Made by a program: the position numbers and the translations under genes. Under the pieces are notes generated by a model. The model was not told the origin of the DNA and did no database searches. It was given only the letters and a program-made list of their open reading frames with translations. Positions 1 through 41,346 of a DNA stretch of 41,346 bases are shown piece after piece. The first letter of the stretch is position 1; each line of letters starts with the position of its first letter. The stretch is from an uncultured delta proteobacterium (lineage in GTDB: Bacteria; Desulfobacterota; WTBG01; CAIYCZ01): positions 1 to 41,346 of the forward strand of contig CAWDOY010000050.1 in NCBI GenBank assembly GCA_963803975.1. Direction: 5' to 3'.

Positions 1-6
1 AAATCA

Positions 7-1920
7 ATCGAGTAGGAAGTGAGTGATTATTTCCCTACCGTCCTCTCACACCACCGTACGTGCCGTTCGGCATACGGCGGTTCGTAAAGAATTAAGATCT
101 GCTGTAGACAACTGAAACACCTGTAAGACCAAGTTTCGGAAGTAGTCATTGGTAAGAGTACGACAAAGGATTGGGCTTTTGGCTGTGCGCCATTAGCCCT
201 TTCTTGTATTGGCATACTCCCATGCTTTGCTCTCGGGAATGCCAAGCCTGACAAGGTTGTCATGTCTGGTCTTGATTTTCTTCCATTGTTCCCAGTAGCA
301 CATGCGTAGCCGTCGCCGAATCCATTCATCCAGTTTATGGCAGTGTTTTCGCATGTCGGCAACCTTAAAGTAGTTGACCCATCCTCGGATTATCTGGTTG
401 AGTCTATTTATCCTTTGTTCCATACTCATGCCATTACACGGCATTGTTACTGCTCTTACCTTCTCTTTTAACCGTTTCACGGATTTGGGGTGTACTCTCA
501 CTCCCGTCCCGTCCTTCTTCGGTAAAAAGAAATTCCTAAAAACTTCCGCTTCGTCGGGCTATCAACAGCACTTTTCTTCCGGTTGACTTTCAGCTTCAGT
601 CGCTTTTCAATAAACGGAGCTTATGCTTGCCATGACCCGGTTTCCCGCCTTCCTGCTTCTGACGTATATATTACAGTCATCTGCATACCGGCAGAACCGA
701 TGGCCTCTGCTTTCCAGTTCCTTGTCAAGTTCATGAAGCATTACATTTGACAGCAGAGGACTCAGCGGCCCGCCTTGCGGTGTGCCTTCCTCTGCCGGGC
801 TTATCAGCCCTTGGCTCATTACTCCCGATTCAAGGTATTTCCTTATAAGTCGCAGTAGCCTCTTGTCTGCTATGCGCTTTGCAAGCAGGCTCATCAGCTT
901 ATCATGGTTTACCCGGTCAAAGAATTTCTCCAGATCAATATCTACTACGGTTTTGTTCCCTTCCTGCATATACGTCGCTGCCTGTTCTATGGCTTGCTGC
1001 GCACTGCGTCCGGGTCGAAATCCATAGCTGTTTCCGGAAAACTCCTTCTCAAATATCGGGCTTAATACCTGGGCTATTGCCTGTTGTATCATCCGGTCTA
1101 CAACTGTTGGTATCCCCAGCAGCCTTACCCCGCCATCCGGCTTGGGTATCTCTACCCTGCGTACCGGTTGCGGTCTGATACTTCCCTTCCAGCAACTGCT
1201 GTCTCAGGCTTTCTCCGGTTTGTTTTAAATACGGCAGCAGTGCTTCCACCTTCATTCCGTCTACTCCATGCACTGCCTCCGTTCTTCACCACCCGTTTAT
1301 AGGCATGGTTCAGATTCTCCCGGTCGATAACCTTTTCAAGCAATGTGCTGGTGTCTACTGCTTTCCCGTCTTTTCCTCCTGTCGACACTGGGGCAATACT
1401 CGGCTCTCCGGCGCTACCTCGGAGTTCCACTCCTACTTCTGCGCTGGTAGTTCCCTCGTGTATTGGGATTGGCTGCTTTCATCGCATTGCCCTCAAGTCC
1501 TGCAAAATTTAAAGACCTCTCTACGTTCAGCCCTTCCCTCGGCTTTTTTTTACCTCGGTACTATGGCCTCTGCTGACTCCTGACCGTTCAGTCACACATC
1601 ACTGCATGGGTTGCTGATTCTGAATATACCATCCTCAGCATTCCAGTCAGGTCTCCCCGGGTAAGAACGATAACTTTCATCCCATCTACCTGCTGCATTT
1701 ACTTCATAAGCTTCGGGCAGTATTGGACTTTGTTTTGTTTGGCAAACTCGTCCGGCTTATGCAGCCTTTTATGCAGTTTCTGTTCGTCAGGCCGGGACTT
1801 TGCCTCCGGCTTCTTTCAGATTCGCAGTCACCCACGACACCCTTGCCTTTGGCTAATGATTCCTACTGCCAAGTTCATAGCGGACTTTCACCGCCAAGTT
1901 ATCGCCCATGCCGGGCACAC
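7..1920 (-). mobile_element. Group II intron, bacterial class C (IIC), full length
   Basis: The minus strand begins GTGTGCCCGGCATGGGCG at 1920. It ends with domain V (GAACCGCCGTATGCCGAACGGCACGTACGGTGGTG, CGC triad) and domain VI ...CTACTCGAT at 7. It contains an RT ORF, and the 5' end abuts a terminator stem-loop. Confidence 0.93.
92..1482 (-). CDS. ltrA: Intron-encoded reverse transcriptase/maturase, split by several frameshifts; no endonuclease domain; ends approximate
   Basis: Fragments 1152-1430, 1049-1273, 607-1092 and 193-501 carry SYGFRPGRS, DLEKFFD, GTPQGGPLSPLLSN, RYADD and the maturase motif IRGWVNYF...LDEWIRRRLR. Confidence 0.9.
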
Positions 1921-1922
1921 CT

Positions 1923-1958
1923 AAAAAACCCTGCCGCCGCACGGTTGTAGGGTTTTTT
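1923..1958. terminator. Bidirectional intrinsic terminator; target site of the IIC intron
   Basis: AAAAAACCCTGC...GTAGGGTTTTTT hairpin lies 2 nt from the intron 5' end. Confidence 0.85.
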
Positions 1959-2147
1959 ATGTCATTAAATCTAATAGTTGAGATTTAATATTACAGCAGC
2001 AAAAAGTAATCCGAAATTAATCTGACAATAGTGATAGCTTCTTAATAAAGTATTCTATTGCTTGAGTAGAAGTGGTGTTGCTACTTGAAAAAAGAAGTCT
2101 ACACTTTTGCACTGATAAAGGTCACCACTACATATTGGTGTTAACGA

Positions 2148-2177
2148 AAAAGCGGAGCCATTGCTGACTCCGCTTTT
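2148..2177 (-). terminator. Intrinsic terminator downstream of the repeat-protein gene
   Basis: AAAAGCGGAG-ccattgctga-CTCCGCTTTT hairpin with T-tracts. Confidence 0.75.
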
Positions 2178-2226
2178 GGTTACAATTTCCAATACAACTA
2201 CAACTAATACTTCTTCCCCTGAACCC

Positions 2227-3630
2227 TTATCTTAAAGGTTTTAAAATAATTCCATTCAGAATATCATGCTTGAGGTTTGCTAAGTCCTTCTCAAGTAAAG
2301 GACTTGCCCGTGATTTCAAACCATCTATCAACTCCATTGCTTTCTGAACTGTATTCTCATTAATAGTTATTTCTTTTTTTGCAAGAAGAGTTTCTGTCAA
2401 CGGCATCAAAATTCTCTGAATGAGAATATTGGCCTTTTCTTTTAATTCATCATTATTAGTAAAAATAGCACTGAGTTCAGGTCCATGTTTATAATAAAGA
2501 GAAGTGTAATGTATACCTACTTTTGTCTTTATTAACATCTCCTTTCTGAGAGCACGCAGTTTGTAATATATGTCATAATTGCTTTCTCCCAGAACCGTTT
2601 TTGCTGGGCATTCTCCGCTTCCATAGTGCAGAATAGTACCAGATGCACCCACAGAAAACACATCATTGCTGGAACTCCCCCAGACGGCATAAAGAGGCTC
2701 TATCGTCCCGCTGGCCATTGCAGACCACGAGCTGCCATCATAGTGCAGAATGGTGCCACTACTGCCACTACTGCCCACGGCAAACACATCACTACCCGAA
2801 CTCCCCCAAACTCCACAGAGAGTATATGTCGTCCCGCTACTCATGGGAGACCATTTAGTTCCGTTATAGTGCAGGATAGTACCATCATCACCCGCAGCAA
2901 ACACATCACTGCCAGCACTACCCCAGACAGAATAAAGCTCAGGGTTTATTGAAGTTGTTGCATTCCAGTTTGTGCCATTGAAATGCTTTATTAACTGAGT
3001 TGGCCCATATGTAATTATACATCCACCAAAATGACATTCCAAACTGTTACAAGGGCAGGTTGTATAAGCCGGATAACCACCCACAACAAAAATATCATCT
3101 GCTGAACTGCCCCAGACAGCATTGAGAGCATATGTTGTAACACCGTTCATGGGAGACCAAGAACTTCCATCATAGTGTAAAATAATGTGCCTTCCCAAAG
3201 GTATATCTGGTGTTTGCCCAAAGGTAATCTCCCTCTCTGAACTCAAAACAAACACATCTGTCCCAGAACTCCCCCAGACACCATAGAGGTTATTTGAGGT
3301 TCCACTGGCCATGGAGATCCATGAAGTTCCATCATAATGAAGGATAGTACCATTGTAACCTACGGCAAAGACATCTGTGTTTGAACTTCCCCAGACACCA
3401 TAGAGGTTATTTGAGGTTCCACTGTCAATGGAGATCTATTAAGTTCCACTCTCATAATGAAGGATAGTACCATTGTAACCTACGGCAAAGACATCTGTGC
3501 CTGAACTTCCCCAAACTCCACGGAGAGTATATGTCGTCCCGCTACTCATGGGAGTCCACGACCCTGAGGCAATGACCGGGGAAAGAAACAGGATAAGAAA
3601 AGTTAAAAGTAAAAGACATTTATTTTTCAT
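2227..3630 (-). CDS. Secreted beta-propeller-like repeat protein with C-terminal CP...LR..R...L...G...YY domain; interrupted by in-frame TAA TAG at ~3436-3441
   Basis: Signal peptide MKNKCLLLLTFLILFLSPVIA and ~39-aa repeats VWGSSxxDVFAVGxxGTILHYDGSSW. ORFs 3439-3630 and 2227-3312 are in the same frame. Confidence 0.75.
3272..3512. repeat. Near-identical tandem ~117-120 bp intragenic repeat (two copies)
   Basis: CCCCAGACACCATAGAGGTTATTTGAGGTTCCACTG...CATAATGAAGGATAGTACCATTGTAACCTACGGCAAAGACATCTGTG occurs twice. In addition, 3510-3554 matches ~2806-2849. Confidence 0.9.
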
Positions 3631-3661
3631 ATGTTCCCCTATCGTTAATGCAAAATAATAA

Positions 3662-3693
3662 AACCTCTGTCAGCAGATAGGCTGATAGAGGTT
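3662..3693 (-). terminator. Terminator-like hairpin in the leader of the repeat-protein gene
   Basis: Minus strand AACCTCTATCAGC-ctatct-GCTGACAGAGGTT followed by TTATTATTTT. Confidence 0.6.
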
Positions 3694-3699
3694 CGTTTT

Positions 3700-3738
3700 T
3701 TAATCTTCCCCTATTATTATTTTGCCATTCCCAATCAT
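3700..3738 (-). CDS. Candidate 12-aa leader peptide MIGNGKIIIGED
   Basis: AGGAGG RBS lies 6 nt before the ATG. A TTGAAT-N18-TATAAT promoter-like motif is upstream, and the stop codon is followed by the hairpin. Confidence 0.35.
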   Translation of the reverse strand: MIGNGKIIIGED

Positions 3739-3985
3739 GGGATACCTCCTATTGTGGCAATAATTATACTCCCTTAATAAATAACTATTCAACAAAAATT
3801 AATGGTGAAAACTGATATGTTGTGGTGGGCATTAACCGCTAAAAAGTGTAGCTTATGTATCAAAAGCGGGAGAAGTCACTTAAGTTAACCGATTGTAGAC
3901 TTTAACATGTAAGCACTTGCCCGAAGTAATCAAAACCCTGTTTCAAAGGTGTCAGTTAAATCTAAATTACACATTAAAGTGCCTG

Positions 3986-4706
3986 TTACGGTCCCGCCTG
4001 ATATTCCTTCTGCACCTTCTGCAAATCTTCCCACGCCTCCCGTTTTTTTTCCGGGGAGCGCAGCAGAAATGAGGGGTGATAGGTCGGCATCACCATGATG
4101 CCGTTTTCCAACCGCTGGAAGCGGCCGCGAAGTTTTGTTATGCCCTCTTTTGTCCCCAGCAGCGCCTGGGTGGAAAACCGTCCCAGCGTGCAGACGATGC
4201 GCGGCTGGATCACGGCAAGCTGTTTCATTAAAAACGGCAGGCAGGTCGCGATCTCGTCTTCCTGGGGGTCCCGGTTATCCGGCGGCCGACACTTGACCAC
4301 ATTGGCAATATAGACTTCACTGCGGTCAAGCTGTATGGCCTGTATCATGCGCGTGAGCAGCTGCCCTGCTTTTCCCACAAACGGCTCAGCCTGCAGGTCT
4401 TCTTCCTCCCCCGGCCCTTCTCCGACAAAGACCAGCCGCGCGTCGGGATTGCCGGTGCCGAAGACAATATTTTTTCGCCCCGCGTGCAGCCGGCAGCGGG
4501 TGCAGTCGCCGATTTCTTCACGGACTTCCCGCAGCGCATCCTTTCTTCAGAGGGGACGGTATTGCGCCGGGGGCTGCCTTCTCAGCCGCAGGCGGAGCAG
4601 AAACCGGGACTGTCTTCAGGCCCCGCTCTCTTTGCAGTTGCACATAATCCCGAAGGGCTCCAATAATCTCCAGCGCTTCCTGCTTAAATTCTTCAGGGTT
4701 TTTCAT
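3986..4706 (-). CDS. udg: Uracil-DNA glycosylase family 4 (Fe-S type), one frameshift near 4540
   Basis: CTRCRL, VFVGEGPGEEED, PFVGKAGQLL, YIANVVKCRPPDNRDP and TYHPSFLLR motifs. Confidence 0.92.
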
Positions 4707-4793
4707 GTTGCGGACTGGTTTTAATCGTATGCATTAAATGCCTCATTTTCAAAACAGAACATTGCGTTTTGGAAATTGGACATTTAGCCTTTG

Positions 4794-4824
4794 TTTGATA
4801 TTTGGATTTTGAAATTTGGTATTT
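4794..4824. repeat. Degenerate 7-bp tandem repeat (TTTGRWW) in the intergenic region
   Basis: tttgata tttggat tttgaaa tttggta ttt. Confidence 0.55.
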
Positions 4825-6031
4825 ACTGTACTCTGCTTTTTTTTGCCAGGCTGAGTATGCTATCCAGTATGCTGTGGGCGATCTCATCCTTGGGCCGGGA
4901 AGTAAGCGTTTCCACGCGTCCGTCCCTGAATATGAGCTGCACCTCATTCACATCAGAGCCAAAACCAATGCCCTGTTTGCTCACATCGTTTGCCACGATG
5001 AGATCAAGGTTCTTTTCCTTCAGCTTTTCTGCGGCATGGGCTTTAACATTGCCGGTCTCGGCAGCAAAGCCCACGAGAATTTTCTGCCCCTTCTTTTTCC
5101 CCAGCTCTGCAAGAATATCGCGGGTTCTCTCAAGCCGCAGCTCGAGCGCCGCATCCTCTTTCTTTATCTTCTGTGCAGCCGCTTTTTCGGGCCGGTAGTC
5201 GCCAACCGCCGCCGCCTTAACCACAATAGAAGCATCCGTGAAATATTTGCCGACCGCGGTGCGCATCTCTTCTGCGGTCTCAACCGGTATGAAACGCACG
5301 GCACGCGGCGGCGTTATCGAGGTGGGGCCGCTCACCAGCGTAACCTGCGCTCCCCGCTGCCGGAAGGCGCGGGCTATGGCATAGCCCATCTTACCTGAGG
5401 AGGGGTTGGAAATAAAGCGCACCGGGTCGAGCCGTTCCCTGGTCGGCCCTGCAGTCACCAGGACTTTTTTACCGGCAAAGTCTTGTACTGACAGGAGCGC
5501 CTCAAGCTCATCTATAATATCTGCGAGGTCAGCCATGCGGCCTGTGCCCTGTGTTCCGCAGGCAAGGTCACCCCAGCCGGGGTCAATAAAACGGCAGCCC
5601 CTCTTTTGCAGCGCTTTGATATTATCCTGCACAACAGGATTGTCCCACATGGCTTCATTCATGGCCGGCGCCATGAGAAGCGGCGCTTTCGCGGCCATCA
5701 CCACGGTTGAAAGGACATCATCAGCTATGCCGTGGGCGATTTTCCCGATGATATTTGCCGTGGCCGGGGCAATGAGGAGCACCTGCGCCCGCTGCGCGAG
5801 GGAGATATGGCCGATCTCTTGCTCCTCATACAGCTTGAAGAGCTCGGTAAAGACCGGGTTGCCGGACAGGGTCTGCAGCGTCAGCGGGGTGATGAATTCC
5901 CGAGCGCTGCGGGTCATGATGACATGCACCCGGGCGCCGCGCTTCACCAGCTCCCTGACCAGCTCGGCTGATTTATAGGCCGCAATCCCGCCGGTGATTC
6001 CCAGGACTATTTCTTTTCCTTGCATCATCAT
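4823..6031 (-). CDS. coaBC: Phosphopantothenoylcysteine decarboxylase/phosphopantothenate-cysteine ligase
   Basis: GITGGIAAYK, APATAN, APAMN, VTAGPTRE, NPSSGKMG and GFAAET motifs; full length. Confidence 0.97.
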   Translation of the reverse strand: MMMQGKEIVLGITGGIAAYKSAELVRELVKRGARVHVIMTRSAREFITPLTLQTLSGNPVFTELFKLYEEQEIGHISLAQRAQVLLIAPATANIIGKIAHGIADDVLSTVVMAAKAPLLMAPAMNEAMWDNPVVQDNIKALQKRGCRFIDPGWGDLACGTQGTGRMADLADIIDELEALLSVQDFAGKKVLVTAGPTRERLDPVRFISNPSSGKMGYAIARAFRQRGAQVTLVSGPTSITPPRAVRFIPVETAEEMRTAVGKYFTDASIVVKAAAVGDYRPEKAAAQKIKKEDAALELRLERTRDILAELGKKKGQKILVGFAAETGNVKAHAAEKLKEKNLDLIVANDVSKQGIGFGSDVNEVQLIFRDGRVETLTSRPKDEIAHSILDSILSLAKKSRVQ

Positions 6032-6043
6032 AGCTACTCCCCG

Positions 6044-6583
6044 TTAGTTTCGTTCCCGCTCGTTGATAAGGCGAATGCCCCTGCGGACGTAGTCGATGCC
6101 CGAAATAATGGTGAACAGGCCGGTTATCCAGTACACCAGGTGCAGGGGTATGTATTTATTCTGCATTACCTGAAACAAGAGAGTCAACCCGATGGTCAGG
6201 AGCTGCAGCGTGGTGGTGCATTTGCTGATAATGGTGGGATTAATTGAAATTGAAAATGAATTAACCAGGAGCACCAGAATTCCTCCCAGGATAATAACAT
6301 CTCTGCTGATGACCAGTATCGACAGCCACACCGGCATCAGCTTGAGAATAGAGAAGGCAACAAAGGAGCTGCTCAGCAGCAGCTTGTCGGCAATCGGGTC
6401 AAGATACGCCCCCAGGGTCGTTTTTTGTTTAAAGGTCCGTGCCAGGAAGCCGTCCAGCGCATCAGTTACCCCGGCGCAGAAAAAGAGCAGCAGGGCCAGG
6501 GGATAAAACCCATAGGACAGCAGGATGATAAACAGGGGTATAGAGAGAATGCGCAGTATGGTTAAAAAATTTGGAATATTCAT
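6044..6583 (-). CDS. pgsA: CDP-alcohol phosphatidyltransferase (PgsA-like)
   Basis: MNIPNFLTILR start and DALDGFLAR...GAYLDPIADK signature. Confidence 0.88.
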   Translation of the reverse strand: MNIPNFLTILRILSIPLFIILLSYGFYPLALLLFFCAGVTDALDGFLARTFKQKTTLGAYLDPIADKLLLSSSFVAFSILKLMPVWLSILVISRDVIILGGILVLLVNSFSISINPTIISKCTTTLQLLTIGLTLLFQVMQNKYIPLHLVYWITGLFTIISGIDYVRRGIRLINERERN

Positions 6584-6602
6584 AAGACCGCGTTGCGTAA
6601 GG

Positions 6603-7520
6603 TTACCGGGGAAGCATCTGCAGTTTATCGACAATCTGCTCGAGGATCTGCCGGGAGGCCTTGTCAATGGCGTTTCGACAGGCAAGGGTTTCATCAGCAT
6701 TGACCCCAAGACCATAGCCGGCAGCGCTCACCAGCACCTTGTGGTCTTTCACGCTCACGGTTTGTGCCTTGAAATTACACTGGAACGCACTGAATGACGA
6801 CGACTCGGTTATCTTGCTGCGCTCGAGGTCTGTTCTTCCCACGATAACAAGATCTGCCCCGCACTGGGCGCCCAGCCGGCACAGGCTGTCAAGATCAGGT
6901 TCCAGGCTCTGCGCAAATCCTGCCGGCGGGAACTCCTTCACTCCCAGGGAAGGATCCAGTACCGTAAAACCTTTTTCCGTACAGCGGTCTTTCAGCCGCA
7001 GCTCGCTTTCCGGCACCGCAGGCGCTGCTGACCACCAGTAGCTGTATTCTTTTGCAGCCGGCGCCTTTTCCGCTATCATGAGAAGCACTTTGAACAGCAT
7101 TTTAGGCGCGCTGCCCATAAACAGCGCGTCAAGGTCTTGTTTGATCAGTTCCTGCTGCACCAGAGCCTGAATGATTATCTGGTAGGTGTCAAAGGCCGTA
7201 TTCTCATAGAGAATTTTAAAGCTTTGAATATAGGTCGTTGATTTGTCAAAAAAATTCTTTTTCAGGGCCGGGAAACTGCTGCCCATGGTTTCCAGGGGAA
7301 GCAGCGCTGAGACTGCTTCCATGACCGCTTTACCCTGCGCATCCAGGAGGGCCTGCTGCCGGGCGGTCTCAACATCAGCAGAAGTGATACGGGCCATTCC
7401 CCGGCCGATAAAGCCTTCCGGGACAGGGGTTTCCTGGGCGCAGGACACTGCAGCATAAACTAAAAGGGCTGCTGTGAGCACAGTAAGAACGGGTACTTTA
7501 TGGCTGTGGTTCATTAACAT
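6603..7520 (-). CDS. Exported hypothetical protein with FlgT N-terminal-like domain
   Basis: Signal peptide followed by GMARITSADVETARQQALLDAQGKAV; stop overlaps the operon structure. Confidence 0.6.
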   Translation of the reverse strand: MLMNHSHKVPVLTVLTAALLVYAAVSCAQETPVPEGFIGRGMARITSADVETARQQALLDAQGKAVMEAVSALLPLETMGSSFPALKKNFFDKSTTYIQSFKILYENTAFDTYQIIIQALVQQELIKQDLDALFMGSAPKMLFKVLLMIAEKAPAAKEYSYWWSAAPAVPESELRLKDRCTEKGFTVLDPSLGVKEFPPAGFAQSLEPDLDSLCRLGAQCGADLVIVGRTDLERSKITESSSFSAFQCNFKAQTVSVKDHKVLVSAAGYGLGVNADETLACRNAIDKASRQILEQIVDKLQMLPR

Positions 7521-8836
7521 CTTCCGCTCGCATGTTTTTTTCTGAACGACGGTATGGAAAACCGCCGCAAAGACTGGGCTACTGCATAATCAAGCTGTGC
7601 CTCAAGGAGCACGTCCGCTCCCCGGTATTCGGTGTGCAGCACGGTCCCGTTTTTATAGATCCGGTCAATGGCGCTGCCCTCTGAAAGCGGCAGCCGCAAG
7701 CAGACGCGCGGCATCCTCCTGGTCATCCAGCTGTTTATATATGCTATGAGGTCCCCAATGCCGGCGCCGGTTCGTGCCGAGATGGCAACCGCCGGCTCCA
7801 GCCGCCGCTGCCACAGGCGAATTAACCCCGGCTCCGGCACCCGGTCAATTTTATTGAGCACATACAGGGTATCCTTTTGCTGAATCCCTATCTCCTGCAG
7901 TACCGCGTTTACCGACGCAACCTGCTCTTCAACAAACGGGCTGCTGATATCAACAACAAGGAGCAGCAGCGATGCTTCCGCCACCTCTTCCAGCGTTGCC
8001 TTGAATGCTGCTATGAGCTGGTGCGGAAGCTTCCTGATAAACCCGACGGTATCCGAGAGCAGGACCTTACCCACTCCCTGCAGCCGGCGAATGGTCGGGT
8101 CAAGCGTGGAGAAGAGCCGGTCTTCCGCAACAACCCCCGCGTGTGAAAGCCTGTTTAAAAGGGTTGATTTGCCGGCATTGGTGTAGCCGATGAGAGCGGC
8201 AAGGTACTGCCCGTTAAATTTTCGTGAACGCCGCTGGGTGCTGCGAACGTTTCGTATCTGTTCCAGGTCCTTTTTCAGCCGGGACATGCGCCCCTTGATT
8301 TTTCGCCGGTCCATTTCAAGTTTTGTTTCCCCGGGGCCCCGCGTGCCGATACCGCCGCCGAGCCGGGACAGCGCAATGCCCTTACCGCTGAGACGGGGCA
8401 GGAGATATGAGAGCTGTGCCAGTTCAACCTGGAGTTTCCCCTCCCGGGAGCGGGCCCGCTGGGCAAAAATATCAAGTATCAGGCCGGTTCGGTCTATGAC
8501 GGTGACGCCGAGGGAGTCCTCAAGATTTCGCTGCTGGGCCGGCGACAGATCATCATCAAAAATTACCAGGTTGGCGCTGCGCTCTTGAATCAGCTGCTCA
8601 ACGTCTGCAACCTTGCCGCGGCCAATAAAAAAAGCAGGATCTATTCCCTTCACGTCCTGCGTAATTCTTCCTGCCACGCGCGCGCCGGCTGACTCCGCCA
8701 GGCTTTCCAGCTCATCAAGCGAATCAGCTTTTATCTGCCCGGTGAGCGGTTTTTTTTTCAGCCCAACCAGAATCGCCTTTTCCTGTTCCACGGAAGTTAT
8801 ACTCAAGTGCGCCTGTTTCTCCTCCTGCGCTAACAT
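7514..8836 (-). CDS. hflX: GTPase HflX
   Basis: DRTGLILDIFAQRA, GGGIGTRGPGETKLE, GYTNAGKST, DTVGFI and NKID motifs. Confidence 0.97.
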   Translation of the reverse strand: MLAQEEKQAHLSITSVEQEKAILVGLKKKPLTGQIKADSLDELESLAESAGARVAGRITQDVKGIDPAFFIGRGKVADVEQLIQERSANLVIFDDDLSPAQQRNLEDSLGVTVIDRTGLILDIFAQRARSREGKLQVELAQLSYLLPRLSGKGIALSRLGGGIGTRGPGETKLEMDRRKIKGRMSRLKKDLEQIRNVRSTQRRSRKFNGQYLAALIGYTNAGKSTLLNRLSHAGVVAEDRLFSTLDPTIRRLQGVGKVLLSDTVGFIRKLPHQLIAAFKATLEEVAEASLLLLVVDISSPFVEEQVASVNAVLQEIGIQQKDTLYVLNKIDRVPEPGLIRLWQRRLEPAVAISARTGAGIGDLIAYINSWMTRRMPRVCLRLPLSEGSAIDRIYKNGTVLHTEYRGADVLLEAQLDYAVAQSLRRFSIPSFRKKHASGRC

Positions 8837-8942
8837 CTTGTTTCTACGCTTGGATTGCCTCGTCTTGCCGATATATCAGGACGCGCAATGACAGAAAAAA
8901 TCCGTTATTGTGGACAACGATGCGCGTATATTGAATAATAGG

Positions 8943-9875
8943 TTAATTTATCTCCGGTTTCAAGAAGTTTTTCATTTTGATTGCTGCCTCATCGCGTGCG
9001 TCCGGCAACATGATCCATGCAATGTCCGGGTCATGGCGAAACCAGGTCAATTGCCGTTTGGCAAAGCGCTTGGTGTCGCGTTTCATCTCGCGCAAAGCTT
9101 CTTCCCAGGACCGGTGTCCCTCGATAAACGCCGCCATCTGCTTGTAGCCGATGCTCTGCAGGGGTTTAAGAGAAGAAGTATAGCCCCGTGCCAACACCGA
9201 TTGCACCTCTTCCCGCAGCCCCTCCCCTATCATTCGCTCGACCCGCTCCTCGATGCGATGGTACAACTCGCTGCGATCCCGCATGAGGCCGATTTTCAGG
9301 ACGTTATAGGGCGTGTCGTCAAATGCGTGGGCCTGCTGGTGCCGGGAAATCGGCACGCCGGTCAGATAGAGTACTTCCAACGCACGAATAATTCGCACCA
9401 CGTCATGGGGATTTATTTTTTGCGCTGACAGCGGGTCCTGTTCCTGAAGAAGTTTGTATAACGTTTCCTTTCCTCCCTGTTCTGCGGTGTGCCGCAATTC
9501 CGTGCGCAGCTCCTCGCTTTTTTCGGGAGCAGTAAACAGCCCTTTAGTGAGGGCCCTGATATAGAGTCCGGTCCCTCCCACCACCAGGGGCAGCAAGCCC
9601 CGTGCGGTAATATCAGCAATGGCCTGCCGGGCCCGCGCCATAAATTGCGCGGCGCTGAAATCCTCATCGGGGTTGATGATCGACAGGAGATGATGGGGGA
9701 CGCGCTCTTGCTGGACAGGCGTTGGTTTGGAAGTTCCGATGTCCAGATACCGGTAGACCTGCATGGAATCGGCGTTAATAATTTCCACGGGGAATTGCCC
9801 GGCAAGCGAAAGCGCAACGTCGGTTTTCCCGACGCCGGTAGGGCCCTGGATGATTACTATCTGTTGCTTTTTTAT
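8943..9875 (-). CDS. miaA: tRNA dimethylallyltransferase; apparent ATA start
   Basis: The frame extends upstream to IKKQQIVIIQGPTGVGKT. Motifs NADSMQVY, VGGTGLY, QSIGYKQ and FAKRQLTWF are present. AAGGAG lies 6 nt before ATA. Confidence 0.95.
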   Translation of the reverse strand: MKKQQIVIIQGPTGVGKTDVALSLAGQFPVEIINADSMQVYRYLDIGTSKPTPVQQERVPHHLLSIINPDEDFSAAQFMARARQAIADITARGLLPLVVGGTGLYIRALTKGLFTAPEKSEELRTELRHTAEQGGKETLYKLLQEQDPLSAQKINPHDVVRIIRALEVLYLTGVPISRHQQAHAFDDTPYNVLKIGLMRDRSELYHRIEERVERMIGEGLREEVQSVLARGYTSSLKPLQSIGYKQMAAFIEGHRSWEEALREMKRDTKRFAKRQLTWFRHDPDIAWIMLPDARDEAAIKMKNFLKPEIN

Positions 9876-10016
9876 GAGCAGCTCCTTATTTTATAAATTG
9901 CTCTGCGCAGGTAAGATGGTATGAGAGGTAATTCTAATGAAACTCTATTGATATTTCAAGGCAATCCTGATAAAAACCTACTACAGTGACCTGTATATAA
10001 TAAATATCCCTTCACT

Positions 10017-11138
10017 ATGATCAGTAATCCCAATAAAATTCTCATTATCCGCCTGAGCGCTATCGGCGATGTGCTGCGGGCGCTCCCGGTTCTGCGCACC
10101 ATAAAGCAGAACTTCCCGCGCTCCCACATTGCCTGGGCCGTGTCTGAGTCAGCGAAAGACCTCCTGCTCCATCATCCTGATGTTAATGAAGTTATTGTTG
10201 TTCCCCTGGCCGCGTGGCGCAGCCTGCTCAAATCAGGCCACATAATCAGGGCGGTTGGTGAAGTTGCCGCTTTCATCAAAAGCATAAAGGCCCGGCAGTT
10301 TGACCTCACCATCGATTTTCACGGGCTGCTGAAAAGCGGTCTGATAAGCTATCTGAGCGGTGCGCCGGTACGCGTCAGCTTTACCCGGAAGTTTACCAGG
10401 GAGCTCAATTTTCTCTTCAACAACTGCCGGTTTCCGCTGGAAACAGATAAAATCAGCCGCATTGAGCGGAACTTCATGCTCCTGCAGAAGATGGGGCTGA
10501 AGATTATTGATGATTATCCGGTGATACCAATCAGCGAGTATGACCGGGCAGCGGTCAGAACCTTTTTCAAACAGAGCCAAATTGACCTTTCCCGGCAGCT
10601 CGTTGTTATGCATCCGGGCACCAGCCCGAAAACCCTCTACAAGCGCTGGGAGCCCCATCGCTATGCCGTGGTCGCCGACCAGCTCATTGAAGATTATGCC
10701 GCACAGATCATATTTACCTGGGGCGGCAGCGAGCTTGCAACCGTGCAGGAGATTACCGCCGTGATGAAATACCGGGCCCACGTTGCCTGCGAGACCAAAA
10801 ATCTTGGCCAGCTGGCCGAGATTTTCCGGCACTGCGATCTCTACGTGGGCGGCGACACCGGGCCCATGCATCTGGCGGCCTTTATGAAGGTGCCGGTGGT
10901 GGCAATCTTCGGCCCCACCGACTATATCGTGAATGCACCCTACAAAAAGACCAAACACATCATCATCCGCAAGGAGATTGCCTGCAGCCCCTGCCGGGTT
11001 CGGGACTGTAAAAAGCGCGACTGCATGAAAGCCATTCAGGATGAGGACGTGATTCAGGCCGCGCGCCTCATTCTCAATGCGGGAAGGAGCCAGCACGATG
11101 CTCCCCCGCCGGAAGCCCTGACCAACAACAACTGGTAG
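10017..11138 (+). CDS. LPS heptosyltransferase, GT9 family (WaaC/WaaF-like)
   Basis: ILIIRLSAIGDV, DFHGLLKS and GDTGPMHLAA...AIFGPT motifs. Confidence 0.92.
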   Translation: MISNPNKILIIRLSAIGDVLRALPVLRTIKQNFPRSHIAWAVSESAKDLLLHHPDVNEVIVVPLAAWRSLLKSGHIIRAVGEVAAFIKSIKARQFDLTIDFHGLLKSGLISYLSGAPVRVSFTRKFTRELNFLFNNCRFPLETDKISRIERNFMLLQKMGLKIIDDYPVIPISEYDRAAVRTFFKQSQIDLSRQLVVMHPGTSPKTLYKRWEPHRYAVVADQLIEDYAAQIIFTWGGSELATVQEITAVMKYRAHVACETKNLGQLAEIFRHCDLYVGGDTGPMHLAAFMKVPVVAIFGPTDYIVNAPYKKTKHIIIRKEIACSPCRVRDCKKRDCMKAIQDEDVIQAARLILNAGRSQHDAPPPEALTNNNW

Positions 11139-11166
11139 ACATATCCTTATTCCGGAAACAACCACG

Positions 11167-11937
11167 ATGTGTGCAGCGACGATATCGGCAACAATCATAA
11201 CCTATAATGAAGAAAAAAATATCGGCCAGTGCCTGGAAAGCATTGCCTGGGTCGATGAAATTATTGTGGTTGATTCGATGAGCACTGACCGGACCGTTGA
11301 CATATGCCGCGGCTACACGCAAAAAGTGATTCAGCGGCCGTGGCCCGGGCATGTTCAGCAGAAGCAGTTTGCCCTTGAGCAGGCAACCGGAGACTGGATA
11401 TTGAGCCTTGATGCTGACGAGCGGCTCTCCCCCGAAGCGCGCCAGGAGATTACCGCGGAGCTTGGCAGCGTGCCCCCTGACATCGACGGCTTCATATTCC
11501 CCCGCCATTCCTTTTATCTTGGCCGCTGGATCAATCATGGCGGCTGGTACCCTGACTATAAGCTGCGGCTGATACGAAAAGGAAAAGGCAGATGGGGCGG
11601 CATAGACCCCCATGATAAATTAGAGGTGGAGGGAAAGACCAGAACGCTGAAAAGCGATATTCTCCACTATGTGTACCGCAACCTCTCCCACCAGCTCGCA
11701 ACCGTTGACTCGTTTTCCGCCATCACGGCGCGGCAGTGGCAGGAACAGGGCAGAACATTCCGCCTGCTGCCGCTTCTGGTGCGGCCGCCGCTGAAATTTT
11801 TTGAATGCTATTTCTGGAAAAAAGGCTTCCTTGACGGCCTGCCCGGTTTTATCATTGCGGTAGCCTCTTCCTTCTATGTATTCCTGAAATACGCCAAGCT
11901 CTGGGAAGAAGAGCGCCGCTCGGCTTCTGACGCATAG
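11167..11937 (+). CDS. GT2 glycosyltransferase (WaaE/KdtX-like)
   Basis: TYNEEKNI, VDSMSTDRT, WILSLDADE, WYPDYKLRL and GFLDGLPG motifs. Confidence 0.92.
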   Translation: MCAATISATIITYNEEKNIGQCLESIAWVDEIIVVDSMSTDRTVDICRGYTQKVIQRPWPGHVQQKQFALEQATGDWILSLDADERLSPEARQEITAELGSVPPDIDGFIFPRHSFYLGRWINHGGWYPDYKLRLIRKGKGRWGGIDPHDKLEVEGKTRTLKSDILHYVYRNLSHQLATVDSFSAITARQWQEQGRTFRLLPLLVRPPLKFFECYFWKKGFLDGLPGFIIAVASSFYVFLKYAKLWEEERRSASDA

Positions 11938-11941
11938 ACCC

Positions 11942-13629
11942 ATGACCATTCATTCATCACTCGCTGCAGCGCACCCCTCATTCACCGCATTCAGGAAAAA
12001 TAAGACTTCCTGGACCATGCGCGCGGATGTTGTTTCAGTACTGCCCGAAAACCTCCTGCCGTTATTACATCACGCTGAACAGCATCCGGGGCTCTCCCTG
12101 CTCCGGGAGAATAACGTGCGCGCTTCTTTTTTTCTCAAGCTTCCCCAGGGCGGAGAACTCTTCATCAAGCGCTACAAGGTGCGGGGTTTGCCGGACATAA
12201 TTAAATATATGCTGCTGCCGTCAAAGGCGGCCGCAGAGTGGAGAACGCTTCGGCGCTGCGCTGAGAGCGGGCTGCCGGTGCCCCAGCCGGTTGCCATGGC
12301 AGAAAAAAAGAGCGGCCTGGCGCTGGAAGACAGCTGCCTGGTTGTTGAAGCCCTCACTGACGCGCTGCCGCTGAACGACTATTTTGAGCGCATGTTGCCT
12401 GCGCTCGCGCCTGCGGCTGCACGGCAGATGCGGACGTCTCTGGCAACAACGCTGGCGCATCTCGCGCACGAGGTCCATGGCAGGGGAATATTTTACCGGG
12501 ACCTCCATGCCGGAAACATTCTCATCCGCAGCAGATGCTGTTGGAGCGTATGAGCTGTTTCTCATCGACCTGCACCGGGCGCTCTTCCCGGTCCGGCTTA
12601 TGCAGTGGATGAAGGTGCGGGACCTGGCCCAGCTCTGCAACTCTCTTCCGGAATCCGCCGTAGACCGGGATATCTTCCTGCGGGAGTATTGCCGTGAAGC
12701 GCTGTGCGATGAAACAGCATTTCGTTCATCAATTGCAGCAGCATCCCGCGACATGGCGGCGCGGCGGCTGAAGAGCCGCGGTAAACGCTGCACGAAAAAC
12801 AGCACGACCTTTGAGGTATACGCGGGCGTTCCGGGAGCAGTACTGCGGCCGCCGGGATTTTGGCAGGCAGGCGTGCAGGAAAGCAATTGAAGAGCACCAT
12901 GGGGCAGTTGCGCACCATCAGGCGCAGATACTCAAGCAGTCAAAAAATTCCGTCATCACCTTCCATGAAAAATCAAGCGGCCTGCCCACGGATGCCTGCG
13001 TCAAGCATTACCAGTATCGCGGCATCAGGTATGTCCTGAAAAGCCTGTTCGCCAAAACCCGGGCGCGAAAAAGCTGGATCGCGGGAAACGCTCTCCTGGT
13101 GCGGGGCATCAGCACCCCCCTGCCTCAGGCGCTGGTGGAGCGAAAGTTCGGGCCGTTTGTTGTGGAGAGCTTTCTTGATAACGCAGTGGCTTGAAGGCGC
13201 CCGGGAGCTGAACGACTACGTCACCCACCTTGATCAGAAGAGCGTTTCTGCAGCGGTTAAACATGCGTTCATTACATCTCTTGCCGAAACAGTACGGGAC
13301 CTCCATGAAAAGGGAGTGTATCACGCGGACCTGAAGTCCACCAACATCCTGGTGCAGGAGCAGGCAGATTCAGCCTGGCGCTTCAGCTTTATTGATCTCG
13401 ACCGGGTGGCATGTAAAGATAGCCTTTCATTTTATGAGCGCGCCAATAACCTCGCGCAGATAAACGCTTCGGTAGCACGCTTGGTCGACTGCAAAAGAGC
13501 GCTTGAAATTTTTCTTCTGTTTACGCTAAAGGAACTGAGCTTTTTAGAGAGCGGAAAAAATATTACCGGGAAATTTTAAAGATCAGCCGCGCCAAGAACA
13601 CTGCACCTTTTGGCGTTATTTTTCGTTAA
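11942..13629 (+). CDS. LPS kinase (InaA/WaaP/KdkA family) with two tandem kinase domains; several frameshifts
   Basis: YRDLHAGNIL/LIDLHR in the first half and YHADLKSTNIL/FIDLDR in the second half, spread over overlapping ORF fragments. Confidence 0.8.
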
Positions 13630-13686
13630 ACATAACCGCAGAGCACCATAGCAGGATAATCCTCTCAGGTTATTTACTAATCGGCC

Positions 13687-14820
13687 ATGAAAATACTGCA
13701 CATATTCAGCAACTGGAAGTGGACCGGACCGGCAGAGCACGCGCTGAACACCGCCGTCATGCTCAAGCGCGCGGGGCACGAGGTGACGTTTGCCTGCGCA
13801 GCGCCGCCCGCGGAAGCGCCCGAATCCCTTGCCGCGGCAGCCATAAAGGCCGGGATCATCCCGGTCACCGCGTTTGCCCTCAACAAGCATTTCAACCTGT
13901 ACGCACAACTTCTCTGATATATTCAGGCTGCGGTCATTTCTCAAGAAAGAGAAGTTTGACCTGATCCACACCCACATGACCAACGACCATCTTCTGGCAG
14001 GATGTGCCGCCCGGCTCATAAAGGGAAGACCGCCGATTGTCCGCACCTGCTATGACGGCACCGGCATCAGGAGAACGCTGAAAAACCGGCTGCTGCTGTC
14101 AGCGATGACCGACGGCCTGATAACCATCTCTGACAGCACCCGCAGGCAGATCATGGGTCATTATTCAGTGCCGGCAAAAAGGATCTGGAAGGTGCACGTC
14201 CCGGTAGACCTTGCCCGGTTCAATCCTCAGGCAATAGAGAACTGCCGGGCTCAGTACCGGCTCTCACCTGATGACATTGTGGGCGGGATTGTGGCGCGGG
14301 TGCAGAAGCACCGGCGCTTCGGCGTGCTGCTGGAGGCGCTGGCGATAGTGCTGCGGGAGTTTCCCCAGCTGAAATTCATGATTATCGGCCGCGGCACCCA
14401 CATAGAGGAGATCGCCGTAAAGCCGTCGATGAAAATGGGCATACGGCCCAATCTCATCTTTACCGGCTATAAGGCAGAGGACTTTACTGCGAAACCCTTG
14501 CCTGCCTCAACTTCAAGGTGTTCCTGGTGCCGGGAAGCGACGGGGCCTGCCGCGCGGTGCGCGAGGCAATGGCGCTGGGCATCCCGGTGATTGCAGCCAA
14601 CAGGGGCATGCTGCCGGAGATTGTTGAAAACAACCGTGAAGGCCTGATTATTGATGACCGCCCCGAGAACCTGGCAGACGCCATAATGACCCTTGTTGAA
14701 AATCCCGGCATCCGCCAGGCGATGGGGCAGAATGCCCTGGAAAAAGCCCGGGAGGAATTTGATCTGGAGACGCAGGCCAAAAAGATCGAGCAGATTTATC
14801 AGGAGGTCAAAAGGCATTGA
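13687..14820 (+). CDS. GT4 glycosyltransferase; two frameshifts
   Basis: MKILHI...GPAEHAL, DLIHTH and EAMALGIPVIAANRGMLPEIV motifs. Confidence 0.88.
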
Positions 14821-14849
14821 CCCCGACAGTTCCGATTCACCGCTGAGAT

Positions 14850-15250
14850 CGCCCCTCGGCCATGAGCTCTGGGCCGAATGGCAGAGTTCGCTGAGAATTA
14901 TCTATTCATTGTCTGTTGCCTATTGTCTTTGCTCCATTGCCTGTTGATCTGCAATATAGCAGTCAATTCCGATTGAGAGCCCTGCATGAGCTAGGGGCTG
15001 AAAGCAAGTTGAAGGAATTATCTATTACTACTGCCTATTGCCTATTGTCTGTTGCCTATTGCCTTTTTCCATTTCGCAATCTGCAATCTTAAATCTGCAA
15101 GTCTTGTGCCTATGCTGCACGAGCCGTTCGCCCTGAGCTACGGAATTTCTTTGTGCCTGTGCCTGCCCCGAGCGCAGTCGAGGGGTGCCTTATGCCTCTT
15201 TGCCTTTTATCTCGAATCACGAGACACCGGTCACGAGCCACGTTTCAGCT
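14850..15250. repeat. Intergenic mosaic of 7-bp repeats (TGCCTAT) and REP-like palindromes
   Basis: ctgcctattgcctattgtctgttgcctattgcc at ~15031-15063 and CCCCGAGCGCAGTCGAGGGG at 15166-15185; no credible ORF. Confidence 0.6.
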
Positions 15251-15441
15251 GACGACTGAAAGCTTCTATATAAGTAAAGGCGAAAGCGGCAAGATACCGG
15301 AGAAACCATGGGCGTCACGTCTACACTCTTGACAGAGCATATAAGCACTGAGTAACGAGTGATGAGTGCTGAGTTAAAATAGAAGAGAGTAAAAAATAAT
15401 CAGCGCTGCACTTGGTCCTTTTAAGAGAGAGGAGGATTGTC

Positions 15442-16102
15442 ATGAAAAAAGCATCGGGCAGACTGGCGTTTCTTTGCTGCGCAGTTATTTTTTTGTGGGC
15501 ATTGGCAGGATGTAATAACAGCTTCACCGTGACACTGGATAAGGACAGCTATACGGCCGGAGACAATGGTACTGCAACGCTCAGCAATAAGGGACCTGTT
15601 ACAGCATATCTGCCGGGCTGCAGCCAGTTTTCCTATGAAAAGCTGGTTGACGGCCAGTGGACGGACCAGGGTCCCGCGGTGGTCTGTGTGTGGGAGGGCA
15701 ATGTGGTGCCGGTTGCTGCAGGAAGCTCGCACGAGTCGGCGTTTACTGCAAAAGATGCCGGTACCTGGCGGCTCCGGTACCTGGCTGCGTTCGGCTGCAC
15801 TGAAGGTAAACCCATGAGCGAGGCGGACTGCACAGTCGCAGATTACCATCTATTCTCCGCAGTTTCAGGTAGCAGCAGTCGCGCCTGAAACAGGGTGTCT
15901 GGAATCAGGCGGAACAATAAGCACGGCGCGCTGCTGCCAGAGCAGCGGCGATTTCCCCAACACGTGCATGATCGGCGCCTGCGGGTGCGCGCCCGAGTAC
16001 AGCCATGAAGTGTCTGTATGCATATGCCCTGATGATATGTGCTTTGACGGCACCGCATGCGTGAAGCGAACAGAAAACAGGGACGGCGTGGCTCGTGAAT
16101 AG
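15442..16102 (+). CDS. Lipoprotein with Ig-like N-terminal domain and Cys-rich C-terminal domain; frameshift near 15840
   Basis: Lipobox LAGC after a hydrophobic signal, with GAGGAGG RBS. The shifted frame gives GCLESGGTISTARCCQSSGDFPNTCMIGACGCAPEYSHEVSVCICPDDMCFDGTACV, ending at TAG 16102. Confidence 0.7.
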
Positions 16103-16334
16103 TCCACCTCGGCAGTGCTATAAACAAACGTATTAGTAATTGCTAAGTATACATCTGAATTTGGTCTTGCCAGCTTTACGGTGCTACGGAGTACGGGTGA
16201 CCAGTGTTTCGTGTTGAACGCTGAGCTAAAAAAAGAGGCGAAAAGTTTACCATACCTTTTCACCTCTTTATCTCTTTACCTTTTTACCTATTCACCAATA
16301 TAATAGGGCCAGAGACCGTCTGGTTTACAAGACA

Positions 16335-16808
16335 CTAAAATGCGTCGAGGGTTAGCGAATACCGATGCGGCCCCTCTTCAACAGAGGCTAATAAGCCACT
16401 CATTACGACAATAAAAGCGGAATCATAGAAACGTGCAGCAAGTCTTAAGGTTTTGGGGGTAACGCCAACATTAGCCCCGTATTGCGTGCCTATCTGGATC
16501 GTGCTGTACCCTCCCACCTGCATAACGCCAAACAGTTCTCCGCTGGTATCGGTTTTGCTTACCGTGACAGCAAAATTGCCAGTTCCGTAAATCACCACAG
16601 GGATTATCATGATAGCCGGGTATAACTCGGAATCAACAGTATAGGTTTTTGTCTGCCCGGGCACCATGACTGCAAACGCAGCAGTTATTGGCCCGGCAGA
16701 CACTTGCTCGACCTCTGCTGACCATGCAATCCCCGGTGTGATAATGCACATCAGAAGCAGTACCGGCAGAACCCGCCGTATGGTTTCTGTTTTATAGATT
16801 CTCTTCAT
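16335..16808 (-). CDS. Secreted hypothetical protein (paralog of 16906-17373)
   Basis: Signal peptide and RBS; similar to the neighbouring ORF. Confidence 0.75.
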   Translation of the reverse strand: MKRIYKTETIRRVLPVLLLMCIITPGIAWSAEVEQVSAGPITAAFAVMVPGQTKTYTVDSELYPAIMIIPVVIYGTGNFAVTVSKTDTSGELFGVMQVGGYSTIQIGTQYGANVGVTPKTLRLAARFYDSAFIVVMSGLLASVEEGPHRYSLTLDAF

Positions 16809-16905
16809 AAATCATAACTCCTCTCCTGATCTACGCCACAGCCAGGGAAACAGTGCTGCAACAACTTCCCTGAATTGTTTAAAGTGCTGAGGTTTTCAAT
16901 CAGCG

Positions 16906-17373
16906 TTAAAAACTGAGTGAGACGCTATACCCATATGGCGGTTCTTCGAGAGAAAAGAGAAAACCGGTAATAACAAAGCCAAAGACCCATCCGTCATCCA
17001 AATTGGGGATCGCAGAGCTGATCCGCATCGTCACCGGAGTAATACCAATGCTGAAAGCAGAGGTCGGCACACCAGGAAAAAACTGATAGATGTAAACGAG
17101 TTCCCCCTCGGTATTGTTTCGGGACATGCTTGCAGAGAATGTTCCGCTCTCGCTCCCCTTCAGCGTTACCGGTATAACCTGAAAAGATAACGATGTATCC
17201 AGACCGGCACTCACCGTGGTTGATTGATTCTTCAGGAGAACTGCAAAATCAAAATCCACGTTTGATGTTTCAATATTAGACAGAGCATCATCGCCTGCTG
17301 CAAAACCAATCGAGCTGCATACAGGGAATAACAACAAGGCAATCATACAGCAGCTAACAAATATTTTCTTCAT
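16906..17373 (-). CDS. Secreted hypothetical protein (paralog of 16335-16808)
   Basis: Signal peptide and AGGAGG RBS; shared motifs GEL, G(V/I)TP(K/V)T and EE(G/P)PxxYS. Confidence 0.75.
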   Translation of the reverse strand: MKKIFVSCCMIALLLFPVCSSIGFAAGDDALSNIETSNVDFDFAVLLKNQSTTVSAGLDTSLSFQVIPVTLKGSESGTFSASMSRNNTEGELVYIYQFFPGVPTSAFSIGITPVTMRISSAIPNLDDGWVFGFVITGFLFSLEEPPYGYSVSLSF

Positions 17374-17720
17374 AAATTTCCTCCTGTTTGAGCATGGTTA
17401 CTATATAAAAAAATATTCTTTCCCCTATATTTTCTTATTTCCGCTGCCCAGCTTCATGAAAAAATGGATGCGGGATTTTATTCGGGTAGCTGGCATAAAA
17501 AAATATGTTTGTCTGCCTTGTGCCTTTGAGCCTTAATATCCAATAACTTCTGCATTGTCAATAAGTTTTATAATTCACTATTCATTATTTTTCAAACCAT
17601 ATTCTAAGTCATTAAAAAACCATCTCTGTGGAAGCACTGTGGCGACCAACAGGATTTTTTGTATTTTCTTGTATTATCCTCTATGCTTATTATATATAAA
17701 TAACAACTGAAATAAATGGC

Positions 17721-19967
17721 ATGCACGGTACTGACATAATGCAGGGTAATAACGAGACTAACCTTTCGGGCACCGCACGAGAGACTCAGCCTGAATGTTC
17801 GCGGGAACCATCTGTGCCGGGGGGTTCAGCAGCGGCATTTTTGGTTTTAATCTGTTTTAGCCTTCTGGCATTCTTACTCTATGCAAACTCTTTGAAAAAC
17901 GAGTTTGTCTTTGATGACATTCCGCTTATTGTAAAGAATTACCAAATACGGCAACTGGCTAATATTCCCGAGTTGCTGGGGCTGGGCACAACCGGCAGTT
18001 ATTACCGGCCCCTGCGAATTGTATCCTATGCTATCGATTATCATTTCTTTCAACTAAACCCGCAGGGCTACCATCTATCAAACATCCTCCTGCATAGCAT
18101 CACCGCCTGGCTTGTTTTTCTTACGCTGTACAGTCTTTCTAATAATTACACCATTGCCCTTGCAGCATCGCTGCTGTTCATAGTCCACCCCATTCAGACT
18201 GACAGCGTCACCTATCTTGCCGGGAGGCGGGATATCCTGTCATCGCTTTTTTACCTTCTGGGCTTTTACTTATTTATCAGGTATCGAAAAAAACCCACGG
18301 TTTTATTGCCGTCAGCAATTTTTTTATCCTATGCGCTCGCCGTCTCTTCCAAGGAAATGGCGGTTACGTTGCCAGCGCTGTGCTTTGTGTATGACTTTAT
18401 GGAAAGTTATGCAGCCCTGCCAAAAACAAAAACCGGCGCGCAGGATCATCTGCTTAAAAGAATTGTGGTCTGCATGCTGCAGCTGTGGAAGCGGCGGGTC
18501 TTTTTTTATTCCATCCTGCTGCTGGGGGCCGCTGCTTTTACCTATTACAAGGTTGCCGTTATGCCTCCATCGCTCCACCCCGGGTACTATGGAGGGACAT
18601 GGGCAACCAACTTCCTGACTGTGTCACGAATCATTATGTACTATCTGAAACTCATGCTCTTTCCCATTACCCTGAATGCGGACTATTCTTATAATGCTTT
18701 TCCGCTCACCACGTATCTGCTCGATCTTAAAGCATGGGCATCAGTACTTGCCCTCTGCGTAATTTTCTGGGCCGGCATAAGAGCGTTTCGATACAACCGG
18801 TTAATTACATTTTCCCTGGCATGGTTTTTTATTACCCTGCTTCCTGTTTGTCATATTATTCCCCATCATGAGCTCATGGCAGAGCACTACCTGTATCTCC
18901 CGTCAATCGGATTGTTTTTTCTGGCAGGGATAACCCTGTATACGTGGTGCAGGCAGAAACATCCGTATATCTTTTTCCTGATTGCCGGGCTGCTCATGGT
19001 GATTTTTTCAATGCGCACCGTGGACCGCAACCGGGACTGGAAAAATGCTCTCACGCTCTGGGAAAAAACAATAAAAACTGCACCTGCCTGTGCACGGGCA
19101 TTGAACAATATCGGGGTAGAATATTACAAACTTGGGGAGTACGACAAGGCAAGGGAAAGCTATATAAGGTCGCTGATACTGAAGCCGGACTTTCCTGATC
19201 CGTATCATAACCTTGGAAATATGCTTGCGGATAAAAAACTGTTCGACCTTGCAATAAAATGCTACCAAAAGGCATATTCTTTATGTCGTCCACGTGATGG
19301 CAAGGAAATACTGAACAGCTGTGGCATTGCATGCAGAAGCCGGGGAGACCTGAACGATGCAAAATGGCTATTTTCCCTGGCACTGAATTGTGGCCCCCCG
19401 TATGCAGAGGCCCACAGCAATCTGGGCACCGTCCTCCTCGCAGAAGGGAACCATGACCAGGCGCTGGCTGAACTGAACAAGGCGGTCAAAATTGACCCGG
19501 ATGTGCCTGAGTATCACAATAATCTGGGCACTGTTTTCCGGAAGACCGGCCTTCCCGCAAAAGCAGAACAAGAGTTTCGGGAAGCCATCCGGCTTAACCC
19601 GGACTTTATGGAAGCGCACAACAATCTCGGCAATGTATTAAAAGACCAGGGCCTGTACCGCGAAGCCATTGATGAATTCAGGCGCTGCATAGAACTTAAG
19701 CCTGACAGTGCAGAGGTATTTACCAATATGGGGATTGTCTATCGCAAGGCAGATCTCAGCAGAGAGGCAGTCGCTGCTTTCAATCAGGCAATAGAACTCA
19801 ATCCCGCCCTCGCATTGCCCCACCTGCAACTTGCGCTTATATACCTCTCCAGTGAAAAGGATAATGAGAAGGCTTTGTTTCATTTAAAAAAGACTCTTGA
19901 GCTGGAGCCGTCCTTACCGCAGGCTGGTTCAATCAGGACCAAGATTGCAGAGCTGGAGGGGAACTGA
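17721..19967 (+). CDS. TMTC-like GT-C membrane glycosyltransferase with C-terminal TPR array
   Basis: EFVFDD, YYRPL, HPIQTDSVTY, SKEMAV and AEHYLYLP in a multi-TM domain, followed by repeated AHNNLG-type TPRs. Confidence 0.85.
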   Translation: MHGTDIMQGNNETNLSGTARETQPECSREPSVPGGSAAAFLVLICFSLLAFLLYANSLKNEFVFDDIPLIVKNYQIRQLANIPELLGLGTTGSYYRPLRIVSYAIDYHFFQLNPQGYHLSNILLHSITAWLVFLTLYSLSNNYTIALAASLLFIVHPIQTDSVTYLAGRRDILSSLFYLLGFYLFIRYRKKPTVLLPSAIFLSYALAVSSKEMAVTLPALCFVYDFMESYAALPKTKTGAQDHLLKRIVVCMLQLWKRRVFFYSILLLGAAAFTYYKVAVMPPSLHPGYYGGTWATNFLTVSRIIMYYLKLMLFPITLNADYSYNAFPLTTYLLDLKAWASVLALCVIFWAGIRAFRYNRLITFSLAWFFITLLPVCHIIPHHELMAEHYLYLPSIGLFFLAGITLYTWCRQKHPYIFFLIAGLLMVIFSMRTVDRNRDWKNALTLWEKTIKTAPACARALNNIGVEYYKLGEYDKARESYIRSLILKPDFPDPYHNLGNMLADKKLFDLAIKCYQKAYSLCRPRDGKEILNSCGIACRSRGDLNDAKWLFSLALNCGPPYAEAHSNLGTVLLAEGNHDQALAELNKAVKIDPDVPEYHNNLGTVFRKTGLPAKAEQEFREAIRLNPDFMEAHNNLGNVLKDQGLYREAIDEFRRCIELKPDSAEVFTNMGIVYRKADLSREAVAAFNQAIELNPALALPHLQLALIYLSSEKDNEKALFHLKKTLELEPSLPQAGSIRTKIAELEGN

Positions 19968-20091
19968 GGCAGATAAAACAGAGCCACGCTGCAGAATTGT
20001 GCAGAGTGGCTTCTCCATGACCAGATTATAATTATTTTTTTACGCCGCTTCGCCTTTTGTTCTCTTGTGCCCTTGCCTTTTAACCTGCCTG

Positions 20092-20178
20092 CCCGCCGTA
20101 GCTTTGATAGCGAAGGCGGGTTGCCTATTTACTCTATTCACCTACCCCGAGCCGTGAGCTTGTCGAACGGTCGAGGGG
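20092..20178. repeat. Two REP-like palindromes between convergent genes
   Basis: CCCGCCGTAGC-tttgata-GCGAAGGCGGG (20092-20120) and CCCCGAGCCGTGAGCTTGTCGAACGGTCGAGGGG (20145-20178). Confidence 0.65.
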
Positions 20179-20181
20179 CCG

Positions 20182-21085
20182 CTATTTATACTCGTAAAAC
20201 CCTCTCCCCGTTTTCCTTCCCAGGTGCCCTACTTCCACCAGGCTCACCAGCAGCGGACAGGGCCGGTATTTCGGCTCCTTGAATCCGTCGTAGAGCGCCT
20301 GCTGCATGGACAGCACCACGTCAAGGCCGATAAAGTCCGCCAGCTCCAGGGGCCCCATGGGATGGTTCATGCCGAGCTTCAGCGCCATATCTATCTCTTC
20401 CCTGGTTGACACGCCTTCATACAAACAGAAAATCGCCTCGTTGATGAGGGTTTGAATCAGGCGGCTGGTAACAAAACACGGCCGGTCAGTCACTGTTATG
20501 GGTGACTTTACCCATCTCAAGCGCCAGGCGTTTAACAATCTGATACGTCTCCTCTGAGGTTGCGGGCGTCCGCACGATCTCCAGCAGCTTCATTTTCTGC
20601 GCCGGGTACATGAAGTGCATACCGATCACTTTCTCCGGCCGCTTTGTGGCGCGGGCAAGCCTGCCGACGGGCACGGAGCTGGTATTGGTGGAGAAAATAA
20701 CATGCGGGGCGCAGATCTTGTCCAGCGTTGAAAAGATATCAATCTTTGCCGCAGCGCTTTCCACCGCAGCCTCGATGATAAAATCCACTTTTGCCAGGTC
20801 CTCAAGGTTTTTTGAGAATGATATAAGAGACAGGACCCTGTCTTTGTCCTTTTTCTCAATTTTCCCGATTTCCACCGCCCGGCTGAGGTTGCCGGAGATC
20901 TCTTTCTGAGCCTTCTCAATCATCTCCTCGTAGGGTTCAACAACTATCACCCGGTACCCGGTCTGGGCTGCAACCTGGGCTATCCCCTTGCCCATCTGCC
21001 CGGCCCCGACCAGACCGATGGTGGTGATCAGTTTTTTTGCTGTCTTTTCACTTCTTTGCTTTGCAACCTTTTTTTGTGCTGTCAT
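20182..21085 (-). CDS. hbd: 3-hydroxybutyryl-CoA/3-hydroxyacyl-CoA dehydrogenase; frameshift near 20490
   Basis: GAGQMGKGIA, IEAAVE, STNTSS, GMHF and GMNHPMGPLELADFIGLD...GRKTGRGFYEY motifs. Confidence 0.92.
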
Positions 21086-21124
21086 ACGCTCATTTAACCT
21101 CTCACTGTTTATTAATCTATCGAT

Positions 21125-21227
21125 GGGCCATGGGCAGGGTCAGAAGCCATTCAGAATTTTCTTTGTGCCTGCTGCCTTCTCAGTCTGCATTTCCCTAACC
21201 ACTAACCCCCGACCACCTGCCCCTGCC
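21125..21227 (-). repeat. ~105-bp dispersed element, copy 1 (hbd leader)
   Basis: Aligns by eye to the reverse complement of 23581-23731 once a REP insert in that copy is removed. Confidence 0.7.
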
Positions 21228-21245
21228 TCCGGTGACAGGCTTAAT

Positions 21246-21350
21246 AAAATAGTAAATCTATGGTGTTGTGTCAAATAAAAACTTGCCGCGCCGGACCGTC
21301 GGGCGCGAACGAAATATTTTATTGACATGCGCTATCGGTTAGGTTACTTA
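21246..21350. promoter_or_regulatory. Divergent sigma70-like promoters for hbd and marR
   Basis: Minus strand TTGACA (21269-21274)-N17-TATTTT; plus strand TTGACA (21322-21327)-N17-TACTTA. Confidence 0.55.
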
Positions 21351-21375
21351 ATAGTTCACATACTTAACTATTAAG
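21347..21375. promoter_or_regulatory. Perfect inverted repeat, probable MarR operator
   Basis: CTTAATAGTT-N9-AACTATTAAG overlaps the -10/+1 region upstream of marR. Confidence 0.7.
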
Positions 21376-21404
21376 CATATCACAACGGGAGGGGGTACCA
21401 AACC

Positions 21405-21866
21405 ATGGCGAAACAAAATACCATGAGCAGAATAGAGGAAATTGAGCAGCACATCATTGAGTTCCGCAACCTGTTCGTGCAGCTGTTCAAAAAGATGGTG
21501 AAAAGCAGCAGCACCAGGGTCGGCATCCGCTTCAGTCCGTCCCAGATGCGCGCTATGGCGGCCTTTCATGAGGATCGGGAATATCGCATGGGCGAGCTCA
21601 GCAAGATTGCCCAGGTCACCATGCCCTTCATGACGGAAATGGTTGACGGGCTGGTAAAGGGGGGAATCCTTGAGCGCGTCAGGGACATTGCAGACAGAAG
21701 GGTCGTTAAGGTCAAACTGTCGAACCAGGGCAGAAACATTCACAAGCAGTTCCTGAAAACACGGGCCCGGGAGATGGAAAGCATTTTCGCCAAGCTCGAC
21801 AGCAGGGATCAGACAGAGTTACTAAAATCGTTAAAGAAAATGTCAGAGATTCTTAAAAAGATTTAA
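21405..21866 (+). CDS. MarR-family transcriptional regulator
   Basis: 153 aa; MGELSKI...MTEMVDGLVKGGILERVRDIADRRVVKVKLSNQG winged-helix pattern. Confidence 0.92.
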   Translation: MAKQNTMSRIEEIEQHIIEFRNLFVQLFKKMVKSSSTRVGIRFSPSQMRAMAAFHEDREYRMGELSKIAQVTMPFMTEMVDGLVKGGILERVRDIADRRVVKVKLSNQGRNIHKQFLKTRAREMESIFAKLDSRDQTELLKSLKKMSEILKKI

Positions 21867-21881
21867 GGAAAGGAACAGGAC

Positions 21882-22722
21882 ATGCGCCAGATAGCGATTT
21901 ACGGGAAGGGCGGGATCGGGAAATCGACGGTGGCAGCGCACCTCTCATACACGTTTGCCGACCGGGGGATGAAGGTGCTGCAGGTGGGATGCAGCCCGAA
22001 GAACGACAGCACCCGGCCGCTGCTGGATGATTTCCCGAAGACCATACTGGATGTATTGCGGGAAAAGGAATTTGACTATGAGGCAGTGGCAGTAAATGAC
22101 GTGGTGTATGAATCGCCCCTGGCGTTTAAGAACGGGGGCCGGGTTTGTTGTGCGGAGAGCGGCGGGCCGGAGCCGGGGGTTGGCTGCGGCGGGAAAGGGG
22201 TGGTGGAAGCGATCGAGACCCTGACCCGGCTCAATGTTTTTAAAAACTACAATTTTGACATGGTTATTTATGACATCCTGGGAGACGTGGTATGCGGCGG
22301 CTTTTCGCTGCCCATCCGTCAGGGCTACGCGCAGGAGACCTACGTGGTGGCGAGCGGAGAGCTTGAGGCTTTGTACCAGGTGACCAATGTGTCAAAGGTC
22401 ATCAAGCGTTTTGAAGTGCGCTCGGGTGCAAAGCTCGGGGGGCTGATCATCAACCTGCGCCGGGTAAAGAATGAACTGCAGATGGTGCAGGACTTTGCGC
22501 AGAAGATAGGCACGCGGATCATCGGCATCATCCCGTTCAGCCAGATGGTGAAAGGAATGCGGCGGGCAGGCCAAGACCGTGTTCACGCTTGCCCCTGACT
22601 CGGAAGAGGCCGGTATCTATACCGGGATCGGGGATGCGGTGCTGGCAAACAAAGATCTGGTGATACCGAACACCATTGAGTTTGAAGATCTGTATGACTG
22701 GTGGCTGCAGTATTTTGAATAG
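21882..22722 (+). CDS. Nitrogenase Fe-protein-like ATPase 1 (NifH/BchL/CfbC family); frameshift near 22554
   Basis: YGKGGIGKST, GCSPKNDST, ESGGPEPGVGCGGKG and DILGDVVCGGF. The shifted frame gives ECGGQAKTVF...FEDLYDWWLQYFE, matching the C-terminus of the paralog. Confidence 0.93.
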
Positions 22723-22731
22723 GAGGAGATA

Positions 22732-23577
22732 ATGCGACAGTTAGCGATATACGGCAAAGGCGGGATCGGCAAATCCATGGTTTCGTCCCACATCTCATTC
22801 GGCATTGCCGACAGGGGATTAAAGGTAATGCACGTGGGGTGTGACCCGAAGCATGACAGCACGCGGCTTCTGCTGCGGGGTAAAATGCCGAAGACGGTGC
22901 TTGATACCTTGCGCCGGAAGAATTTTGATGTCAAATCCATAACCCGTGATGAGATAGTATTTGCCAGCCCGCTGAACGAGGAGTGCAAGGGGAAGATCTA
23001 CTGTGCTGAGAGCGGCGGGCCGGACCCGGGGCTGGGGTGCGGCGGCAAGGGGGTCATCGAGGCCATCGAGACGCTCCAGCACCTGAATGCGTACCAGGAG
23101 CTGGAGCTTGACGCAGTGCTCTATGACGTGCTGGGGGATGTGGTGTGCGGCGGGTTCTCCATGCCGATCAGGCAGGGATATGCTGAGGAGATATATATCG
23201 TGAGCAGCGGCGAGATCGAAGTGCTGTTTGCCGCGTCAAACATCTGCAAGGCCGTGTCCAGGTTCACGGGCAGGTCCGGGGCGCGGCTGGGCGGCATCAT
23301 CGGCAACCTGCGGGAACTGAAGAACGAGGAAGAGATACTTACCACGTTTGCGGAGATGATGGGTACGCAGGTGGTGGGGTTTATCCCTTACAGCGAGAAG
23401 ATAAAGGAATGCTCGGGGAAAGGCATGACGCTCTACCAGCTGGCGCCTGATTCAAAGGAGTGTGATGCGTTCCGGACGCTCACCGAAAATATCTGGAACA
23501 ATAAAATGTTCACCATTCCCAAATCGATGAAGTTTGAAGACCTGTATGCCTGGTGGCGCGGCATAGTAAAGAAATAG
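22732..23577 (+). CDS. Nitrogenase Fe-protein-like ATPase 2 (NifH/BchL/CfbC family)
   Basis: YGKGGIGKS, GCDPKHDST, ESGGPDPGLGCGGKG and DVLGDVVCGGF; intact, with AGGAGG RBS. Confidence 0.95.
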   Translation: MRQLAIYGKGGIGKSMVSSHISFGIADRGLKVMHVGCDPKHDSTRLLLRGKMPKTVLDTLRRKNFDVKSITRDEIVFASPLNEECKGKIYCAESGGPDPGLGCGGKGVIEAIETLQHLNAYQELELDAVLYDVLGDVVCGGFSMPIRQGYAEEIYIVSSGEIEVLFAASNICKAVSRFTGRSGARLGGIIGNLRELKNEEEILTTFAEMMGTQVVGFIPYSEKIKECSGKGMTLYQLAPDSKECDAFRTLTENIWNNKMFTIPKSMKFEDLYAWWRGIVKK

Positions 23578-23580
23578 AGC

Positions 23581-23731
23581 GTCAGGGATTCGGGGTTGGG
23601 GGATCGGGGTTAGTGAAATGACGTAATGAGCAGACAACCGGCACCTGTCCTCCGTAGCAGTTTACTGCGAAGGGTGGACAAAGACACAGAGTAAATTCGG
23701 AATGGTCTTCTTGACCCTTGCCCCATGACCC
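23581..23731 (+). repeat. ~105-bp dispersed element, copy 2, with an inserted REP-like palindrome (23646-23680)
   Basis: Inverted homolog of 21125-21227; the insert is TGTCC-TCCGTAGCAGTTTACTGCGAAGGGT-GGACA. Confidence 0.7.
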
Positions 23732-23806
23732 TTGATTATGCTGAAAGCTGACCGCTGATGGCTGAATGCTTGCAATACAAATAACCAGACAAGGAGAGCG
23801 CAGATT

Positions 23807-25048
23807 ATGGCATTAAAAAATTATGAGCACTGCTGTTCAACAATTCAGGCACTGGCAAGCCTGGGAAAAATTGAAGGGGTGATACCGCTTCTTCACGGCC
23901 CGCAGCCCTGCTCCTATCAGAACCAGGTGGGCTCCATGTCGTGCCGTCCCTCCCAGCTGCTCACCGCGGGGACCCTCATCAACAAAAGCGATGTCATTTT
24001 CGGCGGCGAAGAAGGCCTCAAGCTGCAGATTGCAAACATCTACAAAAAATATAAACCGAAAGTCATTGTCGTCATCAACACCTGCGTGCCGCAGCTCATC
24101 GGCGAGGACATTGACGGCGTCATCGCCGAGCTCAAGCAGGAAATTCCCGAGCTGAAGGTGACCTATGCCCAGACCGGGTTCAACTTCCCGCGCTCCATGG
24201 TGCTGGGCTCTGATGTGTCCTGGGTAGCAATTGTTGAGACCTTTAAGCATCTGGACAAGACACCCGGCTCCATCGGCATTGTGGGAAGGGCCGGCCAGGA
24301 CGCGGGAAACCTCGCGGCCCTGGAAATCCCGCTGAAGAAAGCAGGTCTCAACACCTTTGTCTTTCCCGCTCCCCACATTGATGAAATGGAACGAATCGTG
24401 CGCGCTGAGCACATCTACCCGATCCACGTCACGCCCTATCTCACCTGCAAAAAGCTGGATGAGGAATTCAATACCGAAAGCCGCTATATTGAAATTCCCG
24501 CGGGCATTGAAGGAACGTCCCGCTTTCTGCGCGGCATCGCGGATTATGAAAAATGCCAGAAGCTGCATGACATCGTGGATGAAGAGGAAAAGCGCGTCAA
24601 GCCTGAGCTGGAAAAGATACGCAAAGAATTTGCCAAACAGAAGGTCCGCATGCTGCTGGTCTCAGGGCCGGCTAATGAGGTGTCCATCGGCAAAATCATA
24701 GCAGAGTTCGGCGCCGAGGTTTTTATTGTACCGGCCATGAAAAATAAATACATGCAGCAGGAGAAGAAAATCATGGAGGAGCGCTACGGCGCTACCTTTA
24801 TCGAGGAGGACTTTGACACGGTTGAGGACCTGATAAAACAGATCAGGCCCAACGTGGTGCAGGTCGAGTTCCAGGCCCAGGTGGAAACCGTCCCCTATTT
24901 CATTCCCACGCTCATCAACATGCTCTACCTGTGCGAATACGGCTATGACTACGCGCTTGATCTCGGCAGCAACTTTTTCAGGATTCTGCACCGGCCCATC
25001 TATGAAAAATGGCACCAGCTCATGCAGACATACGGAGGCTTACAATGA
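23807..25048 (+). CDS. Nitrogenase component-1-type oxidoreductase, BchN/BchY/NifD-like subunit
   Basis: HCC (C9/C10), LHGPQPC (C35), DVIFGGEEGL and NTCVPQLIGEDI (C93); 413 aa. Confidence 0.9.
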   Translation: MALKNYEHCCSTIQALASLGKIEGVIPLLHGPQPCSYQNQVGSMSCRPSQLLTAGTLINKSDVIFGGEEGLKLQIANIYKKYKPKVIVVINTCVPQLIGEDIDGVIAELKQEIPELKVTYAQTGFNFPRSMVLGSDVSWVAIVETFKHLDKTPGSIGIVGRAGQDAGNLAALEIPLKKAGLNTFVFPAPHIDEMERIVRAEHIYPIHVTPYLTCKKLDEEFNTESRYIEIPAGIEGTSRFLRGIADYEKCQKLHDIVDEEEKRVKPELEKIRKEFAKQKVRMLLVSGPANEVSIGKIIAEFGAEVFIVPAMKNKYMQQEKKIMEERYGATFIEEDFDTVEDLIKQIRPNVVQVEFQAQVETVPYFIPTLINMLYLCEYGYDYALDLGSNFFRILHRPIYEKWHQLMQTYGGLQ

Positions 25049-26775
25049 AAGACAATCTTCAGGCCGCTACACAGTTCAGGATGCAGGAAATACATACGCC
25101 GTCAGCCTTTGAGGGTGCGCTGTGGGCCGCGGTGGGGGTGAAGGACGCGCGCACCATTTTCCACGCGCCTCCCGGCTGCTATATCAACCAGCATGTCAAT
25201 ATCCTGGTCAACGACTGGACCACCGAGCTCTACTCCACCAACCTCTCCTATGCAAACGTCATGCAGGGCGCGGAGGAAAAGCTTGAGGTGACCATGCGCA
25301 AGGTGCTGGCAAAAAAGCCGGCTGCGGTAATCATCGTCACCGCGCCGAGCGTTGAGGTGACGCGGGATGATGTTGAGGGCGTGGCGCACAAGGTGGGATT
25401 TAAGGACACAATCATCATCCGCCCGCCCATCGGCGGCACGGTGGGTGAGGGAAAGGATGAAGCCTTCCTGCAGATGCTCTCCATCATGAAGCCGGCAAAG
25501 AAAAAGATCAAAAACGCGGTGAACATTATCGGGCCGACTTTTTCAACCTTCAACTGGCAGGCAGACGTATTCGAGCTGAAGCGGATGCTTTCCTTAATCG
25601 GGGTAAAAGTAAACGCGGTGATGTCCGCCGGCGCAACCGTCGCCGAGCTGAAGAAAGCGCCGCAGGCAGCTCTCAACCTGTGCATCTACCCGTACGACTG
25701 CGGGCAGAAAGTTGCGGCAGAGATGCAGAAACGTTTTGACGTACCCTATCTGGATGATATTATTCCCATCGGGTTTGAAAATTCTTCCGCCTGGCTGCAA
25801 AAAATCGGCCGGCTTCTCAACATCGATGCTGCGGCAGCAATAAAAGACGAGATGACCAATGCCTGGGAATTTGTCCGCTCAAACATGGTATTCTCGGTAG
25901 CCTTTGAAATGTCTGCTGCGCTCTCCCTCGAAAACAATAACACTCATGCCGTGGGCATCAGCCGCTTCCTGAAAAACGAGATGGGCATGGATGTGGTCAT
26001 GTGTGCCGTAAGCAGCCCTGCTGCAGGCGAGAAGATACGCGAGGTGTGCGACACGGTGATGGTATCTCCGACCATTGACGATAAGCGCGAGCAGTTCGTG
26101 GCAAAGTCTCCCATGGTAATCTTCGGCAACTTCTATGACAAGAAAGTGAGCATGGACGAGGGATTCACCAACTTCATCTTCGCTGACATCCCCACCATCG
26201 GCTACCTTAATACCGAAAACTGCCCGTTCATGGGCTTCATGGGCGCAAAATATCTGGTGCAGGCCATCGTCAATGAAGTGTACATGAAAATATTCCTTGA
26301 GACCAAGGGTGAGATTGCCGGCCCCATCTCATACGGAGATATTCCCTGGGACACGGCAGCGCAGGAAGCCATGATGAAGGTATCGGAAATGATCCCGCAT
26401 TTTGTCCGGGCCACGGCCATGAAAAAGCTGCAGCAGGTGGCGGAGCAGATGGCAAAAGAGCGCAACTCATCCATCACCCTTGCCATCATGCAGGAGGTCG
26501 CGGACAAGTACACGCCGACAAAGTTCAAGGCAAAATTTTCTTCTGTTTTTGACGGTGTCGAGGGTTCCCCTGCTGAAGAGGAGGAAGAGGTGCCCATTGA
26601 CCAGCTGCCGTATGTCATGGAGTGGGAGGACACGGCAAAGCAGGCGCTTGAAGAAGTGCCCTCTCCGTTCAGGGTGGCTGCCGTCTCCGGCACAGAAGAG
26701 TATGCGCGCAATCACGGCTACACAAAAATTACCAAACAGGTTATGGAAGAATTCAGAAAAGAACTCGGCATGTAG
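25045..26775 (+). CDS. Nitrogenase component-1-type oxidoreductase, BchB/BchZ-like subunit with two C-terminal PCP_red-like domains
   Basis: ATGA overlap with the upstream gene. Motifs FHAPPGCY, VNIIGP, DVFELKRML, PIGFENS and PFMGFMGA, plus two W(D/E)xxAxxA...P.F.R domains. Confidence 0.9.
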   Translation: MKDNLQAATQFRMQEIHTPSAFEGALWAAVGVKDARTIFHAPPGCYINQHVNILVNDWTTELYSTNLSYANVMQGAEEKLEVTMRKVLAKKPAAVIIVTAPSVEVTRDDVEGVAHKVGFKDTIIIRPPIGGTVGEGKDEAFLQMLSIMKPAKKKIKNAVNIIGPTFSTFNWQADVFELKRMLSLIGVKVNAVMSAGATVAELKKAPQAALNLCIYPYDCGQKVAAEMQKRFDVPYLDDIIPIGFENSSAWLQKIGRLLNIDAAAAIKDEMTNAWEFVRSNMVFSVAFEMSAALSLENNNTHAVGISRFLKNEMGMDVVMCAVSSPAAGEKIREVCDTVMVSPTIDDKREQFVAKSPMVIFGNFYDKKVSMDEGFTNFIFADIPTIGYLNTENCPFMGFMGAKYLVQAIVNEVYMKIFLETKGEIAGPISYGDIPWDTAAQEAMMKVSEMIPHFVRATAMKKLQQVAEQMAKERNSSITLAIMQEVADKYTPTKFKAKFSSVFDGVEGSPAEEEEEVPIDQLPYVMEWEDTAKQALEEVPSPFRVAAVSGTEEYARNHGYTKITKQVMEEFRKELGM

Positions 26776-26843
26776 GGGGGAGTTCCCGGATAAAAGGTAG
26801 GGGCCGGGGAAAAGATCGACAAAAACAATGCAAGGAGGAGAAA

Positions 26844-27996
26844 ATGAAGAATTTCTTTTTAGGACTGCTGATTTTATTGTTGCTCGCGATCACTATCCAG
26901 TGCACAAAACCGCTGACCTTTACCTGTGATGTGGATACCACCAAAACAGGCTATGAGCTTGCCGGGGCATATGATGACTGCCTGGTCTGGAATGCCCAGA
27001 AGACCATGACCAACATTGAGAAAAAAGATATCGACATCCGGGCCACCAAACTGCCCCTGCTGGAATTCAGCGGCTCGTATGCAGTGCTGAATGCCGCGGA
27101 AAACTGGATACAGCCCTTTTATACGTTTATCACGGAAACAGGTGCTTATCCGACCCCGTCGGCAAGCATCAATAACGTGGTACTGGCTAAATTAAAGTCC
27201 AAAGACAGCGTGGATGCTGCCTTTGGATTCAGCGACAGCGAGCCGCAGGGGATCTGCGCGGATGTGCAGCAGGAGGTTTACGATACCGTGCTCAACAATG
27301 TCCTGACGAAGGAGCAGCGGGACAAATACCTGTCCCAGGGAAAACAGCTCTCCTTTATTCCCGATGATGCCCAGCCGCCGCTCAGTGATAAAACGAACCC
27401 GGTAAATAACGGCAGCGCATGGCTTAGTGTTGACCCGGCGACAAAAGTAACCCGGGATGGTAACAAGTTCTATTATGAGCCCTGGAGTCTGTATGTAAAG
27501 CTTGATGACCCCAATATTTCTGATGATAGGTTACGGGGGGTCAGGTATTGCAAGCTGCTGAGCCACCAGGCACTGCTCAGCTGGATGCTGGAGAAGAGTT
27601 TTGAAGAAAACCCGGTTTTAATAACCCCCAGTAAGCCCGTATGCGACGGGCCCTCTTCACTGGACTCGGGAAATGGCAGCTGCCTGTTCTATTCAGAATT
27701 ATACGGCAATAATTATTTCTGCGCTGACTACACGGGTCCCGGATTCACCCCGGAAAACACGAAAGAAAAATGCAACACCAACGCCGCCTATGATAAACGA
27801 AGTCTACAGCACCTCGCCGTGCAGTGCACGAACTGCGGAAATTGCGGCGTACATACCCGGCTACCAGGGCCTGACGGGTATCTGTGTTGTCCACTGCAAA
27901 GAGACCAATGAGTTCATCCTGAACATCTATAATTCAGATCCGGAGTCAAGATGCGGGGGCTTTGATTTTTTTACGCCGGGAGAATTGGGGAAATAA
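26844..27996 (+). CDS. Exported, probably lipid-anchored Cys-rich hypothetical protein; frameshift near 27795
   Basis: MKNFFLGLLILLLLAITIQC signal with strong RBS; the C-terminus continues in ORF 27673-27996. Confidence 0.7.
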
Positions 27997-28066
27997 ACGG
28001 TTTCAGTCATGCGATGTTCGGCATAGTGTATAATGAAAATTATCTAACGCCTCGGGAGATAGCATT

Positions 28067-29108
28067 ATGAAAATTACAAGACTTCTGGTTATAGCAGCAG
28101 CATTTGTTTTCACGGCATTCTTTGGTTCTCACCCGGTAAACGCTATTGAATGCCTTCGCGCGCCGCTGCCGCCGGCCCTGGACGCGCTGACGTCCGATAG
28201 GGCGGTTGCCGTTTCAACCGTGGAAGTTGACAGCTGGGACGGCACGAACCCTGCCCCTATAGATGACAATATTTATTATGCCTTCATGCCTAAAAAAACA
28301 GTGCCTACCGTCGGGTTCATAATACTTCCGGGAGGGAACTGCGACCCCCGGTCGTACGCGCCTGCCGCACGCGACATTGCCGCCAAAGGATTTTTTACCT
28401 GCATTATTCCCATGCCGAAATGCATCGCAATACCAGGGTACGAGAGAGCAGACAAAATAATCAGCGACTATGGAAAAATTAAGAAATGGGCAATCGGCGG
28501 GCACTCGGTGGGGGGGGTGGCTGCGGCTATGTATGCCAAGGCATCCACCGCAGTAAGCGGGGTAGTCATCTGGGCATCTTATGTGAACGCGGAATTAAGG
28601 CTGGATGACACCGCGCTGAAGGTCCTTTCTGTTACCGGCTCCCTGGACGGCAGGGCAACGCCTGAGCAGGTAAAGGAAAACGCTGTTTATCTGCCCGCGG
28701 ACACGGTCTTCGAGGAAATTGAAGGCGGAAATCATACCCAGTTCGGCTGGATTGATCCTTCTCCGTATCCGTATCCTTACCTGGAACAGGATAATGCTGC
28801 CACCATCACCATCGAAGAGCAGCAGGAACTAATTGTACGGGTTACGGCAGATTTTCTGAAACAATTTAAAAAGAACATATGCCCGGTAGTCTATCTTTTG
28901 GGAAAAGAAGACCCGCGGGTAAACACCGTCAGAAAAGTTCGCGATGAACTCCTGGCAAAAAGCTCATCAGGTCAGGACATAATCGCATTGTATAAGAAAC
29001 ACGGCGCGCAACTGATTGCGATATTTGAGAGCAGCCCGGTGATTAAAGATGCTGCCTGCGAGGAAGTTATTGGGGGCAATAATACCGGTAATAGAGTTTT
29101 TATTGTAA
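28067..29108 (+). CDS. Secreted alpha/beta hydrolase (Abhydrolase_5-like) with CP-type C-terminal domain; indel near 29060
   Basis: Signal peptide; ILPGGNCDPRSY, GGHSVGG, GSLDG and IEGGNHTQFG. The alternative frame ends KLLGAIIPVIEFLL, like the paralog. Confidence 0.85.
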
Positions 29109-29235
29109 TCAATGCGCATCAGCAATAATCTCACCATCAAATAAAAAGATACGTGCCCGTCATATTCCGTCCACGTATCCGGAAAGACATATTCCCACAA
29201 ACAAAACATATTTACTAACCGTGAGGAGCACATTT

Positions 29236-30265
29236 ATGAAGATACAAAAATTAATTATTGTTTTTATACTGTCACTATTCATGGTTTTTAGTTTTAGTGA
29301 TTATGAGGCGGCAGCTCAACTTGAGCCCAGCCATCCCCCCATGCCGGAAGCATTAGAGGCCATGGAATCAGATATCAGCGTAACAGTAGAAACGGTTGAA
29401 GTGGCAGAGTGGGAAGAAGGTTCAAACTACTATTATGTTTTTAAACCAAAATACGCAAATCCGAAAATAGGGTTTATTTTTTATCCGGGAGGGCTGGTTG
29501 ATCCGCGGGCATACGCACCCCCTGCGCGTGCAATTGCAGCAAAAGGGTACTTAACCGTGATTGTAAAGATGGTACGTGATCTTGCGGTGTTCAGCTCTGA
29601 CAGGGCAGATAAGATAATAAGCGATTACAGCGGGATCAAAACATGGATAATAGGCGGACATTCCATCGGCGGCTCTTTTTCCTGCAGCTATGCCCAGGGT
29701 CATACGGACAAAATTGACGGGGTTGTGCTCTGGGCTGCCTGGCCGTCAGAAGGTTTTCGTCTGGATAATACGGACCTTAAAGCAATCTCGATTTATGGCA
29801 CCAAAGACGGGCATCCGGATGAGATCAAAGCCGGAGCAGAGCATCTGCCTGAAGACACGCCGTTTGTAGAGATCGAGGGAGGCAACCATACCCAGTTTGG
29901 CTACTACTGGGATGGAGTAAATGAGAATTTCGTTCAGGAAGGTGACAACCCTGCAGACATTTCCAGGGAAGCGCAGCAGAAGCAGATCATTAAAGCAACC
30001 CTGGATTTTCTTGAGCAGTTTAAAGAGAATACATGCCCGGCAGCATATCTTCTGGGAGCAGGTGATACACGGCTTGGCACGCTGCGGCAATTTCGCGATA
30101 CGGTTCTGGCAAAAAGTTCTGCCGGGAAAAAGCTCATTCAACTTATACTACACCAATGGTAACAGCATGACGGCATTATTTGATCATAGCCCTGCAATAA
30201 AAGATTCTGCAAAGAAGGTATTGGAGTTATTTGTACCGGTAACTGAGTTTCTGATGGCATTTTGA
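29236..30265 (+). CDS. Secreted alpha/beta hydrolase (paralog) with CP-type C-terminal domain; frameshift near 30143
   Basis: FYPGGLVDPRAY, GGHSIGG, GTKDG and IEGGNHTQFG motifs. Confidence 0.87.
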
Positions 30266-30332
30266 GTAGAGCACTGTTTTCTGAATATAGCAGTACTCAA
30301 GTTTAAATAATATCAGATAAGGAGCGTTCAGG

Positions 30333-32287
30333 ATGAAACTGTTGGAACCGGGCCGTATCGGAACACTGGAGATTAAAAACCGTATCATTATGGCGCCCAT
30401 GGGCATCCGCGGGGTGTGTGATGCCGGATCAGAAGAGTACTGGGGTGAGCGCGTACGTGCATACTATGGGGCCCGCGCTGCCGGCGGTGTCGGCATGATT
30501 ACGACCGAGATGGTATTCGTTACCCAGGCTCTGGAGCCCTGCGCAAAAGAACTTCTCAGCATGGCTAATGACAAGCACGTTGCAGCAATGCGCAAGCTTG
30601 CAGAAACGCTTCACTGCCTATGACTGCCGGCTGAGCATTCAGCTGACTGCCGGTTTCGGCCGCGTAGTACCTGCCTTCATCGTGCCCGATGGGGTGAAGC
30701 CGGTCTCAGCCTCGGAAAACACGAACTTTTATGTTCCTGATTATCCTGAATTGAACAGCCGGGCGATAACCACTGAAGAAGCAGAGGCGCTGACCCGGTC
30801 GTTCGGCTTTGCAGCGCTGCGCTGCCGCGAGGCAGGAGCCGACTGTGTTGAGCTGCACGGCCACGAGGGCTATTTTATGGACCAGTTCATGACCGGCCTC
30901 TGGAACCGGCGTGATGACCGCTACGGCGGCTCTCCGGGAGAAGCGGCTCACCTTTGCACGGGAAGCGATTGAAGCAATCAAGCGCGATGCAGGCGCTGAT
31001 TTCCCGATTATTTATCGCTTTGGCATCAAGCACCATCTTGCAGGCGGTAGAGTTGAGGAAGAGGGGCTGTGGATCGCCGGAGAGCTGGAGAAAATGGGCG
31101 TTGCCGCGCTGCACGTTGACGCCGGCTGCTACGAGACCGGCTGGTGGCCGCATCCGCCGCAGTACCAGCCGCCGGGCTGCATGGTGGAGCTGGCCGCGAA
31201 AGTTAAAAAGGTCAGCAGCCTGCCGGTTATTACCGTAGGCCGTCTGCAGTACCCGGATGTGGCGGAAAAGGTTCTGGCTGAGGGAAAGGCCGACTTTATC
31301 GCCATCGGCAGAGGGCTTCTATCGGAGCCGGAATGGGTCAATAAAGTGCAAAGCAACAGGACCGCTGAGATCAGGCCGTGTATCGGCTGCCATGAGGGCT
31401 GCCTGTGGCAGATGATCGCCGGAGAGCCGACCAGCTGCTCGCTGAATCCTGTCTGCGGGCACGAAACCGATCGGGTGCTGGTTCCGCTGAAACAGAAAAA
31501 ATCTCTCCTGGTGGTCGGGGGCGGGCCGGCCGGCATTGAAGCAGCACGGGTGGGCGTGCAGCGGGGCTTTGCTGTTACCCTGTGGGAAGCCTCTGACCGG
31601 CTGGGAGGAAATCTCTGGCCTGCTTCAAAGCCTGATTTCAAGCGGGATATAGCAGACTATATAACATTCCTCACGGGACTTGCCGGGCGGCTGCCAATTG
31701 ATGTTGTGCTTAACAAACGGGCCAATGCCGGGGATATTCAAAGCTTCGCTGCCGATTATGTCATCCTGGCTGCCGGTGCGGATATGGAGCCGTCCCCGCT
31801 TGACGGTAACAATGTGCTGACAACGATTCAGCTGCTGAATGGGATGGAGCCCCGGGGAGAAAGAATCCTTATCATGGGCGCAGGGGTTATTGGGTGCGAA
31901 ACCGCGCTGTATCTGGCAAGCCAGGGCAAAAAGGTTACGCTGTGCGCGCGACAGGATTCCGCTGAACTGGACACGGATATTATCGACATCCATAACCGCG
32001 AAATGCTTTTGAAGATGATACGGGAAGAAAAAAATATCACGGTGCTGCGCGGCACGATTCCTTTACGGCTGGACGGTGACGGCGTTGTGGCTGATCAACA
32101 GGGAGCTGAGAAGAAGATTCCCATGGACAGCCTGGTTTTTTCAGGTCGTCTGTTTCCGCACAACGAACTCAGCAAGTTGTTTGTCAACAAACCAAATGTT
32201 ATCAGCATTGGTGACTGCAAAGCACCCGGCACGATCATGGATGCCGTGTGGGGGGGATTTAATACCGTCAGAGAAATTGAAACATAG
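30333..32287 (+). CDS. NADH:flavin oxidoreductase (OYE/enoate reductase/BaiCD-like: FMN TIM barrel, 4Fe-4S, FAD domain); two frameshifts
   Basis: KNRIIMAPM, ELHGHEGY, RDDRYGGS, CIGCHEGC...CSLNP, GGGPAG and GAGVIGCE motifs. Confidence 0.92.
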
Positions 32288-32324
32288 CGCTGCCCCGGTA
32301 TTAATCGTCTTCCTTTAACAATGC

Positions 32325-32775
32325 AACGTTTAACTGGCAGGCGGATGTGTTCGAGCTGAAACGGATGTTTTCCTCCATCGGGGTAAAAATAAACGCAATG
32401 ATGTCCGCCGGAGCAACAGTCGCAGCAACTGAAGAAAACCCCGCAGGCAGCCGCTCAACCGGTGCACCTACCCGTACGACAGAGGGAAAAGGGCTGCGAA
32501 AGTAAATACATAAAAATAATGCAAAAACGATTTGACATCCTTGATGTGGATGATATTATCCCCATCGGGTTCAAAAATTCTTCTGCCTGGCTGGCAAAAA
32601 TCGCGCACTCTCTGCAGCGCGATGTCTCGACAGCCATAAAAAATGAAATGACCAATGCCGGGGAATTTGCGCGCTCAATACATGGTATTCCCGGCAGCCT
32701 TTGAAATGTCCGCAGCGCCATAAAAAAATAACCAGATAAGGTATAGAGGGATTTAGAAAAGAACTTGGCATGTAA
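32325..32775 (+). pseudogene. Decayed, internally deleted second copy of the BchB-like gene
   Basis: 32325-32719 aligns to ~25544-25921 (FNWQADVFELKRM, DDIIPIGF, KNEMTNA, AFEMSAA). It is joined directly to a match of ~26722-26780 (FRKELGM stop GGGG). Confidence 0.85.
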
Positions 32776-32885
32776 GGGGGTGATGCACTGACATCTACTG
32801 TTAAATGTAGTCCACCTGAATGCGCAGAGAAGGGACCGTATCTAAAGGGGAACATAAAAACAACCATATATCCCGGGAGGGGACA

Positions 32886-34460
32886 ATGAAAAAAAGATTT
32901 CCCTTACTCACATTTACTTGCAGCGCTTGCAGCGCTTCATGTATTGTTTGGGGAGCGCTCCGCAGGCTCTGGCAAAAATAGATCTGATGAATGGCGATCT
33001 GCGGCTTGACGGGTTCGTAAAGAAATACACCTATATCCGCACCCATATTCCAAGGGCTGAGGGGCAGTTTCACAACACCCCCATCGATGAAATTCTTACC
33101 TCCGCACTGGTGAACGTGCTCTACAGGGTCAAGGAAGACCAGTGCCAGACCTTCAACCTCTTTGGCGCCTTTAAATATTACTATGATCTGGCGCCGACCA
33201 CGGACTTTCAGCAGAGAAGCGCGGTCCCGTCCAGCCAGAGAAGCTGGTATCAGAAGCCCAAGGATGAGGACATCATTGCCGAGGCGTATGCAGATTACAT
33301 CCGCGGGCCGTTCAATATCAAGGTCAGGCAAGCAGATCGTGGTCTGGGGTGAAACCGATATCAAGCGCACGGTTGATGTTGTCAACCCTCTTGACCTCCG
33401 CTATGGCACTCCCGGGGTTTTTTCCTGGTCTGAAATGAAACTCGGCATGTGGATGTTCAGGGGGTTCTACCAGTCACAGCTTCCCGGCAACCTGCTGTTT
33501 GAATTTATTTATAACCCGGGATACTTTCAGGGCATCAGGCTCCCGGTGGAAGGCACCCAGTGGGGCCCGAGCCCGGCAGCAACATCCTTTAATCCCGGGC
33601 AAGGGCCGGCATCTACAACTGGACGGTTACCGAGGCGTGGCAGAGATACCAGCCAAAAAAATGGCATATGAGCAACTGGATGCTGGGATTTCGCCTGCGC
33701 GGTTTCAGCTATAATGTCGACTGGACGCTGCTCTATATTAATCAGCTGTATCCGGGACCGGTAGCCGTACCGGGAGCAATCAGTGATTATGCAGTAAAAT
33801 ATGTCACCGCCGGATTCCGCTCCACTGGATCACCGGCGAACCAATCAAGCCTGAGCTACTGATGGCCCCCGGCCCTATGACTGGAAGCGCTATCAGCTTT
33901 TTGGCGGAACCGCGCAGACCATTATAGACAAGCTTCACGGCTCGGTGTGGAGGCTTGAGTATTTTTACGAGCACAATGCCCCCTACAATATGTCAACCGA
34001 CGGGACAACCCAGGGCACTATCTATGATCAGGTAAAACGGGATACCTTCGGGATGGGGCTAAACTACTCCGATAAGTTCAACATACCCTATATCACCAGG
34101 AACTGGTTCAGCAACCAGTATTTCCAGGTAAGCCTGACCGGATTCTATGAAAAGATTTTTAACTACAGCGACGACCTCATCGTAGAGGGGTCCCGGGGCC
34201 ATAGATACGGCGCGAGTCATAGCACGACGCTTTCATGGAACCTTATGCAGCAGTGGGACAACCTTATCTGGACCTTTGTCTTCACCGGCAGCTGGGATCC
34301 GGAAATCAAAAAGGGGTTTATAGCCCCCATGATTGCCTATGGGCCGGGAAATCACTGGCGCTTTGAAGGCGGCCCGGTTTTTTATTGCTCCTCATACAAG
34401 TTCAATCGGGGCTACTATGACAAGGACAGCATTCTGATAAGAATCAGGTATGAATTTTAA
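32886..34460 (+). CDS. DUF1302-like outer-membrane beta-barrel protein; several frameshifts
   Basis: Signal peptide; EAYADY, GKQIVVWGETD...DVVNPLD; C-terminal IRIRYEF; lies upstream of a DUF1329-like gene. Confidence 0.72.
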
Positions 34461-34535
34461 GCTATTGTGTGAGGGGGAGAGCTATAAACAAACGCAGTTC
34501 CAGCACCGTAACACTGAACGAACAACGGGGGTTCT

Positions 34536-35850
34536 ATGAGACTACAGGAAATTAAAAAAATCAGTGCAACAGTTAGTATGCTATGTCTTTTGATTGCAGG
34601 AACAACGGTTGTTGTGCCGCGCCTGCTTTGTGCAGAAGAAGTGGTTGGCTTTGCCTCCTGCTACACTGACCAGGAACTGGCAAAAGTCCGGGAGTGGGAA
34701 AAGACCTGGGTCGGCAAGAAGATTGACAACACCAATGTTGACCAGGTGGCAGAATTCCTGCCGGCGTCGTATGTCAATGACGTTTATAAAAACTATCAGC
34801 AGTGGAATGAAAAGCAGAGCTACTACTTCTTTATTGCCCCGTACCAGCGCTACATAGACACACCGGGGATGCAGGAGGCAACTAAGAAATATTCTTCATC
34901 AGTGAAAACCGACGCTGAAGGGGTGATTGTCAATTATGCCGAGGGTGGCGGCAGGCCGTTTCCCCTACCGAAAACCGGCCTGGAAATGATGTACAATTTT
35001 GACTTTAATAACCGTGGGGATGCCAGAAGCTACACGAGGATAGGCCCGGTTGTGGAAACAAAAGCCAGGCGCGAGCGGGTTTCAGAGCAGTTTCAGGCTG
35101 AACTGTTCTTTATTCACCGTACTGATGTGGACCCGAAGCCGGCGTTCCCGAATAACCCCAAGGGAATCGCCAAAGCAACGTTCCTGAATCTGTTCAGCCC
35201 GCCGGAAATGCTTGGCACCAGGATGTATAACCTGCGCTTTCAGGATATAAAGAAAAGCGATGACGGGTACCTGTGGTACAGCCAGTTCCGCAGAATCAGA
35301 AGGATCCAGACTTCCCAGCGCACGGACAATATCGCCGGAACAGACCTGATCTACGATGACGAAAACAGCTATGACAGCCACATTGCATTGTGCAACTGGA
35401 AGTTCATAGGCAAAAAAGATATGCTCTGCGCCCGGCACATGCCGATTCCTTCAAAAGACTGGCAAAGGGTTGAAGGCCAGCCTATTCCCAACGGCGTTCA
35501 CCGGGAGCGGTGCAATCTCCTGGTGGTCGAGGGCGTCCACAAAGAACCCAGCTATGTGTACAAGCGGAAGGTCATGTATCTTGATCCTGAGTCGTTTGTT
35601 TGTTACTGGGTCGAAATGTATGATAATTACCGGAAAATACTGGAAGTGCTTTGAAGACTGGACCAATGTGTACAAGGAAGAAGCGACCGGCTGGGGAAAA
35701 ATGCATGACAGCGGAGGAATCTTTATAGATTTCCAGAGAACTCACGGCGGAGCAGATACGCGGAAAAACGTGCGCGTTGGTATAAAAGAATTAGACCAGT
35801 CCATGTTTACTATCAATTACCTGCAGAAGGGATCATACGGCAGCCATTAA
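34536..35850 (+). CDS. DUF1329-like (LolA-fold) periplasmic protein; frameshift near 35630
   Basis: GRPFPLPKTGLEMMYNF, WYSQFRRIRR, GTDLIYDD and YKRKVMYLDPE motifs. Confidence 0.8.
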
Positions 35851-35861
35851 TCCCGCTCTCA

Positions 35862-35976
35862 GCATACCCCGTTTCATAAGGCGGGGTATGCCTGGCGTAA
35901 TTTTTATACAGTGAGATACCGTACATTCGCCAGAATGTTTCGCCCCAACAGGTGAGGCATTCTGGCGGATTTTTTA
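35862..35976 (+). terminator. Two consecutive hairpins after the DUF1329-like gene; the second has a T-tract
   Basis: GCATACCCCG...CGGGGTATGC and CGCCAGAATG...CATTCTGGCG-GATTTTTT. Confidence 0.65.
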
Positions 35977-36122
35977 TGATCTGCAAAAGCAAGAAGGCCC
36001 TAAGTTCTTCCTTTAGAGACCTTCTTATGGGCTATGCTCTGGGATAATAAATCATCTCAGATACAGAAATACATGCTGTTCTGCTTGCGCGATTACCATG
36101 ACGGAGGTAGATGGGTGAGAAT

Positions 36123-36927
36123 ATGGATAAAAATTTAAAACGCTTTGTCAGAAAAAAAAGTCCTCATTACCGGTGCCGCAACAGGGATAGGAAGAGCCAC
36201 GGCCTGCCGCTTTGCCGGCGAAGGCGCTGACGTGGTGGTGTGTGACATCAAGGAAAAAGAATTACATGAGACCGCCGCAATGGTTAGAGACCTGGGACAA
36301 AAGAGCCTGGCACTGGTCTGTGATATCAGCAAACTGGAAGAGGTACAGGCAATGCTGGATGCGGCTTTGAGCGAGTTCGGGCAGTTTCACATTTTGTTCA
36401 ACAATGCCGGCATCGGGGACACCAATGCCTACTATGAAGACATTGACTCCGCGCTCTGGGACCGGATTTATGCCATCAATGTGAAGGGGCCTTTCTTCAT
36501 CTGCCAGCGCCTTGCAAAAGTGATGATAGATAACAATATTAAAGGAAGAATTATTAATACCGCGTCCACCGAGGGTAAAACCAACCGGGCCGGAAGCATT
36601 GTCTATGCTTCGTCAAAAAGCGCTCTTATCGGCCTTACCCAGGCACTGGCAATTCAGTTCGCCCCGTTTGAGATAACGGTCAATGCGGTCTGCCCGGGTC
36701 TCATCGATACCCCCATTTGGCACCGGGGAGATAAGGTGATGGAAATGCCTGAGGGAAGTGTCATTAAGATGGTCACCGAGTCTTCCATAGACTCGCGAAT
36801 ATTAAAAATTCCCCGGGTAGGCGTGCCCGATGATATCGCGAATGCCGTTGTATTCCTTGCCTCAGATGACGCCAGCTACATGACCGGCCAGGCCATCAAT
36901 GTGTGCGGCGGAATCGAGTTTCATTGA
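36123..36927 (+). CDS. Short-chain dehydrogenase/reductase; probable extra A in the poly-A run near 36155
   Basis: TGAATGIG, NNAGI, YASSK, NAVCPG and YMTGQAINVCGG motifs. Confidence 0.92.
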
Positions 36928-36947
36928 CCGTGATAAAGATAAAACAG

Positions 36948-37019
36948 GTTGAGGAGTTGAAGAGTTGTGGAGTTTATGAGTTGCAACTCTCAACTCCTGA
37001 ACTCCCTAACTCATAGCTC
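36948..37019. repeat. 8-bp tandem repeats followed by their inverted complement (long hairpin)
   Basis: gttgagga gttgaaga gttgtgga gtttatga gttgc | aactctc aactcctg aactccct aactcata. Confidence 0.7.
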
Positions 37020-37038
37020 TCAGTTGAGGAGATTGCGA

Positions 37039-37527
37039 ATGAAATTTAAAACCAATGTAAAGACGTTAGACAGGGCGGAGATAGACGAATTCTTGAAATC
37101 GCATCGGGTGGGTGTTCTTGCCATGACTGACGGGAAAACCCCGTATGCCATTCCCCTGGCCTACTCCTATGATGGAAAAGATATTTATCTCACGATGGCA
37201 AATAAGGGGAGAAAAGGGACGTATTTAAAAAGCGGCATGCCGGTATGTTTTATCATTTACTGGATCCCCGAGGGGTTCGGCGCGCCGGGCAAAATGGCCT
37301 ACACCTCCATTATCTGTGATGGCGTGCTTAATCATATCACTGATCCCGCGGAGCTCACCGGAGCGGTCCGCACGTTAGAGCGGCAGATGGGCTATCCTGC
37401 AGGAGCTATGGATAAGCTGCTTGAGATGACGCTTAAAAAACCGGAAGCGTCGAATTTCTGGAAGATCAGCGTGACCGGCGTTGGCGGAAAAGGCGTAGAA
37501 GATTTCAAGGAAGAGTTCGAAGAATAG
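37039..37527 (+). CDS. Pyridoxamine-5'-phosphate-oxidase-like split-barrel flavoprotein (NimA-like)
   Basis: EIDEFLKSHRVGVLAM...PYAIPLAY...GRK...VCF...YTSIICDG; GAGGAG RBS. Confidence 0.85.
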   Translation: MKFKTNVKTLDRAEIDEFLKSHRVGVLAMTDGKTPYAIPLAYSYDGKDIYLTMANKGRKGTYLKSGMPVCFIIYWIPEGFGAPGKMAYTSIICDGVLNHITDPAELTGAVRTLERQMGYPAGAMDKLLEMTLKKPEASNFWKISVTGVGGKGVEDFKEEFEE

Positions 37528-37554
37528 AAGATGTAAAGCTCCCTGCCCGCCCTG

Positions 37555-37655
37555 CCCGCCGTAGCTTTTATGCTCAGGAGCAGCGAAGGCGGGCCGCCGC
37601 GAGCTTTTTATAGTTCCTGCCGTAGCCTTATGCGCAGGAGGATAGCAAAGGCGGG
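37555..37655. repeat. Two REP-like palindromes between convergent genes
   Basis: CCCGCCGTAGC...GCGAAGGCGGG and CCTGCCGTAGC...GCAAAGGCGGG. Confidence 0.7.
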
Positions 37656-37705
37656 CCGGCTGCTGCCGGACGAGGTCTGGAGCCAGTATCCTCATGAAAG
37701 CCTGC

Positions 37706-38245
37706 TCATGCAGGCTTTTCTTTTTCCACAAATGCTTCCAGGCTCTCCGGCGTCCCGTTGGAGCGATACACCACTTTCCCGCTGCGGTCTATGAGAACGC
37801 TGAAGGGAACGCCGATAACCCCGTACTGCCGTGAAACCGTGGCATTGTTGTCATAGAGTATCGGGTAGGGGAGTTCATACTTCTTCTGAAAACTCTGCAC
37901 CCGCAAGAGCGGATCATTATAGCCGATATTTATTGCCAGAATCTTGAGCCCCTTGGGGGCCAGCTTTGCATACAGCTCTTTCAGCCGGGGAATCTCTTTA
38001 ACGCAGTAGGGACACCAGGTAGCCCAGAAGACCAGGTACACGGGGTTCTTACCGCGGAAAGAGGAGAGCTTAAACTCCTCGCCCTCTAAACTTTTCAGGG
38101 TAAAATCTGTTGCCAGCTGAGTCTCTGCGCCGGATACCGGGGCCTGCTCCTCCTGCACCTGATTGCTTTCACATCCCAGCATAATAAACAGCAGCAGTAC
38201 CACTATGAACATTGATTGTTTATGACTGTTCATTGCATTCTCCAT
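37706..38245 (-). CDS. TlpA/ResA-family thiol-disulfide oxidoreductase lipoprotein
   Basis: Lipobox MLGC; FWATWCPYC and GVP motifs. Confidence 0.92.
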   Translation of the reverse strand: MENAMNSHKQSMFIVVLLLFIMLGCESNQVQEEQAPVSGAETQLATDFTLKSLEGEEFKLSSFRGKNPVYLVFWATWCPYCVKEIPRLKELYAKLAPKGLKILAINIGYNDPLLRVQSFQKKYELPYPILYDNNATVSRQYGVIGVPFSVLIDRSGKVVYRSNGTPESLEAFVEKEKPA

Positions 38246-38251
38246 AAATTA

Positions 38252-38959
38252 TTATATCATGAGCTGTCCAGCCTTGAAAATAAAAAGCTCTCCCACAATA
38301 ATCATTAAAAACCCGAACCCTTTTTTAAGCCGCTCTATCCAGAGCCCTGATTTGGGCAGCGCGGAGAGCATCCCGGTGAAGGTGCCAACCACGATCAGCA
38401 GCGTCCCCATGCCCAGCGCAAACATAAAAAGCATGGCACATCCCAGAACTACATTCTGCTTCGTTGCCACATAGGCAAGCAGCGTCCCCAGCACCGGGGT
38501 CGTGCACGGCCCGGCAACGAGTCCTGAACAGCCGCCGAAAATAAATGCCGCAAGCCCTCCGCCCGACTGTTTGATGTTTGGCTGCACCTTAGATAAGAAT
38601 CGCACCTGCAGCGTAAAAACATCCAGCATGGCAAGGCCGAACAAAAAGCAGAGGTTGCCGACAAACAGATAGGTCCAGGGGCTGGTGCTGATCTGGCCGA
38701 ACAGCTTTCCGCTTAAAGCGGCAAACACGCCCAGCGCTGCATACACCACGGCAAGCCCCAGCACATAGAGCAGCGACAGATAAAAACCTTTCTTTTTAGA
38801 GGCGCTTGCTTTAGCGCCGATAAATCCCACGGTAATGGGGATGAGGGGATAAACACAGGGTGTGAAGCTGGTGAGAATACCCGCTGCAAAAGAGATAAGC
38901 AGCGCAACAAAGGGGGAGCTGTAAAGATAGGTATCAAACCTGCTGATGAGCTGTTCCAT
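38252..38959 (-). CDS. ccdA: Cytochrome c biogenesis CcdA/DsbD transmembrane protein
   Basis: SFTPCVYPLIP and AGPCTTPVL; multiple TM segments. Confidence 0.9.
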   Translation of the reverse strand: MEQLISRFDTYLYSSPFVALLISFAAGILTSFTPCVYPLIPITVGFIGAKASASKKKGFYLSLLYVLGLAVVYAALGVFAALSGKLFGQISTSPWTYLFVGNLCFLFGLAMLDVFTLQVRFLSKVQPNIKQSGGGLAAFIFGGCSGLVAGPCTTPVLGTLLAYVATKQNVVLGCAMLFMFALGMGTLLIVVGTFTGMLSALPKSGLWIERLKKGFGFLMIIVGELFIFKAGQLMI

Positions 38960-39016
38960 GGTGTTTATCCTATCACAACTTTACGATAAATCAAAACACC
39001 TATTGGGCCGCCCGCG

Positions 39017-39176
39017 CTAACAGGTTATTGAAAAAGGTGTTTTTCCCAGGCTGGTCAAAAATGCACAGATGCAAGGCTCCCGAAATCCTCCAGAAGTGAG
39101 GCGTACTTCAGGGTACGCCGCAACGACGAAGGAAGAGGGAAACGCCGCAGATGGGCGTTTTTCAACAGCCTGCTAA
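39017..39176. mobile_element. MITE-like non-autonomous element with terminal inverted repeats
   Basis: Left end CTAACAGGTTATTGAAAA, inner CAGGCTGGTCAAAAA (39047), right end TTTTTCAACAGCCTGCTAA; internal hairpin GGCGTAC...GTACGCC; no ORF. Confidence 0.65.
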
Positions 39177-39181
39177 ACAAA

Positions 39182-39214
39182 AAAGGCAGAGACCATTATC
39201 CGGCATCTGCCTTT
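39182..39214 (-). terminator. Intrinsic terminator of the dksA-like gene
   Basis: AAAAGGCAGA...TCTGCCTTTT with T-tracts on both strands. Confidence 0.7.
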
Positions 39215-39248
39215 TATCTTTTATTATCAGGGGTTGTGCGTCTGGGTG

Positions 39249-39671
39249 TTATGCGTTTTCGTCAGTGTCCTCGACCTCGCCTATGGAAATATCCTTGTAA
39301 GTAAACTCCTCTTCCATCCCTTCTTTCATCTTTGCCGCATGTTTCTCAATATCTGACTGGCAAGCAACACAATTCTTGGCAAAGGGCATGATTTTCAGCC
39401 GTTCCTTGTGGATCTTTTTTCCGCATTCATCACAAATTCCATAGGTGCCTTCCTCGACGCGCACCAGGGCATCATCAATGTCATGCAGCTTCTCCCGTTC
39501 ACGTCCGCTCAGCAGATGAAAAAGCTGACGGCCCCGCTCAGTATCAGCATTGTCATAGAAATCACCGACCTCAGTGTCAAAATCAGTCCGTTCACTTCTG
39601 ACATCATGGTTAAGATCTTTTAACAGTTCTTCGCGCATTTTAAGAAGCTGCTTCTTCATGCTTTCTGGCAT
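39249..39671 (-). CDS. dksA: TraR/DksA C4-zinc-finger protein
   Basis: GDFYDNA, DDALVRVEEGTYGICDECGKKIHKERLKIMPFAKNCVAC; GGAG RBS before ATG 39671. Confidence 0.88.
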   Translation of the reverse strand: MPESMKKQLLKMREELLKDLNHDVRSERTDFDTEVGDFYDNADTERGRQLFHLLSGREREKLHDIDDALVRVEEGTYGICDECGKKIHKERLKIMPFAKNCVACQSDIEKHAAKMKEGMEEEFTYKDISIGEVEDTDENA

Positions 39672-39740
39672 ACTCGGTAACTCCTTATATCCGTATCGCA
39701 ACAACAGGTTTTATTCTTCTCTTTGGTCAAGCGAGGATGT

Positions 39741-39769
39741 ATCCTATATATCCTCTCCTTATTTGTCAA
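39741..39769 (-). promoter_or_regulatory. Sigma70-like promoter for the dksA-like gene
   Basis: TTGACA-N17-TAGGAT on the minus strand with an AT-rich upstream tract. Confidence 0.5.
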
Positions 39770-39828
39770 TAAAAAAATCTATATTAATTTTATCACAAAT
39801 CTTACGGATTTGCTCATTGCTATGGCAA

Positions 39829-39876
39829 TAAAAAAGGGATGGTTTCAGTTCTATCAGGAAAGCAGAAACCATCCCT
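39829..39876 (-). terminator. Intrinsic terminator of fbp
   Basis: AGGGATGGTTTC...GAAACCATCCCT hairpin followed by TTTTT on the minus strand. Confidence 0.7.
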
Positions 39877-39903
39877 CGTCATTAAATGCTATGGCAGGAA
39901 AGC

Positions 39904-41004
39904 CTATTTTTTTACCTTGAATTTCTTGTCGATCTTTTTCAGCTTCTCTACGATGCCGCCGTATTCAAGCTCGCTGAAGGGCAGCATGGCCGGGCCGAAA
40001 AAGCCCTGGCGCCGGATCTCCTGGGCCTTCTGGGAGATCTGACCGCGCACCCAGTCCCAGTATGGATGATCAAACGCATCCACCGCCTCGGTGAGTTTGC
40101 CGTCCCGGATGCAGAATGCGGCGCATGATACCACCGGCGGGCCGTCAAAGTAGGAGATGGATGAGTTGAGCTTTACCGGCATCAGCGGACCATGGTGGCT
40201 GCCCCGCATAAAGCCCGCCACATAGTGGCCGATAGTAAAGGTGGAGAGGATTTCCCCGGTTGCCGGGAAGTTGCCCTGGGTGCGGATGAGCATGATGGGG
40301 TCATCTTTACCGGTGTAGGTGCCGGCAATGTTGTGCAGGCGGGTGGTGCTGACGGATGCGGCCTGATCATTGTTTTTCCGTGAATATACGGATTCCACGA
40401 CAAACCGTTCCTGGTCGCGCAGCAGCGCCGCCAGGTCATACGTCTCTTCGGGTGTGTTGATATCCACAACCCGGTCAGCATCAACGTACTCAACATCCAT
40501 CACCGTGAACCTGAAGCCCTTCTCCTGGGAGGGGGCAAGGATGAGGCCGGAATTGTACATGGGGTCGGCAAAAGAGAGATAAACAGGCAGGTTATAGGCC
40601 CCGGGATCGGTCTTGTCCGCGGCAAAAAAGAGGAATGGCTCGTTGGGCCGCTCCTCAATTTCCATCTCCGCGACCGCAGGCCCCATTCCTTTTATGTTAC
40701 CGGAGAAAGAATCCTTGAGCAGGTCCTGGCCTGCGCCGTACAGCCCCTGTTTCTTTGCTACCTCGGTGCCTGCAAGAAAAGCATCGTATGCCATCTTGTG
40801 GACTTTTTCATCCAGCACCCCGCGTTTATGGGTACACAGTATTGCAATGTCATCACCGGTATAACTTATATAATGATCAATCAGAAGCCCCTTTGCCTTA
40901 TCCGCTATAACTTTCTTTACCTTGTTCAGCAATGCCTCACTTGGCCGAATGTGACCGCCGATACTCCCAACATCTGCTTTAATTACGCTGATTGTAACCT
41001 TCAT
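39904..41004 (-). CDS. fbp: Bifunctional fructose-1,6-bisphosphate aldolase/phosphatase (class V FBPase)
   Basis: KADVGSIGGH, GDDI, GLYGAGQDLL, GMGP, ADKTDPGAYN, YTGKDDP, MRGSH, FDGPP and ELEY motifs. Confidence 0.95.
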   Translation of the reverse strand: MKVTISVIKADVGSIGGHIRPSEALLNKVKKVIADKAKGLLIDHYISYTGDDIAILCTHKRGVLDEKVHKMAYDAFLAGTEVAKKQGLYGAGQDLLKDSFSGNIKGMGPAVAEMEIEERPNEPFLFFAADKTDPGAYNLPVYLSFADPMYNSGLILAPSQEKGFRFTVMDVEYVDADRVVDINTPEETYDLAALLRDQERFVVESVYSRKNNDQAASVSTTRLHNIAGTYTGKDDPIMLIRTQGNFPATGEILSTFTIGHYVAGFMRGSHHGPLMPVKLNSSISYFDGPPVVSCAAFCIRDGKLTEAVDAFDHPYWDWVRGQISQKAQEIRRQGFFGPAMLPFSELEYGGIVEKLKKIDKKFKVKK

Positions 41005-41225
41005 AGCATCCATCCTTTCTTTAACTTAAGGTTGCTCGAACTAACCCCTAATACCGCTCTATGATCCTAAAACTATCTAATTTTTTAGCTGCCAAAGTTT
41101 TTAGCATACATTTTTATTAAATGCAATTTATATATATAGTATTCATAAGGCCCTATGACAGTTTATTCACCATGCCAAAGGAAAGTATGATATGATATAA
41201 TTGGGTTTTTAGTTCAGAACGTTTT

Positions 41226-41346
41226 ATGAAGCATGACTTAAAAAATCTCTCCCTTGAAGAAACAGAGCAGCTTGTTTCCTCAATCGGGATGAAACCATAC
41301 CGCGCGCGGCAGATTGCCCAGTGGGTGTTCAGGCACCATGCGGTCT
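41226..41346 (+). CDS. rlmN: N-terminus of 23S rRNA m2A2503 methyltransferase (truncated by the window edge)
   Basis: MKHDLKNLSLEETEQLVSSIGMKPYRARQIAQWVF resembles the RlmN N-terminus. Confidence 0.7.
   Translation, partial: MKHDLKNLSLEETEQLVSSIGMKPYRARQIAQWVFRHHAV

Follow-up and report, generated by a model that had tools for sequence, protein, structure and literature searches.

A nitrogenase-like reductase operon related to DPOR and COR, with two unlike Fe-protein genes, in an uncultured deltaproteobacterium

The operon marR-H1-H2-N-B, located at positions 21405 to 26775 of the window (the whole stretch of 41,346 nucleotides that was analysed), is, judged by its sequence, an uncharacterised relative of the dark chlorophyll reductases and stands next to DPOR and COR. 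Its host is a sediment bacterium that is not photosynthetic. The asymmetry between its two Fe-protein paralogs, which carry Ser and Asp, respectively, at the position of NifH Asp39, is new here. On balance, we lean towards the reading that the five genes encode a complete two-component, ATP-driven nitrogenase-like reductase under MarR control, with a heterodimeric Fe protein, an (NB)2 component carrying COR-type clusters, and a tetrapyrrole substrate. This reading draws on the genes present, their ligand pattern and clade position, the lack of nif, bch and reaction centre genes, the asymmetry between the paralogs, and the occurrence of the operon in RNA libraries. The earlier note had proposed an ATP-driven nitrogenase-like reductase with no substrate assigned in a non-phototrophic host, and all tests run support that proposal.

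Operon layout and control region

The claimed operon is real, with Pfam families matched in all five genes, each of which lies on the forward strand. The marR gene (21405..21866) encodes a MarR-family regulator (PF01047, 29.7 bits; cut-off 24.6) for which no NCBIfam equivalog cut-off was reached. It is followed by two genes for NifH-like Fe proteins (PF00142), H1 (21882..22722) and the canonical H2 (22732..23577; 310 bits), and by two component-1 subunit genes (PF00148), namely N of the NifD/BchN/BchY type (23807..25048; 184 bits) and B of the BchB/BchZ type (25045..26775; 214 bits), whose end at 26775 had been given correctly. The C-terminal tail of B contains two stretches above the cut-off for PCP_red (PF08369), the best of them at aa 527-570. 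N and B are translationally coupled, as had been suggested: the N stop codon TGA (25046-25048) overlaps the B start codon ATG (25045-25047), and GGAGG is placed 8 nt upstream of this ATG. The start at 25045 agrees with homologs, and a longer alternative frame begins at 25009. An Rfam search of the operon returned no riboswitch and no other Rfam family.

H1 looks truncated to 238 aa in the window, and this calls for a correction. Its open frame as read in the window covers 21882-22598 (PF00142, 262 bits) and is altered by one extra G near 22550-22554. The true span is 21882-22722, because H1 is full-length in relatives (279 aa in L017, which is 97% identical, and in L019) and the extra base is missing from the contigs of all three covering public runs. 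Many other genes of the assembly are split in the same manner.

A putative promoter and operator (21322..21375, forward strand) precede marR, consisting of a TTGACA hexamer at 21322-21327 and a perfect palindrome, CTTAATAGTT-N9-AACTATTAAG, at 21347-21375, which ends 30 nt before the gene. With 0 mismatches, the palindrome is a single site in the genome; 18 similar sites occur elsewhere, 17 of them at three substitutions and 1 at two. Relatives have TTGACA at this position too, together with AT-rich palindromes that follow the pattern TTTCA-N-TGAAA. We infer that the palindrome is a putative MarR operator, on which MarR would sit over the promoter and repress the operon until a ligand appears. 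Of the 105 related loci, 41 contain a MarR gene; among the 53 that are at least 10 kb long, 30 do.

Family position, cluster ligands and the paired Fe proteins

NCBIfam equivalog cut-offs were applied to the operon proteins, and none was reached. In a 78-row tree, B and its relatives P0121 and P0122 form a separate, fully supported clade; it is nested in neither the BchB nor the BchZ clade but is sister (SH-aLRT 86) to the group containing both, while N is placed on a long branch with NifD/NifE-like proteins, apart from BchN/BchY. The view that the operon belongs to no characterised clade thus holds, and nesting in a known clade together with a cognate pathway in the genome was looked for and not found. 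The family comprises at least 230 protein clusters and 105 loci that were fetched, nearly all from uncultured Thermodesulfobacteriota, and its members are strongly conserved.

Ligand columns were read from an alignment with NifD/K/E/N and BchN/B/Y/Z. The three cluster cysteines reported for N are confirmed as Cys10, Cys35 and Cys93, which align with the NifD Cys62/88/154 columns; of the "C9/10" named before, Cys10 occupies the ligand column, whereas Cys9 is an extra residue, replaced by Gly in L033. The single Cys of B, Cys45 in HAPPGC, likewise falls where expected, in the column of NifK Cys95, the BchZ Cys and the BchB Asp (HAPQGD), and B indeed lacks the other two P-cluster Cys, with Ser and Pro in those NifK columns. 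Among the 105 related loci, all three Cys are present in 79/79 full-length N ORFs, and the B site holds Cys in 84 and Tyr in 6 of the 90 ORFs covering it (10 further B ORFs end at contig edges and fall outside this count), the Tyr cases all belonging to one subclade. A single [4Fe-4S] site of DPOR/COR type is thereby supported, but the 3+1 pattern is COR-like (Cys) and not DPOR-like (Asp). At the column of BchB Asp274, which we take to be the proton donor of DPOR, B has Asn. N and B would assemble as the catalytic (NB)2 component, with one COR-type [4Fe-4S] cluster at each N/B interface, for which N would supply Cys10, Cys35 and Cys93 and B would supply Cys45. From this cluster electrons would move on to a substrate pocket, which may be closed in part by the double PCP_red tail of B.

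H2 has the P-loop, the switch I motif GCDPKHDST, Cys97 and Cys132. The P-loop and both cysteines are intact in H1 as well, and with these retained each protein could also form a homodimer. The two are about 53% identical and fall into separate orthologous clades (support 100/96 and 97/96) with matching internal branching; on this phylogenetic evidence they are old paralogs. Asp39 has a catalytic role in NifH, Get3, Soj and MinD. The residue at this position is Ser in 14/15 H1 orthologs and Asp in 17/17 H2 orthologs; among the 105 loci, H1 and H2 lie side by side in all 35 that hold two H genes, and the order Ser-then-Asp is kept in 34 of these 35 tandem pairs. The sister loci L120 and L123 have one H gene each, Asp-type and grouping with H2. 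Among fused double-NifH proteins, the first half has Ser and the second half Asp in 96/99 cases, and in 58/99 the second half also lacks Lys10, the residue that reaches the partner's site. One such fusion adjoins two PF00148 genes. Their halves group with each other, apart from H1 and H2, and by this branching the fusion is an independent duplication, an analogy to H1/H2 and not an ortholog.

This recurrent order in tandem pairs and fusions points to an asymmetric heterodimer, and H1 and H2 probably constitute such an Fe protein. They would most likely form one molecule with one [4Fe-4S] cluster, to which each chain would contribute Cys97 and Cys132. The H2 nucleotide site would be canonical, and that of H1 probably slow or dead in hydrolysis because H1 has Ser for the switch I Asp. 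In the literature searched, no natural heterodimeric or fused Fe protein was found described. A tentative alternative is that H1 and H2 each form a homodimeric Fe protein of their own, with different N/B partners, or that H1 is a slow-hydrolysing maturation or cluster-insertion factor. It agrees with every known Fe protein being a homodimer, as stated in the accessible part of PMC13474568, with the motifs kept by both proteins, with three N/B pairs against two H genes in the genome, and with locus L032, where an H2-type gene stands alone behind an N/B pair. However, neither the constant adjacency of H1 and H2 nor their Ser/Asp order fits it well, genomes with just one N/B pair retain both genes, both sites of an H1 homodimer would be impaired, and the fused Ser/Asp proteins suggest unlike halves working within one molecule.

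Genome context and the probable substrate

As had been noted, nifB/E/N, bch and cfb genes are absent from the window, none being found among its 38 ORFs scanned against Pfam. A search of the 98%-complete genome gave no match to NifB, to a CobN/BchH chelatase, or to a type II or type I reaction centre. The term "orphan" is valid for the window but not for the genome, which carries two further N/B pairs on another contig, C3, without Fe proteins and beside chelatase-fold genes; a CbiX/CfbA-like gene comes after the pair N3/B3. Searching the genome for NifH-like proteins gave two strong matches only, both within marR-H1-H2-N-B. This operon carries the Fe proteins and is the hub of a set of three modules in the genome, and it belongs to a large uncultured family. 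Because the genome holds just these two Fe-protein genes, the H1/H2 pair presumably also drives the N/B pairs of C3. Contigs of two sediment metatranscriptome runs cover the span from marR to B; the operon is thus present in RNA libraries, as an expressed operon would be, although DNA may be carried over into contigs from such libraries and the two runs belong to a single study. Its DNA was present in freshwater and sediment runs of 16 studies.

The likely substrate would be a tetrapyrrole, and the most probable target is a C=C bond within a macrocycle of that type. A chelatase-fold or bilin-reductase-like gene lies in the flank of 18 of the 53 loci of at least 10 kb and is absent in 35, and L120 holds a CobN-type chelatase gene. 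The commonest downstream neighbours of window-type operons in these long loci, DUF1302 (10/53), DUF1329 (9/53), SDR (9/53) and MMPL (6/53), say nothing about tetrapyrroles.

A variant that differs from this reading in purpose alone, and that we hold to be possible though rather unlikely, is that external tetrapyrroles (chlorophyll, haem or bilin debris of anoxic sediment) are broken down, salvaged or respired and no cofactor is made. The reductases would dearomatise or saturate the macrocycle, chelatase-fold proteins would take out the metal, a P1B ATPase would export it, and OYE-type, bilin-reductase-like and PNPOx-like enzymes would complete the reduction. Ligand-inducible control of MarR type with an operator-like palindrome, the three paralogous N/B pairs and the occurrence in freshwater and sediment suit such a role. 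So do the genome's roughly 10 bilin-reductase-like paralogs, its numerous GGR-like FAD enzymes and PNPOx-like genes, two exported alpha/beta hydrolases directly 3' of the operon, and a heavy-metal P-type ATPase adjoining N/B in 6/105 loci. An OYE-type Fe-S flavoenzyme in the window (30568-32287) scores best as the long form of bilirubin reductase (275 bits versus 235 for BaiCD), but this is far under the cut-off of 750 and barely over other OYE families. Moreover, neighbour genes differ from locus to locus, no tetrapyrrole-specific uptake system was identified, and the genome makes its own corrinoid and sirohydrochlorin precursors, which leaves a biosynthetic role equally possible.

It is more doubtful that the substrate is another unsaturated or aromatic compound, for instance a hydrophobic molecule of DUF1302/DUF1329/MMPL systems or a CoA ester, with the likeness to BchB/BchZ reflecting shared descent only. 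DUF1302 and DUF1329 lie 6-9 kb downstream in the window, but about 10 DUF1302/DUF1329/MMPL clusters exist in the genome, mostly away from N/B, and the adjacency may be chance. A divergent upstream gene for 3-hydroxyacyl-CoA dehydrogenase in the window and close relatives, the fused double-NifH of L134 amid CoA ligase, 3-hydroxyacyl-CoA dehydrogenase and aldehyde dehydrogenase genes, the unlikeness of N to BchN/Y, and the small sulfur compounds used by the characterised nitrogenase-like (NFL) enzymes MAR and ISR (PMC13474568, accessible part) point towards such a substrate. Against this stand the PCP_red tail and BchB/BchZ affinity of B, and the recurrence of chelatase-fold, bilin-reductase-like, BchE-like B12 radical SAM and CobN-type neighbours. 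A cryptic DPOR/COR that makes bacteriochlorophyll, or a decaying pseudogene cluster, is very improbable: relatives are auto-annotated as 'light-independent protochlorophyllide reductase B subunit' or 'chlorophyllide a reductase subunit Z' and H1 is frameshifted in the window, but the equivalog cut-offs are missed widely, B lies outside both clades, the genome lacks BchH/CobN and reaction centre genes, the base behind the frameshift is missing from 3/3 covering runs and many other genes of the assembly are split likewise, and conservation across the family is strong.

Comparison with known systems

Group VI NFL has been named (Meheust et al. 2020) but not characterised, and membership in it appears improbable. 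In the available parts of the publications, Group VI comes from 'Myxococcales' genomes of aquatic sites, lacks NifB, retains at most four of six P-cluster Cys and has a proposed tetrapyrrole substrate (PMC13474568; bioRxiv 10.1101/765248). These features, like the origin in uncultured bacteria, are shared with or close to those of our operon, and radical SAM genes flank the sister loci L120 and L123. However, the NifH of Group VI was placed as a sibling to group V (Meheust et al. 2020, bioRxiv 10.1101/765248), and here H1 and H2 join NifH in the tree (SH-aLRT 89), whereas H-H-component-1 fusions, presumed to be Group VI and including one cluster with Polyangiaceae names, join BchL/BchX (SH-aLRT 94). 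Radical_SAM has no match among the 38 window ORFs, so that the window is without a radical SAM suite, and the gene order, MarR, tandem unlike H genes and PCP_red tail are not part of the published Group VI descriptions as far as these were available.

COR (BchX, BchY, BchZ; NFL Group V) is likewise a two-component, ATP-driven reductase with three Cys in its D-type and one in its K-type subunit, in identical alignment columns, and B is related to BchZ and neighbours its clade. Unlike COR, which has a single Fe protein, the operon has two Fe-protein paralogs; it also has a double PCP_red tail, an N unlike BchY, and a host without phototrophy genes, and its scores miss the cut-offs for BchZ (146 of 529 bits), BchY (19 of 425) and BchX (178 of 331). 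DPOR (BchL/ChlL, BchN/ChlN, BchB/ChlB) supplies the closest matches to B among solved structures, BchB/ChlB chains at a best E of 1.7e-22, and shares the C-terminal PCP_red domain of BchB, the heteromeric N/B design and, here, overlapping N and B genes. It differs in its Asp cluster ligand, replaced by Cys in B, in Asp274, and in scores (BchB 181 of 490 bits, BchN 66 of 420) and clade.

CfbC/CfbD is also an NFL system reducing a tetrapyrrole with a simple [4Fe-4S] cluster; H2 scores nearly equally as CfbC (302 of 402 bits) and NifH (310 of 394), and the gene after N3/B3 is CfbA/CbiX-like. In contrast to the two unlike subunits here, CfbD is a single homomeric subunit, and its cut-off is missed as well (43 of 268 bits). 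ArsA is a natural asymmetric P-loop dimer, and a heterodimeric nitrogenase Fe protein was reportedly engineered by Chan et al. in 2000. Both resemble the proposed H1/H2 arrangement, in which one working and one altered nucleotide site would belong to a dimer bridging or coupling to a single centre; in contrast to the engineered protein, the asymmetry of H1/H2 is natural, ancient and conserved (34/35 pairs).

The operon, its reading frames and its expression

The five genes marR, H1, H2, N and B lie on the plus strand where the earlier note had placed them, and Pfam assigns both Fe proteins (H1 and H2) to PF00142 and both component-1 subunits (N and B) to PF00148. The first gene, marR (21405-21866), encodes a protein that belongs to the MarR family by its winged-helix domain (PF01047, 29.7 bits against a Pfam cut-off of 24.6) and that matched no specific NCBIfam equivalog. 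It is followed by H1 (21882-22722 when read intact), H2 (22732-23577), N (23807-25048) and B (25045-26775), the start codon of B being overlapped by the stop codon of N, with a GGAGG 8 nt upstream. B also carries a PCP_red domain (PF08369), for which two stretches pass, at 55.4 bits against a cut-off of 32.5. Upstream of marR, an operator-like palindrome (21347-21375) lies over the promoter element TTGACA, and a genome-wide search found no second copy of it at 0 or 1 mismatch. A consensus promoter and terminator scan found no convincing terminator inside the operon; terminator-like sites matched the shuffle expectation. The spacer between H2 and N (23578-23806, 229 nt) is strain-variable: contigs of public runs break, skip or replace letters there, and in related loci its length ranges from 23 nt (L019) to 170 nt (L017).

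In the window, H1 reads as a protein of only 238 aa, the cause being one extra G near 22550-22554. This base is missing from the relatives L017 and L019, whose H1 has 279 aa, and three of three public runs with contigs over the site (one RNA, two DNA) lack it too; H1 is accordingly read as intact, and its reading as a pseudogene is rejected. Many other genes of the assembly are split likewise, including those for a 3-hydroxyacyl-CoA dehydrogenase (20182-21085), an OYE-type flavoenzyme (30568-32287), a Kdo/WaaP kinase (11942-13579), RhuM and HsdM/R, and the split genes of the window fit single-base assembly errors.

The stretch is present in 20 runs from 16 studies of freshwater and sediment. 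All five genes are covered by contigs of two metatranscriptome runs from one study, which is consistent with transcription of the operon, DNA carry-over being an alternative source of such contigs. Gaps in RNA depth at 21134-21367 and 26984-27217 fit the operon ends, although these are contigs of one study and not transcript-end evidence. Taken as a whole, the system is real and probably functional.

Directly 3' of B (26844-30162) lie a gene for a 355-aa protein with a Cys-rich end and without a family match, in which a base at 27794 is absent from one RNA-run contig, and genes for two exported alpha/beta hydrolases (Abhydrolase_5). This trio recurs behind B in the related loci L054 and L055, and in part in L018. 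At the other end of the window, an Rfam scan covering the window and the further locus on contig C3 of the same genome found only group II intron parts, all on the minus strand at 7-1837 (domains at 7-82, 1530-1613 and 1666-1837) and none in the operon; a reverse transcriptase ORF lies within this region at 607-1092.

Two unlike Fe proteins

H1 and H2 share about 53% identity, compared with 41-49% to NifH and 33-39% to BchL and BchX, and they fall into two orthologous clades (supports 100/96 and 97/96) that branch in parallel. Both retain the P-loop, Cys97 and Cys132. H2 also has the switch I residues Asp39 and Asp43 and switch II, while H1 has all NifH-family features except Asp39, which is replaced by Ser, so that H1 reads GCSPKNDST where NifH, BchL, BchX and H2 read GCDPK. 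The order of Ser first and Asp second holds in 34 of 35 loci with two H genes; in the exception, L033, the first H gene keeps Asp39, and this locus belongs to a subclade with a Tyr-type B. Studies of the NifH D39N variant, and of the corresponding Asp in Get3, Soj and MinD, show that Asp39 activates the attacking water. Ser at this position should still permit ATP binding and slow or stop hydrolysis. H1 is the derived copy, since the sister loci L120 and L123, with the layout radical SAM-SPASM, H, N, B, radical SAM, each have a single H, which is of the Asp type and groups with H2.

The same asymmetry is found in a large family of fused double-NifH proteins of about 580-600 aa with two NifH-like halves, to which 99 of the 120 longer relatives of H2 listed (P0283-P0402) belong; examples are encoded at L133 7846-9600 and L134 7598-9352. 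In 96 of these 99, Ser in the first half is paired with Asp in the second at the Asp39 position, and Cys97 and Cys132 are kept in both halves. Lys10, the residue extending into the nucleotide site of the partner, is lost from the second half in 58 of the 99. The halves group with each other and not with H1 or H2 in the H tree, so the duplication was independent and the Ser/Asp asymmetry is convergent. In L134, the fused gene stands directly after two PF00148 genes and is surrounded by genes for 3-hydroxyacyl-CoA dehydrogenase, for aldehyde dehydrogenase and for CoA ligase. This suggests that these proteins serve as Fe proteins in another, uncharacterised nitrogenase-like reductase (NFL) system, possibly acting on CoA esters.

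Mainly because the fused family shows the same Ser/Asp asymmetry, we favour a reading by analogy in which H1 and H2 would form a heterodimer with one working ATP site. A 2026 review (PMC13474568) treats Fe proteins as homodimers, with an engineered heterodimer as the only one among the references, and our literature searches turned up no natural Fe protein described as heterodimeric or fused. The conserved unlike pair offers a natural experiment on an old nitrogenase question, namely the share of each ATP site in electron transfer, and the recurrence of the asymmetry in the fused family suggests a general design principle. The conserved asymmetric Fe protein pair is the most testable new point of this analysis.

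Spread of the family and its possible substrate

The genome to which the window belongs comprises 4.25 Mb and is 98.1% complete. The operon had been described as an orphan, a label that holds for the window only, as two further N/B pairs lie on contig C3 of the same genome, making three in all; the only two NifH-like genes are those of the window operon. One C3 pair is preceded by its own MarR gene and followed by genes for a CbiX/CfbA-like chelatase-fold protein and a geranylgeranyl-reductase-like (GGR-like) flavoprotein. Genome searches, whose controls for the Mg branch and phototrophy responded, found no match to NifB, to a CobN/BchH-type chelatase or to type I and type II reaction centres, which bears out the view of the host as an apparent non-phototroph. 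The genome does hold a corrinoid gene cluster and a uroporphyrinogen methyltransferase.

With 8000 candidates scored, homologs of B at E <=0.001 fall into at least 230 clusters. In the 120 clusters listed, identity declines from 99% to about 50%, nearly all members are about 575-590 aa long, and names, where any are given, are hypothetical, 'nitrogenase component 1' or automatic ChlB/BchZ labels. We fetched 27 loci from 21 genome records, which are metagenome-assembled or single-amplified genomes labelled Thermodesulfobacteriota, Deltaproteobacteria or Proteobacteria, plus one Spirochaetota and one Gammaproteobacteria, together with 78 metagenome loci. In an even sample of the phylum, the family occurs in 7 of 401 genomes (6 of 255 genera), all in the window's own class. 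The order H1-H2-N-B is kept in 16 genome loci, each but L033 preceded by a marR or marR-like gene, and also in many metagenome loci. The window system adds a new variant to the nitrogenase-like reductases.

The case for a tetrapyrrole substrate is circumstantial. In its favour are the affinity of B to BchB and BchZ together with its PCP_red tail, and also the neighbouring genes: among the 53 loci of at least 10 kb, 8 have chelatase-fold genes, 10 have bilin-reductase-like genes and 18 have either; some loci have BchE/HpnJ-like B12 radical SAM genes, some encode a heavy-metal P-type ATPase, and the sister locus L120 has a CobN-type chelatase gene. Against it, most loci have neither chelatase-fold nor bilin-reductase-like neighbours, the commonest genes after the window-type operon are DUF1302, DUF1329, SDR and MMPL, and B has Asn in the alignment column of the DPOR proton donor. 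Clusters of DUF1302, DUF1329 and MMPL genes are scattered about ten times over the genome. If the substrate is a tetrapyrrole, the enzyme would point to an unknown reduced cofactor or to an unknown route of anaerobic pigment turnover.

An inducible transformation of available pigments fits at least as well as housekeeping cofactor synthesis, because of the MarR gene with its operator-like palindrome over the promoter element, the set of three paralogous modules, the abundance in the genome of bilin-reductase-like, GGR-like and PNPOx-like paralogs, the sediment habitat, and the downstream OYE/FadH-type Fe-S flavoenzyme, which matches bilirubin reductase best, at a sub-threshold level (NCBIfam long form, 275 bits where the cut-off is 750; BaiCD, 235). 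Recurrent bilin-reductase-like gene clusters were observed in the same genome at C8 11-19 kb, C25 50-57 kb, C31 64-70 kb and C4 8-14 kb, together with genes for SDR, PNPOx-like and GGR-like FAD enzymes, for a P1B ATPase and for a B12 radical SAM protein. A more far-reaching scenario, which we consider improbable, is that H1 and H2 are a natural heterodimer with one live and one dead ATP site that drives three COR-like modules in the stepwise saturation of tetrapyrrole rings, as an inducible anaerobic dismantling of chlorophyll, haem or bilin debris in sediments. One dead ATP site would then mean about one ATP per electron instead of two, and the dismantling of pigments would be the tetrapyrrole counterpart of ATP-driven benzoyl-CoA dearomatisation.

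Cluster ligands and place among nitrogenase-like reductases

An alignment with NifD/K/E/N and BchN/B/Y/Z bore out the proposed pattern of three cluster cysteines in N and one in B. Cys10, Cys35 and Cys93 of N occupy the columns of NifD Cys62, Cys88 and Cys154, Cys45 of B stands in the column of NifK Cys95, the BchZ Cys and the BchB Asp, and at the remaining two NifK cysteines B has Ser and Pro instead, so that four of the six P-cluster columns have cysteine. The three cysteines are present in all 79 full-length N ORFs of related loci; the B ligand site, in the 90 ORFs that cover it, is Cys in 84, Tyr in 6 (one subclade) and Asp in none. The Tyr-type subclade (L033, L112-L115 and L117) is about 50% identical to B, with proteins of about 525 aa.

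No subunit reached an NCBIfam equivalog cut-off. The scores were 181 bits for BchB (cut-off 490), 66 for BchN (420), 208 for H2 and 187 for H1 against BchL (345), 146 for BchZ (529), 19 for BchY (425), 178 and 172 for the two Fe proteins against BchX (331), 302 for CfbC (402) and 43 for CfbD (268). Among solved structures, B comes closest to BchB/ChlB chains (best E 1.7e-22), and N to chains of NifEN, NifK and NifD rather than BchN. When 1.84 billion representatives were scanned, 1153 relatives of B emerged, of which P0038 (its own family), P0121 (45% identity) and P0122 (35%) are the nearest; proteins without a label come next, at 25-30%. When 111 of 119 full-length relatives were labelled with NCBIfam, only P0167, P0230, P0233 and P0247 passed as BchB and only P0168 as BchZ among the labelled matches listed. 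In a tree of 78 rows (quick search, LG+G4), the B family with P0121 and P0122 forms a clade with support 100. Its sister (86) is a group comprising the BchB clade, the BchZ clade and two families without a label; BchB and BchZ are distinct from each other and from the B family, and support is 100 for all three. The N family is a long-branch clade amid NifD/NifE-like proteins, and N and B show mixed affinities. On the clade positions, the missed cut-offs and the solved-structure relatives, the enzyme stands beside Group V, but is neither DPOR (BchL/N/B) nor COR (BchX/Y/Z).

The published Group VI NFL are described in a review (PMC13474568) and a preprint (bioRxiv 10.1101/765248) as uncharacterised, without NifB, with at most four P-cluster cysteines, with abundant radical SAM neighbours and with a NifH that is sibling to group V. 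The window shows no such radical SAM suite, with no Radical_SAM match among its 38 ORFs; of the 105 related loci, 8 contain a B12 radical SAM gene. In the H tree, H1 and H2 join NifH (89), and H-H-component-1 fusions join BchL/BchX (94). Judged indirectly from this tree, membership of the window system in Group VI seems unlikely. The fusions are proteins of about 1080-1100 aa (P0306, P0309-P0314, P0321 and others), in which two Asp-type NifH-like halves are fused to a PF00148 domain, and one cluster of them bears Polyangiaceae names, on which they are possibly the published Group VI.

The earlier note had set against its reading the nesting of the subunits in a characterised clade with the cognate pathway elsewhere in the genome; B was found outside BchB and BchZ, and the genome showed no BchH-type chelatase or reaction centres. 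Besides the nitrogenase-like enzymes, no ATP-driven machines for reductions at very low potential are known, and the clades characterised so far have each brought new chemistry to light. The present clade is large, probably expressed in sediments and unstudied, and it adjoins the enzymes behind chlorophyll-based life, yet occurs in non-phototrophs.

Among the known systems, nitrogenase and P-cluster-type NFL (Nif/Vnf/Anf, MAR) were rejected on the four of six P-cluster cysteines and the lack of a NifB match in the genome. CfbCD was rejected on the missed CfbC and CfbD cut-offs and on its single homomeric catalytic subunit, in contrast to the two unlike subunits N and B. DPOR resembles the system in the C-terminal PCP_red domain on its B subunit, but there the BchB Asp is the fourth ligand of the NB cluster, and this ligand column, the missed cut-offs and the position of B outside the BchB clade speak against identity. 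Identity with COR is likewise rejected on the missed cut-offs and the position of B outside the BchZ clade. In COR, whose cluster coordination, according to the review (PMC13474568), is implicated by mutagenesis only, three Cys of the Y subunit and one of the Z subunit stand at the intersubunit cluster site, and this arrangement is matched by N and B.
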